Source: Cyanobacteria bacterium P01_D01_bin.156
GTDB taxonomy: Bacteria > Cyanobacteriota > Cyanobacteriia > Phormidesmidales > Phormidesmidaceae
Reading direction: 5' to 3'
DNA length: 64,000 bases
Assembly: GCA_039024555.1 (NCBI GenBank)
Contig: JBCCQQ010000013.1
Location: forward strand, 1-64,000
Shown here: positions 1-64,000 of the stretch, in pieces
Layout of the letters: each line of letters begins with the position of its first letter
Numbering within the stretch: the first letter of the stretch is position 1
The notes under the pieces: model-generated
What the model saw: the letters and a program-made list of their open reading frames with translations, nothing else
Told to the model about the DNA's origin: nothing
The model's database searches: none
Position numbers and translations under genes: made by a program

Positions 1-139
1 AGCGATGAATAATATCGCGAAAAAATGGAATCGACCGATTAAAGATTGGCGTGCTGCCTTGTCACATTTTGCTATTCTCTTCCCAGAACGCTTTTCTCTT
101 TAAGCAAACAAGCGTTTACACAAAATTCAGATCACTCTC
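1..139 (+). mobile_element. Right end of an IS256-family insertion sequence (transposase C-terminus 2..103 plus right terminal inverted repeat)
   Basis: Frame 2 reads AMNNIAKKWNRPIKDWRAALSHFAILFPERFSL* (stop 101-103), matching the IS256 transposase C-terminal KKWxxPIxDWxxALxxFAI motif. It is followed by TTTACACAAAATTCAGATCACTCTC, a typical IS256 end finishing at 139. Confidence 0.85.
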
Positions 140-385
140 TGTCAACTGATTGCCATTAACCAATGCTACAAGCCTTTGATTGCTATCAATAGTTTGAAAT
201 TCCCATTGTTGATTACCGTTCTCAAATTTTTTCCCCTTCCCCAATATCAACCGTTCAAGCTGAGTCAGCTTGCCAATCTCCTCTGGCAGCTCGCTCAGCC
301 CCTGCCCCGACAGGTCCAACTCCGTCCATCCTTCCGTCGCTGCCCGATCAATCAACGCCAGCAGCTCATCCCTAGTCATTGCCAT
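140..385 (-). pseudogene. 5' part of a leucine-rich-repeat (Roco/COR-type) protein gene interrupted by the IS256 element
   Basis: MTRDELLALIDRAATEGWTELDLSGQGLSELPEEIGKLTQLERLIL...GNQLT is a typical cyanobacterial LRR N-terminus. The frame runs into the IS end at 139 and stops after 7 IS-derived codons. Confidence 0.8.
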
Positions 386-579
386 CGCCTAACCCCAGCT
401 CAGATTCCATACTGGCAAAAATTGCTCGATTCTGGCGCTACCTGCAGATTAAGTAAATGTAGAATTCGCCAACTCAGCATTTACTAAGCCACTCAACACA
501 ACATTGACAATTCGATGTCACAGCAATGTCACATCGCCTATCTAAGCTATGGATAAACGAATCAAAGCGAACCCAATCC

Positions 580-1779
580 ATGACTTATCCACGTCATCCC
601 AAATCTGCAAAGCCCCGTTCCCGTAGCCTAACCATGCTCAGCAGCGTCCTCATGGGAGCCACCCTCGCCACAGCCGGTAGCTTCCTCGCCTGGGCACCTG
701 AATCCCCATTACGTAGCGAAAACCAAGTAGCCGTCGCCCAGACCGCCCCCGCCATAACCCCCACCGCTGGCTCCAACTTCATCACCAATGTCGTCAACGA
801 AGTTGGCCCCGCCGTAGTCCGCATCGACGCCTCCCGCACCGTCAGCCAGCGCATCCCTAACGTATTTAACGACCCCAACTTCCGTCAGTTCTTCGGTGGC
901 CGAGTTCCCCAGGGTGGCCAAGAACGCACCGAACGCGGCCTAGGCTCCGGTTTCATCATCAGTGACGATGGCAAAATTATCACCAATGCCCACGTAGTTG
1001 ATGGTGCAGACACAGTAACCGTCACCCTCAAAGATGGTCGCATTCTCGATGGCCGGGTAATGGGCAGCGACCCTGTCACCGACATTGCCGTCATCAAGGT
1101 AGATGAGCGCAACCTGCCCACCGTCGAGCTAGGCAACTCTGACCAGCTGCAACCCGGCGAATGGTCCATTGCCATTGGTAACCCGCTCGGTCTGGACAAC
1201 ACCGTTACCGTCGGCATCGTCAGCGGTGTCGGTCGCTCCAGCAACCAAGTAGGCGTGCCCGACAAGCGGGTGGAGTTTATCCAAACCGATACGGCCATTA
1301 ACCCTGGTAACTCCGGTGGCCCCTTGCTGAACCAACAGGGTGAAGTTATTGGCGTCAATACGGCCATTATCAGAGGTGCTCAGGGTCTGGGCTTTGCCAT
1401 TCCTATCAATATGGTGGAGAAGATTGCAACAGAACTGGCTGAAACAGGTCAGGTAGAACATCCTTTTGTCGGAATTCAAATGGTTACCTTGAGTCCCACG
1501 GTAAAAGAAGAGATTAATAGCAACCCCAACAGTGGTCTAACAGTCAATGAAGAGAATGGTATTCTCATTGCCCGAGTGTTGCCAGATTCTCCTGCAGCTA
1601 AAGGTGGCCTGCGTGCCGGTGATGTGATTACGGCCATTGATGAGACAACTGTGGCTGAAGCGGCTGATGTTCAGCGCATTGTTAGTAATGGCAAGGTTGG
1701 ACAACAGCTTACTGTTGAAGTACTCCGTGATGGAGAGACTAAAGCGGTCAAGATTAGACCGGAGAATCTGCCTCAATAA
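580..1779 (+). CDS. HtrA/DegP-family serine protease with PDZ domain (HhoA/HhoB-like)
   Basis: GLGSGFI, TNAHVV, TDIAVIK, QTDTAINPGNSGGPL motifs and a C-terminal PDZ domain; start at ATG 580 preferred over 526. Confidence 0.93.
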   Translation: MTYPRHPKSAKPRSRSLTMLSSVLMGATLATAGSFLAWAPESPLRSENQVAVAQTAPAITPTAGSNFITNVVNEVGPAVVRIDASRTVSQRIPNVFNDPNFRQFFGGRVPQGGQERTERGLGSGFIISDDGKIITNAHVVDGADTVTVTLKDGRILDGRVMGSDPVTDIAVIKVDERNLPTVELGNSDQLQPGEWSIAIGNPLGLDNTVTVGIVSGVGRSSNQVGVPDKRVEFIQTDTAINPGNSGGPLLNQQGEVIGVNTAIIRGAQGLGFAIPINMVEKIATELAETGQVEHPFVGIQMVTLSPTVKEEINSNPNSGLTVNEENGILIARVLPDSPAAKGGLRAGDVITAIDETTVAEAADVQRIVSNGKVGQQLTVEVLRDGETKAVKIRPENLPQ

Positions 1780-1827
1780 TCATGTGATGTTGACAGAGAA
1801 CAAGATCCTCTAGAAAATTCAAAGATT

Positions 1828-1870
1828 GCGCGAAGGAGACTTTTGATGTCGTTTTCCCCTTCGCGCTTTT
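1828..1870 (+). terminator. Probable intrinsic terminator after htrA
   Basis: GCGCGAAGG...CCTTCGCGC followed by TTTT. Confidence 0.6.
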
Positions 1871-1912
1871 CTATGTTCGCTATCTGTTAAACCCATAACA
1901 ATAAACAATCCT

Positions 1913-2317
1913 GTAAGGGCAATTCCTTTTGGTTGCCTTTCGATATCAGGTGCAGAATGATGTATGTCATCTGTTTTTTTATGATCATTTTCCAACTCGT
2001 GGGATTAAAGTGTTGGTTAAGGGCAAAACCAATTGCTCGGGGCTCCTCCGAGTTCCCCGAACCCCTATGGGCAGGGCGGATTGCCGCCCTACAACCCGCA
2101 GAATAGAGAGTTTCAGTAAATAGCCATATCGGTTGGGAGGTGGTCGGTAGAGCGGTTTAGAATTTTACGCTCGGTCGCGCAAAATTCTAAAAAGGGTTAT
2201 TCCATTGATGTTTTGCTAATCAATGTTCAAAGAAATCTTTTTTACAGAATTGTGATTCTCTACAACGTGGACCAATAACATCGATTATCCCAGGGCAGGC
2301 ATGAGACCTGCCCCTAC
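1913..2317. repeat. Cluster of degenerate GTAGGGGC...GCCCCTAC-type REP palindromes
   Basis: 1913 GTAAGGGCAATTCC...TTGCCTTT; 2071 GCAGGGCGGATTGCCGCCCTAC; 2291 CAGGGCAGGCATGAGACCTGCCCCTAC; same family as 54675-54797. Confidence 0.6.
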
Positions 2318-2327
2318 CATTCCTCGT

Positions 2328-4601
2328 TTATCGAGCTACTTGTCCCATGTAATTACTCCATAGCTGAGCGGCTTGGGCACTGCTGCCGTAGGTGGGCTCG
2401 TTGTCGTCATTGCCAAGCCAGATGCCAGTGACTAAATCTGCATTGGGGACAAAGCCAATAAACCACAGATCCACACCATCATTGGTCGTACCGGTTTTTC
2501 CAGCTTCTCCCAAACCCAGGTAAGCGCCACGACCGGTGCCGTTGCTAACGGTGCCACGCATAAAAGAAGTCATGGTGCGCGCAGTATTCGGGGTCAATAC
2601 GTCTTGATTAATGTCGCCGCTGCTGTTTGTAAAGTCGAAGATAACGCGACAGGTGTTGCGATCGCGATCATCCTCACAGTCACTACTATCTAAAATTCGC
2701 TGAATGCCATGGGGCCGATTCCATAGACCGTTATTTGCGATCGCTCCCACTGCGCCAGTCATTTCCAACGGCGTCACGCTACTTTGGCCCAGCACCATCC
2801 CCGGTACCGGGTCCAGTTCCGACTCAATGCCCATGGTGCGCGCCAGCCTAGCAATATTGTCTAACCCAGCTTCCTGCGCCACCCGCAGGGCCACCACATT
2901 TTCCGAGAGGGCAAAGCCATCGTACATGTCCAAAGCGCCACTGCCCGAGCGGCACCCTTGGTAAAACTGACCGCCCCAGTTGAGGTCGTTGCAGCTGTAG
3001 CTGCTACCGGCAGAAACCCCCTGCTCCAGCGCACTGGCATAGGCAAATACTTTGAATGTAGATCCGGGCTGACGGATAGCTTGGGAAGCTCGATTAAACT
3101 GGCTTTCGCTATAGTCGGCACCGCCCACCAGAGCCTTTATGTCGCCAGTGGAGGGCTGCACAGTAACCAGTGCCCCCTGGGAAAACCCATAGCGACTCCC
3201 CAAATTATCGATGCCGTTGCGCATGGCTTCCTCGGCCTGATCTTGAACGGCTAAATCCAGACTAGTTTCCACATGGAAATTGCCTTCCCGTGCCAGCCCC
3301 ACCCCCAGCAGCTGGTCCAGCTCATCAAAGATATAGCTATAGAAGTATGGGGCACGGATACTTTGCAGCTGACGACGGGCATCGGGGCTGATTTCAATAC
3401 GGGAACGTCGAGCCCGGCGGCCCTCCTCCTGGCTAACCATGCCAAGGGCCACCATGCGCTCAATGACTCGGTTGCGATAGTCCAGGGCGTCGTCGTAGCT
3501 CTGTACCGGGTTAAAGGCATTGGGGGCGGGCAAGATACCCACCAGAGTGGCCGCTTCTTGAATGTTGAGGTCCTTGGCGGATTTGCCAAAATAAAACTTA
3601 GAGGCATCTTCAAAGCCGTAGAGGTTGTTGCCCAGGTACACCCGGTTGAGATACAGCAACATAATGTAGTTCTTGCTGTAAAAGGTTTCTAGCTTCAGGG
3701 CGACAATCATTTCCCGGATTTTCCGCATGGCGCTGTCGTCGCTGCCCACATATTCTCGGTAAATGTTGCGGGCCATCTGTTGGGTGATGGTGCTGGCCCC
3801 TTCGCGAATGGTGCCGCTACGCAGGTTGGTTTTAGCGGCCCGAGCAATGCCCCATGGGTCCACCCCCAGGTGCCAGTAGTAGCGCGAATCTTCCGAGGCG
3901 ATGACGGCCTTGGGCAGATATTTGGAATATTCTCGCAGTCGGGATTTTTCGATGTGGGCCTGGTTATTGATGGGATTGATCAACACCCGATCGCCGTTTT
4001 CACCGGCATAGACCGATACTGGTCCCTGAATCGATTCAGGAATGGGGCGAATGGGAATCTTTGGCCATTCAATGGCGACTACCCAAAATGCCGCCATGGC
4101 AATACTGCCGGTAACTCCGTAGAGACCGTAGCGAATAGTTTTAAGGTACCAGGGCGCTGGGTTCTGAAACCGCAGGGTAACGGCATCATTTAATTCCTTG
4201 GGTCCCAGGCTGAGTACATCGCCGTCCTGGAGTTTAAAGGTCTTGAGGCGTTTCTTGCCACAGTAGGTGCCGTTGGTAGACTTTTTATCTTTGAGTACAA
4301 AGGGATTGCCGGGCTGGCTGCGATCGCGAGTCAGCGTTAAATGGGTTTGACTCACTAGGGGACTGCGCACCACAATGTCGCAGGTTTTAGAGCTGCGACC
4401 CAATACATAGTGGTCCCCCACCAGATCATAGACCTGACGCTGATTTTCATAGTCAACGACTAGTTTGGGTACCCGGGCCCCCGGCTTTAACGACAGCTTG
4501 TTGAAATCTACCCGAGCAACATTTTGAATGACCTGGGTCATGGTCCCCAGGATGGTACGCGGTGGTGTAGTCGGCACATTAGGCCGGGGTGGCTGAGTCA
4601 T
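2328..4601 (-). CDS. Class A penicillin-binding protein (transglycosylase/transpeptidase) with N-terminal FHA domain
   Basis: FHA motifs LGRS, VSQTH, STNGT; transglycosylase SEDSRYYWH, GASTITQQ; transpeptidase RQPGSTFK, SEN, GKTGTT. Confidence 0.93.
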   Translation of the reverse strand: MTQPPRPNVPTTPPRTILGTMTQVIQNVARVDFNKLSLKPGARVPKLVVDYENQRQVYDLVGDHYVLGRSSKTCDIVVRSPLVSQTHLTLTRDRSQPGNPFVLKDKKSTNGTYCGKKRLKTFKLQDGDVLSLGPKELNDAVTLRFQNPAPWYLKTIRYGLYGVTGSIAMAAFWVVAIEWPKIPIRPIPESIQGPVSVYAGENGDRVLINPINNQAHIEKSRLREYSKYLPKAVIASEDSRYYWHLGVDPWGIARAAKTNLRSGTIREGASTITQQMARNIYREYVGSDDSAMRKIREMIVALKLETFYSKNYIMLLYLNRVYLGNNLYGFEDASKFYFGKSAKDLNIQEAATLVGILPAPNAFNPVQSYDDALDYRNRVIERMVALGMVSQEEGRRARRSRIEISPDARRQLQSIRAPYFYSYIFDELDQLLGVGLAREGNFHVETSLDLAVQDQAEEAMRNGIDNLGSRYGFSQGALVTVQPSTGDIKALVGGADYSESQFNRASQAIRQPGSTFKVFAYASALEQGVSAGSSYSCNDLNWGGQFYQGCRSGSGALDMYDGFALSENVVALRVAQEAGLDNIARLARTMGIESELDPVPGMVLGQSSVTPLEMTGAVGAIANNGLWNRPHGIQRILDSSDCEDDRDRNTCRVIFDFTNSSGDINQDVLTPNTARTMTSFMRGTVSNGTGRGAYLGLGEAGKTGTTNDGVDLWFIGFVPNADLVTGIWLGNDDNEPTYGSSAQAAQLWSNYMGQVAR

Positions 4602-5063
4602 CCTTGAATGTGGCGGAATAGAAACAGATATTTAGAAAACTGAGCGGTGCCCTGGCTGATGAGTGAAGCCTACATAAGCTAAAATCCCCTGGTCTGGATT
4701 ACAGCTACAGCCACCATAACCAGGATTGCGGACATCATGCCATAGCAAAACTGAATTGCCCATTTATGCCCTGGCTGATTTAAAGGATGAAACAATCTGT
4801 AAAGTTACCCCGTCAGCAATGCTTACTCAGACCTTTTCCTGTTCCATCCTGTTTCGGAGCGACAGGTCAGTGAGTCCATTGCTGGCTCAGATTTTGGCGT
4901 TGACCCATGTTGCCCGTGGCATGGAACTCTATCGTGGCTTTCTTCAATTTATGGCGGCGGTGGCCTAGCTGCAAAAAGTGCGATCGCACTTGAATTCCTC
5001 AGCCGTAGACTCTCTGCGATGCCGTAATGCTCGATGGTCAAAACTCGTTTGGGTGCGGTCCAT

Positions 5064-5561
5064 CTAAGAACGCTTTTCCTCTTGTTTGGCTGTCAGAAAA
5101 ATAGCAATCAACAAACAACCAATACCTACATTGATCCAGATATCTGCCAGGTTAAACACTGGGAAACGAGTGACCGGAAATGCCTGAATAAAATCCACCA
5201 CTTCACCCGCTTTCACACGGTCAATCCCATTACCCAAGGCACCGGCCAAAATAAAGCCCCAACCTGCGCGCTCCCAGCGGTCTTCAATACGCATGAAAAA
5301 ACCGTAGCCAGCAATGCCAATGCTGACAATCACCGATAGCCAGGGCAAAATCCAACGGCAGTTCTCACCGCTACAAATGCTCCAAGCGGCACCGCGATTG
5401 AGCACATAAGTAAAGTTCAGCACCCCTGGAATAATGGCTACAGGCTGACCCAGGGTAAAGTTTTGAACAGCCCAATGCTTGGTAATTTGGTCCAGAAAGA
5501 GCCCTATCAAGGCTGTTACCCAGAAGAGGCGATTGACTTGGTTTTTCCGTAATCTGGCCAT
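5064..5561 (-). CDS. lspA: Lipoprotein signal peptidase II
   Basis: LDQITK, NRGAAWS, GALGNGIDR, VVDFI, FPVFNLAD motifs. Confidence 0.95.
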   Translation of the reverse strand: MARLRKNQVNRLFWVTALIGLFLDQITKHWAVQNFTLGQPVAIIPGVLNFTYVLNRGAAWSICSGENCRWILPWLSVIVSIGIAGYGFFMRIEDRWERAGWGFILAGALGNGIDRVKAGEVVDFIQAFPVTRFPVFNLADIWINVGIGCLLIAIFLTAKQEEKRS

Positions 5562-5582
5562 ACTGCGATAACGATACCTTGA

Positions 5583-6179
5583 TTAGTAGAACATGCTTTT
5601 ACGCATGCCATAAGCCATAACCGAAACAGCACAGACCAACACTAGCTGGGCTGGCATGGGAGCAATGGAGTAAATAAAAATGGCATTGGTCAGGGTGGGT
5701 GTATTGTCCCCAGTCCACTGTAATACATAGGATAAGGGCAAATATACCAATCCCACAGTATGAAGTGTGGCCAGTCCTCCCAAGCAGCTGAGAGCTAAAT
5801 TTTCGAGCTTGACGGTTTCTAAAAATGCTAGATACCCACAGACCCAAGCCGCTGGAATAAACCCAAGCAGATAGCCAAAACTAGGCTCCCGCAGATAGCT
5901 CAGTCCTCCCCCTTGGGTAAACACCTGGAGCCCAAAGGCTTGGAATAGCAAAATCCCTAAACTCAGATAGGCAACCTGGGATAAAGCTGCAGCATTTTTA
6001 CCACCCAGACAGCCGATGAACAAGACAGCCCCCACCTGAAAACTCACACCCAGGGAAACCACCTCATGGCTAGGACCCCAATGCCAGGGAACATCGGTAA
6101 TAAAAACCTCTAACCACGTACCTCCAATCGTTAAAATCAAGCCGATTAACGCCCATAGCAACTCTGCCGTTGCAAACAC
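5583..6179 (-). CDS. bioY: Biotin transporter BioY
   Basis: Multi-TM protein with SQVAYLSLG, VFTQGGG, PSFGYLLGF motifs; adjacent to lspA as is common in cyanobacteria. Confidence 0.9.
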   Translation of the reverse strand: MFATAELLWALIGLILTIGGTWLEVFITDVPWHWGPSHEVVSLGVSFQVGAVLFIGCLGGKNAAALSQVAYLSLGILLFQAFGLQVFTQGGGLSYLREPSFGYLLGFIPAAWVCGYLAFLETVKLENLALSCLGGLATLHTVGLVYLPLSYVLQWTGDNTPTLTNAIFIYSIAPMPAQLVLVCAVSVMAYGMRKSMFY

Positions 6180-6346
6180 CTGTACCTCTCCCTGACGACG
6201 GTGGCCTATTGTATCGCTTGTGACGACTTAAAATTCATCACTCCCATGACCGAACGTTACTTTTTTTAATCTGACTGAAAATAAGCACCCACCTAGGTTC
6301 TAGACTGGTTGCCTAACCCTTTTTTCGGCTTTCTTTAATAATTGAC

Positions 6347-7333
6347 ATGTTTCCAACTCATCGCCCTCGTCGGTTGCGCAACCATCCCCACTTGCGCCGC
6401 ATGGTTCGTGAAAACGTTGTAACCACTAGCGATTTTATTTATCCACTATTTGCGGTTCCAGGTGAGGGTGTGGCCAATGAAGTCAAGTCAATGCCGGGTG
6501 TTTACCAGCTATCGATAGACAAAATTGTAGAAGAAGCCAAGGAAGTCTACGATCTGGGTATTCCGTCCATCATTTTGTTTGGTATTCCTGAAGGTAAAGA
6601 TGACGATGCCACTGGCGCTTGGCATGACTGTGGCATTGTTCAGAAGGCGACAGAAGCGGTTAAAAAGGCGGTGCCAGACCTAGTGGTGACGGTGGATACC
6701 TGCCTCTGTGAGTATACCCCCCACGGTCACTGTGGCTATTTAGAGGTTGGTGATCTGTCCGGTCGTGTGCTTAACGATCCCACCCTGGAGCTACTCAAGA
6801 AAACTGCCGTATCCCAGGCCAATGCAGGGGCAGATATTATTGCGCCTTCTGGCATGATGGATGGCTTTGTCACGGCCATTCGCGCTGGCTTAGACGGGGC
6901 TGGATTTGAAGATATTCCGATTATGTCCTATGCCGCTAAGTACGCATCGTCTTACTATGGGCCATTTCGGGATGTAGCCGAGTCTGCGCCTCAGTTTGGC
7001 GACCGCCGGACTTATCAGATGGATCCGGCGAATGGTAGGGAAGCCATTAAGGAGATTGAGCTGGATATCGCAGAGGGGGCGGATATGTTGATGGTGAAGC
7101 CTGCCCTGGCTTATATGGATATTATTTGGCGCGTGAAGGAAGCCAGCAACTTACCGGTGGCGGCCTATAACGTGTCTGGGGAATATTCCATGGTCAAAGC
7201 AGCGGCCCTAAATGGCTGGGTGGATGAGAAAAAGCTGGTGATGGAAACCATGATGAGCTTTAAGCGCTCAGGCGCTGATTTGATTTTGTCTTACCATGCT
7301 AAGGATGTTGCCCGTTGGCTAAAGGGTCAGTAG
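6347..7333 (+). CDS. hemB: Porphobilinogen synthase (ALA dehydratase)
   Basis: [44 protein letters not shown]. Confidence 0.97.
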
Positions 7334-7433
7334 AAATGGGTAGATGCATATAATCCGATTAGGGTGACAAAAAACTTATAAAAAGCAACAATAATTAACG
7401 AACATCTCACTGGTTAGGTGTTCGTTATTTTAT

Positions 7434-7775
7434 TTGTTCTTCTCTAGAGATTTATTGGTTCAGCCCTTGAGCACTTCAAACGCTTTACCCCCCTCCCACG
7501 GCCACAGCCATAGTGAGGAGTCCCTCAAACGAATTGTGAATCGACTATCGCGTATTGAGGGGCATGTGCGTGGCATCAAGAATATGGTTCACGAAGGTCG
7601 GCCCTGTCCCGATGTGCTGGTGCAGGTGGCGGCTGTGCGGGGAGCCTTAGACCGGGTGGCACGTCTGATTTTGGATGAGCATATTAGCGAATGTATTAGC
7701 CGGGCTGTGACAGAAGGCAACATCGAAGACGAATTAACTGAGTTAAAAGCTGCGTTAGATCGCTTTTTTGACTAG
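7434..7775 (+). CDS. CsoR/RcnR-family metal-sensing repressor (InrS-like)
   Basis: His-rich N-terminus HGHSHS, RLSRIEGHVRG, CPDVLVQVAAV, HISEC; start uncertain (7434 or 7455). Confidence 0.88.
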   Translation: MFFSRDLLVQPLSTSNALPPSHGHSHSEESLKRIVNRLSRIEGHVRGIKNMVHEGRPCPDVLVQVAAVRGALDRVARLILDEHISECISRAVTEGNIEDELTELKAALDRFFD

Positions 7776-8145
7776 TCTGCTGATTCAGCGAGCCTGTAAA
7801 CAGGTTGCAATTAAATTTTTCAGAATTCCCAAGGAAGAGTTTCGAAAAGTTTCGAAATGATACAGATTTGACACTTTTGTTTTTGGCTATGAAGCCTTTA
7901 TGGAGATAGCGGTTGGGCATCTGTAGCGGTTGGGTGAGGCGTGCTCAGTGTCGTTTGGGCGTAAAAAAATGTAATGAAAAGCCTCATCAAAACGGTCTAC
8001 GGTAACGAATATGACGGTGTCTTTATTGCTAAAGCGATCCCTGTTTTTTAAGGGTGATGAATTAGTTTACGCCCGGGTCCCTTTAGTTCGTCGTCATGCG
8101 CAACGGACGATATCAAACTCCATTTAATGTCGAGATAGTTTTAGT

Positions 8146-8862
8146 ATGAGCAGCAATTTAGCCGAAAAGCTGAAAAAAGGTACGCAGAAAGCGCACACTA
8201 TGGCCGAGAATGTGGGCTTTGTTCGTTGTTTTTTGCGTGGCGTAGTTGAAAAAAAGTCCTACCGAAAGCTGGTAGCTAACTTTTACTATGTGTATGCTGC
8301 TATGGAGGAAGAGCTGGAGCGCCACAAAGACCACCCGGTCGTGTCTTCGGTTTACTATCCTGAGTTGTATCGCAAGGAAACCTTGGAAGAGGATCTGGCC
8401 TATTACTACGGGGCAAATTGGAAGGAGCAGATTTCCATTTCGCCCATGGGGCAATCCTATGTCGATCGCATCCGTAAAATTTCTAACGAATCCCCAGAGC
8501 TTTTAATCGGTCATTCCTACACTCGTTATCTAGGTGATTTGTCCGGCGGGCAAATTTTGATGAATATTGCTCAGCGTGCTATGAACCTGGCTGACAATGA
8601 AGGTGTAGCGTTTTACAAGTTTCCTTCCATTCCTGATGAAGGCGCATTTAAGGATAAGTACCGTAGTACTATCGATGCGGCCCCTGTTGATGAAGCTATG
8701 GCCGATAGCATTGTTGAAGAGGCTAATGATGCCTTTGGTATCAACATGGAGCTGTTTAAGGAGCTTGAAGGTAATTTGGTTAAGGCGATTGGTCAAATGC
8801 TGTTTAACAGTCTGACCCGTGGCCGTCGTCGTGGTAGTACTGAGCTGGTTACAGCTGAGTAA
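8146..8862 (+). CDS. ho1: Heme oxygenase (biliverdin-producing)
   Basis: GTQKAHTMAEN, HSYTRYLGDLSGGQIL, EANDAFGINM. Confidence 0.93.
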   Translation: MSSNLAEKLKKGTQKAHTMAENVGFVRCFLRGVVEKKSYRKLVANFYYVYAAMEEELERHKDHPVVSSVYYPELYRKETLEEDLAYYYGANWKEQISISPMGQSYVDRIRKISNESPELLIGHSYTRYLGDLSGGQILMNIAQRAMNLADNEGVAFYKFPSIPDEGAFKDKYRSTIDAAPVDEAMADSIVEEANDAFGINMELFKELEGNLVKAIGQMLFNSLTRGRRRGSTELVTAE

Positions 8863-8895
8863 GGTTTTACTCTGCGGTTGTTTGAATTGAGGTTA

Positions 8896-8930
8896 GAGGC
8901 TAGGTTCTTCGTTGAATCTAGCCTTTTCTC
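8896..8930 (+). terminator. Intrinsic terminator after ho1
   Basis: AGGCTAGGTTC...GAATCTAGCCT followed by a T-rich tail. Confidence 0.7.
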
Positions 8931-9315
8931 TTGATTTGATAGATAGTGACTGAATAATGTCTGAGCTTTAAATAGCAGAGTGGGCTTTAGCCCATAGAGG
9001 CTTTTTCTGAAACCTATTGGCAGTGCCTGGCTGGATATTAGATCAAGTTCTCTAAAGATTTAATGCAGGTCTTGTTCTTTATAAAGGACTCCGATAGCAT
9101 AGGCCTCACTTTCTTGCGATCGCGTGTTTATATTTATTTAGAGCCTGTGTTGATTTAGCTTGCAGATATGGGAAGTACAGAAATCATAGTATTTGTACCA
9201 ATCAAGACTTGAGAAATCTACGTTTTCTGTTATTTTCTGTTGATGTGTGTAAAAGTAACCACAATAGGTGCGATCGAGCGCATATGGTGGCAACTGGTGA
9301 TTGAGGAGTAATTGA

Positions 9316-9864
9316 GTGGTTCTTGCCGCTAAGGCTGATGGGAATAGACGAGCTCAGCGCTCACAAACGGGTAATGTAGTCTCCCTGCAGGCTGTACAGT
9401 CATCGTCAAAATCGCAGGCCGTTCGCAGATTGTCTGTGGTTGGCTCTGCAGCTCCTCAGCGTCAGGTGACGCCAGCTGAAGTAAAGCAGTTTCCCGCGAC
9501 TCCGCAGCTACCCTTAGGTCTCAATCTTTTAATAGGGGTGCAGCAGGGGTCTACGGTGATGACGGGAAGTTTGGTAGCGGCTGCTTTGGTGATCTATAGT
9601 TGGACGGTCTATCTGGATAAAAGTATTGGCCGTGCCTTTCATGAGTTAGAGGGTCTAAAAATTTCTACTCAGCAGGTGACCACGGCAAATGAAACTTTAA
9701 AGCACAGCATGGCTGAGCAGGCAGAGTCTCCTGCGGCTGGATTGCAGCCCTTTGAACCTAAGAGAACTATTTTTCTGGTGCCTGCCCCGGCTCGTTCCTC
9801 TGTGCAGCAGTCGAACGTAGACGCTGAGATGTCTACCCCCATGCCACATCCGTTGGGATACTAA
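9316..9864 (+). CDS. FtsL-like single-TM coiled-coil protein upstream of ftsI
   Basis: Disordered N-terminus, one TM segment, short coiled coil, C-terminal PLGY; ends 7 bp before ftsI. Confidence 0.6.
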   Translation: MVLAAKADGNRRAQRSQTGNVVSLQAVQSSSKSQAVRRLSVVGSAAPQRQVTPAEVKQFPATPQLPLGLNLLIGVQQGSTVMTGSLVAAALVIYSWTVYLDKSIGRAFHELEGLKISTQQVTTANETLKHSMAEQAESPAAGLQPFEPKRTIFLVPAPARSSVQQSNVDAEMSTPMPHPLGY

Positions 9865-9871
9865 TATTCCT

Positions 9872-11632
9872 ATGGTCACGCAGCCATCAAATCCGTTTAG
9901 ACGTCCGCCGACCCGCCGACCGCGCTATCTACTATCACCCCGGTTTCGGCTGGTAACCGTATGGGCGTTTATGGTCCTAGTTATGGTGGGGCTGAGTGCT
10001 CGATTGGTGCGATTGCAGCTAATTATGGGTGAACGGCTGCAGGTCCAAGCCCAGGAACAGCGTCAAATCCCCCAGCGACCCCGAGCCTCGCGACGGCCGA
10101 TTATTGATCGCCAAGGTAATGTATTGGCAGTGGATCGGGTGGTGTATACCATCTACGCCCATCCGATGCTGTTTAGTCGTTCCCGTGAGGAAATGGCGAC
10201 GACCCTTGGAGAGTTGCTCAATCTGGCTCAAGATGGCCTATTGCAAAGATTTCAGGAGCAGGAAACCGGTATCCAAGTAGCTGTGGATGTTTCGGAGGAG
10301 CTGACGGAACGTCTGCGTAGTTTGCGCTTAGATGGTTTAGATCTACTGCCTAATCAGCAACGGTTTTATCCGCAGCAGGCTCTGATGTCCCAGCTGGTGG
10401 GCTACATCAACTTGGAAGGAGACTCTCAGGCAGGTTTAGAGTACGCGCTCGAAGAGCGGCTGCTTTATGAGCAAGAAGATGTGCCCTACGGAGGAAATCT
10501 TCAGCGGCAGTCGCTCACGATTGAGCGGCAACCGCTCAATCGCGATGCCCTGAAACTACAGCTGACGGTGGATAGCCGTTTACAGCGCATTGCTCAGAGA
10601 AATCTGGAGGCCACGGTACAGCGTCACGGGGCGAAACAGGGCGCTCTGATTGTGATGGATAGCCGAGATGGTGCAATCGTCTCTCTGGCTGTGACTCCTA
10701 CCTATGACCCAAATCGCTACTATGAAGCGGATGTAGAGCAGTTTAGAAACTGGGCTGTGAGTGACCTCTATGAGCCTGGCTCCACCTTTAAACCCATTAA
10801 CGTTGCGATCGCCCTTGAAGAAGGACTGATTAAACCAGATGAATACATCTTTGATGAGGGGAAGCTGCATTACGACGAGTGGGTGATTCAAAACGTTGAC
10901 TACACCGCCGTTGGTGGGCGTGGGTCCATCAACATTACAGATATTTTGCGCCATTCTAGTAATGTGGGCATGGTGCACATCATGGAACGGCTAAAGCGCT
11001 CTGATTACTACGCTTGGCTAGAAAAAATGGGATTAGGGTCGTCCACGGGCATTGAGCTTCCTGCTGAAAGCTTAGCCCAGCTTAAAACGCGTCCGCAGTT
11101 TGTCAATAGTGCCGTAGAAGCTGCCACTACCGCATTTGGTCAGGGTTTTTCGATCAATCCTATTCAGCTGGCTCAGCTCCATAGTGCCCTAGCGAATGGA
11201 GGCACCTTGGTTACACCCCATGTGGTGAGAGGATTAGTGGATCAAGAAGGGGGATTGATGTGGCAGCCCCAACGGCCAGCCACTAAACAACTTTTTTCTA
11301 AAGAGACCACCCAGGCTGTTGTCGGCATGATGGAAGCTGTGGTGAAGTCAGGTTCTGGTCAGTCAGCTCAAGTCGCTAACTATCGTTTGGGGGGTAAGAC
11401 TGGCACGGCCCAAAAAGCCAATGACTATGGCGGTTATGGGGATGGTCGGGTGGTCAGTTTTGTTGGCATCCTACCCGTTGAAAATCCCCGTTATGTTGTA
11501 TTGGCGGTGATTGATGAACCTTTGGGGGAAAATGCCTATGGTTCCACCGTTGCCGCGCCCTTAGTTAAATCAGTGGTTGAGTCCCTAGTGGTGATGGCAG
11601 GGATACCTCCATCATCAGCTGGGGACGAGTAA
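9872..11632 (+). CDS. ftsI: Class B PBP (FtsI/PBP3)
   Basis: [29 protein letters not shown]. Confidence 0.9.
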
Positions 11633-12227
11633 AGATTGCGTTCTCTAGGTCATGCACTGCTTGTTCAAGGGTATCGTTGACGATTTGAATGTCAAACTCA
11701 GCCGCCGCCGCGATTTCTATCTGTGCCCGAGTCAAGCGTTTTGCGATCGCTTCATCTGAATCTTGTCCTCGACCCCGAATACGCATTTCTAACTCTTCCA
11801 TGCTGGGGGGGAGGACAAAAATTTGTTTTGCGTCCGGCAGACTATTTCGAACCTGACGTGCCCCGTCTAACTCAATTTCTAGAATAACGGTGTGGCCTCG
11901 ATCGATCATGGCGTCCAAAGGTTGACGCGGCGTGCCGTAAAAGTTGCCGGCAAATTCTGCCCATTCCAACAGCTCCCGTTGCTCCACCATGGCTTCAAAT
12001 TCAGACCGGGAGACAAAATAATAGTCCTTACCATGCTCTTCACCGGGGCGTGGCTGGCGGGTCGTGGTTGAAATCGATAGCTGAATATCTGGATAACGTT
12101 TAAGCAGCTGGCGCAACAGCGTGCCCTTACCCACACCGCTAGGTCCTGTAAATACAATCAGTTGCCCAACAAGAGTGGTTCTTTGGGCGATTGCTTGAGA
12201 ACTCAAAGGTACCGATGTCGAAGGCAT
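11565..12227 (-). CDS. gmk: Guanylate kinase
   Basis: [45 protein letters not shown]; start uncertain. Confidence 0.95.
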
Positions 12228-12450
12228 AGTTAACGTAGAAAACAACAGTGATGTATCCCGGGAATAACCTTGGATAACTTCTTAGGTGATGTTTAATGAG
12301 CAACTGGTCTGCTTACAGCTGTGAAGGTTATAGCTCATTGTAGCTAGCTTCCACAGGAGCAGGCTGAGTATGTCAAAAGTTCTCGTTTAAGGATTCAGCT
12401 GGACCGATGCCAAACTGCGGTAATGGCCGAAAGACTATATTGCCTAGACT

Positions 12451-13230
12451 TTACGCTGGGGGCAAGTCAAACAGCACTGTGGTCATATAGCGCTCAGCCC
12501 ACACTGGATCGAATGCTTTTTCCAGAATGCGACGGGTTTTGTCATTTTGCTGTTGTTGGATGCAGTAGTTGCTCTGTCCAGCCAGGATTTCAGCCCGTCG
12601 ATTAGGGGTGGCGAGGGTGGAAATAGCCTGGTTGCAATTCAGCGTCAGGTAGTAAGTCACCTGGTCTAAAAAGCGGCGATACTCCAGATCATTAACGGGT
12701 TTGATAAAACAGCAATAATCCGAAAAAATATCTCCCCAGCTGGGCAGCTCTCGAGGCTGGGAATAGCCTGCTGTCCCCATGCCCTTGAGTGCGTGTTCAT
12801 AGGCTACAGGCAATCCAGCCGTACTGGTGGGTGAAAGATCCACAACAGCTGCACTAATTTGACCTCGACCGCTCACAATATCGCAACCAAACATTGGCAG
12901 AGCATAGTCTAGGCGAGGGAACATAACGCAATGGAGAATGTCCAGATTAGGCCCCACTTTGGCAAGTTCTAGGTGGAGTTTTCGAAACTCTGGGGTTTGG
13001 TAGCAGACATTTTCAATGATCAGACGTTCCCCCTCAAGCCGACTTTCTACGTAGCCCAGATCCTCTGGCAGGCTGTAGGGCGACAGGGAAAGGTAGCGCT
13101 GCCAAGTCGCTTCAATAATGTCTGCCAGTTCGGCAATAACGCTGTGCTGATGCTGACGGATGGAAGACTTTACCGTAATCGACATGGATGAGTGTTCAGG
13201 GCACCTAATGAATAAAGGGGACTGCACCAT
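12451..13230 (-). CDS. pcyA: Phycocyanobilin:ferredoxin oxidoreductase
   Basis: FRKLHLELA, LDILHCVMFP, PMFGCDIV, WGDIFS, QQQNDKTRRILEKAF. Confidence 0.95.
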   Translation of the reverse strand: MVQSPLFIRCPEHSSMSITVKSSIRQHQHSVIAELADIIEATWQRYLSLSPYSLPEDLGYVESRLEGERLIIENVCYQTPEFRKLHLELAKVGPNLDILHCVMFPRLDYALPMFGCDIVSGRGQISAAVVDLSPTSTAGLPVAYEHALKGMGTAGYSQPRELPSWGDIFSDYCCFIKPVNDLEYRRFLDQVTYYLTLNCNQAISTLATPNRRAEILAGQSNYCIQQQQNDKTRRILEKAFDPVWAERYMTTVLFDLPPA

Positions 13231-13606
13231 TACAAAAACGGTATCGTCGCAGGGATAAGAAGATTAGCCGTTGCTGATGTTCAGGTATGACCAGCTATAG
13301 CAACTTGCAATGGGGAAACTGCTTGCGCAGTGGCATACCGGTGTTTAGCAATACTAATTCATAAGTTCCAGTTTACAGCAGCACCCAGGTCTCGGGCAGG
13401 ATTGCTCTGTTATGTTCCAAATCGTCATTCAATTCCTGATGTTGACTTTTTTGTGGGGAAAAGATGGATACGCAATTGTTGACCTCTTTAGGGGTGATGT
13501 AAGGACGGTGCGGTCACCAGTATCTGCCCCCGGATATTGGTTGTGACCTGTTCGAATGTTCTTAGATATCTCTCTTTTTGATCTACACGCATATCTTCTC
13601 TACGCT

Positions 13607-15565
13607 ATGGTGGCCACACAACTTCGAACTCGTCAGGTTCTGGGGTTAAATCAACGTCAATATGAAGCTTTAAAGACAGCCCTGCAGCTCAATCTTCGGC
13701 GTCAGCTTTTGATTGCGGTGTGCGATAGCGATACCCTGCAACATCAGCTCGTGGATCGCCTCCAGTCAGATTTGGCGATTGCTAATCCTGAGTTGGACAA
13801 CGTTGATGCGGTGACCATCGAACAGCTTAGGTTTGACCCCAGCCAGCCGGATCTAGTCATGCAGTTAGTTCACTGGTTAAAGCAGGCGACCAAGCCGATG
13901 CCCCATCTACAGGTGGTGGGTTTGGAGGCGATGACCCATCAGTCGATGCGATCGCAAAATCATTTTCTACGCTCTTTAGATAACATGCCAGATTTGCTAC
14001 CCCATTTGGATAGCAGTCTGGTGCTCTGGGTTTCGTGGCCCTGGTACCGAACGTTAGAGCAGTCGGCTCCAGAATTTTGGCAATGGCGTAGCGGTGTTTT
14101 TACTTTTGTGGGTGAACCCGTGGCCGGGGTCTCCGATGCCCTCGTAGACCCATCAGCGGATGGCCTCTATGGTCAAACTCCCGACCATGCCACGTCTAAT
14201 GCGGATATTTGGCAGATTTTAAGTGAAGATTTGGCTCAGCTCGATCGGTCTGCTGCAGCCCAAGCCAATCAACAGATGCCAACTGGGCTGCCCCCAAGTT
14301 CAGATGTGGCTATGGCTCAACTTGGGACTGCCCCGCCTCAGGCCGTGGACCTGACGGCTATGAACAAGCCTCTAGAGTTTTTGGCCCAGCGCGAAACAGA
14401 TGGGGCTTCAGCTGAAGAACTCATCGATAGATACCGTACCCTAGGGCACTACTACCGCGATTTGATTGAGGCCGGGAATGTTACTCCTAATCTTCTAGAG
14501 ATGGCCATTACTACGTTTGATCGGTATCTCAAATGGCTGCCTGACGAAGATTCTCAGCGTTCTGTAGGGCTTAACGATTTGGGTACCCTGCACTGGCTTG
14601 CTGCTCAACATCAAAGCGATCGCACGGCGCTCATTGCCGGTATGCTGCGCAGTGCCGAACTTTATACCATGGGGCTGCAGTGTGGAGCTGTAGACGCTGA
14701 CATTAGCAGTCGTCTCTACGGTAACTTGGGGGCTGTTTACAGCGCCTTGGCCAATTACGACGATTCAGTGACCCATCTGAAAAACGCCGTTGCTGCCTAT
14801 CGTCAGGCATTACCGTTCTGCTCCATTGAGACGGCTCCAGGAGAGTATGGCATGTTGCAAAATAGTTTGGGCTCTGTGTATTGGAAACTGGCCTATTATG
14901 AGGAACCCAAGTCTTACTTACATCGTGCGATCGCAGCCTACAATGAAGCGCTGCGCTGCCACGATCCAGAGACCGAACCCCTGGACTATGCAGCGGTACA
15001 AAATAACCTGGGCATTGCTTACTGGAGCCTTTCGCGCCATGAACGCTCCATCTTTTTGCTCAAGCATGCCATTGCCGCTTATCGGGATGCCTTGAACTAT
15101 CGCACCCCCGCAACGGATGCCGCTGCCTGTGCCAGCACCTACAACAATCTAGGGACTGCCTTTTGGGAATTGGCAAACCATCCTGATGCCCCTGCAGACC
15201 CAGAGGGGCGCTATAAGCAAAATGCTGTGATTGCTTACGAAGCGGCTCTTAAAGCCTCGGAGATGGCACCGTCAAGTCTGGACGTCGCCTCTATTCGCCA
15301 TTGCCTGGGCAGCATCTACGACAAAATGGCCCGCACCGGAGATGTCGCGCCAGAAATGGTCGCCGCCCATTTAGCGCGTGCTCTAGAACATTATGTTGCA
15401 GCTCTAAAAATTACTCCAAAAGATGCCGCTACCTACGAACCCATTTTCAAGTCCTTGGTGCGTAATGTGGCTGAGCATCAGGAGCTCATAGGGTTAGATG
15501 GGCAGCAAAAGGCCCTGAATAAACTGCCTGCGGAGTTATTGCCTGAGGTGATGCTTAAGGTGTAG
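13607..15565 (+). CDS. TPR-repeat protein with a conserved cyanobacterial N-terminal domain
   Basis: Repeated NNLG...AIAAYxxAL TPR units; N-terminal SAPEFWQWRSGVFTF motif. Confidence 0.8.
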   Translation: MVATQLRTRQVLGLNQRQYEALKTALQLNLRRQLLIAVCDSDTLQHQLVDRLQSDLAIANPELDNVDAVTIEQLRFDPSQPDLVMQLVHWLKQATKPMPHLQVVGLEAMTHQSMRSQNHFLRSLDNMPDLLPHLDSSLVLWVSWPWYRTLEQSAPEFWQWRSGVFTFVGEPVAGVSDALVDPSADGLYGQTPDHATSNADIWQILSEDLAQLDRSAAAQANQQMPTGLPPSSDVAMAQLGTAPPQAVDLTAMNKPLEFLAQRETDGASAEELIDRYRTLGHYYRDLIEAGNVTPNLLEMAITTFDRYLKWLPDEDSQRSVGLNDLGTLHWLAAQHQSDRTALIAGMLRSAELYTMGLQCGAVDADISSRLYGNLGAVYSALANYDDSVTHLKNAVAAYRQALPFCSIETAPGEYGMLQNSLGSVYWKLAYYEEPKSYLHRAIAAYNEALRCHDPETEPLDYAAVQNNLGIAYWSLSRHERSIFLLKHAIAAYRDALNYRTPATDAAACASTYNNLGTAFWELANHPDAPADPEGRYKQNAVIAYEAALKASEMAPSSLDVASIRHCLGSIYDKMARTGDVAPEMVAAHLARALEHYVAALKITPKDAATYEPIFKSLVRNVAEHQELIGLDGQQKALNKLPAELLPEVMLKV

Positions 15566-15596
15566 TCAACCGCTACCAAGCGAGAGGGTTTCTCAA

Positions 15597-15694
15597 GGAA
15601 TTTAGAGTTCGGAGGTCGGAGTACTCTGCGAGAAGAGCAAAGCTTTACGGAATGCTCCACTTTTCTGAATTCTGACTTCTAAATTCCGACTTCA
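15597..15694. repeat. Inverted arrays of heptameric STRR-like repeats between convergent genes
   Basis: GAATTTA GAGTTCG GAGGTCG on the left and TTCTGAA TTCTGAC TTCTAAA TTCCGAC on the right. Confidence 0.55.
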
Positions 15695-15742
15695 GTCCTA
15701 GCCTGAATTTCCCAGCTTAAGTTGATACCTCACACCTATGTG

Positions 15743-16123
15743 CTATCCCTTACTGCTGGCTAATGTGGGGAGCTTTTTACGAATGATTGTTTGCAGCTCT
15801 TTACTCAAGTCATTATCACTGCGGTGGGCTTCCCAAGGACCATTGTGTTGTTTATCAAATCGCCATTGCCCAGTGATGTGGTTACCGTCCTCTGAGAGGG
15901 TGCCCGTGTATTGAATGGTGTAGCTGGAATTGTTGAAATACCGTTTTGTAAAGCTGACCTGACGGCCAATCACCTCTCCCTGGATTTGGGCTTCACCCAG
16001 AGAGCTATCATCCACAATGCGTCCGCTGAGACTATTGTTTGCTTGAACGAAAGTAGCTTCAAATCGAGTAGGGGTGTTTGCTTGCCAGTAAGAACCGAGC
16101 CAGGGACCTGTTAGTTCAGCCAT
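15743..16123 (-). CDS. Hypothetical beta-rich protein
   Basis: Coherent 126-aa ORF with WLGSYWQ, FTKRY, YTGTLSEDG..GQW pattern. Confidence 0.75.
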   Translation of the reverse strand: MAELTGPWLGSYWQANTPTRFEATFVQANNSLSGRIVDDSSLGEAQIQGEVIGRQVSFTKRYFNNSSYTIQYTGTLSEDGNHITGQWRFDKQHNGPWEAHRSDNDLSKELQTIIRKKLPTLASSKG

Positions 16124-16377
16124 TGTGTGTGTCCTTGCGCACTTCTCTTGATTTTGCTTCCACTAGCTTAATTGGGCAGACCTTCAATTACAGTCCTGGG
16201 CAAACCAATGGCCACAATTGGAGAAGTGCGAAAATTTTCAGAAGATATGGATTTACGCCTGTAATTCAAATCATTGGTGGTGTCTAAATCCCTGAAGCTG
16301 CAACTGCTATGTGTGGCGCAACCTGCGAAATACATTCCGCAGGTTGCTATAGTGATGCAATTCAGCCTCTTGTTCCC

Positions 16378-17226
16378 ATGGCGCTATTTCTGATTTTTGC
16401 CCTAATAGTTGCGTTTTTAGCGATCGCATTTGCCCTGCAAAACGACCAGCTAATCACCATTAACTTTTTTCTCTGGCAGTTAGAAGAGCAACACCTCGCC
16501 ACCGTGCTGCTGGCCACATCGGGGTTGGGGGTGCTGTTTGGCCTACTGGTAACCATTCCAGCCTTTCTAAAACGGCAATGGCGCATTTCCCGTGGTAAGC
16601 GACAGGCCCACAGCTTAGAAGATCAGCTACTGGCCAAACAACAAGAAGTCGAAACCCAAACGCGCAAGGCCTCCACCATGCGCCATAGCTATCAAAGTTT
16701 GCTGCAATCTTTGGATTTGCTGGACAACACCACCGGTTTGGTGAGCGATGTAGCTGTAGAGCGCACTACCCGTGCTCTGCTCCACAAAATGAATGCAGGA
16801 CATAAACAGTTCCAGTCTGTGGGATTACTGATGGTGCATCCTCAACCGCAGCAGCCCATGGGTGGCGACCTAAAAAAAGAGCAATCCCTATGGTCCGCTG
16901 TTGCCCAAATTTTGCAGCAAAACTTGACCGTGGATGCCTGGTTGTTTAGCAATAATCAGGGCCAGTTCACCTGTAGCCTCACCGGACTAGATGTGAAGGC
17001 TGTTAACCAATATGCCGAAACCCTGCGGTCTGCCCTAACCGATGCCCCCTTGACCTTACAAGATGGGACTAAAACCGCTCTGGATGTCAATATCGGTGGG
17101 GCCGTTACCGATCACGAACATCCTACTGAAAGCGAACAGCTACTGATTAGCAAGGCGGAAGCATCCTTAGCTCTAGCTCATAAGCGAGGGCATAACCGTC
17201 TGCGCGTTATCTGGGTAACTGATTAG
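16378..17226 (+). CDS. LapA (DUF1049) membrane domain fused to a degenerate GGDEF-like domain
   Basis: FALQN..ITINFFLWQ two-TM LapA signature, coiled coil, then DxxTGL, VNIGGA, KAEASLALAHKRGHNR with no GGDEF motif. Confidence 0.7.
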   Translation: MALFLIFALIVAFLAIAFALQNDQLITINFFLWQLEEQHLATVLLATSGLGVLFGLLVTIPAFLKRQWRISRGKRQAHSLEDQLLAKQQEVETQTRKASTMRHSYQSLLQSLDLLDNTTGLVSDVAVERTTRALLHKMNAGHKQFQSVGLLMVHPQPQQPMGGDLKKEQSLWSAVAQILQQNLTVDAWLFSNNQGQFTCSLTGLDVKAVNQYAETLRSALTDAPLTLQDGTKTALDVNIGGAVTDHEHPTESEQLLISKAEASLALAHKRGHNRLRVIWVTD

Positions 17227-17461
17227 ATGGTGTTATCCCCTCTCCAATAGTCATGGCTTCAAAATTTTTCCGTCAATTTTTTCTACGAGCGTGAAAAAGC
17301 ATGAAGCTAGGTTTTTCAATAGTTATGAGTATTTTTACTCAATGAACCATGACTTCCAGAAGCGTATTCCTTGACACAGATTCTTGAGCCTAGTGCCGTT
17401 GGTGCCTAAGATAAAGGTAACGACGAGTTTAAGAAAATCTGAAGGAACAGGAGGTATCCCT

Positions 17462-18415
17462 ATGGCAGAGCGTCCAATTATCCTCGGTATTGTCGGAGAC
17501 AGTGCTGCTGGTAAAACTACCCTAACTCGAGGGATTGCTCAAGTTCTTGGTGAGCATGATGTAACGACCATCTGTACCGATGACTATCATCGTTACGATC
17601 GTCAGCAGCGTAAGGAAATGGGAATTTCTGCACTGCACCCTGACTGCAACTATGTTGACATCATTGAGCAGCATTTAGAGCTACTCCGTCAGGGCCAGCC
17701 CATTCTTAAGCCCATTTACAATCACACCACGGGTGAATTTGATCCCCCGGAATATATCGAGCCTAAGAAGTTTGTGATCGTTGAAGGCTTGCTTGGCTAT
17801 TCTAGTCAGCGTGCCCGTGATGCCTACGACGTAAAGGTTTACCTAGCACCTCCCGAAGAGCTGCGTACCAAGTGGAAAATCAAGCGTGACACTCGCAAAC
17901 GTGGTTACGATGAAGCGGCTGTATTAGCCGCCCTTGCTGCCCGTGAGCCTGACTCTGAAGCATTTATTCGTCCCCAACGTAAGTGGGCCGATGTGGTTGT
18001 CACATTCTATCCTCCTGAGAACCCTGAGGAAGCTGCAAACGACTTGCTGCTCAACGTAAACTTGGTTCTACGTCCTACGATTCCTCACCCCGATTTCACT
18101 GACATTTTGGATAGCGATCTGGGTAAAGCGATTCGTCTGGGTTTAACCCGCGACATGGGTAAGCCTGTAGACGTCCTATCCATTGATGGCCATGCTACGC
18201 CTGAGCAGGTACAGAAGCTTGAGCGCATCCTATGTAGTGACGTTCCCTATCTGGGGCAATTCTGCAGCCTAGAGGGTAATGACGAAGTGGGTAAGATTGT
18301 TGGTACCACTGGAGAAACTCTGCAGAGTTACCCCCTTGCTTTAACTCAGTTGTTGATCACTTACCACATGCTCGTGGCTATGGGCAGTGCTGGAAAAGTG
18401 AAAGTAGCTGCCTAG
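17462..18415 (+). CDS. Phosphoribulokinase/uridine-kinase family protein (non-canonical PRK paralog)
   Basis: GIVGDSAAGKTT, CTDDYHRYDR, KPIYNHTTGEFDPPE, VEGL, KIKRD; RBS GGAGG upstream. Confidence 0.88.
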   Translation: MAERPIILGIVGDSAAGKTTLTRGIAQVLGEHDVTTICTDDYHRYDRQQRKEMGISALHPDCNYVDIIEQHLELLRQGQPILKPIYNHTTGEFDPPEYIEPKKFVIVEGLLGYSSQRARDAYDVKVYLAPPEELRTKWKIKRDTRKRGYDEAAVLAALAAREPDSEAFIRPQRKWADVVVTFYPPENPEEAANDLLLNVNLVLRPTIPHPDFTDILDSDLGKAIRLGLTRDMGKPVDVLSIDGHATPEQVQKLERILCSDVPYLGQFCSLEGNDEVGKIVGTTGETLQSYPLALTQLLITYHMLVAMGSAGKVKVAA

Positions 18416-18534
18416 TTTGCTACTAACCCAATTATTTAGATAGTAAGAAAATCGTCTTAGACGGTTCGATTGTCCTAAATAGGACTTAGGTTCCAAGGCA
18501 TTCAAAAATTGCCTTTGTGAACTTTATAGTCTTG

Positions 18535-18568
18535 ACACCCTTTGGAAACTCTTCCAAGGGGTGTTTTC
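18535..18568 (+). terminator. Intrinsic terminator after the PRK-like gene
   Basis: ACACCCTTTGGAA...TTCCAAGGGGTGT followed by TTT. Confidence 0.7.
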
Positions 18569-18677
18569 TATGTTGGTGATCATTTAGGGACCAGTGCTGT
18601 TGCTAAAACGGTATGCCACAATATCCGTGCTTCCATCGTCAGGCAGCTACTGTCAAACCAGCTGCCACAGTTTCAGA

Positions 18678-19949
18678 ATGTTTCGTTTTACCCGATTACC
18701 TCCTACTCATGAGTTTCCAAACTATGACCAGTGGCGTCATCGGTTTATGAAGCGGCGATTGAAATTAGGTCTTTTGTTTGGATTGCTGTATTTCGTGACC
18801 TTTTTACCTCTAGATATCCTGACGTATGTTTCTACAGGCCACGATCCGTTCCAGCTATGGTGGATTCTTACCAACCTAGTGCGCATTGCAATGTTGGTTC
18901 TATGTTTGTGGCTGATTCGAAAAAATGTTTATCGACCTCGCAGAATTCTGGGGGTCTTTTTGTTGGCCTCTTGGTCCATTAGTTTGTTGCATCGGTTCCA
19001 TGAGACCTATCAGGGGCTAGCTACGAATACCCCGATTTCAGATCCAGACTTGTTTAGCTGGGCACTCTCCTTTATGACCCAAGCTACCCTAATACCGGTC
19101 GCTTGGCCATTTCATCTGATTTCTCAGCTGGGAGCAATTATTTATTATTTTGGGGTTAATACGTTACTCGGGCTACAGGTGGTTTCCCCAGGCTTGCCTG
19201 CTGCCAGTTTGTTGCTTAATACATTCTGGATTTGCTGTATTTGCAACTGTTCTGTCTATTTTTATGAGAAGCTATCGCGACAAAATTTTACTGTTAATCG
19301 TCAGCTGGTGGAGTCTCAAGAAAAATCGGAACGATTGTTGCTCAACATCTTACCGAGACCCATTGCTGAGCAGCTGAAACAGGGACCAGATATTATCGCC
19401 GAGAGTTTTGCTGAGGTGACCGTGTTGTTTGCGGATATTGTCAATTTTACTCAGCTGACAGAAACTCAGCCAGCTGCGGAAATTGTTGACTTCTTAAATC
19501 AGGTGTTCTCCCGGTTTGATAAATTAGCCGAAAGTCACGGTTTAGAAAAAATTAAAACGATTGGTGATGCCTACATGGTGGCAGCAGGACTACCCCAACC
19601 CCAAGCGAACCATGCAGCAGCGGTGGCGGCTATGGCTATCGAAATGCAGGAGGCGTTGGCGGAGTTTAACGCCCAAACCCAGCAAAATATTGCCCTACGT
19701 ATTGGGATTCATACAGGACCGGTGGTTGCTGGTGTCATTGGGCTGAAGAAATTTGCCTATGATCTGTGGGGGGATACGGTCAATACGGCGAGCCGTATGG
19801 AATCCCACGGGTTGCCAAATCACATTCAAATTAGTGAGGCCACTTACAACCATTTACGGGCGAGTGGAAATCACTATGAATTTCGTTCCCGTGGCCCGAT
19901 TGTGATTAAGGGTAAGGGGCCGATGATGACCTATTTATTAGCCCAATAA
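18678..19949 (+). CDS. Membrane-bound class III adenylate cyclase
   Basis: About 6 TM segments, then LLLNILP, VTVLFADIVNFT, EKIKTIGDAYM, YDLWGDTVNTASRMES; the K/D specificity residues indicate ATP. Confidence 0.9.
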   Translation: MFRFTRLPPTHEFPNYDQWRHRFMKRRLKLGLLFGLLYFVTFLPLDILTYVSTGHDPFQLWWILTNLVRIAMLVLCLWLIRKNVYRPRRILGVFLLASWSISLLHRFHETYQGLATNTPISDPDLFSWALSFMTQATLIPVAWPFHLISQLGAIIYYFGVNTLLGLQVVSPGLPAASLLLNTFWICCICNCSVYFYEKLSRQNFTVNRQLVESQEKSERLLLNILPRPIAEQLKQGPDIIAESFAEVTVLFADIVNFTQLTETQPAAEIVDFLNQVFSRFDKLAESHGLEKIKTIGDAYMVAAGLPQPQANHAAAVAAMAIEMQEALAEFNAQTQQNIALRIGIHTGPVVAGVIGLKKFAYDLWGDTVNTASRMESHGLPNHIQISEATYNHLRASGNHYEFRSRGPIVIKGKGPMMTYLLAQ

Positions 19950-20169
19950 CCTATGGGTTAGTCCCCTGTTTGATGGAGAGCGTTCTAGAACAGGCCACTC
20001 AGCACTAACCAAGGGACATTTTCGATTACAGAATTGGGGTTGAAAATGTCAAGATGTCCATTGAAATTCGTTAGAAATAGCCAGCTTATTTTTTAGCCGT
20101 TGTGGCATAGTCTGTCTCCGCCCTAATCTGTAACAATTAGGGTCTGTATGGATCTCGAAGGAATTAACC

Positions 20170-21855
20170 ATGGCTGACAATCGCAAAAGCCGCGCCATTA
20201 CTCAGGGGGTACAGCGTTCCCCTAACCGTGCCATGCTACGGGCCGTAGGATTCGGAGACGATGACTTTAATAAGCCCATTGTTGGCATTGCTAATGGCTA
20301 CAGCACCATTACTCCCTGCAACATGGGCATCAATACCTTAGCCCTACGGGGAGAGACCGCCCTGCGAGAGGCTGGAGCGATGCCTCAGTTATTTGGCACT
20401 ATTACCATCAGTGATGGTATTTCCATGGGTACCGAGGGGATGAAGTATTCCTTGGTATCTCGGGATGTGATTGCGGACTCGATCGAAACGGCTTGTACAG
20501 GCCAGAGTATGGATGCGGTGCTGGCGATTGGTGGTTGCGATAAGAATATGCCAGGGGCGATTATTGCGATCGCACGTATGAATATCCCTGCCGTCTTTGT
20601 CTATGGTGGCACCATCAAGCCCGGTCATTTAGATGGCGAAGACCTGACCGTAGTGAGTGCCTTCGAAGCGGTCGGTCAGTATAGCGCAGGTAAAATCGAT
20701 GAAGAACGCCTGACGGCAGTAGAGAAAAACGCTTGCCCCGGTGCAGGTTCCTGTGGTGGCATGTTTACTGCCAATACCATGTCCTCTGCCATTGAAGCTA
20801 TGGGACTGAGTTTACCCTACTCATCCACAATGGCCGCAGAAGACGAAGAAAAAGCCGAGAGCACTGAGAAATCGGCCTATGTTCTCGTAGAAGCGGTGCG
20901 TAAGCAGGTTCTACCCAGTCAGATTCTGACGCGAAAAGCGTTTGAAAATGCAATTTCCGTGATTATGGCGGTCGGTGGTTCCACTAACTCGGTACTGCAT
21001 CTGTTAGCGATTGCCCACACCATTGGTGTAAAGCTAACCATCGACGACTTTGAAGAGATTCGTAAGCGAGTGCCGGTCTTCTGTGACCTTAAGCCTTCTG
21101 GTCGCTATGTCGCTACCGATTTACATAAAGCAGGCGGTATTCCCCTAGTTATGAAAATGCTGCTCAAAGAAGGCTTACTCCATGGAGATGCCCTGACGGT
21201 CAGTGGTCAGACCCTTGAAGAAGTGTTGGCAGATGTGCCCGATACCCCCAGCCCTGACCAAGATGTGATTCGTCCCTTCGATAGGCCCATGTATGTTCAA
21301 GGGCATCTTGGAATTTTGAAAGGGAATCTGGCGACTGAGGGTGCAGTTTCTAAATTGACCGGCATTAAAAAGCGGGCAATTACTGGCCCCGCAAGAGTCT
21401 TTGAATCTGAGGAAGATTGTTTAGATGCGATCTTGGCAGGAAAGATTAAGGCCGGTGATGTTATTGTTGTTCGCTATGAAGGGCCAAGGGGTGGTCCAGG
21501 TATGCGAGAGATGTTGGCACCTACCTCAGCAATTATTGGTGCTGGTTTAGGAGATTCTGTTGGTCTGATTACGGATGGTCGATTTTCTGGTGGTACCTAC
21601 GGTATGGTGGTAGGCCATGTGGCTCCTGAAGCCTATGTAGGTGGCACCATTGGCTTAGTGGAAGAGGGAGACTCAATCACCATTGATGCGGATCAGCTGT
21701 TGTTGCAGTTGAATGTATCGGATGAGGAGTTGGCAAAGCGACGGGAAAGTTGGACTGCGCCGGAGCCTCGTTATAAGCGTGGGGTGTTGGCGAAGTATGC
21801 GACGTTAGTCTCATCCAGCAGTCAAGGTGCAGTAACAGATAAAGATCTGTTCTAA
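20170..21855 (+). CDS. ilvD: Dihydroxy-acid dehydratase
   Basis: [51 protein letters not shown]. Confidence 0.97.
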
Positions 21856-21926
21856 ATTAGAAAATGAAGGGTGTGTTTACAATGCACCCTCACTCTAATA
21901 TTTGTTTTTGGGAAAAATCATACAAT

Positions 21927-22211
21927 ATGAATCAGGGGCAGGAAGATATTCTCTTTGAAGTTGAAACACCCCTTGGTTTTACAGTCCGCACTACGGTTGA
22001 ATATTGGGATTACATTTCAACTATTAAGCATCCGATTATGCGAGGACGCGAAGCTGATGTTCGTGAGACACTGGCAAATCCAAATGAAGTACATGTGAGC
22101 AAAAATGATCCCCACGTTTATCTGTTCTATCGTAATGATGGTGAGAAACGCTGGATATGCGGTGTGACGAAAAAAATGAATGGTGATGGTTTTCTCATCA
22201 CTGCTTATTGA
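21927..22211 (+). pseudogene. DUF4258/RelE-BrnT-like small toxin-type gene, probably C-terminally truncated
   Basis: TPLGFTVRTT..YW..I...KHP.M, LFYR, GDGFLITAY, then TGA followed by residual TGAIKEG codons. Confidence 0.6.
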
Positions 22212-22241
22212 ACTGGAGCAATCAAGGAAGGAGTTCTATGT

Positions 22242-22472
22242 ATGGCCGAAATAACACCTGCTAAAAATGTAAAGGTATTTCATGACCAGGTAGGAAATAC
22301 GCTAGTTGTTTGGTTTGGTAATCCAGAGGATGAGTATGAAGTCGAAGAAACTGGTCATGAAGTTCTCCTGATGAAGGATCAGTCAGGGCAAGTTATCGGC
22401 TTTGAGAAGTTGAACTTTATGCCAAACTCTGCAGAGCCCATGAGAGTAGCGTTTGAAACGATTAATCTTTAA
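22242..22472 (+). CDS. DUF2283-family small protein (antitoxin-like partner)
   Basis: KVFHDQVGNTLVVWFG, EETGHEVLLMKDQSGQVIGFEKLN. Confidence 0.75.
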   Translation: MAEITPAKNVKVFHDQVGNTLVVWFGNPEDEYEVEETGHEVLLMKDQSGQVIGFEKLNFMPNSAEPMRVAFETINL

Positions 22473-22573
22473 CTCATGAGCCTTACAAAATTATCAGCTT
22501 CTGCTGTTACGCAGTTTACTCAGTTAACAGAAAATCTCGGAATACCTGAAATTATTCGTATAACCTACGCTTT

Positions 22574-22777
22574 GTGGATATTAAGACTGACTTTTCATAT
22601 AGATCCACGATGGCGATTATTGCTAACCTAATGGCCTTCCAGCATGTTGCTACTAAAATCTATGGATTTCTAATTGATGAAAATAAACTTGCTTCTGTTG
22701 TAAATGATATCCAGACGTATCATGCAGCTATAAAGGAGCTATTTCAGAGTTTGCTGGAAACTTTGAACGCCCAATAA
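22574..22777 (+). pseudogene. C-terminal remnant of a HEPN/HepT-like RNase
   Basis: LMAFQHVATKIYGFLIDENKL resembles the FRHxxxxxYGF.LD pattern of HepT-like toxins; no intact 5' part. Confidence 0.45.
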
Positions 22778-22870
22778 ACTTATTGAGAGTTCAGCGATGC
22801 TAATGATGTTTCTCAGATAGTTTTCAGGTTAAGACCGTATCAATAGAATGCTCCTTAGTTCATAGTGGTT

Positions 22871-23374
22871 ATGAAACGTTCAATTCTTCTTTCTTTGGCA
22901 CTGGCCAGTACAATGTTTTTGGCCAGCTGTGCGACTAAATCTACGCCCACAGCATCAACAGATGCCCCCGCAACGACCGAGCAAGCAGCGGCACCTACCT
23001 ATGCTGTATTTGCTGATGATGGTGTAGCCATTCGTGGCGCTGATCCAGTGGCCTATTTTACAGCAGGTGAATATACACCCGGTAGCGATGAGTTTACCCA
23101 TGAGTGGGAAGGAGCTACATGGCAGTTTGCGTCGGCAGAAAACCGTGATTTATTTGCAGCAAACCCTGAAGAGTATGCTCCCCAGTATGGTGGTTTCTGT
23201 GCCTATGCCGTGAGCCAGGGCAATACGGCACCCATTGAGCCGACTGCTTGGGAAATTGTGGATGGCAAGCTTTACTTAAATTTCAACGACAAGATTCAAG
23301 AGCGTTGGGCTAAGGACATTCCTGGTTACATTGCTCAAGCAGATGAAAATTGGCCAGGTGTATTGGCAAACTAG
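22871..23374 (+). CDS. YHS-domain lipoprotein
   Basis: Lipobox LASC; AIRGADPVAYF, WQFASAENRDLF, PQYGGFCAYAV, DGKLYLNF. Confidence 0.88.
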   Translation: MKRSILLSLALASTMFLASCATKSTPTASTDAPATTEQAAAPTYAVFADDGVAIRGADPVAYFTAGEYTPGSDEFTHEWEGATWQFASAENRDLFAANPEEYAPQYGGFCAYAVSQGNTAPIEPTAWEIVDGKLYLNFNDKIQERWAKDIPGYIAQADENWPGVLAN

Positions 23375-23599
23375 CTGAGCAGATGACGTTACTGAATGTA
23401 GGGATGGCTCTCATGTGAACTGCTGCCAAACTTTAGATAACCCATCAAGAGTCGGAGAGAATACTGCTACGTAAGGGCTAAGCCAGGTAATAGCGTGATT
23501 GAGTATTCTCTCTTTCTATCCAAGTCTCTGGGTTTTGTAGACAATCTGGGTGCTGTTTGGAACGACCTTAAGGTCATTTTTGTCGATGCCCTGGGGTGA

Positions 23600-23782
23600 G
23601 TGGCATCGGGGCTGGGGGTGACGCTGCTGCCAGAATCGAGCAAGTTAGCACAGACGGGGATTTTCTATCGTTCGGTGCATGAGGTGCAGCTTGCGATCGC
23701 ATGGAATCGAACATCCCCCATCATTGAGTCTTTTTTAAAAGTCGTAGAAGCCTGTCATGGCACCAAGTTAACCGTCGAATGA
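23600..23782 (+). pseudogene. C-terminal remnant of a LysR-family regulator
   Basis: VASGLGVTLLPES...LAIAWN..SPIIESFL is the end of a LysR substrate-binding domain; no HTH or upstream frame. Confidence 0.65.
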
Positions 23783-23789
23783 GGATGGT

Positions 23790-24380
23790 CTACAGTGCCG
23801 GAAAATGTTGATTGAGATGGTCTTCAAACCGAATAAAGTCATTCTCAATATCAGGATTTTTCATGACATCAAAACACACAAATGTCTCTAGGGGCTGCAT
23901 GCCAAAGAACTTGAAATTCAGATGCATGGGCCAAAACAAATCGTCCACGCTTTTCCCTTCAAAGAACCACTGACCGTCATCATCAAAGGCATCCTTAGGG
24001 GCATTGAAGGTTAGGGACAGCATGTACTTCGCATCTGTTAACGTGCCACCCATCCCATATTGTTGACTGGGATCTTTCCGAGTTCTGCCATCGCCATTAC
24101 ACAGCCGCCCGTCCATGCCTGCCGAATAGACAAAATCCATATAGCGCTTAAAGCTCCAGGGACCTTCCATCCAGTTGACGGGGGTTTGCAGGATAAGCGC
24201 ATCGGCCCACTGATGTTTAGCAATTTCTTGTTCAACGTCATAATCGTCTTTCATCGTGGTGGTTTTGATGTCGTACCCTTTGGCTTCCAAATTGTTTTTT
24301 GCTTGCTCTACCAACGTGGCGTTGAGCTTACCAGGAGAGAACGGATACTCTTCGTGGGCATTGATAATAAAAATGTTCAT
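23790..24380 (-). CDS. MdaB-like NAD(P)H:quinone oxidoreductase (flavodoxin-like fold)
   Basis: [48 protein letters not shown]. Confidence 0.9.
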
Positions 24381-24537
24381 GGCACAATTCTGGTTCTAGG
24401 AGAGGCGATGGCAACGGGCCAAGAGTGAGATATTACGGTTGCTGATTGAGTGTATGAAACGATCTGTAGAAAATGCGACGGGGCAGTATCTGTTTAAGAA
24501 AATCATTCCGAGGATCAGCGACGCCAAGATATTAACG

Positions 24538-25236
24538 CTAAAAACGAGAAGCATTTTCTGCTTCTGATTCCGCTTCATTTCCTTTGCCAAAGAAAGCGGG
24601 AAAGGGTTTGGGAATGGTTACGGCTTTTTGGGTGGCTGGTCGAGCATCAATACGCTCAAACCAGGCATTTAGATTATCCAGACCCTCAACTGAAACCTTT
24701 GCCCAGGGATACGATCTCGCCCAGGGATAGGTGGCGATATCCACAATGGTGAAATCATCTCCTAGCAAGTAGGCTTTACCTGCCAGCTGTTTGTCCAATA
24801 CTTCGAGTAAACGGCGAGACTCGGTCACATAGCGATCGATCGCATAGGGGTCTTCATTACCCTTTGGGGCAGCAATTCGCTGAAAATACATGGCCTGTCC
24901 CATCATTGGGCCAATACCACCCATCTGAAACATCAGCCACTGCAGCGCTTCAGAGCGAGCTTTGTCGCCAATGGGGAGAAACTTCTGATACTTTTCCGCT
25001 AGGTACCAAAGGATAGCACCGGATTCAAAGACAACAAAATCATCGTTGCCACGGTCAACAATGGTCGGGATGCGGCCGTTGGGATTGAGCTTGACATACC
25101 AGTCGGACTTTTGTTCTTTTTTACTAAAATCAATGTAGGTAAGCTCATACTCTATACCGGCTTCTTCGAGAAAGATGACGGGCTTCCAACCGTTCATGGT
25201 AGAAGCTGTGTATAGATGAATATCTGGAAGTGCCAT
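24538..25236 (-). CDS. Glutathione S-transferase (YfcG/Ure2-like)
   Basis: TMNGWKP, LNPNGRIPTIVD, FESGAILWYLAEK, QWLMFQMGGIGPMMGQA. Confidence 0.92.
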   Translation of the reverse strand: MALPDIHLYTASTMNGWKPVIFLEEAGIEYELTYIDFSKKEQKSDWYVKLNPNGRIPTIVDRGNDDFVVFESGAILWYLAEKYQKFLPIGDKARSEALQWLMFQMGGIGPMMGQAMYFQRIAAPKGNEDPYAIDRYVTESRRLLEVLDKQLAGKAYLLGDDFTIVDIATYPWARSYPWAKVSVEGLDNLNAWFERIDARPATQKAVTIPKPFPAFFGKGNEAESEAENASRF

Positions 25237-25366
25237 AAAAACGCCTGACGGAGAAATGACTGCAATCTAAGCTGCTATGCGTAGCCTGCCACCACGATAA
25301 TCAGGCTAGTAACTAGAGTCAACTAGTATACTTTTAGTAACCACTTAGAAACTACACTCAATTCCC

Positions 25367-25729
25367 ATGGGTACGTCTCCCCAGATCACCACTGACAGCA
25401 ATGGCCGGAAAACAGTTGCTGAGCCCTGTTTAGAGCCTTGTCCCATTGAGCGGGGTATGCGGGTGCTTGGCGGCAAGTGGAAGGGGTCAATTCTCTGGCA
25501 TCTGAAAGATGAGCCTGTGCGTTTTAATGATTTGGCGCGTCAAATGGGGGGCGCTAGCAAAAAGATGGTAAGTCAGCGCCTACAGGAAATGGAGGAAACA
25601 GGCTTGGTGAAACGGGAGGTGATTTGCGATCGCCCCATCGCCGTCACCTACGAAATCACTGAATTTGGCAAAACCGCCCTGAGTGTTTTAGAAGAACTCA
25701 AAACCTGGGCAGAACAACATCAGATTTAG
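25367..25729 (+). CDS. HxlR (DUF24) winged-helix regulator, divergent from the GST/MdaB genes
   Basis: CPIE, LGGKWK, RFNDL, VTYEITEFG. Confidence 0.9.
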   Translation: MGTSPQITTDSNGRKTVAEPCLEPCPIERGMRVLGGKWKGSILWHLKDEPVRFNDLARQMGGASKKMVSQRLQEMEETGLVKREVICDRPIAVTYEITEFGKTALSVLEELKTWAEQHQI

Positions 25730-25770
25730 ATAAGCCTGCTAATAGTCCATGGCAAATAGGAGAGCGACAG

Positions 25771-26352
25771 ATGCCCACTTTACAAGACATCCCCAAGGTT
25801 GAAGTAACTTCTGTAAAGGACCTGAGGCAATGGTTTGAAGCAAACTACGCTCAAACAGATTCTATTTGGCTTGTTACCTACAAGAAGGTCGTTCCTGAAA
25901 AATACATATTCATCCAAGAAGTGCTGGATGAAGTTCTGTGCTTTGGGTGGATGGATGGTCGTCGCATGAAGCTGGATGATCAGCGAACAATGCAGCTGCT
26001 ATCACCCCGAAAAACTGAACATTGGTCAAAAACCTATAAAGATCGTGTCGCTAAGCTCACCCAAGCAGGTCGCATGCATGAAGCAGGGTTACGCGTAGTG
26101 GAAGCTGCCCAAAAAAGCGGCATGTGGGACTTTCTAAATGATGTGGATGCATTGATAAAACCGGATGACTTAACACAAGCACTGGAGGAGCATCCTCCTG
26201 CCTTAGCCAACTATGAAACGTTTCCAGATTCTGCTAAGCGCGACATCCTTCGATGGATCAAGCTAGCCAAAAAGCCAGAAACTCGGGCTAGACGGATTTA
26301 CAAAACAGCAATACTGGCCGCCCAAAACAAACGCGCCTCAGGAACACGCTAG
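25771..26352 (+). CDS. YdeI/OmpD-associated family protein
   Basis: LRQWFE, LCFGWMDG, SPRK..HWS, PDDL, WIKLAKKPETRARRI. Confidence 0.88.
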   Translation: MPTLQDIPKVEVTSVKDLRQWFEANYAQTDSIWLVTYKKVVPEKYIFIQEVLDEVLCFGWMDGRRMKLDDQRTMQLLSPRKTEHWSKTYKDRVAKLTQAGRMHEAGLRVVEAAQKSGMWDFLNDVDALIKPDDLTQALEEHPPALANYETFPDSAKRDILRWIKLAKKPETRARRIYKTAILAAQNKRASGTR

Positions 26353-26417
26353 TTAACCACATCATCCGCCCCCTAACTTTCCAACCCGATACAGGTTTTA
26401 GTGTTTTTGACTGGGGG

Positions 26418-26445
26418 TTGACATCTACCTACTAAATGGTAGATG
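26418..26445 (+). promoter_or_regulatory. TTGACA -35 element overlapping a palindromic TetR operator
   Basis: TTGACA at 26418; CATCTACC-N8-GGTAGATG at 26422-26445, ending 8 bp before the TetR ATG. Confidence 0.7.
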
Positions 26446-26453
26446 CTTGATCC

Positions 26454-27023
26454 ATGAAAGAAACCGCTCAACAAATTCTGGATGTTGCTCAAGATCTCGT
26501 ACGTTGCCGAGGCTATAGCGCCTTTAGCTACGCCGACATCTCAGCGCAAGTGGGCATTCGCAAAGCCAGCATTCACTATCACTTTCCCACCAAGGAAGCA
26601 TTAGTGCAGGCATTGGTTCAGCGATACCGAACCGCCTTTCAAGAAAGGCTCAAAGGCATTGAGAGTACAGAGCCCGACCCACAGAAACAACTGCAACAGT
26701 TTGTCGCACTTTACCGGAGTGGACTCAGCGAATGCCAAATCTGTCTCTGTGGCATGTTATCGGTTGAAATTGAGATTTTGGCCGATCCTATTCAACAAGA
26801 GGTCAGAGCGTTTCTTTCAGATACAAAAACCTGGCTTAAGGACGTTTTAGCTGCAGGAGCAGCCGCTGGTTGCCTACAGCCACGAGTCTCTCCAGAAACT
26901 GAAGCATCACTTTTACTAGCCACCATCCAGGGGGCACAGCTATTTGCCCGCACGGCGGCAGACAGCGAAGCGATGTTTAATGGTATTGCTAATCCACTTT
27001 TAGCCACTATCTACGTTGCATAA
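26454..27023 (+). CDS. TetR/AcrR-family regulator (NemR-like)
   Basis: GYSAFSYADIS..VGIRKASIHYHFPTKE HTH; CQICLCG. Confidence 0.92.
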   Translation: MKETAQQILDVAQDLVRCRGYSAFSYADISAQVGIRKASIHYHFPTKEALVQALVQRYRTAFQERLKGIESTEPDPQKQLQQFVALYRSGLSECQICLCGMLSVEIEILADPIQQEVRAFLSDTKTWLKDVLAAGAAAGCLQPRVSPETEASLLLATIQGAQLFARTAADSEAMFNGIANPLLATIYVA

Positions 27024-27079
27024 ACCGGCAATTGCTGATTTCTCTCATCAGTAAGGCCATTTTTATTTACCCATTTATC

Positions 27080-27095
27080 TATCTACTAGTAGGTA
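27080..27095 (+). promoter_or_regulatory. Second TetR-type operator upstream of the SDR gene
   Basis: TATCTACTAGTAGGTA, a near-perfect palindrome sharing the TA(C/T)CTACTA core with the 26422 site. Confidence 0.6.
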
Positions 27096-27122
27096 AATTA
27101 TTCAAAGCAAGGAGATAATCCC

Positions 27123-27905
27123 ATGGCTCAGCAATTTGAAGGACAAAAGCTTATCGTTATCGGCGGCACTAGCGGTATTGGTAAAAGTGTGGCTCAGGTC
27201 GTTCTCCAGGGCGGTGCTTCCGCTGTCCTGGTGGGGCGACGAGCCGAGAAGCTTCAGGCTGCCGTGAAAGAACTTCAGGTATATGGGCCTGTGATTGGTG
27301 AACAAGCTGATATTTCTAAGCCAGAAGAACGTCTGGCACTTAGCGATCGCATCACCAGCAAGCATGCTGATGCCACCCTACTCGTCAATGCAGCTGGCGT
27401 CTTTTTACCCAAATCATTTTTAGAGCACACCGAAGCCGACTACGATCTCTACCTCGATCTCAACAAAGCCACCTTCTTCCTCACCCAAACAGTCGCCAAA
27501 AATATGGTGGAACAAGGCAACAGTGGTGCCATTGTCAATGTCGGCTCCATGTGGGCCAAACAAGCGGTGCAGGCCACTCCCTCATCCGCCTATTCCATGG
27601 CTAAGGCTGGACTGCATTCCCTAACGCAACACTTGGCAATGGAGCTATCTAGCAACAACATTCGCGTCAATGCGGTCTCTCCTGCTGTGGTTGAAACCCC
27701 CATTTACGAAGGATTTATCCCTAAGGATGAAGTGCATGGCGCATTGCAAGGTTTCAACGGCTTCCATCCCATCGGTCGTGTGGGTGCCCCCGAAGATGTT
27801 GCCCAGGCAATTGCATTTCTTCTGTCTAGCAATGCCACTTGGGTAACCGGTGCCGTTTGGGATGTGGACGGCGGTGTCATGGCCGGACGTAACCAATACA
27901 ACTAA
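27123..27905 (+). CDS. Short-chain dehydrogenase/reductase
   Basis: GGTSGIG, VNAAG, NVGS, YSMAK, NAVSP. Confidence 0.93.
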
Positions 27906-27991
27906 CCTTAACAGGACACCGCTCATCTTGCGTCGGGGCTGTGCCTCCTGCCAGCCCTCCCCTCCAGAATGTTGTTTCACTTCTCCAAACC

Positions 27992-28648
27992 ATGAAAATT
28001 CATGCCGATTTAAACCAACGCGCCGTTGTATCCAGTAACGATATTCCCTGGGTCGATTCTCCCATGGCCGGTGTGCAACGCCGCATGCTGGAACGGGATG
28101 GGGAAGAAGTAGCACGAGCTACGTCCATCGTTCGCTATGCCCCCGGCAGTTACTTTTCAGCCCATACCCACGGAGGCGGCGAAGAATTTCTAGTCCTGGA
28201 AGGGGTGTTCTCCGATGAGCACGGCGACTTTGGCCCTGGTACCTATGTCCGAAATCCTGTCGGTTCGAGTCATACACCCCATAGCAAAGAGGGCGCAATA
28301 ATTCTAGTCAAGCTGTGGCAAATGGACCCTGAGGACCAACAACAGGTCACCATTGATACCACCCAGGCAGGCTGGGCTCCTGGACTGGTAAAAGGGCTAC
28401 AGGTATTCCCCCTCCACGCCTACGGGACTGAACAGGTTGCGTTAGTAAAGTGGGCACCGGGGACTAAGTTTCAACCCCATCGTCACTGGGGCGGAGAGGA
28501 GATTTTTGTTCTTGCAGGAACATTTGCTGATGAACACGGAGTTTATCCCCAGAGCACCTGGCTTCGCAATCCTCCCGACAGTGTTCATACACCGTTTAGT
28601 GATGAGGGCTGCCTGATTTATGTGAAAACAGGACATTTGTCTGTCTAG
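27992..28648 (+). CDS. ChrR-like tandem cupin protein
   Basis: Two repeats of H.H.GGEE..VL.G.F.DEHG..R.P..S.HTP. Confidence 0.9.
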   Translation: MKIHADLNQRAVVSSNDIPWVDSPMAGVQRRMLERDGEEVARATSIVRYAPGSYFSAHTHGGGEEFLVLEGVFSDEHGDFGPGTYVRNPVGSSHTPHSKEGAIILVKLWQMDPEDQQQVTIDTTQAGWAPGLVKGLQVFPLHAYGTEQVALVKWAPGTKFQPHRHWGGEEIFVLAGTFADEHGVYPQSTWLRNPPDSVHTPFSDEGCLIYVKTGHLSV

Positions 28649-28871
28649 TATTCATCAGGGTTTTTCCGCCCACCACCGTCCCCCTGACGTTGTCAGTTAT
28701 CTTCTTGAAATTTAGCCTGATCATCTAAGTTTTCTCTAGAAGAACAAATTTTACTCAACAGAGCTAGTTTCACTCGCCGTATAGTTTTTAAGCGATTAGG
28801 ATTCTTCTTTGGTTTCAAAACTTTACCTTTTAGAAGCTGTTTTAAATTAAACAAAAATTAGCAAATCATAG

Positions 28872-28885
28872 TTACCTAAAGGAAA
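28872..28885 (+). promoter_or_regulatory. ChlR-type box upstream of acsF
   Basis: TTACC-TAAA-GGAAA fits the TTMCC-N3/4-GGWAA consensus as I recall it for cyanobacterial ChlR. Confidence 0.65.
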
Positions 28886-29023
28886 AAAATGTGCATAGTC
28901 TACGTTCTATAAAAGCAGAAAATTACGTGGAAAATTATGGCCATTTTTTCCCTTTATCATCAGAGCAAAATCATATTATTGTTTCTATATCTAAAAAGCT
29001 ATGAACAGGCATTTGAGGTAAAA

Positions 29024-30082
29024 ATGGTCAGTACTGCCCCTGCCGCCGTAAGCCAAAAATCCCGGGTTGAAGAAAATCTTCTGACGCCTCGTTTTTACAC
29101 GACTGATTTTGATAAGGCTGCTAATCTAGACCTTTCGGATGGCAAGGTAAATCTGGAGGCAATGTTGACAGAAATGAGGGCCGATTATAATCGCCATCAT
29201 TTTGTAAGGAGTGATGCTTTTAAGCAGACATGGGAGCATATTCAGGGAGAAGAGCGGCAAGCATTTGTGGATTATCTAGAACGTTCTTGTGTTTCTGAAT
29301 TTTCAGGTTTTTTATTGTTTAAGGAGCTATCGCGGAAGCTGAAGGGACGTAACCCACTATTAGCGGAAATATTTGCACTGATGGCCCGTGATGAGGCTCG
29401 GCATGCTGGTTTCTTAAATAAGGCGATGGCGGATTTTAATATCTCATTAGATCTTGGCACGCTAACAAAAAAGAGAAACTATACGTTTTTCCCAGTGGAA
29501 TGGATCATCTATGCGGTATATCTATCGGAGAAGATTGGTTACTGGCGCTATATTCTGATCCATCGTCACTTAGAACAATATCCTGAAAATCGCTTCTATC
29601 CATTATTTAATTATTTTGAAAGCTGGTGTCAGGATGAGAATCGCCATGGGGATATTTTTAAGGCGTTGTTGAGGTCTCAATCAAATATGTGGAAGACCTG
29701 GCAGTCAAAGCTTTGGAGTCGCTTTTTCCTGCTCTCGGTTTTTGCTACCCACAGTCTTACTGTCCATGAGCGCACTAAGTTTTACGAGATGTTGGGGTTA
29801 GATGCGACGGAATTTGACACCCAGGTCATCCGCGAAACCAACAATACCTCTGCTCGTGCTTTCCCCGTTATTCTAGATGTTGATCATCCCGAGTTCTTTA
29901 AGCGTCTCGATCAATGTGCTGATCGTAATCTCAAGCTTAAAGACATTGCTGAAGGTTCAGCGCCTAAAGTATGGAAGCTCTTGCGGAAAGTTTCTCTGGT
30001 AGCCGGTACAGTCGGAGATTTACTGAAATTGTATTTCCTCCCGACTATTGATGCTGAAGCCTTGAGAGAAACTGTGTATTAA
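29024..30082 (+). CDS. acsF: Mg-protoporphyrin IX monomethyl ester oxidative cyclase, probably the low-oxygen AcsF2/ChlAII type
   Basis: LLTPRFYTTDF, ERSCVSEFSGFLL, DEARHAG, SEKIGYWRY, DENRHG; RBS GAGG upstream. Confidence 0.95.
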   Translation: MVSTAPAAVSQKSRVEENLLTPRFYTTDFDKAANLDLSDGKVNLEAMLTEMRADYNRHHFVRSDAFKQTWEHIQGEERQAFVDYLERSCVSEFSGFLLFKELSRKLKGRNPLLAEIFALMARDEARHAGFLNKAMADFNISLDLGTLTKKRNYTFFPVEWIIYAVYLSEKIGYWRYILIHRHLEQYPENRFYPLFNYFESWCQDENRHGDIFKALLRSQSNMWKTWQSKLWSRFFLLSVFATHSLTVHERTKFYEMLGLDATEFDTQVIRETNNTSARAFPVILDVDHPEFFKRLDQCADRNLKLKDIAEGSAPKVWKLLRKVSLVAGTVGDLLKLYFLPTIDAEALRETVY

Positions 30083-30088
30083 ACATGA

Positions 30089-30122
30089 GCCGTTGCTGAT
30101 CCTCCCCTAAATCAGCAACGGC
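30089..30122. terminator. Hairpin between the convergent acsF and hpf genes
   Basis: Perfect 12-bp stem GCCGTTGCTGAT / ATCAGCAACGGC with a 10-nt loop. Confidence 0.75.
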
Positions 30123-30154
30123 AACAAGCATACCTGCAAGAGCTATAAGTCTCG

Positions 30155-30760
30155 CTAACTAGCTACTGTAGTAGTCGTAGCCAAACGCGGTTGAATTAAG
30201 CCATAACCACCGTGATTACGCTCATAAATAACATTAATTTGGCCAGTGCTTGAGTTTTGGAACATGAAAAAATCATGGCCGATCAGCTGTAGCCTTTCCA
30301 AGGCCTCTTGCACCGACATCGGTGGCATGGCAAAAAATTTGTTACGGACAACAGCAGGAGGAAGCGCCGGACTACGCTCATTAATAATGTCGGTCGGATT
30401 GATGGACTGGGCATTGGATGCCTTAAACATAGCTTCTGGATCGATTTGAACACCCTCACGCTGGTGATGCTTTTCCTTAAATTTTCTCAGCTGTCGGGTG
30501 ATTTTGTCAGCAACTAGATCAATACTGCTGTAGAGATCTTCATGTCTCTCCATTGCTCGAATAACTGTCCCCTTTGCATAGGTTGTCACTTCAGCTTTTT
30601 TTATACCCTGTGTTCGCGTATTGTGATGAACCGATAGAGTAATATCTACCTCGGTTATCAAGTTTTCAAAATGGTGTGTGGCTTTACTAATTTTTTGATG
30701 GGCATACTTACGAAGAGAGTCAGTAATCTCAATGTTTTTGCCTTGAAGCACTACTTTCAT
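30155..30760 (-). CDS. hpf: Long ribosome hibernation factor (LrtA/HPF)
   Basis: MKVVLQGKNIEIT, DLYSSIDLVADKI.RQLRKFKEK, C-terminal PMSVQEALERLQLIGHDFFMF...YER..GGYGLI. Confidence 0.92.
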   Translation of the reverse strand: MKVVLQGKNIEITDSLRKYAHQKISKATHHFENLITEVDITLSVHHNTRTQGIKKAEVTTYAKGTVIRAMERHEDLYSSIDLVADKITRQLRKFKEKHHQREGVQIDPEAMFKASNAQSINPTDIINERSPALPPAVVRNKFFAMPPMSVQEALERLQLIGHDFFMFQNSSTGQINVIYERNHGGYGLIQPRLATTTTVAS

Positions 30761-30888
30761 TTGAGAAGTCTCCTTGAAGTGAGTGACTATTGATACTCTC
30801 TAGCGCCACTAGTATCTTCCTACGATTTTCTAAAATTACAAAGTAGGTTCTCGTAAGACAGTTAGGGAACCTGAGGAAAAAAATAAAC

Positions 30889-30902
30889 TTACCCAAGGGA
30901 AA
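30889..30902 (-). promoter_or_regulatory. ChlR-type box upstream of hpf
   Basis: TTACC-CAAG-GGAAA, about 130 bp upstream of the hpf start. Confidence 0.55.
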
Positions 30903-31045
30903 AATTTGACTGCTTTCGGGCTTGAGCAAGTCCGTTAAAGAAACCTTAATTTTTAGTTATCTTGGGGGTTAGCAGGGGAACTAAGCTGGGAAATTCAGCA
31001 TAATCGGGATAGGTAAACCAGGATTTAGAGCAAGTCAGATAGCCC

Positions 31046-31432
31046 ATGCCCGATATCAGTGACTGTTTAACATCAACGTGCCCAATTCAGTTTGTCGTAG
31101 AGCTACTGGGCAGTAAGTGGTCGATTTTAATTTTGCGAGAGCTTTGGGCGCAAGATCGCCGTACCAATGAGCTGCTAACTGCTTTACCTGGTATCAGTTC
31201 TAAAACCCTGACGGTGAGGCTGCGCAGTCTGGAGGAGTATGGTTTGATCAGCCGACGCGCCTATGGCGAGGTTCCTCCACGGGTGGAGTACGCTATCACA
31301 GGTAAAGGGAAAGAACTACAACCAGTAATGGCCGCGCTACATCAGGTGGGGCAACAATGGCTCACCCAAGATAGCTGTGCCTGCCCGCTAACAGCCGATG
31401 GCACTATGGAGCCTGCACAGGTCCTAAGTTAA
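31046..31432 (+). CDS. HxlR-family regulator
   Basis: CPIQ, LGSKWS, ISSKTLTVRLRSLE, VPPRVEYAIT. Confidence 0.9.
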   Translation: MPDISDCLTSTCPIQFVVELLGSKWSILILRELWAQDRRTNELLTALPGISSKTLTVRLRSLEEYGLISRRAYGEVPPRVEYAITGKGKELQPVMAALHQVGQQWLTQDSCACPLTADGTMEPAQVLS

Positions 31433-31523
31433 TGAGGCCCTATTGTCACCATCGGTCCCATAAGGTGATCACTAGGCAAGTTAATGAGTTCAGACACCTT
31501 TTCAAGTGCAAAACCTATCATTC

Positions 31524-32387
31524 ATGACAACAACCATCAAGCCACATGTGCAAGATTTAGGCGGTTTTGAAGCCCGACGTCTACTTCCCAGTGACCAACG
31601 TATGATGGTCGGTCCATTTATTTTCTTTGATCATCTAGGACCCGCCGTATTTCCTGCAGGGAAAGGTGTGGACGTTCGGCCTCACCCCCACATCAATCTG
31701 GCAACCGTTACCTACTTGTTTGAGGGAGCCTTACTCCACCGAGATAGTTTAGGAACAGTGCAAGAAATTCGCCCTGGTGCAGTGAATTGGATGACAGCTG
31801 GACAAGGGATTTCTCACTCAGAGCGTTCTCCAGATGCAGACCGTGCAGTAGAGTCTCGGCTACACGGCATTCAAACTTGGGTAGCACTACCTGAAGAATC
31901 GGAAGAAACTTCCCCCAGTTTTCACCATCATCCTGCTAAAGACATTCCTACCTGGGAGAGCAATGGAGTCACTGTTACTTTAGTTGCCGGTGAAGCCTAT
32001 AATCACGTTTCCCCCGTCAAAACCTTTTCTCCTATCCTGTATCTAGATCTGCAATTTCCTAAAGGCGGTAGCTTTACCCTTACAGCTCCTCATACAGAAC
32101 GGGCTGTGTACAGTGTGACTCCAGGAATTTCCCTTGATGGCAACCCCATAGAACAGCATCGTCTAGTCACATTAGAACCACAACAGTCAGTAGAGATTTC
32201 GGCTGGTTTAGGTGGGAGATGCATTGTCATCGGTGGGGAACCGCTGGGCACACGGCATAAGTGGTGGAATTTTGTCTCTAGCCGTCCCCAGCGTATTGAA
32301 CAAGCTAAACAGGACTGGCTTGACTGGAAGTTTGGTCAAGTGCCAGAGGAAACCGAGTTTATCCCGCTACCGGATACGCTCTCTTAA
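31524..32387 (+). CDS. Pirin-family protein
   Basis: GPFIFFDH, PHPH, HRDSLG, WMTAGQGISHSE, WWNFVSS. Confidence 0.93.
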   Translation: MTTTIKPHVQDLGGFEARRLLPSDQRMMVGPFIFFDHLGPAVFPAGKGVDVRPHPHINLATVTYLFEGALLHRDSLGTVQEIRPGAVNWMTAGQGISHSERSPDADRAVESRLHGIQTWVALPEESEETSPSFHHHPAKDIPTWESNGVTVTLVAGEAYNHVSPVKTFSPILYLDLQFPKGGSFTLTAPHTERAVYSVTPGISLDGNPIEQHRLVTLEPQQSVEISAGLGGRCIVIGGEPLGTRHKWWNFVSSRPQRIEQAKQDWLDWKFGQVPEETEFIPLPDTLS

Positions 32388-32505
32388 AACCGCAGCATCA
32401 GTTTCAACAACAGGCTAACCTAACGTGCTCTGCTCTGCATAGACCTTCCCTAAACAGTTTAGGTAGTGTCTCTCACTTCTGGGGTAGATTAGCCTGTGCC
32501 TATTG

Positions 32506-33453
32506 CTAGCAGGTAGCCGTCTGCACCCACATACGAACCATGGTACGAGGCTGGCTAGGATACTCAGTGTAGGCCCTGCGATCATGGGCTACACATCGAT
32601 TATTTACCCAAAGCTGATCGCCTTGTTCCATCCGCAATGTGTGTACATGCTCAGGTATTTCCAATGCCGCATCTAACGCATCGAAGGCCTTTAGCTGCTG
32701 CGTAGTAAGGGGTGCCTCGGCACGATGGTGCCCTGTTTCAATCCAATAGCGCATATAGCGAAAGGTGAATTGGCCAGTGGGCGCAAATACAGGAAACGCG
32801 TTAGCACGAAGGCAGCTTAAATCTTTTTCTGCTCCGGGTGTAACTACATCGCGGATAAACGGCTGATACAGCTGCTCTAGATGCTGGGGAGCAGTAGCTG
32901 CTAAATAGTTGTGCACGGTGACAGCGCTGCATAGGCGACTCTCTCCTCCTGTTTTGCCAGGCTGTAAACACAACAAACTGATAATATCTGGTTGTACCAA
33001 ACGGGCGGAACTATCTGTATGAAACCCCGTGGCTGAGCACGTCATACTAATGGGTACAACTTCCTTTTTATAGCAAACACCCCGATCTCTCACATCATAG
33101 AGACGGCCATAGTTTTCTAACACGTTGCCCAACGCTGTTCCGATGGCTAGATAAACCAATCGCTGCAGTGAGCGTGGCTGCTCTGCCACTAAATCACGGA
33201 CCAAACAAAAACCAGGGCCATGGGTCAATCGTTTATGGATCTCAGTAGCTAAACTGGCTATCCCAGGCAATGAAAGAGTTCCCCACTGCCACGCTTGCTC
33301 AGGATTATCTTGTCCTTTAGCCCAAGCATCTAATTTTTCAATATCTGATCCGATTGCAGCAGATGGCAGACATTGCCACAGAGAATCTGTAGCCAGCTCG
33401 CGTACCGTACAAGCGAGTGGCCTGGAACGCACAGCAGACAATGTACTAATCAT
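32506..33453 (-). CDS. TauD/TfdA (clavaminate-synthase-like) Fe(II)/2-oxoglutarate oxygenase
   Basis: FHTDS (HxD), LLCLQP..GGES, NNRCVAHDR, RTMVRMW. Confidence 0.88.
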   Translation of the reverse strand: MISTLSAVRSRPLACTVRELATDSLWQCLPSAAIGSDIEKLDAWAKGQDNPEQAWQWGTLSLPGIASLATEIHKRLTHGPGFCLVRDLVAEQPRSLQRLVYLAIGTALGNVLENYGRLYDVRDRGVCYKKEVVPISMTCSATGFHTDSSARLVQPDIISLLCLQPGKTGGESRLCSAVTVHNYLAATAPQHLEQLYQPFIRDVVTPGAEKDLSCLRANAFPVFAPTGQFTFRYMRYWIETGHHRAEAPLTTQQLKAFDALDAALEIPEHVHTLRMEQGDQLWVNNRCVAHDRRAYTEYPSQPRTMVRMWVQTATC

Positions 33454-33752
33454 GTAGAAATATCCCCTGATGGAAAAGTGTTGAATTAGAAATCAGAACT
33501 GATCATCCCAAAGTAGGTACATTTTTTGATGCGTATATCCTGGTACAGGAAACCAAACAACAAAACACCTGGCATACTGAATATACGCAAATAAGGATTA
33601 TGGGCTTATACATGGGGCAAAATAGCCCACCGTAAGAGCCATATCTGTGCCAGAAAGTCAGGACAACAGGCATTTCTCGAAAGCTTTAGCTGTAGCAAAC
33701 ACACAAACAACAAAATAGGTGTGAGTCGCTACATACCAAAAATTATTTAATG

Positions 33753-33812
33753 CTACCCTCACCAATTCTGGAGAAGACCTAACGACAAGATTCCAGAATT
33801 GGGTCAAGGTAG
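33753..33812 (-). terminator. Long stem-loop downstream of the methyltransferase gene
   Basis: CTACC..CCAATTCTGGA / TCCAGAATTGG..GGTAG inverted repeat. Confidence 0.5.
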
Positions 33813-33878
33813 TATCAAAATTGTTGATTGAGATTATCTACTTAAATGCAGATAATCTATCAATTGTTTAGCCATTGG

Positions 33879-34628
33879 CTAATGTTCAACCACAAACAAC
33901 ATATGTAAGGGAGTCCCTAGCAACGGCCCAAAGAAATCGGGATCTAGGTCAATATGTTCAGGTTGCACTGCCAGTTCCTTAATGACAGGTAGCTTAGTCC
34001 AACCTGCCGTCCTTAGAGCGACAAAGTAGTCTTCTAGGGTTTTATGAACACAGCGAACCGGCACATCAATGCCATCTCGCCGCCAAATACGACCTTCTAG
34101 AGTGCGATCGCGATCGCTCATATAAAGTGAATTCTCAGGATTAAAGAAAAAAGGATATTCCTGGGGGCGCAACCAGGGTAAGGAGGGATGAGGCACGGTA
34201 AATACGAATTTCCCTCCAGCTTTAAGTAGCCTACGCGCCTGACTTAGAACGGTTGTCATTTCCGCTCGCGTCAAATAGTTAAACAAAAAGATAGCGGCGA
34301 TGCGATCGTAATTACTGCTTTGCAAATGCATTAGATCTGTTGCACTGCCCTGTTGCCAAGAGAGCGCAGTATCATCTGTAGCTATCTGAGCGCGACCAAC
34401 CATCTCTTCTGAGAGCTCTATGCCCAAAACGGCAGAAGCACCACGAGCCCTCATTTGTCTGGCTAAATAGCCTTCTCCACAGCCTAGGTCAAGCACGTTT
34501 GCACCAACCATCGGCTCTAGGGCCTCCAGCGCAAATGGACGAGCTGTAAAGTCAGAAAGTAATACTTTTTCTGTTCTTACCCATTGAGCTGCGGCCTGAT
34601 CATAAATTTGTTGAGTTGTTGTACTCAT
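33879..34628 (-). CDS. Class I SAM-dependent methyltransferase
   Basis: VLDLGCGEG, GIELSEEM, LKAGGKFVFTVPHP; start overlaps the stop of the upstream gene (ATGA). Confidence 0.9.
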   Translation of the reverse strand: MSTTTQQIYDQAAAQWVRTEKVLLSDFTARPFALEALEPMVGANVLDLGCGEGYLARQMRARGASAVLGIELSEEMVGRAQIATDDTALSWQQGSATDLMHLQSSNYDRIAAIFLFNYLTRAEMTTVLSQARRLLKAGGKFVFTVPHPSLPWLRPQEYPFFFNPENSLYMSDRDRTLEGRIWRRDGIDVPVRCVHKTLEDYFVALRTAGWTKLPVIKELAVQPEHIDLDPDFFGPLLGTPLHMLFVVEH

Positions 34629-35440
34629 GCAGTCACACCTCCTTGAGTCAAGGCTCGCTCATACATCCAGTCCCAAAACTTGGCTCGCAAGTCGAGGGCG
34701 GCTAACATCCCTTTTCGAAGGTTAGACTGGCCCTCTGGCGTCACGGCCAGATCGGCAGCTATGTCCAATAGGGTTTCTTGGTGAGCATCGTCTACAAGGG
34801 TGTGCATCGAGAAAAAGACCGTATCTCGTGCGGATAAATTAGGCAATAATGAAAGTGCTTGCAAAATGGGACGATAGCACTGACTAACAATACTTTCTGT
34901 GCCCAATCCAAGGGCGCCAATTGCCTCTTCAATGGAGCCTTGACTTAACACCGTCAACAACTGGTTTCGCCAATAAATAACCTCTAGAGCTGTGCGCTCT
35001 AGATCGGTATCCAACACCCCAATTGCCCGCTGAAAGCGCTGAAATAGCTGAGGATGAGGAATTCCTAAAATCCACTCTGACTCAATTCCAGCTTTCGCGA
35101 GTGTCAGAAGGTCATCATCAGGATAGCTACCTGACTCTTCGTCAAGATTTTGCAACAATGCTTCACGATGATCGGCACAGTCTAACCGAGAGATAACTGC
35201 TTTGAGAAACGTTGGGAAATAGGTTGAATAGCCGTAGTACTGACGGGCAAAATCCGTCATGGCCCACTGCAAATCAGGTACATTTCCCGTCGCCAGCGCC
35301 TTTAGATAAGGATGCTGAAGCGCACAGTGGTGACTAGCTTCTTCGGAAAGTTCTTGCAGATATGCTTGCACACCCATGTATGTGGACAAGACATACTGGT
35401 GACTCACCGTAGAATCATGAGCGATAGAAACAACAGACAT
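34625..35440 (-). CDS. Heme-oxygenase-like diiron enzyme (HDO; CADD/PqqC/TenA-fold iron-containing redox enzyme)
   Basis: HPYL, NLDEESG, PHPQLF, LGTESIV, FFSMHTLVDDAH (H-x3-D-x2-H), FWD. Confidence 0.85.
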   Translation of the reverse strand: MSVVSIAHDSTVSHQYVLSTYMGVQAYLQELSEEASHHCALQHPYLKALATGNVPDLQWAMTDFARQYYGYSTYFPTFLKAVISRLDCADHREALLQNLDEESGSYPDDDLLTLAKAGIESEWILGIPHPQLFQRFQRAIGVLDTDLERTALEVIYWRNQLLTVLSQGSIEEAIGALGLGTESIVSQCYRPILQALSLLPNLSARDTVFFSMHTLVDDAHQETLLDIAADLAVTPEGQSNLRKGMLAALDLRAKFWDWMYERALTQGGVTA

Positions 35441-36022
35441 AGTAGAAAGACCCTGAACAAAATTCAAAGCAACTTCGTAGAGACAGTTCGCAAAGCTTAT
35501 CTAGGACGTAGGCATAACAAACAACTACAACAAAAAAGATGCTACATAGAAATTCTACGCAATTGCATAGAATTTCTATGCTAGACAACATTTGCTGTCA
35601 GCCCGTTTCAAGCTTGTTATCTACCCCTAAAGGAAGGATAAACAACAGGCTGTATAACACAAAATTTTCAGCGTGAGTTTTTAGAACTCAGAGGATACTT
35701 ACCTAAATTGACTAGAAACATGCTTAACTCAAGCAATATTTAAGGGATATAGGTACTTCCCGATAATTTCGGTAAATATACTCATTTTAGTCAAAATATC
35801 TTAATTATTGTCCTGGATAATTACACGCAGATTAGCATGCCTACCCCCTAAAGAGATATCCGTATATTCAACTATATGCTATTAAAAATCTGGCACAACA
35901 TGATACGTAACACCTTTTTATTCAGGGGTTTAGCAGTTTTATTAAGAGATTCAGTGCTTTCCCTGATGCAGTATTTTTGTTTGCCAAACAACAAAATCAA
36001 AAGCTCAGAGGTTTTGATTAAC

Positions 36023-36096
36023 TCGGTATTAATACCGAATAATATAAGTTTTCCAAACAGTATTTTTTGCCTTGGTGCAAAAAAATACTGTTTGGG
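36023..36096. promoter_or_regulatory. Perfect 16-bp palindrome and a long hairpin upstream of H-NOX
   Basis: TCGGTATTAATACCGA at 36023-36038; CCAAACAGTATTTTTTGC / GCAAAAAAATACTGTTTGG at 36053-36095. Confidence 0.55.
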
Positions 36097-36205
36097 AATA
36101 CATTCAAGGCAAAAATTGATTTAATACTTAGAAAGTCAGGAGGTAACCTAGCGAAACCGATGTCGTAAGATCAGCCACATAATTTTATATAGAGGCAGCA
36201 ATAAT

Positions 36206-36757
36206 ATGTACGGATTAATTAATCGGGCTATTCAGGACATGGTGTGCGAGCACTACGGTGTTAGCCTATGGGAAGAAGTCAAACTCAGGGCGGACGTTGA
36301 AGAATCACGTTTCTTGGTACTGCACTCGTACCCAGATGATATGACCCATCGGCTCGTTAAAGCGGCTAGTGATGTGTTACAGCTTTCTAGCAGTGAGATT
36401 ATGGCCGCTTTCGGACGCTACTGGGTGGAATATACCGGTAAGGCAGGATATAAAGAGCTAATAGAAATGGCCGGTGATACATTACCTGACTTTTTAAGTA
36501 ACCTCGATGAGCTGCACTCAAGAGTAGGCGTCCAATTCCCGGAACTTAAACCTCCCGAGTTTAGCTGTGACCAAATAGATGGTCAAAATATTGAGCTACA
36601 TTACCAATCAACCCGCGATGGGCTGGCTCCCATGGTCCTTGGTTTACTAGAAGGTGTGGGCGACCGTTTTCATCAATCTGTTCAAGTCACTCAAGTTGAA
36701 GATCGTCAAGATGGTGCAGATCACGACGTTTTTCACGTTAGATACGAATCTGAGTAG
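36206..36757 (+). CDS. H-NOX (heme NO-binding) protein
   Basis: MYGLIN start, YPDDMT, FGRYWV, proximal His in LDELHSRV, PPEF, YxSxR (YQSTR). Confidence 0.95.
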   Translation: MYGLINRAIQDMVCEHYGVSLWEEVKLRADVEESRFLVLHSYPDDMTHRLVKAASDVLQLSSSEIMAAFGRYWVEYTGKAGYKELIEMAGDTLPDFLSNLDELHSRVGVQFPELKPPEFSCDQIDGQNIELHYQSTRDGLAPMVLGLLEGVGDRFHQSVQVTQVEDRQDGADHDVFHVRYESE

Positions 36758-36760
36758 GTT

Positions 36761-38188
36761 ATGGACTCTTTTTCCTACACATTATCCCCAAAACATTTTA
36801 CTCAAGCGTTTCCATTCCACCTTGTACTAGATTCTTCGCTAAAAATCGTCCAAACTGGCTGTGTTCTGGAGCGTACTCTAGACCGATCATTAATAGGAGA
36901 TAATGTAGAAGACTATTTTGTCATTTCTCGTCCTAAAATCACCTGGGACTTATCTGTTATTAAAAACAAACAGCAATCGCTGTTCGTCCTATCGGTCAAA
37001 GAGTCAAACATGATTCTGAAAGGGCAGATGGTGTGGGATGCATCCATAGAGAAGCTATTTTTTCTATGTTCAGTCTGGGTGCATAAAGCAAATGATCTAA
37101 AAGTTCTAGGTCTCAAATTTCAGGACTTTGCGCTTCATGATACTACATCAGATTTTATAATTTTACAGCGCACTAGCCAGATGGCCTTGGAAGATGCCCA
37201 AGCACTTACTCAAGAAGTACAGCTGCAGAAAGAACAAGTTGAGACACTTTTAAAGCAACAGGAAAAATTGACTAAGGAGGCTCACGAGCGAGCACAAATC
37301 TTAGAAGAAACATTGATAAATTTGCGTAAAACTCAGCTACATCTGGTCCAAGCTGAGAAAATGAGTGCTTTAGGTCAGCTCACAGCTGGTATTGCCCATG
37401 AGATCAATAACCCTCTGGCTTTTATTAGCGGCAATCTTCAGTATCTCGAAGGGGATATTACGAACTTGCTCAAATTTGCAGCAACGTACCAAACCCAAAA
37501 TAATTATTCATCCCCTTCTTTGGAAGAGGCTTTTGCTCAGTTAGATTTTGAGTTTCTAGAAGCAGATTTGCCAAAGCTTTTAAACTCTTTGGAAGCCGGT
37601 AGCGATCGCATCATGGAAATCGTTAATGCACTACGGACATTCTCTCGTCTAGATGAAGCACCTATTAAACAAATAGATATCCATGAAGGACTGGATAGCT
37701 CGCTGCGGCTACTACAGCATCGCTTTAACGAAAAACCGCATCGATCAGAAATTGTTATTCATAAACGCTACTTCAATTCTCTGCCCAGCATTGAATGCTA
37801 TGCCGGGCAGCTCAATCAAGTGTTTATGAATGTGCTGGCAAATGCAGCTGATGCCATAGAAAATTCCTATCAGGAACATCCGATGATTCAGATTGCTACC
37901 GACCAACTTGACAACCATTGGATTCAGGTTTCTATCTTGGACAATGGCTCTGGCATTCCAGAAGAGGTCCAAAATAAAATTTTTGATCCGTTTTTTACCA
38001 CTAAACCAATTGGCAAAGGGACAGGATTAGGTATGTCCATTAGCCGACAAATTGTTACAGAACAGCATAGTGGGCGATTTTATTTTCAAACTCGTAGAAA
38101 TGCAGGCACCCAGTTCTTTATCGAGCTACCAATTAGTCAATCCTTGCCCGCTGCTAATACAGCCAATGAGTCGATGCAAGAAAATTAA
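36761..38188 (+). CDS. HNOBA/PAS-domain sensor histidine kinase
   Basis: [19 protein letters not shown] (H-NOBA); [47 protein letters not shown]. Confidence 0.92.
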
Positions 38189-38270
38189 ACATCGCTTTGT
38201 AGAGACTTTCCAAGAGAACATCTGCTAATGCCCATTGACGATGCCTACAGTCGCAGAGAACTATTAGGTT

Positions 38271-38612
38271 CTAAAAAATCAAGAGATTTAACGGTACTGG
38301 ATCTCCAAGCCAGGTCGCATGATCCGTATGATCTGCCAGATCGTTTCCGGTCAATCCATGCACAAGCACAGTAAACTCTCCTCGGTTGTTGTCCAACCAT
38401 GGAATCAGTCGATCAAATTGGGTTTTATCAAAGGCTAATTGACAGCTCCGACAAGGGTGCGGACCCACTGGCTTTTGATGGACTCGACCCACATTTACCC
38501 CAAATAATTCTCCAGCCTGCTGACATAGGGAAGCTGCTTTTTGGGTGGAGTTGCCATCGAAATAAACATGGGCGTGATACTGGTCATAAATGTTGGTGGG
38601 ACGTTTTGTCAT
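38271..38612 (-). CDS. DOPA 4,5-dioxygenase family protein
   Basis: YHAHVYF, VGPHP, WLDNNRG..VLVHGLTG.DLADHT..A.WLG. Confidence 0.88.
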   Translation of the reverse strand: MTKRPTNIYDQYHAHVYFDGNSTQKAASLCQQAGELFGVNVGRVHQKPVGPHPCRSCQLAFDKTQFDRLIPWLDNNRGEFTVLVHGLTGNDLADHTDHATWLGDPVPLNLLIF

Positions 38613-39009
38613 AGGTGAATCACATAAAATATCAGACATCTTGTTACCAATATAGGATTCGTGGCATTTCAGGCCGAAAATCCCTAGTTCAGCCTGTAGC
38701 ATGGTTATCAAAATACCCCAGAGTACGGGCCGTTTTTAGTCGCGGTTACTTTTTACATAGGTTCAGTTAGAGCTTCTTGGAGGCGGGTCTGAACCAAAAA
38801 CAAGTCGAGCCTATCAGGCAAATTGGAGCAACGCATTTGGCTAGCCTAAACAAAACATAATTTAGGTCCATAACCTAAATCATGACACCCCCGCAGGATG
38901 AAGCTAACTACAGTCTATTGAGTAGGCAAGATAGCCCTGCACCCATACGCTGTGGGGAACAGCATTAAAACACTGTAGCCATTGCTAAAGATTCAGCAGG
39001 CTCTAGTGC

Positions 39010-39762
39010 TTACTTGCTTGGGAACTGGTTAATATGGGCCACGCCGTAGAAAACTAGCTCCTTATTTCGCATCCTCACTTTATCAATGCGTAGCTGGGTG
39101 CCATCCAACGCAAAGGAATCTAGGTCCATTAACGCATTCACATGCTCGACAATGGCCTTAGCAAGGGCAATATCCTGATCGGTACCGCCGCAGCTAACAT
39201 CTACAAATGCCAGCTTCTTGCGCTCGTATACCTCTACGCGGGCCGTCAACGATATAAAGTTGGGTGGCGCTGACGTACTACCTACCCGGACCTGGCTTGT
39301 CAATGCAATGGTCTTATCGTCATTTAGCTCCATTTCAGTCCCACTAAAATAAAGCGCTTGATTGTCAAACTGCATACGCTGCAGCTTTTCCACCACAAAT
39401 GGCGTATTAAAGGATGTGGTCAAATCTTCTTCGGTGAGTACTACCCGCATGGACGCTTGGGTAGGCTGCTTGATCCTCACTTGGCCTTTAAAGATAGCGC
39501 CAAAATCAATAGATACCGCTTGTACAAACAGCTCCATAGCTTTGATGCGTAGGCCGTTGTACATCAGCATGCTGTGGCCTACAAAATCAAAACCGTCCAC
39601 ACTACCCTGGAGCAACTTAGCAACGGGTTCAGCCCGTACATTAGCCTCCAGCTTGCCGGTACGCTTAAACAAAGCGGCAATGGCACTGCTCACTGCCTTG
39701 CTGACCACTTGGTCACCGCCCTGTCCTGGAAATGGTAAATTGCCTAGCACGAAGGATGTCAT
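39010..39762 (-). CDS. DUF2993 (LmeA-like) protein
   Basis: KLLQGSVDG, VSIDFGAI, VVLTEEDL...FN pattern of cyanobacterial DUF2993. Confidence 0.75.
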   Translation of the reverse strand: MTSFVLGNLPFPGQGGDQVVSKAVSSAIAALFKRTGKLEANVRAEPVAKLLQGSVDGFDFVGHSMLMYNGLRIKAMELFVQAVSIDFGAIFKGQVRIKQPTQASMRVVLTEEDLTTSFNTPFVVEKLQRMQFDNQALYFSGTEMELNDDKTIALTSQVRVGSTSAPPNFISLTARVEVYERKKLAFVDVSCGGTDQDIALAKAIVEHVNALMDLDSFALDGTQLRIDKVRMRNKELVFYGVAHINQFPSK

Positions 39763-40095
39763 TCCTGATCAATGAGCGATTTCACAGCAACGATAGCCGA
39801 AATCAAACGTATGTGGTCAGCCCTATTATGTACTTATTTTAAGAAATGTAACCAGTGAAAACGATACCTTTCCCTTATCAATGGGATTGAAAGACTAAAA
39901 GGATTGTAATGCAGGTCTTCCCATATCTTCAGACAATCTAGCCGGAATCGTTGATCCTGGCGTTTGCAAGGCTTTGTAATAGAGATGAAAAAACGTCAAA
40001 ACCATTACAGACTAAGATTTTCGAGTTAGTCAGTATAGGGCCAATCATTTTTTACTCACAGAATACTGAACGATGTCGTATAGGTAGATATATCT

Positions 40096-41145
40096 ATGGT
40101 TAGCATAGAGAAAAAGCAATTGCTAAATCACTATCCACGGGGATGCACCTTTGCCAACGACGATTGGGATGCGATCGCACCGTTCTGGTTTCCCGTTGCC
40201 TTTAGCCACGAGGTAAACGATCAACCAGTATCAACCACCTTGCTGGATCAGCGCCTGGTGGTATGGCGCACGAGCCAAGGGGTATCCGTTGCCAATGACC
40301 TATGTCTGCACCGCGGTGTACCCATGAGTATGGGGCAGGTCAAGGGCGATCAGCTAATTTGCAAGTACCACGGCTTTCACTACGATGCCAGCGGCAAATG
40401 CACCCTGATTCCGGCCAATCCCCAAGCAAGTATTCCAGCCCGCCTATGTCTAAAAGCCTATCCTGTCCGTGAAGCCTACGGTCTGGTGTGGACTACCCTG
40501 ACGGGCGATGGCAGTGATTCAAACCTCCCCCAGCTACCAGAATGGGACACCCCAGACTACCAGCCCATATTGCCGAACAGCTTAGATATTAATGCAGCTG
40601 CAGGTCGGCAAATGGAGGGTTTTTTGGATGTGGCCCACTTTGCCTGGGTCCATCATGAAGCGTTTGCCGACCGGGATAAGCCAGAGGTACCCCCCTATAC
40701 CGTTACAACGACACCGATGGGGTTGCGAGCTGAGTATACTAGTAATGTTAGTAATTTCCCTAAGGGATTACAGCATCGGGCACCCGCTGATTTTCAGTGG
40801 CTGCGCGTATTTGATGTGTTTCTACCCTTTGCCGCCATTTTGCGGGTGCATTTTCCAGATGGGGGACGGCTGTGTATTCTCAATGCGCCATCACCTATGT
40901 CCGCTCGAAAAACTCGGTTATTCTCTCCCCTGTGTCGTAATTTTGACCAGGATCAGCCCCTAGAGCCTGTCTACGAATTTAATCGACAAATTTTTACAGA
41001 AGATCAAGAGGTTGTGGAAGCTCAATACCCTGAGGACTTACCTTTGGATTTACGTACTGAGTGCCACATTGAAGCCGATAAAACCTCTATTGCCTATCGC
41101 AAGGGACTGGCACAGCTAGGACTTAGCAAAGTGTACACGGCTTAG
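40096..41145 (+). CDS. Rieske non-heme iron oxygenase (VanA/NdmA-like demethylase clade)
   Basis: CLHRG and CKYHG Rieske ligands; DVAHFAWVH and TEDQ mononuclear iron ligands. Confidence 0.9.
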   Translation: MVSIEKKQLLNHYPRGCTFANDDWDAIAPFWFPVAFSHEVNDQPVSTTLLDQRLVVWRTSQGVSVANDLCLHRGVPMSMGQVKGDQLICKYHGFHYDASGKCTLIPANPQASIPARLCLKAYPVREAYGLVWTTLTGDGSDSNLPQLPEWDTPDYQPILPNSLDINAAAGRQMEGFLDVAHFAWVHHEAFADRDKPEVPPYTVTTTPMGLRAEYTSNVSNFPKGLQHRAPADFQWLRVFDVFLPFAAILRVHFPDGGRLCILNAPSPMSARKTRLFSPLCRNFDQDQPLEPVYEFNRQIFTEDQEVVEAQYPEDLPLDLRTECHIEADKTSIAYRKGLAQLGLSKVYTA

Positions 41146-41246
41146 GGGTGGGCATACTGGGGGTGCGTCGACGCATTGAGTAACCCTTTAGAGCGCGCTC
41201 AACCCTGTCGGTGGTGCATTCTTATCGTCACATCCTGACTATCAAT

Positions 41247-42401
41247 ATGTTTAAAGTAGCGGTTGGCCATAGCATTGACCCTGATTCTAGTATGGCCATT
41301 GATGAGGCTTTAGGTCAGTGTCAACAACAGCTGGCTGGTATCGTGCCCCAGGCTGGTTTGCTGCTCAGTGCAGTGGATTTTGACCATGGTTTAATTTTGC
41401 GGAAAATTCAAGCCACATTTCCCGGTATGGCGCTGATTGGCGGTACTACCGTTGGGGAAATGTCCTCCGTCCTGGATTTCCAGGAAGATTCTTTAAGCCT
41501 GATGCTGTTTGCATCGGATGAAGTGACGATTCAATCAGGGCTGGGGACTAGGGTTTCTCAAGATGCGATCGCAGCCACTCGACAAGCTATTCCTGACCTC
41601 AACGGTAGACCAGCTAAATTATGCTACACCGTGGGAGAAAGTCTTGGTGTAGATGGTGTTGACATTGTTAACGGCCTCCAGGCCGCCCTAGGTGAAGATG
41701 TAACCATTTTTGGGGGGCTGACAGGAGATGACTGGAAATTCAAACAGACCTATCAGTTCTTTGGTGACCAAGTCCTGAGTGATGCTGTAACTACCCTGGT
41801 TTTTTCCGGTAATCTCATGATTTCCTGCGGTGTTGCCACAGGGCTAAGGCCCATCGGTCGTAAAGGAATTGTTACCAAATCCCAGGGTAATACTGTGCAT
41901 ACTATTGACAATCAATCCGTAAAGCATTTTTATGCTCAGTATATGGGGGATAGTTCCATTGCAGATGTGGGTGGTGCCTGGGGGGGGTCCGTAGCCGTCT
42001 TTGAACCAGGAGAAGAGAATTTTTATGTGCGAGGTCCTAATAGTCAGGATGAAGCTTCCGGTAGTATAGACTACTTTGGCCAGGTTCCAGAACAGGCCCA
42101 TATTCAACTTACTGAATCTAATACTGAAAGTTTGTTAAATGCCGCGTCCCAAGCTCTCAAGAGAGCCCAGGCCGACTATCAAGGCACATCTCCCAGCGTT
42201 GCCCTCATTGTTTCCTGTGCTGCTCGCATGAAATCCCTAGGAACGCGTACTCGCGAGGAATATGCGGTTGCCCAATCCGTATTAGGCAAACTCCCCAATA
42301 TAGGGTTCCATGCCTACGGAGAAATTTGCCCCCTAGGTACAACTGGAAAATCGTTTTATCACAATGAAACGTTCACCACCGTACTGCTAGGTACCCATTA
42401 G
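41247..42401 (+). CDS. FIST-domain (NosP-like) sensor protein
   Basis: [44 protein letters not shown] plus FIST_C. Confidence 0.9.
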
Positions 42402-42403
42402 TC

Positions 42404-44086
42404 GTGGCAAGTTCCCATGCAGTCGTTACAGCTACATTAACCATGGAGGATCTGACCCCAGACGAGTTACATCAGCGAATTGCAGACCTGGAACGGAGCA
42501 ATCGCATTTTAGAAAAGAAACTAGCCCGATCAGAAGCCACCAGGGGCGAGTTAGAAACCCTAAGTCAGCGACGTGAACTGATGCTAAAACAGCTGCTGCG
42601 GGAAGTAGAAACGGCCAAAGTAGATCTCGAAACTGCTAAGGAAGTTGCTGATAAAGCCAATCAAGCCAAGAGTGAATTTTTGGCCAACATGAGCCACGAG
42701 CTACGCACTCCCCTAAATGGGATTTTAGGCTACGCTCAAATTTTGCAGCGAGATAGCCAAACCACCCATCAACAAAGAAGCGGTCTGGCCATTGTGCAGC
42801 AGTGTGCCCAGCATCTGTTGACCCTGATCAATGATATTTTAGATCTTTCAAAAATTGAGGCCCGTAAATTAGAGCTACATCCTGAACCTTTGGGGGTGGA
42901 TGATTTTCTCTACGGCATTAAAGAGATTTGTCGGATTAAAGCCGAACAGAAGGATCTCACGTTTCAATATGAAGCGGTCAATCAGCTACCTACTGCCATC
43001 AAAGCAGATGAAAAACGTCTGGGACAGGTGCTCATTAACCTGTTGGGGAATGCTATCAAATTTACGGATCGGGGCCATGTTGTTCTTAAAGTGGGGTCTT
43101 TAGATCCTGCTACCTCCCCTAGGTTGAGTTCCCAGGAATCTTCTAACCAAGTTCGACTCCAGTTTCAGGTAGAAGATACGGGTATTGGTATGACTCCGCC
43201 CCAGCTGGAGAGTATCTTTTTGCCTTTTGAGCAGGTGGGCAGTGCGGAGCGTCAGGCCCAGGGAACTGGCCTAGGGTTAGCCATTAGTCGCCAGATTGTA
43301 GAACTAATGGGTGGTACCTTACAGGTTAAAAGTACCTACGGTGAAGGCAGTACTTTCTGGTTTGATCTAACCTTGACCGTTGCTGACGACTGGCAAGGTC
43401 GCCACAATGAGCCGTCAGTCTTGGATACGATTGTTGGTTATGGGGGCGATCGCAAACGGATTTTAATTGTCGATGACCGTTGGGAAAATAGATCTGTTTT
43501 GCGCAATCTACTCACCCCCCTCGGGTTTGATATCCTCGAAGCCGAAGATGGTAAAGCGGGATTGGAACAGGCAACAACCCAGATACCCGATCTGATTATT
43601 ACCGATCTGGTCATGCCAGAAATGGGCGGCTTTGAAATGACTCAGCAACTCAAACATTCTGACGCTACTAAGGACGTCCCCATTATTGCCTCCTCTGCCA
43701 GCGTGTTTGATTTTGACCGTCAGCAAAGCTATGCCGCGGGCTGTAATGAATTTCTCCCGAAACCCATCCAAATCGATGAACTCTTCGGTTATCTGCAGCA
43801 GCACTTAAATCTAGTGTGGCAGCATAGCGCCGCCGTCGCCGTTGAAGACAATAACCCCACTGGGAAAACCATTACCCTACCCCCCATTGCCATACTCAAA
43901 ACCCTACATGCCACCGCCGAAGCAGGCTATATCCTAGATGTTCAGACCATGGCAGAGCAGCTATTAACGGAACACGAAGCATTTGCTAGAAAAATTTTAG
44001 CCTTTGTGGACGAATTAGACGACGAAGCCGTTGTTGACTATATTGCCCCCCATCTAACAGAGTCTGCAGGAGGTGAAGCCCAATGA
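42404..44086 (+). CDS. Cytoplasmic hybrid histidine kinase (coiled coil-HisKA-HATPase-REC)
   Basis: [46 protein letters not shown]. Confidence 0.93.
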
Positions 44087-45360
44087 CACCCCCAAAAATA
44101 ATCGCTAGCTTATCCAGCACCTCCGAGCAAGGCGGCCTCACTTGCAAGACACAAGATAAGCAGTCGATTTTAATTGTTGACGATAACCCCAACAATGTTA
44201 AGGTCCTCTGCGATCTTCTCAATAAAAACAATTACCGCGTTTCCATTGCTAAAAGTGGAGAGAGTGCCCTTAAAAAAGTGGCACGCTCATCTCCAGACTT
44301 GATCTTATTAGACATTATGATGCCCGGTATTGATGGCTTTGAAGTGTGTTCTCGGCTCAAAGCAAATCCGGATACTAAAGATATTCCCATTCTTTTTATG
44401 ACGGCTCTTTCCGATACCCTCAACAGGGTAAAAGGACTCAGCTTAGGCGCTGTTGACTACATTACTAAACCCATTGAACATGAAGAGACCTTAGCCCGTA
44501 TCCAGGTGCACCTGACCCTGCGTCAAACCCAGGCACAGCTGGTACAAGAAGAAAAAATGGCAGCACTAGGTCAGCTGGTGGCCGGTGTCGCCCATGAGAT
44601 TAATAACCCTCTAAACTTTATCTGTGGGAATTTAGAACCTGCTGTAGACTACGCCAAGTCTCTGTTAGAGCTGCTGCGCTTATATGAGGACAATACGACT
44701 TCTCCTTCAGCAGAGATTGCCAACTATGCTGAAGAGATTGAACTGGACTATATTCGCCAAGATTTTTTGCGGTTGCTCAATTCTATGGTGGTAGGTGCAG
44801 AACGCATTGAGAAAATTGTGCGTTCACTGCAGCTGATTTCACGAGTGGATGACTCTGTGCGCAAGCCAGCGGAACTACAGGATGGTTTAGATAGCACCCT
44901 GATGATTTTGCACAATCGCTTAAAAATACAGCCTGGGCGGCCTGCGATTGAAGTGGTTAGAAAGTATGAGCCATTGCCCTTAGTGCAGTGCTATCCTGGC
45001 AAAATCAACCAGGTTTTTATGAATTTGATCGTTAATGCCATCGATGCCATTGATGATAAGTGTTCTACTTTATCTACTGAGGAGCTAGAGACCGTAGAGC
45101 CTTCATTATTGATTTCAACAACTTTGGAAAATGAACAGGCTGTCATTACTATTTCAGATAGTGGAACCGGCATTCCTGCTAATATTCAACAGCGCATTTT
45201 TGATCAGTTTTTTACGACAAAACCAGCTGGAAAAGGAACAGGATTGGGCCTGGCTATTTCCCACGCCATTGTCACCCAAAAACACCGAGGAGAACTTACG
45301 TTTAAGTCTCAGCCAGGTATCGGTACAGACTTCATTATTAAATTACCGCTACTGGTCTAG
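44083..45360 (+). CDS. REC-domain histidine kinase
   Basis: [41 protein letters not shown] overlap with the upstream kinase. Confidence 0.93.
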
Positions 45361-45551
45361 GCTGATGCCATCTATAATCTTGGTAATTTAACGGTATTTT
45401 AGGTAGTCGTTAATTCTTAAATTCGGTAAAAAGGCGATGGATCCGGTATCTGCTGTCGAAAGGTCTTCAAGGGTAGGAAGAGAGCGCTAATCTAGATACG
45501 TACCACAGCGAAAGCTTTGATATCTAAATATTCTTTATTAAGGAGTGAAGG

Positions 45552-45770
45552 ATGTCGTCTAAACCTACTGAAAACAAATTTACTTCCGCAGACAGTACCC
45601 GACTCATTGCTTTGTTAACTCTTTTAGAAGCCAGTGTTGCCATGAAAGTAGACAGCACTATAACTGGCATTCTGTTCGCAATCATTATAGTAGTGAGTAC
45701 GTGCTATCTAGCAGTCGATATTTGGGGCCGAATCGTCAGGTCTGTTAGATCTTTCAAACGGTATCGTTAG
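45552..45770 (+). CDS. Small membrane protein
   Basis: AGGAG RBS; two hydrophobic segments in 72 aa. Confidence 0.55.
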   Translation: MSSKPTENKFTSADSTRLIALLTLLEASVAMKVDSTITGILFAIIIVVSTCYLAVDIWGRIVRSVRSFKRYR

Positions 45771-45808
45771 AGAGATTGTGAGGTGACTATAGAATCCTAA
45801 AAATACCC

Positions 45809-46753
45809 TTATTCATTGCTAAGTCTCTTTAAAGAGTTGAGGGACTTACGTAGCTCTCTTAAGGATGACCATCTGGCCTGCCCAGTGATAAAACCATCGG
45901 GCATTCTGGTATTGATAAGATTGGCCCCTTTGAGTTGTTTAAAGGTTAAATTAGTAGCACCTGAGAGATCAGCATTTTCCAGGTTTGCCTCCCAAAGAAC
46001 TACATTCTGTAGATTGGTGTCCATAAGCTTAGCTCCCTTTAAGTTAGCGCGCCACATGTAAGTCCTGGTCAAATCTGCATGTTGTAGGTTGGCATTCTCA
46101 AGGTTCGCATAGGACAGTTTGCTTTTGGCAAGATTGGCATACTGCAGATTAGTTTTTGAGAGATTAGCTTTCCACAAATTTGCTTTACTTAGATCGGCAT
46201 TCTGCAAATTAGCTGTACACAAATTTATATTCTGGGCACGAATTTGAGACAGCTTTGCAGATTCTAAGTTAGCACCCTCAAAATTAGAGTCTCTAAGATC
46301 GGCGTTATTTATATTGACACCGACAAGATGTACGTTTGGCAAGACTGCCCGCGTTAAGGAAACGTCTTCGGCTACTAATGTTTCTAACGCCCAGGGACGG
46401 GTTTGGCTGTTAGGAATATGGGCTGTAGTATCGAGCATCTTGAGCAGTTCTTTCTGTCGATGCAGCTTACGATTGGGGGCTTCTTTGTAGAAGAGTATAA
46501 CCACCATGATCGTGGCGATGGATTCGGCTCGGTCAAACAAAATGGCCAAAACTTTACGAGAGAGAAGGTCACTTGGTTGGGTAAGGGTTGGATCGCTGTA
46601 TAGTGCGATCTCACCCAGCAAAGTAACTGAAACACCGCAAACAACCCAGCTAGGTGAACGATGTAGATTTGACATCACACATTGCTTTGTACGACCAAAC
46701 CGCCGTAAGCATCTATTGATAAAGCGTCTAAGCTGAAAGACAGGTGATTTCAT
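45809..46753 (-). CDS. Pentapeptide-repeat protein with N-terminal membrane segments
   Basis: Long A(N/D)Lxx repeat tract. Confidence 0.85.
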   Translation of the reverse strand: MKSPVFQLRRFINRCLRRFGRTKQCVMSNLHRSPSWVVCGVSVTLLGEIALYSDPTLTQPSDLLSRKVLAILFDRAESIATIMVVILFYKEAPNRKLHRQKELLKMLDTTAHIPNSQTRPWALETLVAEDVSLTRAVLPNVHLVGVNINNADLRDSNFEGANLESAKLSQIRAQNINLCTANLQNADLSKANLWKANLSKTNLQYANLAKSKLSYANLENANLQHADLTRTYMWRANLKGAKLMDTNLQNVVLWEANLENADLSGATNLTFKQLKGANLINTRMPDGFITGQARWSSLRELRKSLNSLKRLSNE

Positions 46754-46777
46754 CCTATATTCTCAGTACAACAGCAA

Positions 46778-47167
46778 CTAACTATCCGAGGAGGTAGATG
46801 TCAGATCGACTTCATTAAGAAAGAGATGTAAGGGCTGCTCTTTGTAAACCATCCTATTCAATATGCTCTGGCCGCAAATCTCCTGTAAAAAAAGAGTTTG
46901 AGAGAGACTATTTGCTGACATGATTTGAGCATTCAGTAGCATTTCTAAGACATGTATCTGAGAGCGCAACCTCGACTCATCGTTAGTTTCTTGGTAACTC
47001 TTTGCCATCGTATTGATAGTGGTCTTGTTACCTGTTGGCAGTATGATCAATAGTCCTTTAGTCGCTATTCCCAAAATTCGACTCAGCAAGACGGTAGCCG
47101 TAGCCTGTGCGAAAATATGAGGTAGATCGGTAATCAACCAGGGTTCTGATATTACTAAAATTGCCAT
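46778..47167 (-). CDS. Hypothetical protein with a hydrophobic N-terminus
   Basis: 129-aa ORF ending 24 bp upstream of the pentapeptide gene on the same strand. Confidence 0.4.
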   Translation of the reverse strand: MAILVISEPWLITDLPHIFAQATATVLLSRILGIATKGLLIILPTGNKTTINTMAKSYQETNDESRLRSQIHVLEMLLNAQIMSANSLSQTLFLQEICGQSILNRMVYKEQPLHLFLNEVDLTSTSSDS

Positions 47168-47330
47168 AGTGAGATTGTCACAGCTCTTTAAGACTGTGCC
47201 TCATTAGTGTTAATAAAGTAAATAAACCTTGGATATGTCTGAGTTTGTTCTGTGGCGTCGGTAGGCTCTTCTTTTCCTACGACACACCAGTATCATCAAA
47301 CTTTTGAGCTTCTGAGGAAATCATTAGTGG

Positions 47331-47579
47331 CTATACAATTGGCTCTACGATTAACGTATTCCCCTGGCGATCTAGAATCCTTACTTTTTGTCCAGACTTC
47401 AAGATGCTACTACCTTCCTGACAAATTGCTGACCAAAGTACACCTCCATAGCAACGGACACGTCCTGCTCTAAAGGATTTGATTTCATCAGTAACAACTG
47501 CTATCTCAGAACCTAAATATCTACTACTAGCAGCTTTAACTGTTGTTGCTTGTTTGTTGTTGTAAAACAATCCGAACAT
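47331..47579 (-). CDS. Stand-alone NfeD-like C-terminal OB-fold protein
   Basis: AVVTDEI..GRVRC..WSA...GQKVRILDRQGNTLIVEP; RBS-like GAGGGG. Confidence 0.8.
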   Translation of the reverse strand: MFGLFYNNKQATTVKAASSRYLGSEIAVVTDEIKSFRAGRVRCYGGVLWSAICQEGSSILKSGQKVRILDRQGNTLIVEPIV

Positions 47580-48516
47580 AATTCTTACCCCTCTGGTTTC
47601 AGAAGCTGAGTGTTTTATATCGGCAGCAATATCAGCGGAAACTTGTTATAGACGACATTAAAAGACAGCTGATCTGGTGTCGATATAAAAATCGTATCAC
47701 TGAAAACCCTCTCTGAGTAAAGAACACAGCGGCTTTATCCGGATAATTGGAGCGAGAAAATCGGTATTAAAGGGTAATTTTTATAACCTGTTTTCTCGTT
47801 GATGTGTGATTTTATGGCCGTAGCCAAACAAAATCAGAAATTCAAGTGTGAGAGAAATCTAAAAAACTTTATAAGGTAAAATTTAAGGCGAAGACATAAC
47901 ATGAGGAACTTATCGGTAAATTTCGGCTTTAAGACTGTTGGTGTTGGCTGATAGTGACAGTGATATTGATGAGAAGGATATTTATTATCAGCATCAAATT
48001 ATATATTATCTCTGTCTGTTAGGAGGAACCAACATAAGCCGTGAAATCCAGATGATGAATAAACTTGAAGCTTAGAACTCGGAATATTAGGTAAGAGGTG
48101 CATTCCGAATTTCAAACTCTAGAGTTCTTGGGAACCCATTCTACGTTGTGTTGATGTCCGGTATTTAGCGGTATTTTGATATCGTTTTCTTCGGTAATTT
48201 AATGAAAAAAGCCGATGTTTCCGGTATTCAACTGTTCTGAAAAGTGAGCATACCTGTTCAATAAGTTAAACTGGTCGAACGCGTGAGGGATTTTCTTCTT
48301 GTGCGTAAAATTTGACTAGAGGTTCAGTCTTACCTGCATGAAGACCTGTTGTTAGCAGCTTACAAGCTACTGGGAGCAGGTTAGTAGTGAAGGGACTGTA
48401 CCTGACGACTAGGTAACCCTCATACTCAGCCTATCGTAGCCATAGTATACCATAATAGTTCGTATGAACTATGAGTGGTTCGTGTGGCTGTATAAGCCGT
48501 ATACCGAGCAACCGTT

Positions 48517-50991
48517 ATGGCCGCTAAAGCTTACGAAGTAGATAAGAAGATTTTTCAAGCATTACTGGTAGCATACCAGGAGAAATGTGGTTCTTCGCCT
48601 TCTAACTTGATTGACAGACTCAACCAAGCTTTTCCAGAGGACTTAGACGTTCTTCGTAAGAAGAGAGGGGGGTCTACATCCCGAGATCTGATTTCTGATA
48701 AGACCATCCGTAATTTTTTTAACTCCGATCAGCCTGGCCGTATGGTCGAAAAAAATCTCAACTTTCTGTGTCGCTATCTGCTGAGCTTCTCTAGCTATCG
48801 GGATGCGCTTAATAATTATAAATCAGGTAATACTACACCCCGAGGCAATGAGCTCAAACTCCAGCCTTCAAAGTCTTTGGTTACATCCTGGATCGAGCCC
48901 TATGTTGCGTACTTTATTAAAAAGTATGATCAGGTTCGAATCCCTAATATGACTAGATCTGCTCATATTGACTCTGTTTACACGGAGTCAATGCTATCGG
49001 AGGACCTGCGTATTCGTAGACGTAAGTCTTTTTTAGAACTACAGGCTGAGATGGAGCCAAACTATGTAGAAACTAAATCTCGGACTACTGTTTCTGATGT
49101 GTTTTCCGAGCACGAGCGTCTTATGGTTTGGGGTCCTGCAGGGTCAGGAAAAACCACGTCCCTAAAGTTTTATGCTCTTCGTATTGCTGAGTCTCTTCGT
49201 TCAAAGCCTGATGGTTCATTAGTTCCAATATTTATTGAATGTTCTCGGTTCTCAACGGCTGAAGTTGAGACTGATTTGCTTAAGGTAATTGCTGGCAAGC
49301 TTGAACATGGCGATATGAGTCCTGAAGAGTCTCAGGACATAGCCAAAGACTTGCTCAAGCATGGCCAGTGTATTGTTCTTCTAGATGGACTAGACGAAGT
49401 ACCTAAAGATATTAGACCCAAGGTATCTAGGCAATTTGACATACTGATTAATAAATATCCTAAAAATCGCTTTATTCTCACCTGCCGCTACGGAGCTACG
49501 GAATCTGTACCTGAGAACTTTACTGAAGTCGAGATGACCGACTTCGATCAGAAACAGATCTATACCTTTGTACATTCGTGGTTCAAGGATAACGATGAGA
49601 AAGGGGTTATTCGGAGATTTCTAGCGTATCTAAAAGAACACTCAAACATTGGGAAATTAGCAAAGAATCCTCTTCTGTTGACAATGCTTTGCTCAATTTA
49701 TGAACAGGGATACGAGTTTCCCAAAGGAAAAAGTTCTCTATTTGAAGATGCTACCGATCTCTATTTGCGGAAATGGGATTCTTATCGTCGTATCGATCAT
49801 AGAGACAAGATTTACGATGGTTTGCTATCTAGACCCAAACGACGAGATCTGTTTAGCCGACTCGCTTACGAAGGCATGAATCGTCAAGATATAGCTAAGA
49901 GCTTCTGGCGACGTACAGATCTGCAGAAGTTTATCAGAGAATACATTGAAAATTTGAAGGATGCAAAAGAAAAGTCGTTAGATGATGACGCCCGTCAGAT
50001 TTTGGATGCTCTAGAGTCCCAAGATAGCTTACTAACCCGCTCCGCCCATGAAGTTTATACATTCTCCTATGAGGGCTTTTCAGCCTATTTTACTGCTATG
50101 AAGGTTAAAGAAGAAATGGGAACTGAGCCTAAACATTGGAATCGCTTTCTAAAAGAACATGCTCTACAGCCTGAATGGAGAGAGTCTTTACTGTTTACAG
50201 CTGAGCAGCTTTCAGAAGCTAATACGTTCTTGAAGTGCTTGTTTAAGCTGATGCAGCAGCAGCTTGATGTCTTATCTGATACAAGTAGACAGCGCTTAAT
50301 GGAAGCGTTTGAATGGTTAGAGCAGGCAACCGATGGCGCTAAGGTTAGCTCCAGTGCATGGCGTGCTTGTTTTCTTTCATTCGATTTAGAAACTGACCTG
50401 CGTATTTCTCGTAAAACAAAAGGGATGGATAATCAAACAGCTCAAAGGGTTGCTACAAAGCTACGAGCTGTGAATAAACAAGCAGGAAGTTTGAAATCTA
50501 GAACAGACGCGGCCAAGCTGAGTCTGGATCTGGCTGTTATCCACACACTGGTAATGGATAGGGCTGAGAACTTGCCTACCAAGATTGAAATGCTTGAGCA
50601 CTACGACCCAACCTATCGAGCTGCACAACAAGATATCTCTGATAGATATAAAGACTCAATTGAGCTTGCAGAAAAGCTAAAGCCTGAGTTAGCAGAAGAA
50701 CTACATCAGCTCACAGATTCTATACCAAATCTTGAACAAGCATCCTGTAAAGCTTGTCAAAACTGGGCTGAAGCGCTCCAAGTTCTAATGAAACAGTATC
50801 TATATGAAGGGTATGCCATTGTTCTAGAGCCTCAGGAAGTTGATGCCCTTAACAACTACTTATATCTGTGCGAACTTCTGGTTGATTGTTTACAGGCAGA
50901 CATTTATTGCTCTAAATCTTTACGAGAAGATTTACTTGAGGCTTTGATGCTACCGTCATCCAGTGATAAAATACCTGGAACACTTTTATAA
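48517..50991 (+). CDS. NACHT-family STAND NTPase with a putative N-terminal DNA-binding domain and a C-terminal helical domain
   Basis: Walker A GPAGSGKTT, VPIFI, Walker B VLLDGLDEV, FILTCR, NPLLLTMLC, YTFS...AYFTA, WRE; C-terminal NNYLYLCELLVDCL. Confidence 0.9.
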   Translation: MAAKAYEVDKKIFQALLVAYQEKCGSSPSNLIDRLNQAFPEDLDVLRKKRGGSTSRDLISDKTIRNFFNSDQPGRMVEKNLNFLCRYLLSFSSYRDALNNYKSGNTTPRGNELKLQPSKSLVTSWIEPYVAYFIKKYDQVRIPNMTRSAHIDSVYTESMLSEDLRIRRRKSFLELQAEMEPNYVETKSRTTVSDVFSEHERLMVWGPAGSGKTTSLKFYALRIAESLRSKPDGSLVPIFIECSRFSTAEVETDLLKVIAGKLEHGDMSPEESQDIAKDLLKHGQCIVLLDGLDEVPKDIRPKVSRQFDILINKYPKNRFILTCRYGATESVPENFTEVEMTDFDQKQIYTFVHSWFKDNDEKGVIRRFLAYLKEHSNIGKLAKNPLLLTMLCSIYEQGYEFPKGKSSLFEDATDLYLRKWDSYRRIDHRDKIYDGLLSRPKRRDLFSRLAYEGMNRQDIAKSFWRRTDLQKFIREYIENLKDAKEKSLDDDARQILDALESQDSLLTRSAHEVYTFSYEGFSAYFTAMKVKEEMGTEPKHWNRFLKEHALQPEWRESLLFTAEQLSEANTFLKCLFKLMQQQLDVLSDTSRQRLMEAFEWLEQATDGAKVSSSAWRACFLSFDLETDLRISRKTKGMDNQTAQRVATKLRAVNKQAGSLKSRTDAAKLSLDLAVIHTLVMDRAENLPTKIEMLEHYDPTYRAAQQDISDRYKDSIELAEKLKPELAEELHQLTDSIPNLEQASCKACQNWAEALQVLMKQYLYEGYAIVLEPQEVDALNNYLYLCELLVDCLQADIYCSKSLREDLLEALMLPSSSDKIPGTLL

Positions 50992-51060
50992 GTTTGGTAT
51001 CGCTTGCGCTTAGCACCGATGGCTCTGTTTATCTAATAACAAGTCTATAATCTGCTTAAG

Positions 51061-52752
51061 ATGCAGCAGCAGTTTATGAAAATCAAATCTGCAGTTCTCC
51101 CAATTCTTATAGGTATTTGCTCTTACGGAATTTTTCTTGCCCTTTCGAGAGTCTTTGGACCTGATTTTAGTATTCGTAACATTTCTATATTAAATCATTC
51201 TGTACTACAGCCTGCAATGTTTATCGCTGTTGCTGCTGGCTTATATTTGAATGTATCAGAAATTAATACTTCAGAGCTACTCAAAAATAGAGCTGCTATT
51301 TTAGCTGTACTACTTGTTGGTGTTCCCGTAAAAATACTTGTCCCAGGTTTCATATTGTTCGGAGTATCTTCTTTTGGGCTAGGTGTAGCTTTGCTGTGTG
51401 CTACAGTCATTGCTCAAATAGACCCTATCCTTACAGCTCGTAATGTCGATCCCGAACGATTTAGTGAAAAATCTGGAACGATTCTGAGATGCTGGTCCAG
51501 TTTTGATGATCCTATTACGGTCTTATTCGCCTTTTATGTCTTTTTGCCCCTTTTTTTTGAGGCATCGTCAGGCTCGATTGGTAGCTATCTGTTTGGATTA
51601 TGTATAGAAACTTTAGTTTGTGGTAGCACTGCTCGGTTTCTTTATGATGCTAATATTCGCTCCCAAAAGCTAGGGGTGGTTGCTACCTGCTTGAGTAGTG
51701 CCCTACTAGGTAGATTCTTACTACCGGCCGCTCTGGGGCTAGCCGTTCGTCCATTTAGAAATGAAAGGACTAAAACGACGCTTCTGAATTGGATTTTTTG
51801 GTTTAGTGCAGCCGTGATTGGTGGATTAGCCGTTGGTCTAGATATAAATTGGACTGCTGGCCTTGTTTTGGGCGTAAGCACGTTTGCGATCGCGCAGCCC
51901 TTGGTTTCCTTGATGTTTATCCGAGGTGACAGTCCGCCTAACTTTTGGCGTATAGTCTTTGGGCATCAGAATGGTATGACCGCTATTCTGTTGACAATTG
52001 CCATCGAATTACAAACAGGGCAAACACAGCTGATGTCGATTACAATTCCAGCAGTTTTGTTTATTGCTTTGTTTTACGGCTTCTCTAATTGGTGGTTAGA
52101 TAGATATTGGCCCACTCCCAACACTTCAGAAGTAGGCTTCTCTCAGAGAAATATTCAATCCTTGATGGACCAACCAGAGGTAAAATCACTAAGCAATAGC
52201 TCATCATATTCAGCCGTAGACAATACGAAAGAGCTAAATAAAATCGTAAATGAAATAGAAGACTTAACTAAGTTGACCGATGATGCACAGGAGGCCCTAG
52301 CAAATAGCCATCATTACACGGTCACTCAACTAAGGCAGAAATATAGACCCGAACCACTGCTAAAAAATGAGCTTGAGCATGAATTAAAGCAACAGCAGCA
52401 GTGTATCAATAGTTCACTAAATCATCTTGATAATTTAAAAGCATATCTTTTAGACATTCAAAGGCAAATAATCAAACAACAAAAAACTCTTTCTACAGAT
52501 GTGCCTAAGCCACTACGAGTGGATTTTGATGGAGCTCATAGGTTGCTTATGGCTGTAATCAAACCTGGCCATAGACAGTCTATGAACGCCAAATCACCTA
52601 CTACAGATGCAAAACTTGAAAAGCAATCGCTTACATTCAGCAAAGGTCACGAGTCAAGCAAACCAATCGAGGCCTATACAGCAGACATTACAGCCAGACT
52701 AAACAATATAGAGGAACGTTTACAAAAGTTCTGCAACGTATCCAATAAGTAA
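51061..52752 (+). CDS. Cation/proton-antiporter-like multi-TM protein with a C-terminal coiled-coil extension
   Basis: About 11 hydrophobic segments; AQIDP and WSSFDDP resemble CPA1 TDP and ESxxND motifs; last ~210 aa hydrophilic and heptad-rich. Confidence 0.6.
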   Translation: MQQQFMKIKSAVLPILIGICSYGIFLALSRVFGPDFSIRNISILNHSVLQPAMFIAVAAGLYLNVSEINTSELLKNRAAILAVLLVGVPVKILVPGFILFGVSSFGLGVALLCATVIAQIDPILTARNVDPERFSEKSGTILRCWSSFDDPITVLFAFYVFLPLFFEASSGSIGSYLFGLCIETLVCGSTARFLYDANIRSQKLGVVATCLSSALLGRFLLPAALGLAVRPFRNERTKTTLLNWIFWFSAAVIGGLAVGLDINWTAGLVLGVSTFAIAQPLVSLMFIRGDSPPNFWRIVFGHQNGMTAILLTIAIELQTGQTQLMSITIPAVLFIALFYGFSNWWLDRYWPTPNTSEVGFSQRNIQSLMDQPEVKSLSNSSSYSAVDNTKELNKIVNEIEDLTKLTDDAQEALANSHHYTVTQLRQKYRPEPLLKNELEHELKQQQQCINSSLNHLDNLKAYLLDIQRQIIKQQKTLSTDVPKPLRVDFDGAHRLLMAVIKPGHRQSMNAKSPTTDAKLEKQSLTFSKGHESSKPIEAYTADITARLNNIEERLQKFCNVSNK

Positions 52753-53046
52753 CTTTCTATCATCGGCAATACTACAGAGTGCAGATATATCACTTCCCCA
52801 ATAGTTAAACCTCTTGCATATCAAATCTAAGATGCATAATCCCTAGTAATAACTCACTGATAGTAGCTAATATGCAGTATGTAGTCATGTTGTGTGGAAT
52901 GGGGTTCAGCATTCTAAAATCCATTTCAGAATCTAAATAAACCTTTTTTTTCCTTTAAATACCGTTTTTGTACTTAAAATTACCCTAAATTACCGGTTTT
53001 TGCTGTACTGTTTGAATTGACAAGTTTATTGGAGGACCGGTTTGTT

Positions 53047-53202
53047 ATGGATAACAACCAAACTGATACATCGGCTAAAGTAGTATGCCAACATAAGCCT
53101 GGAGATGTATGGGCAGATGGTTGCTGTACATCACGTTCAAAAGAAACTAACGAGGCAAAAGCGGGCTCGTTAAGTAAATCTCAGAATGCTACACAAGAGT
53201 AA
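53047..53202 (+). CDS. Small Cys-containing hypothetical protein (51 aa)
   Basis: GGAGG RBS at 53031; VCQHKPGDVWADGCC; downstream hairpin GTCCAG...CTGGAC. Confidence 0.45.
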   Translation: MDNNQTDTSAKVVCQHKPGDVWADGCCTSRSKETNEAKAGSLSKSQNATQE

Positions 53203-53353
53203 ATTACTATATTTGTAGCGTTTGTGTGTCTGTAGATGTCTTATATCCGTACGTAGGTCCAGGTGTCTGTTTCTCAGATTTCTGGACCTTTAAGTATGGC
53301 GCGATTGCAAAACCAATGATCAATATTGCTGCAATAATTTGCACCTCACCCTC

Positions 53354-53423
53354 AGGCTCCGCCTGCTGCTAGTCAGGTGGCAGAGCCACCGCACCCGTTT
53401 ACCAGGCAGAGCCTGTGCACCAG
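53354..53423. repeat. AGGCTCTGCCTG-family palindromic repeat (partial copy)
   Basis: AGGCTCCGCCTGCT...CAGGTGGCAGAGCC...CAGGCAGAGCCTGTGCACCAG; related copy at 54588-54648. Confidence 0.55.
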
Positions 53424-53473
53424 TTCAGGGGCCTTTCACCTAGATATTAACGTCCAACCACAGCCCGCTAACG

Positions 53474-53575
53474 ATGGCCAGAGATGTTTTCCATAAGCAG
53501 GTCAAAAACGCCCTGATCAAAGATGGATGGCACATTACCCACGCTCAATATCCCATCCGCATCAGCAATGGATAA
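53474..53575 (+). pseudogene. xisH: xisH remnant (internal deletion)
   Basis: MARDVFHKQVKNALIKDGWHITH is the XisH N-terminus; it stops after 33 codons, overlapping the xisI start. Confidence 0.8.
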
Positions 53576-53903
53576 ACTAACTCAGTATCAAAATGCGATC
53601 AAACAAATCTTGAGCGATCATGTCGGCACCTCTCCATCAACCGATACCGTCCAAAACCAGCTTATCTTTGATGATGAAAGAGGACATTACCAGCTAATCT
53701 ACGTTGGCTGGTAAGATAAAAAGAGAGTCTTTGGCCCCGTTTTACACTTTGATATTCAAGACGGCAAAATCTGGGTTCAACACAACGGCACAGAAGACCC
53801 TATTGCCCAGCAGTTACTCGCCTTAGGTGTTCCAGAGTCCGATATTGTTCTCGGCTTCCATTCAGAGTTTAAACGTCAATTCACTCCTTATGCAGTGAGA
53901 TAA
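53568..53903 (+). pseudogene. xisI: xisI with an in-frame nonsense codon
   Basis: MDKLTQYQ...LIFDDERGHYQLIYVGW, TAA at 53712-53714, then DKKRVFGPVLHFDIQDGKIWVQHNGTE...GVPESDIVLGFH...YAVR*. Confidence 0.88.
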
Positions 53904-53933
53904 TGATCAAACTAGTGAGATAACGATCAAACT
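53894..53933. repeat. 20-bp tandem duplication at the xisI/Uma2 junction
   Basis: AGTGAGATAATGATCAAACT AGTGAGATAACGATCAAACT (one mismatch). Confidence 0.85.
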
Positions 53934-54498
53934 AAGGAAACAACCCTTCCAATTCCAAAACACAATCCCCCATCGGCAACGCCACCGTTTCCGTCGCCAA
54001 ATACGTCAGCTTTTGCCGATAGCCATACTCCCCCTGACTATCCCCATAGGGCTCACGGTAAACCTCCAACTGCTGATTCACCAAATTAAAAATCCAATAG
54101 TGCCCCACACCCGACTCCGCATACAGCGATAGCTTTGTCCCCCGGTCATAGGCCAGGGTCGAATCCGAAACCTCCATCACCACCCAACAATCCCCTGGCC
54201 CCGGATGCCCCACCAAATAATCATCTTGCCGATACTGAGCCACCACCACATCCGGTGATGGCTCACTCTGGTCAGATAGCGTAACCGGCTCCTGCCCCCG
54301 TACCGTTACCCGGTCTCCTAGCAACAAAATCAGCCGCCGCACCAACCGCGTATTGCACACAGAATGGGGCGTACGCTTGGGAGACATTTCGATTAGTTCA
54401 CCCCGAATTAACTCAACCGGCCCATCGTCAAAGAAACCCAGCTCACCCAACCGGTGAAACTCGTCCGTTGTAAATCGCTTGACCGATACAGCAACCAT
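53932..54498 (-). CDS. Uma2 (DUF820) PD-(D/E)XK endonuclease-fold protein
   Basis: VELIRGELIEMSP, SEPSPDVVV, MEVSDSTLAYDRGTKLSLYAESG..YWIFNL. Confidence 0.92.
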   Translation of the reverse strand: MVAVSVKRFTTDEFHRLGELGFFDDGPVELIRGELIEMSPKRTPHSVCNTRLVRRLILLLGDRVTVRGQEPVTLSDQSEPSPDVVVAQYRQDDYLVGHPGPGDCWVVMEVSDSTLAYDRGTKLSLYAESGVGHYWIFNLVNQQLEVYREPYGDSQGEYGYRQKLTYLATETVALPMGDCVLELEGLFP

Positions 54499-54587
54499 CT
54501 CTAGACCTTTGACACAGTTCTAATATAGCGTCTCAGATCGCCACAGGATTATCCCCTTGCCTGCACCCTCGATCATCCACACCAACC

Positions 54588-54648
54588 CTGGTGCCCAGTC
54601 TGCGCTTGCGCGCCCCCGCGCTAGGCTCTGCCTGCTAACCAGGTGGCA
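54588..54648. repeat. AGGCTCTGCCTG-family repeat (partial copy)
   Basis: CTGGTGCCCAG...CTAGGCTCTGCCTGCTAACCAGGTGGCA aligns with the 53354 copy. Confidence 0.55.
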
Positions 54649-54674
54649 ATCGGCCCATCGTCATCCCAGATCCC

Positions 54675-54797
54675 GTAGGGGCATCCCCTTGTGGGTGCCC
54701 TCGATAACCAACCCACGCTAACCCATCCGACCATCCATTCAACAATCGGCCTATATCAATCTGATCGAGGGGGTAAGCACAAGGCAATTACCCCTAC
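54675..54797. repeat. REPIN-like element: two GTAGGGG-type REPs in inverted orientation
   Basis: Left GTAGGGGCATCCCCTTGTGGGTGCCCTCGAT; reverse complement of the right copy GTAGGGGTAATTGCCTTGTGCTTACCCCCTCGAT. Confidence 0.75.
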
Positions 54798-54800
54798 ACA

Positions 54801-56594
54801 TCAATACTCCGCCAGCAGCGTCCCCAAATAATCAAACCCATCTACCCCAATCCAATGAATCACCTGCCGCCGCTGCCCCTGTAGCACCCGCTCAAACCCC
54901 TCCTTCCCCAGCTCTCCCGAAATTACCCGCAACAACCCCGCCCCCTGCCGCCATTCCGACGACCCAATCTGATGCAACAAATACATCCCTAACGCCCCGT
55001 ACAGCACTGCCGCCTCTACATTCTCTAACGCCCGCTGCGCCTCCGCCAAATACGTACAGGTCACCCCCTGCAAATACACATTCCCCGCTGCCTGGGTCAG
55101 CGGCAAGGCCTTTTCCAACGTTTCAATTGCCAACCCCGACTGCCCCGAAATACTGTAAGCAATGCCCATACTGTTATAGGCCAACGCCTTGCTCTGAAAA
55201 TCCCCCAGCGTTTCTGCCAGTTCTCGGCCTCGCTCCAAATAGCCAATCGCCTGCTCGTACACCGACAGATCCGGTGTATCCATATCCCGAGCTGCAAACA
55301 CCTCACTGTAGCCATAGTTCACCAGGGCATTGGCCTCCCCCGGCCTATCCCCCTGCTGCCGCGCCATAATCAACGCCCGCTGGCTAAAGTTCTTAGCTTC
55401 GCCATAATTTTTCTGCAGCACATGCACCCGCGCCAGATGGTTAAAGCTGGCAATCACACAGGGCTGGTCCCCTGCTTCCGTAGCAATCTCTAACGCTTCC
55501 TGATGAAACTCTAGAGCCTGCTCGTACCGCCCCAATGTCCGTTGGGAATATCCCAGTAACGTTAGCAGTCGTGCCTTCTCTTGAGTTCCTGGCACTTGCT
55601 TCAGTGGCTCCCCAAAGTAGTCCAGCGTATCCTGCAAATATCCACCATCAAAAGCGGCAAACACACCGCCATACAAGGGAAAATCATCCCGCTGGGCAAA
55701 GCTACGCAGGCTGTGCTGCATCAGCTGAAATGACCCACGACTCAGATAAGGTCGACTAAAGCCCTGGGCTAAGCTGGCCTCAATGCTGGCAAAAATCAAA
55801 AATGTGGAATAGGAAAGTTTTTTACCCAGATTTATGTTGTAAGGCTGTTGATCAAACCACTTCACTAAGCCCTGTTTCAGGTAGTGGAGCAAGATTGCCA
55901 GCTGCACCCAGCTACTCTCATCCAGCCGACTCCAGCCTCTTGCCAGCTCTGTCACCGATTCTCCTTTTGCCAACACATCAAAAAGTTGTTGTGGAACAGC
56001 AAAATCTACCCGCTTTGCCCAATATTGCCAAGGACCTCGTCGCTTTTCTGAGCCAAAGCCAATGTCTCTACCACCGGCTTCGTACATCCAGCTCACTAAC
56101 TCTCCTTCCAAATTTTGAAAAGCGGCTAATCCTGAAACAATACCTTTACTCAAAGTCTCATTACCCTCAGCTTCTAGAGACGTTGCCAACTGTTTCAATT
56201 GGTCTCGCGTGGGTGGCTGTTCTTGATTTGGGTCCAACAGTTTGAGCAGGGTGTCGAGCTGTTCTTCTCCAGTAGCCTCAGAAATTTGAGCCGTTACTGT
56301 CGACACTTTTTCCTCGACCTGCCGTGCCTTTTGCAAGTTGGCCCATTCTCCCTCTACCATTTGTAGGGCACGCACAATACGAGGCCCCTTGAAGGAGGTA
56401 TTCTGCTCCGCTGCCTGCATCCGCTCTGCTAAACAGCGTTCAAAAATTTCTCCTGTACCTGTGGCCAATCCTTGGTCTAGCTGTCGATATACCTGGGCCT
56501 TAGAGCGAATCTTACCTTTGAGGGTGGCCTGGATTAGGCTGTCAATTAGCTCAGAGCATTGGGCTACGACGGAATCGCCAGAATTATGCGCCAT
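54801..56594 (-). CDS. Conserved cyanobacterial TPR protein
   Basis: TLKGKIRSK N-terminus, FPLYGG, C-terminal TPRs (ALEFHQEAL, GEANAL, GALGMYLL). Confidence 0.85.
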   Translation of the reverse strand: MAHNSGDSVVAQCSELIDSLIQATLKGKIRSKAQVYRQLDQGLATGTGEIFERCLAERMQAAEQNTSFKGPRIVRALQMVEGEWANLQKARQVEEKVSTVTAQISEATGEEQLDTLLKLLDPNQEQPPTRDQLKQLATSLEAEGNETLSKGIVSGLAAFQNLEGELVSWMYEAGGRDIGFGSEKRRGPWQYWAKRVDFAVPQQLFDVLAKGESVTELARGWSRLDESSWVQLAILLHYLKQGLVKWFDQQPYNINLGKKLSYSTFLIFASIEASLAQGFSRPYLSRGSFQLMQHSLRSFAQRDDFPLYGGVFAAFDGGYLQDTLDYFGEPLKQVPGTQEKARLLTLLGYSQRTLGRYEQALEFHQEALEIATEAGDQPCVIASFNHLARVHVLQKNYGEAKNFSQRALIMARQQGDRPGEANALVNYGYSEVFAARDMDTPDLSVYEQAIGYLERGRELAETLGDFQSKALAYNSMGIAYSISGQSGLAIETLEKALPLTQAAGNVYLQGVTCTYLAEAQRALENVEAAVLYGALGMYLLHQIGSSEWRQGAGLLRVISGELGKEGFERVLQGQRRQVIHWIGVDGFDYLGTLLAEY

Positions 56595-57437
56595 AGGTCA
56601 GGAAATACAGCAAAGAAAATTCTTTCCTAGGATAGCGATAGAACGACGACCAAGGGTGATTCAACCCCTGTTTTTTAAGCATAGGTGATCTGCGTCACAA
56701 CTTGATTTCTTTTTGGGGTTTAGAAGGCGCTCTCCCTAAAGGTGTGAGCTACGTAGTGTATCGATGTCAAAAAACATACGAGGATCTACGGAGTTTTCTT
56801 AAGGTTGCATACGCTAGCCAAAACATTTGCCTGGAATAAAAACACGGGAGACTTTCGATAATTCTCTAATCTATCTGTCTGTAAGGCTTGCAATTAAATT
56901 CACAAGCACTTTGGTATCAGAAACTACTTAGCCAATGTGATCGAGATCGCTTATGGCCTAGAAGTTTTTCAATATCCCTAAAATTTTCTACATCCTAGAC
57001 AAGGCAATAATCTCAGCCGGATAGGCAGCTATTTTTTGTGGGTAATGTCATGCTCTTCTTAAAAATATGTTGCAGCTATTGTTTCTAATTGCTAAGGTGT
57101 GACCCATGAATTGTTTGTGATGCCGTTTGAAATGATCACCTGCGCATCATGGCAAGAGCATGTCCACGTCAAAGTCTATTGGTATTTTCTGAACGGCTCT
57201 GATTGTTAGTGATAGTCTTCCTGAATGGTCCTGCCGTTGAGCATTGTTCAGGTAATCGCTTCCTTGATTAGGGATTCTATGTTCTGGAGGTTGGGCATGA
57301 AGATCGTTCACTGAACAATTCAGCCACCTCAGTAAAGTCTCATTTCTATTTCAACAGTCATCTGAAGTTTTGTGCAGCTATAGGTTTTGGGCTGATTGGT
57401 ATGGCCCATGGCTAATATTGCCTGGAGATTTTTTACT

Positions 57438-58247
57438 ATGGATATGAAAGGAAAGACAGCCCTGGTTACAGGGGCTTCACGGGGTATTGGCCGTGCGATC
57501 GCAATTGAATTAGCAAGACAAGGAGCCAGCTACATTCTCCTCATTGCTCGCAATCTACAAAACCTACGCGAGGTTGCGACAGAAATTAATCGATATGGTG
57601 CCCAGGCCATACCTCTATCGGTAGATCTCACAGAATCAACGGCAGTCAACATCATTGTTGCCCAAGCCTGGAAAGACTATGGTCCATTTGATCTGTTGGT
57701 AAATTGCGCTGGCATTGCTTACCAATCCAGTTTCCTGAAAACACCTCTAAGAAATGCCCATGCAGAGCTGTCTACCAACCTAATGGGGTTATATACCGTA
57801 ACCTGGCTCGTAGGCCGTCGTATGGCCGCTCGCCGCCAGGGTACCATTGTCAACGTATCTAGCCTAATGGGCAAGATGGCCGCCCCGACAATGGCCACTT
57901 ACTCTGCCACCAAATTTGCCATTGTCGGGTTTACCCAAGCCCTTCGCCATGAGTTAGCACCCCATCGGGTACGTGTGGTAACCCTATTACCATCCCTGAC
58001 CGATACGGATATGGCACAACAGCTTGATCGCTTTCGCTGGGTTCTTCCCCTTACGACTGAACAAGTTGCTCAAGGTCTCATGGTGGGTCTAAAGTCTCGA
58101 CACTCAGAAATAACGATTGGCTGGCAAAGCCATCTAGCTCTGTTGTTTCAACGATTTCTGCCCCAAGCGATGGATAAACTTATTGGTTGGTCTGCTTTAG
58201 GAACTCTGCAGCCAACACCCATAGCTGCATCATCAAAAAACACATAA
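57438..58247 (+). CDS. Short-chain dehydrogenase/reductase
   Basis: TGASRGIG, LVNCAG, NVSS, YSATK. Confidence 0.92.
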   Translation: MDMKGKTALVTGASRGIGRAIAIELARQGASYILLIARNLQNLREVATEINRYGAQAIPLSVDLTESTAVNIIVAQAWKDYGPFDLLVNCAGIAYQSSFLKTPLRNAHAELSTNLMGLYTVTWLVGRRMAARRQGTIVNVSSLMGKMAAPTMATYSATKFAIVGFTQALRHELAPHRVRVVTLLPSLTDTDMAQQLDRFRWVLPLTTEQVAQGLMVGLKSRHSEITIGWQSHLALLFQRFLPQAMDKLIGWSALGTLQPTPIAASSKNT

Positions 58248-58958
58248 CAAACCTTACAAAAATAATCTCTTTAAAGCCCTTCTAGAAATTGTTTCTATAT
58301 TTTCTTCTCAAGGCTGGAGCTGCAATCTTGTCTTGAGAAGAAAACACCCTGCTCAGCAATGATTTCAACTTTAGTCAATACCTGAGCCCCTATAGTTTTC
58401 AAAGAGATAATGTATGGGGGCAAAGACACCCGTAAATTCTTGCTGAAAGAGGTAATAATTTGACGTTAAATTAGTTGAGTTAGCAAGGTCTATCAGTGAG
58501 TTTGTTATTACTGCTTAACAACTGTTCTTTTTGATTGATTTAATAGCCGGTTTTTTGATTGATTTTTAACTTATTTAAATAATCGGTAATGACTATAGAG
58601 CATCCTTTTTTACAGTTGGGTGGTTATACTGGTAGGGTATATCACCCCCTGTATAAGGCTTCGTAGTTACGAGCACGAATAGATAATTGATGATAAGGAT
58701 TACAGTCTAAGACTTGCCTAGTAGCCGTCCTGATTCATGAACGTCGATTCGGAAAATCATTATGGGGTTTGGATTGCTCTCTATGAGATAGGAAAAGCGT
58801 TTTTGTGGTTTTCCTGCTGTATGTCTAGAGCGATTCTTACTATCACTTTGATGAAGTGTTCCAAATGTGATGTTGAGGCTACGCTTAGTTTCAATGTTGC
58901 GCATACAGGTCCCATGACCTAATTGAATAGGCTTTATGCCGGGATTGTTGTTAAGTAG

Positions 58959-59654
58959 GTGACGAATGCCATGGTTGATGTGAAAGCTCCTCCTCCGAGG
59001 GATTACATTAACGTCATGGAACTTTTGGTGGCAGAAGAGGTAGAGCAACAGCTGCGCCAGCTACCAACGCGTGTTCTTAAGTATGTTAAAGCTGTTGAGG
59101 TTGAGACCTATGCCTTAAATCGGCTGCCATCGCTGTATGCAGCTAGCGAAAAGGGCTGGCAGTCTCAATATCAAAAGGCCAAACGTGAGCTGCATAAAGA
59201 GATTAGAAGTTCGGTTAGACAAGCGATCGCAGCTGTACAGATAGATCCGCTACGAGCCTCTCAGCCGCTGGCACGTCAGTGGTCGCCTTCTAGCCCGAAT
59301 GGTGCATTGTTAGAACAGTTTCGGGCAGCTTTAGGGCAGCCAAATCTAACGTGGGAATCACTATTGCGCAAATGCAAGCGTGCTGGAGCTGCGCAACAAG
59401 CCACCATGCATCAATCCCATCATCAAAACTCTTCACTGCAATATTCTGCAGGCCATGGGGCGAATGATCACCCGGCAGCAGTATCCGAGACGAGCTATGC
59501 TCAACCCCATCAGCCGGAGCACCATGGCACTGTATGGCGTCCGGGTACTTATGGTGAGACCTCCTGGCATCCCAAGCGAAACCATGGGTATCGAGCACCT
59601 AAGCCGCCCTCGGTTTCGGAGAACTATGACTGGAACGATTCTCGGTATCGATAG
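58959..59654 (+). CDS. ComFB-family protein
   Basis: NVMELLV, ETYALNRLPSLYA, VRQAIAAVQIDP. Confidence 0.85.
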   Translation: MTNAMVDVKAPPPRDYINVMELLVAEEVEQQLRQLPTRVLKYVKAVEVETYALNRLPSLYAASEKGWQSQYQKAKRELHKEIRSSVRQAIAAVQIDPLRASQPLARQWSPSSPNGALLEQFRAALGQPNLTWESLLRKCKRAGAAQQATMHQSHHQNSSLQYSAGHGANDHPAAVSETSYAQPHQPEHHGTVWRPGTYGETSWHPKRNHGYRAPKPPSVSENYDWNDSRYR

Positions 59655-59766
59655 ACCTCGCTCTACACTGCATAAAATTCTTCTTAAATTCCAGGCCATA
59701 GCCATGAGTCCATCGAATGGATACGCTTATTCGATGGGCTCATAGTTGCTGACTTAGTGACATAAC

Positions 59767-61155
59767 CTAGTCGCCTAACATGGCTTGGGCCTTAGCTAAG
59801 GCCTGTCGAACTTGCTCAAATCCAGTACCACCGAAGCTATTGCGGGCGGCGACCACCTGCTGAGGGGAAATGGCCGTGTAAATGTCCTCTTCAAAAGCAG
59901 GATGCATTGCTTTCCACTCGTCTAAGGTCAAGTCCTTCAGCAGTTTGCCAGCTGCTAGAGATGTTTTCACAACGGGACCCACTAAATTGTAAGCATCCCG
60001 GAATGGAACGCCCTTCGCGGCCAAATAGTCTGCCACATCCGTTGCATTGGACAAGTCACTGGCCACTGCTTCTGCTAGCCGTTGGGGACGAAACTCCATG
60101 CCGTGATTCAGCAAAATGGTCATAGCCTGCACACAGGCTTGCACAGTTTTAACTGTGTCAAACAGGGCTTCTTTGTCTTCTTGTAAATCCTTGTTATAGG
60201 CCAAAGGTAGCCCCTTCATCATGGTCAATAAACCTTGCAAATGGCCAAACACCCGACCGGTCTTACCGCGTACTAACTCAGGAACGTCGGGGTTTTTCTT
60301 TTGGGGCATAATGCTGGAGCCAGTAGAGCAGCTATCGGTGAGGCTCACAAACCGGAATTCTTCTGATGCCCAAAAAATGACTTCCTCTGCTAAGCGCGAC
60401 AGGTGCACCATGATGATGCTGACAGCCCCTGTAAACTCAATGGCAAAGTCGCGATCGCTAACGGCATCTAGACTGTTGGCATAAACTCGCTCAAATCCTA
60501 ACTGCTCTGCCGTGTACTGACGGTCAATGGGGAATGTGGTCCCTGCTAGGGCACCTGCCCCTAAGGGGGAAATATTAACGCGCTTAGCGACATCCTCAAG
60601 ACGTTCATAGTCACGTTGGATCATCTCCACATAGGCCAGCAGATGGTGGGCCAAACTTAACGGCTGGGCCCGCTGCAAGTGGGTATAGCCAGGAATTAGG
60701 GTTTCTACATGATTAGCCGCGTGGGCTAATAGGGCCTTTTGAAACTCCCGCAGTAGTGATTGAGTTATTTGTATTTGCGATCGCAAATACAGCCTAATAT
60801 CTGTCCCGACCTGGTCATTCCGGGAGCGACCTGTATGCAATTTCTTTCCTAAAGGCCCCAACAGCTCCGTCAGCCGGCGCTCTACTGCAAAGTGGACATC
60901 TTCTTGATCCACACCAGGAGTAAATGTTCCCTGTCGATATTCCTGACGAATAGTCTCTAAACCATCCACTAGCTGCTGCCCCTCAGCCGCCGAAATTATC
61001 CCCACTTTGGCGAGCATTTTGGCATGGGCCTGGGACCCAGTCAGATCATATTCAATCAGCGCAATATCAAACCCAATGCTGGCATTGAACTCAGCAATAA
61101 ACGGATGCAAACCAGCATCAAACCGCTGGCTCCATGGTGTGGACGACGTACTCAA
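59767..61155 (-). CDS. argH: Argininosuccinate lyase
   Basis: [43 protein letters not shown]. Confidence 0.97.
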
Positions 61156-61318
61156 ATTGCAAAGGCTCCTAGCGAATCAAACCACCAGCGTACTAGCATA
61201 AGCGAGTCCAGTGATGAATTAGGCGTTGCTGATTCTCTAAATGACTGTATCGATACTATCCAGACCTACAGATAGTTAAGTTGATCGTTTTATCATCTAG
61301 ATCAGCAACGGTATCAAC

Positions 61319-61552
61319 CTAGTAGGTAGTCATACCTCGAATCGCATAGCCCAAAACGATACCAATCAGCAATGCCCAAACCTGGCCGGACTCAATAAAA
61401 TTTCCGATAATCTCTCCAGACCGATCAAAAAAGCTATTTTCATCTAGCTGCAGCACGACAGGGCTGGTTACTACTGCTGTTTGCTGAGGCAGAAACGAAA
61501 CAGCAGCCACATTAACGTCGCTGGTAGACGTGAAAGACATATCAATATCCAT
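61319..61552 (-). CDS. Small conserved cyanobacterial membrane protein
   Basis: C-terminal FIESGQVWALLIGIVLGY motif. Confidence 0.7.
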   Translation of the reverse strand: MDIDMSFTSTSDVNVAAVSFLPQQTAVVTSPVVLQLDENSFFDRSGEIIGNFIESGQVWALLIGIVLGYAIRGMTTY

Positions 61553-61677
61553 GAGAGCTATTAAACGTAGTGACTAAATAACGGGGAGCAATCCGATCAT
61601 TGCACTACGACCCAATAACATCAAGCTATGGCTGACTATGTCTGAAGACAATCGTGGCTAATTAAAAGCACAAAGCT

Positions 61678-63150
61678 CTAACGCTCAATAGCAGATAACT
61701 GACGAAACTCCGCTGGTTGAGTCACTTTCATCACGACTAATGTGGTGTCATCATCCTTAGTACGATCCACACCAATAAACTGACGCAACAGATTGAATAG
61801 ATAGTCTAAAATCTCTTGGGAGTTGGCTAGATTGCGACAGGCCCAAGACACGGCCTTGATTAAATTCTCTTCGTCAAATCGTTCACCACGAATATTAGCC
61901 GCATCTGTAAAGCCATCAGTGTAGAAGATAACGATATCCCCTGGATACAGCTGTACCTGCCCTTCATGGTAACGAGTATCAATATCTAACCCCAAGAGCA
62001 TACCATCAGCATCTAATCGATTAATCGTATTAGTGGCTGCCTGCCAAAGCAATGGGGGATTATGGGCAGCGTTGCCGTAGGAAAATAGCTGAGTTTTTGG
62101 GTCGTATTCTGCGTAAAAGAGCGTCACAAACCGATGGGAATTTTCCAAATCGTTGTGCATGACGCAGTTGAGATTCTGCAGAATCTGCCCAGGGGAGTGC
62201 TCATTGAGCACCTCAGCCCGCAACATGCCCCGCAGCATGGTCATAATCAAACCAGCAGGCACGCCTTTACCCATCACATCACCAATGGCAATGCTCCATG
62301 GTTGAGCCGATGAAAGTTGCGTATCAGGTCTACGCAACTGATCGTATGTAGTGGGAATAAAATCGTAGTAATCACCACCAACTTTTTGGGCTGTTTGACA
62401 GCGAGCAGCCAAATCCACACCTTCGATTAGGGGACATTGGCGAGGCAACAGCTTCTCTTGAATTTCTGCCCCCAGTTCCAATTCACGATCCAATCGCTCT
62501 TTCTTACGCAGAGCTAGTGTCAATTCGTCATTTTCGATGGCCACAGCAGTTTGGTCGGCCACTAAACGTACTAGCTTTTGACGTGTTTCCGTCCAAGCAT
62601 AGTCAACATCGTCACTAAAAACATACAGACGACCACGCTCCACATTTTGAACAATGATCGAGGTGCCAAAAAGCTTTAAATCAGGAGATAAGAAATGGTT
62701 GAGCTGCTGGTCTAAGGTGACCATGGCAGTACGGGCCATCTGGTTAGTTAAGTTCTTCTCATCGCTTGGTTTAGTCCCTAAAGAGCCCGATACCGATGAA
62801 GTAATCTGACGTGTAGCCGATTCTAGAGCGTAGCGCACCGTTTGACAGGTATCGTTCGCCGGACAGTAGAGTCGTTCCAGCCGCAGCTGCCCATTCGGGC
62901 GAAAAAGAACCAGAGCTCCTCCGGTTGCATCAGTCACACGACTCGCAATCATGGGAATCAGCTCTAAAAACTGGCTAATATTATTTAGACTTCTAAGCGC
63001 AAACCCCAAAGAACTCAGCAAATCTTGAATTTTGTACTGCTCTCGCTGCAGTCTTGCAACCAATTCTTTAAGGGCAAACACAGGGGTTCCGCCCGGTAAG
63101 GTGCTGCCCTCGGGAAGGGAATTAAAGGGTAGCGAAGGACTGGGCGACAT
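61678..63150 (-). CDS. GAF + SpoIIE/PP2C Ser/Thr phosphatase (RsbU-like)
   Basis: VGGDYYD, IGDVMGKGVPA, NAAH, FYTDG, DDTT. Confidence 0.92.
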   Translation of the reverse strand: MSPSPSLPFNSLPEGSTLPGGTPVFALKELVARLQREQYKIQDLLSSLGFALRSLNNISQFLELIPMIASRVTDATGGALVLFRPNGQLRLERLYCPANDTCQTVRYALESATRQITSSVSGSLGTKPSDEKNLTNQMARTAMVTLDQQLNHFLSPDLKLFGTSIIVQNVERGRLYVFSDDVDYAWTETRQKLVRLVADQTAVAIENDELTLALRKKERLDRELELGAEIQEKLLPRQCPLIEGVDLAARCQTAQKVGGDYYDFIPTTYDQLRRPDTQLSSAQPWSIAIGDVMGKGVPAGLIMTMLRGMLRAEVLNEHSPGQILQNLNCVMHNDLENSHRFVTLFYAEYDPKTQLFSYGNAAHNPPLLWQAATNTINRLDADGMLLGLDIDTRYHEGQVQLYPGDIVIFYTDGFTDAANIRGERFDEENLIKAVSWACRNLANSQEILDYLFNLLRQFIGVDRTKDDDTTLVVMKVTQPAEFRQLSAIER

Positions 63151-63400
63151 AGGTACAACCGACAGTATGGTCGATATCTAAAGGCAACAGATAAATAAAA
63201 AGCTACATGTGGTTGGAGGCAATATAGCGGTCTAAGCCATTCTTGGCAACTAAATATTTTATCGACTACTATACGCCCTCAAGAAAAATTGCTAACGCAA
63301 AAATTTAGCCACAAACATAGCACTTTAGCCATATCCGTCAAGGGTACTTTGCCAAAACTGGGAATTTAATCCATGAGCCTAGGGTGTTTTGGCAGAGCCT

Positions 63401-64000
63401 TCATGCCCACTGCACCCGATATAGCTGAAAAACATTGCCAGCGGCCTGTTTTGTTACCTTGGCATCTGCAGATTTAATCAACGAGCGCCATTGAGGCAGC
63501 TCTATCAATTCCACATCAACCCCCAAGTACGTCTCTAGAATGGCCCAATTTTCCGCCAGTTCTTCTGCCGGATTAATGACATCGAATACAAAGGAGCCCC
63601 CAGGTTTCAAACAACGCCTGACTGCTGCCATTACCTGTTCCCAATAATCCAGAGGGTAGTAACAACTCACCCCAGTGGCAATGACCAAATCAAATGTATC
63701 GGGTTCATAATCCAGCTTATGGGCCGGAGCTAACTGCACACCCTTAAATAGCTTAGAGTCTAACTGGGGCCCTCGCTGGTTTAGTGCGGTCTGGGCGACT
63801 TTACTAATATCTTGACCTACAAACCTTGCCTGCCATTGTTTCCAGGGGTAAATGAGAAAGCTCAGACCACAGCCAAGGTCTAAACAGTACTGCCCCTTCT
63901 TAGGTTTCGCTATTTCCCAAAATGGACTACTGATACGAGATGTCAAACTACCTGCTACCCAATCTCGGAATATGGCCAGTTCTTGAACCTCATCAGGCAA
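63401..64000 (-). CDS. Class I SAM-dependent methyltransferase (5' end outside the window)
   Basis: CLDLGCG, GQDIS, FDLVIATG, LKPGGSFVFD. Confidence 0.85.
   Translation of the reverse strand: MPDEVQELAIFRDWVAGSLTSRISSPFWEIAKPKKGQYCLDLGCGLSFLIYPWKQWQARFVGQDISKVAQTALNQRGPQLDSKLFKGVQLAPAHKLDYEPDTFDLVIATGVSCYYPLDYWEQVMAAVRRCLKPGGSFVFDVINPAEELAENWAILETYLGVDVELIELPQWRSLIKSADAKVTKQAAGNVFQLYRVQWA

Follow-up and report, generated by a model that had tools for sequence, protein, structure and literature searches.

The window analyzed here, a 64,000-nucleotide stretch of a contig from Cyanobacteria bacterium P01_D01_bin.156, holds three enzyme genes on the minus strand that stand head-to-head with a haem sensor and its kinase on the plus strand. 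The enzymes are a heme-oxygenase-like dimetal oxygenase (HDO) of 271 aa belonging to what we call subfamily A (34625–35440, with its ATG at 35440; Pfam PF14518, Haem_oxygenas_2, E = 9e-17), a class I SAM-dependent methyltransferase (MT) of 249 aa (33879–34628; Methyltransf_25), and a TauD-clade Fe(II)/2-oxoglutarate (2OG) oxygenase of 315 aa (32506–33453; PF02668, E = 6.5e-31). Across a divergent intergenic region of 765 bp (35441–36205) lie an Alr2278-like H-NOX sensor of 183 aa (36206–36757; PF07700, HNOB, E = 7e-52) and a 475-aa histidine kinase with HNOBA, HisKA, and HATPase_c domains (36761–38188). The initial annotation had described these five genes in this arrangement, and all five reading frames were confirmed. 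An ATGA overlap joins the HDO stop to the MT start, by which the MT is translationally coupled to the HDO; the TauD gene lies 425 bp from the MT stop, and its coupling is thus looser than in many relatives. A promoter region of ∼770 bp shared by the two arms had also been proposed: the gap is there, but a consensus promoter scan found 8 sites in it as compared to 11.9 in shuffled sequences, fewer than by chance and so no support for a common promoter, and a terminator scan at the locus gave chance-level results. The claim that no NRPS/PKS genes are nearby held for the 14 of 30 ORFs between 24000 and 48000 that were scanned for such domains. An assembled contig of run X1 covers 31000–37825 with zero differences from the window; because X1 may be the source of the window DNA, this argues only against a local mis-join.

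The predicted HDO model (pLDDT 90.5) is a heme-oxygenase-like helical bundle with a three-His/three-carboxylate (3H/3C) metal site (E102, H129, E182, H213, D217, and H220) whose ligands are kept in 30–31 of 31 aligned family members; H38 and R252 are further conserved residues. Both the bundle and the ligands agree with the superfamily, for which the available text of PMC11363339 gives the metal motif E-H-E-H-D/E-H. In fold comparisons HrmI (Z 24.3; rmsd 2.6 over 222 residues, 17% identity) was tied with CADD (Z 24.3) and near BesC (Z 23.7), and SznF ranked 23rd (Z 15.9). The model thus ties an N-oxygenase, HrmI, with the C–C-cleaving CADD and BesC, which would count against an NO-producing role. 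BesC and CADD are also the best sequence matches of the HDO, at scores far under the family cut-offs (56.9 bits against 200 for the CADD model, TIGR04305, and 29 against 500 for the BesC model).

The initial annotation had drawn an analogy with SznE/SznF that failed in its details. An extra carboxylate marks SznF-type N-oxygenases (PMC7848743), and the window HDO has no Asp or Glu at residues 64–83, where this seventh ligand (SznF Glu189, auxiliary helix α2) was located by spacing and by BesC and CADD alignments rather than by a residue-level SznF alignment; none is conserved across the 40 A-type or the 31 family sequences compared. The window HDO lacks the SznF/RohS N-oxygenase signature, and sequence-profile searches with the HDO and cupin profiles returned no SznF match. 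That the HDO lacks a SznF-type cupin, a partner with three His, was borne out: it is not fused to one, and the family's cognate cupin was not found in the source genome, which is 99% complete (best score 25.6 bits, versus at least 146 for full-length cognates).

The MT, whose best PDB profile match is ToxA (E = 1.6e-24), is common to all subfamilies and is the family marker. The TauD enzyme matches FrbJ (E = 5e-47) and 7N7V (E = 1e-43) best in the PDB; its H-x-D…H triad and 2OG arginine (H145, D147, H290, and R303) are invariant in 19 sequences, and with H-x-D retained it shows no halogenase motif. Scans of the cassette and of fusions showed no reductase domain. Subfamily B, a sister of subfamily A, combines the same MT family with a distant HDO and a different 2OG enzyme, the TauD protein being replaced by an unrelated 2OG-fold protein that is once fused to the MT (P0122). 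Sequence searches with this protein found nothing in Pfam, NCBIfam, or the PDB, and the TauD enzyme did not match it at profile level; its placement comes from a low-confidence model only (pLDDT 64), which has HalB/HalD among its fold matches.

The HDO, MT, and TauD enzymes form one conserved unit: of the 55 long proteins in the family, 32 are single HDO-MT-TauD chains in the window's order. These fusions occur in some cyanobacteria and algae (some of them named species), and many carry calmodulin-like EF-hands; that of Ca. Kentrum joins EF-hands to a globin and is the sole globin-bearing fusion. At the 164 other subfamily A loci, an MT was present in 52, a TauD enzyme in 45, a cupin in 112 (HDO and cupin occurring as pairs or fusions in relatives), and a cNMP motif in 52. 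Receiver domains appear in two REC-MT fusions (P0123 and P0164) and a REC-Hpt-HDO-MT fusion (P0244). By analogy, this range of regulatory domains (Ca2+, cNMP, receiver, and globin) is what one would expect of a signal synthase under regulation and has its parallel in NO synthases. At two distant loci (L314 and L386), HDO and MT lie next to an ATP-grasp-like gene and an amino-sugar aminotransferase, a context that suggests a stable organic product. No folate genes were found among the conserved neighbours scanned, and viral contigs gave only four weak methyltransferase matches (23–25%).

Searching 401 genomes with a single HDO protein gave 5 and none of subfamily B, so that profiles were required. 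Our first neighbourhood screen took the best 80 of 153 and the best 80 of 235 confirmed relatives and therefore sampled subfamily A only. Large ORF clusters in the neighbourhoods (1, 3, 6, 7, and 13) were dropped as shadow frames, and the frameshifted MT of L213 was excluded from trees.

The sensor residues were as first described: the H-NOX, whose closest PDB match is Nostoc Alr2278 (E = 6e-66), has the proximal H104 and Y133-x-S135-x-R137, and Met143, aligned with Alr2278 Met144, stands at what we take to be the distal-Tyr position. Absence of a distal-pocket Tyr is the rule given for NO-selective H-NOX in the available part of 10.1101/2022.02.14.480389, and the window protein is predicted to bind NO/CO and not O2. 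In the H-NOX tree it falls within a short-kinase clade that holds all 23 sampled cassette-linked H-NOX; nearest to it are six H-NOX with no adjoining cassette. Its kinase is 44–52% identical to the subfamily B operon kinases over the kinase part, and no receiver gene lies next to it.

The initial annotation had expected the cassette to co-occur with H-NOX, and took orthologs unlinked to H-NOX in other genomes as grounds for rejecting its reading. That ground for rejection is half borne out. True orthologs (subfamily A) had an H-NOX at 0 of 164 other loci (103 with at least 2 kb upstream), and among 24 A-type or fusion carriers, mostly incomplete assemblies, only 2 had an H-NOX anywhere in the genome. 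Subfamily B, however, adjoins H-NOX in 49 of 63 cyanobacterial genomes of one family (f7; in the other 14, 3 of them at contig ends, no H-NOX lies beside the MT) and in 10 of 14 genomes of the order of G248, and in two further cyanobacterial genomes (G567 and G552), which are of the window's own taxonomic order. Among the 401 genomes, 32 have an H-NOX, and the link occurs in 8 of 12 MT-family genomes; with the window excluded, the figures are 7 of 11 as compared to a background of 24 of 389, but the carriers are kin and the seven probably reflect one event. Linkage of the cassette family to H-NOX is thus real and well above background, but lineage-dependent, and is kept in three cyanobacterial groups. 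Sampling outside the cyanobacteria was thin and did not include subfamily B; there, the 141 genomes examined from the phylum of G837 yielded four MT loci, all without an H-NOX, and none was seen beside L314. In MT trees the window MT groups with subfamily A (support for the wider A clade being 95 in one tree and 69 in another) and outside the B group, which suggests a separate recruitment, so that the H-NOX link seems to have arisen twice. In B operons the enzymes lie upstream of the sensor in a single transcription direction, and in four of them an HNOBA-GAF-PAS-GGDEF-EAL gene sits between HDO and H-NOX; the sensor has outputs of its own, and the enzymes come first in the operon, the place expected of a source. 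No NOS oxygenase domain (PF02898) was found in the source genome or in four B-type genomes, and controls matched in 2 of 14 genomes.

We tentatively propose that the trio is one O2-, SAM-, and 2-oxoglutarate-dependent pathway whose product or by-product is a haem ligand, most likely NO, read by the facing H-NOX and kinase. We infer the substrate, N-oxygenation, NO release, and the direction of signalling. The MT would N-methylate the amine or guanidine of a small, amino-acid-like substrate (the order of steps being conjectural), the HDO would N-oxygenate it with the substrate itself on the iron, as in HrmI, and the TauD enzyme would oxidize next to that nitrogen to release NO or a labile N-oxy compound; NO on the H-NOX would then alter kinase activity. 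In favour of this NO-source reading we counted the unity of the trio, the repeated H-NOX linkage with seemingly two origins, the B-operon order with separate sensor outputs, the regulatory domains, the failure to find a NOS, and N-oxygenation by HrmI without a seventh ligand. Against it we counted the 0 of 164 A loci, the 2 of 24 carriers, the nearest H-NOX lacking a cassette, the absence of a SznF/RohS signature and of a reductase domain, the 14 of 63 unlinked f7 genomes, and the A-clade support of 69 in one tree.

A somewhat unlikely alternative is that the H-NOX and kinase are the input: the trio would make a modified amino acid or acyl unit that is stable (e.g., by hydroxylation, BesC-like C–C cleavage, and methylation), and NO sensing would be just one control that can be exchanged for others, such as the EF-hand, cNMP, and receiver domains of relatives. 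In the receiver fusions the enzymes are positioned to act after a kinase, genomes with EF-hand and cNMP forms include some that yielded no H-NOX, and the 3H/3C site, the BesC/CADD-like fold, and the context of L314 and L386 all fit such a role. However, the window and B-type enzymes carry no receiver domain, the second H-NOX effector of the B operons already makes or breaks c-di-GMP, and the enzymes precede the sensor in those operons. We regard it as quite unlikely that a mobile subfamily A cassette merely landed beside an H-NOX operon here, with true coupling confined to subfamily B. The lack of H-NOX at other A loci, the divergent rather than operonic layout, the trio and sister H-NOX of G560 on separate contigs, and the other genes upstream of the HDO in G439 all speak for such an accident; against it, the neighbour belongs to the very H-NOX/short-kinase clade found with B cassettes, and the crude positional chance of the adjacency is ∼0.001, although the window was picked for that adjacency.

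It is improbable that the trio serves to clear or recycle the signal, or that its C–C cleavage sets free a different haem ligand, for instance CO. One fusion has a globin, H-NOX domains bind CO as well (10.1101/2022.02.14.480389, available part), and HDOs without the seventh ligand are often C–C cleavers according to the portion of PMC7848743 available, but it is hard to see what a methyltransferase or a 2OG oxygenase would do in NO removal, and nothing in our analysis points to CO. The initial annotation had also named a CADD-type pABA synthase (a self-sacrificing enzyme) as an alternative. Despite the joint best fold match and the weak TIGR04305 match this is extremely unlikely, with a score well below the cut-off, Leu46 aligned with the position of the sacrificed Tyr27 (PMC9522330, in the text available), and no folate genes among the neighbours scanned.

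Our literature search found no description of an HDO-MT-TauD cassette, with subscription papers thinly covered and the HDO network tables of PMC7848743 as a place where the cluster may be assigned. Should the product turn out not to be NO, the family still represents a signalling output that has not been described before and that uses new HDO chemistry, with three enzymes that occur as a single chain in both bacteria and eukaryotes and have repeatedly come under the control of second messengers. The available text of PMC4436077 calls the NO source for most bacterial H-NOX systems unclear, and that of PMC1370914 reports a Ca2+-dependent NOS-like activity in diatom extracts whose enzyme was merely guessed at. 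For both, the family offers a concrete, expressible candidate (presuming that the studied diatom has a fusion), either as the three small genes of the window or as a single EF-hand fusion of cyanobacterial, diatom, or red-algal origin. A methylarginine intermediate fits the diatom data poorly, because NMMA inhibited NO there (PMC1370914, same portion). The broadest version of this idea we consider rather unlikely: that bacteria and microbial eukaryotes share, in the HDO-MT-2OG trio, a dedicated NO synthase that is non-haem and independent of NOS, with Ca2+, cyclic nucleotides, or a phosphorelay as its gate and with H-NOX receptors wired to it in cyanobacteria, the EF-hand fusion being a candidate for the diatom activity.

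Among known systems, SznE/SznF (StzE/StzF) of the streptozotocin N-nitrosourea pathway likewise pairs a methyltransferase (likened by class) with an HDO; SznE methylates the guanidino group of arginine, and SznF N-hydroxylates the methylarginine. SznF shares the H-x3-D-x2-H ligand spacing and resembles the HDO-cupin pairs or fusions of the window's relatives, and its product can decay to NO (PMC11705231, available text). The window differs in its lower fold rank, its extra TauD enzyme, and its sensor linkage, and with both the seventh Glu and the genome's cognate cupin missing we rejected a SznE/SznF-type identity.

The lysine N-oxygenase HrmI/BelK is the top fold match, with a 3H/3C site and a 2OG oxygenase as partner (HrmJ for HrmI). 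HrmI N-oxygenates without a seventh ligand, the amine of the substrate itself binding Fe1 and the lysine lying in a polar pocket, and in the part of PMC13108848 available HrmI/BelK is described without a methyltransferase, regulatory fusions, or an H-NOX link. BesC (with BesD) and CADD are alike in fold and sequence, but the window HDO is set apart by its family scores and the CADD Tyr27. The NOS and H-NOX of Silicibacter TrichCH4B follow the source-plus-sensor logic proposed here (PMC4436077, available text), and cyanobacterial syNOS, like the family fusions, joins a Ca2+ sensor to a globin, which in syNOS is NO-oxidising (PMC12922734, available text); unlike NOS and syNOS, the window has non-haem chemistry and no flavin reductase domain, in a genome where no NOS oxygenase was found. 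Finally, next to Nostoc Alr2278 and its HNOBA kinase the sensor half of the window is an ordinary member, distinguished by a short kinase without a receiver and by the biosynthetic cassette that adjoins it.

The five genes reported in the initial annotation, a heme-oxygenase-like dimetal oxygenase (HDO), a SAM methyltransferase (MT) and a TauD-type Fe(II)/2OG oxygenase facing an H-NOX and its HNOBA kinase, were recovered by ORF and Pfam analysis with the positions and domains assigned to them. The HDO begins with an ATG at 35440, the ATGA overlap said to couple it to the MT is present in the sequence, the TauD gene lies 425 bp downstream of the MT, and the divergent region estimated at ∼770 bp measures 765 bp from HDO start to H-NOX start. 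The H-NOX has the expected proximal His (H104) and YxSxR, as well as Met143, and closely matches Nostoc Alr2278; the sensor half is an ordinary H-NOX/kinase pair. An assembled contig from sequencing run X1, possibly the window's own source, spans 31000–37825 with zero differences. Two kb beyond the H-NOX kinase (40096–45360), a VanA-like Rieske oxygenase is followed by a FIST protein, a hybrid kinase and a receiver-kinase; the FIST protein scores 71 bits against the NosP model (cut-off 450), and this group is a possible second haem/NO sensor. The same genome has a second H-NOX, whose operon is likewise faced by a Rieske oxygenase (L172:8714–9805), and a search of it found no NOS oxygenase. A DOPA 4,5-dioxygenase-family gene (38271–38711) converges on the HNOBA kinase and was not found next to related cassettes in the loci screened.

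The predicted HDO structure (pLDDT 90.5) matched HrmI (Z 24.3), CADD (Z 24.3), BesC (Z 23.7) and SznF (Z 15.9), and its six metal ligands are retained in 30–31 of 31 family members; H38 and R252 are conserved as well. An extract of PMC7848743 predicts SznF-like N-oxygenases from an extra Glu on aux alpha2; positions 64–83 of the HDO here contain no Asp or Glu, nor is an acidic residue conserved there in the relatives aligned, which argues against SznF-type chemistry. Because HrmI is a 3H/3C N-oxygenase, according to an extract of PMC13108848, the missing Glu does not count against N-oxygenation. Identity with CADD is unlikely, as the HDO scores 56.9 against a 200-bit cut-off and CADD Tyr27, described in part of PMC9522330, aligns to Leu46. 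On its diagnostic features, the enzyme set matches none of SznF, CADD, BesC and NOS. By PDB profile the MT is closest to ToxA, and the TauD enzyme, which retains its iron and 2OG ligands, is closest to FrbJ and 7N7V.

Orthologs of the window's cassette (subfamily A) were sampled at 164 other loci, drawn from genomes (the best 80 of 153), metagenomes (the best 80 of 235) and a single-protein HDO search (four); duplicates are included, and with the window they represent 38 lineages at 72% identity, with record titles naming cyanobacteria, Myxococcota, Planctomycetota, Alphaproteobacteria and others. In this best-ranked sample, the HDO has a small cupin next to it or fused with it at 112 loci and the MT next to it at 52, TauD occurs in 45 (one, L016, doubtful), and 19 loci lack all three; 52 have a cNMP-binding motif ahead of the HDO. 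The commonest form (91/164; L002–L165) is an HDO and cupin module without MT or TauD, its layout SznF/GrbD-like. In L032:566–1258 and related loci from fresh water, HDO-cupin pairs whose HDO has no fused cNMP domain have a CRP-type regulator (cNMP plus HTH) upstream. The family's cognate cupin was not found in the window's genome. H-NOX adjoined none of the 164 loci, 103 of which had at least 2 kb of upstream sequence, and was found anywhere in the genome in only 2 of 24 carriers of A-type or fused forms, most of these assemblies being incomplete. On its own, this result would overturn the linkage first proposed. An H-NOX link is found in a sister subfamily, B, with the same MT family.

When the window's order was searched by profile (19 of 173 genomes positive), the distant HDOs that emerged were nine fused to a cupin and two encoded in operons of MT, HDO-B, H-NOX and HNOBA kinase. 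The fusions (∼440 aa, 9/173 genomes; L205, L206, L212) have an SznF/GrbD-like layout. HDO-B shares 25–28% identity with the window HDO, and the B MT 44–50% with the window MT. Of 401 genomes in the phylum, 12 have the MT family and 32 have H-NOX; in 8 of these 12, the window's genome counted, the two are no more than 2 kb apart. With that genome excluded, the comparison is 7/11 against 24/389 (p 2e-6, overstated because the seven linked genomes are kin). In cyanobacterial family f7, 63 of 301 genomes carry the MT and H-NOX adjoins it in 49, three of the other 14 stopping at a contig edge; in the order of G248 the figure is 10/14. The link is thereby confirmed among cyanobacteria; in unrelated bacteria it did not appear at the four MT loci found in 141 genomes of the phylum of G837. 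The third B gene carries an H-x-D...H...R-x-S motif, forms one protein with the MT in P0122, and in a low-confidence model (pLDDT 64) matched only 2OG oxygenases among the matches listed; given this resemblance, the constant unit across subfamilies is predicted to be HDO, MT and a 2OG oxygenase. Four B operons place an HNOBA-containing gene of ∼930 aa between HDO and H-NOX, and both of the two scanned encode HNOBA-GAF-PAS-GGDEF-EAL. The B operon often adjoins an allophycocyanin-like gene pair (25/57 regions; L261, L263, L265 and others). At L269, the same site keeps the H-NOX and kinase and has lost the enzymes, while L349, L352, L357, L364 and L366 hold MT-HDO-B pairs without H-NOX or 2OG gene, preceded by a DHDPS-family gene. 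Frameshifted or split cassette copies (L202, L203, L213, L201: two in G491, the MT in G552, the HDO in G486) could reflect either decay or errors in sequencing.

In two trees, the window MT groups with three A-type MTs (support 99) outside the B group; the wider A clade has support of 95 in one and 69 in the other (quick method). The window H-NOX falls in a clade of 33 (98/99) containing all 23 B-linked rows (48 rows used of 76 collected, f7 thinned), and its six nearest relatives have no adjoining cassette; one of their genomes, G560, has an A trio on a different contig. The trees leave two readings: a further lineage was recruited to this type of sensor, or the adjacency arose by chance. We regard chance as improbable; a crude estimate puts it at 0.001, a figure that counts for less because the window was selected on account of that adjacency.

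Searches for fusions yielded 21 longer MT relatives and, from a 50%-cluster library, 145 proteins with E up to 1e-30. The 55 proteins of at least 380 aa comprise HDO-MT-TauD arranged in the window's order (32), HDO-MT (11), MT-TauD (5), a B-type fusion (1) and MT only (6). EF-hands occur in thirteen of the 21 and two more of the library set, and a Ca. Kentrum fusion joins them to a globin. Sources include Brasilonema, Microseira and Dolichospermum, the diatom Thalassiosira exigua, the diplonemid Lacrimia lanifica and the red alga Pyropia yezoensis, where the contig measures 34 Mb. The domains of these fusions share 26–41% (HDO), 35–44% (MT) and 29–34% (TauD) identity with those of the window. 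REC-MT and REC-Hpt-HDO-MT forms also exist. At two distant loci (L314:8192–13870 and L386:8619–17662), HDO and MT lie inside surface-glycan clusters, preceding an ATP-grasp-like gene (weak Pfam match in one, none in the other) and near a DegT aminotransferase; both have an ORF of 273–280 aa with a 2OG-like motif by eye and no Pfam match.

The trio would be an O2-dependent pathway of three steps, controlled by second messengers, whose substrate, step order and electron source we infer; no reductase domain was seen in the cassette or the fusions scanned. Its likeliest output, tentatively, is NO, as ligand for the adjacent H-NOX. This is favoured because the enzymes come first in operons where the sensor already has outputs of its own, through a kinase and c-di-GMP, because no NOS was found in five H-NOX-linked genomes, and because an MT with an HDO is known to lead to NO, as described in part of PMC11705231. 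In the strongest rival reading, which we consider possible but doubtful, H-NOX serves as a further input and the trio makes a stable metabolite. The REC fusions, the many cassette carriers that lack H-NOX and the two loci within glycan clusters (L314, L386) agree with this reading. That the trio removes the signal or releases CO is quite improbable.

NO as the output is also favoured by a parallel with syNOS, in which, as portrayed in an extract of PMC12922734, a Ca2+ sensor and a globin are joined as in the EF-hand/globin fusion. No description of the HDO-MT-TauD set was found in the literature searched, and we rate the HDO-MT-2OG system, its function predicted from sequence, as apparently new in kind. 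Of the arrangements found, the closest in layout to SznE/SznF is that of L168–L170 and L316, where an HDO-cupin fusion is followed by MT and TauD, giving four parts in three genes.
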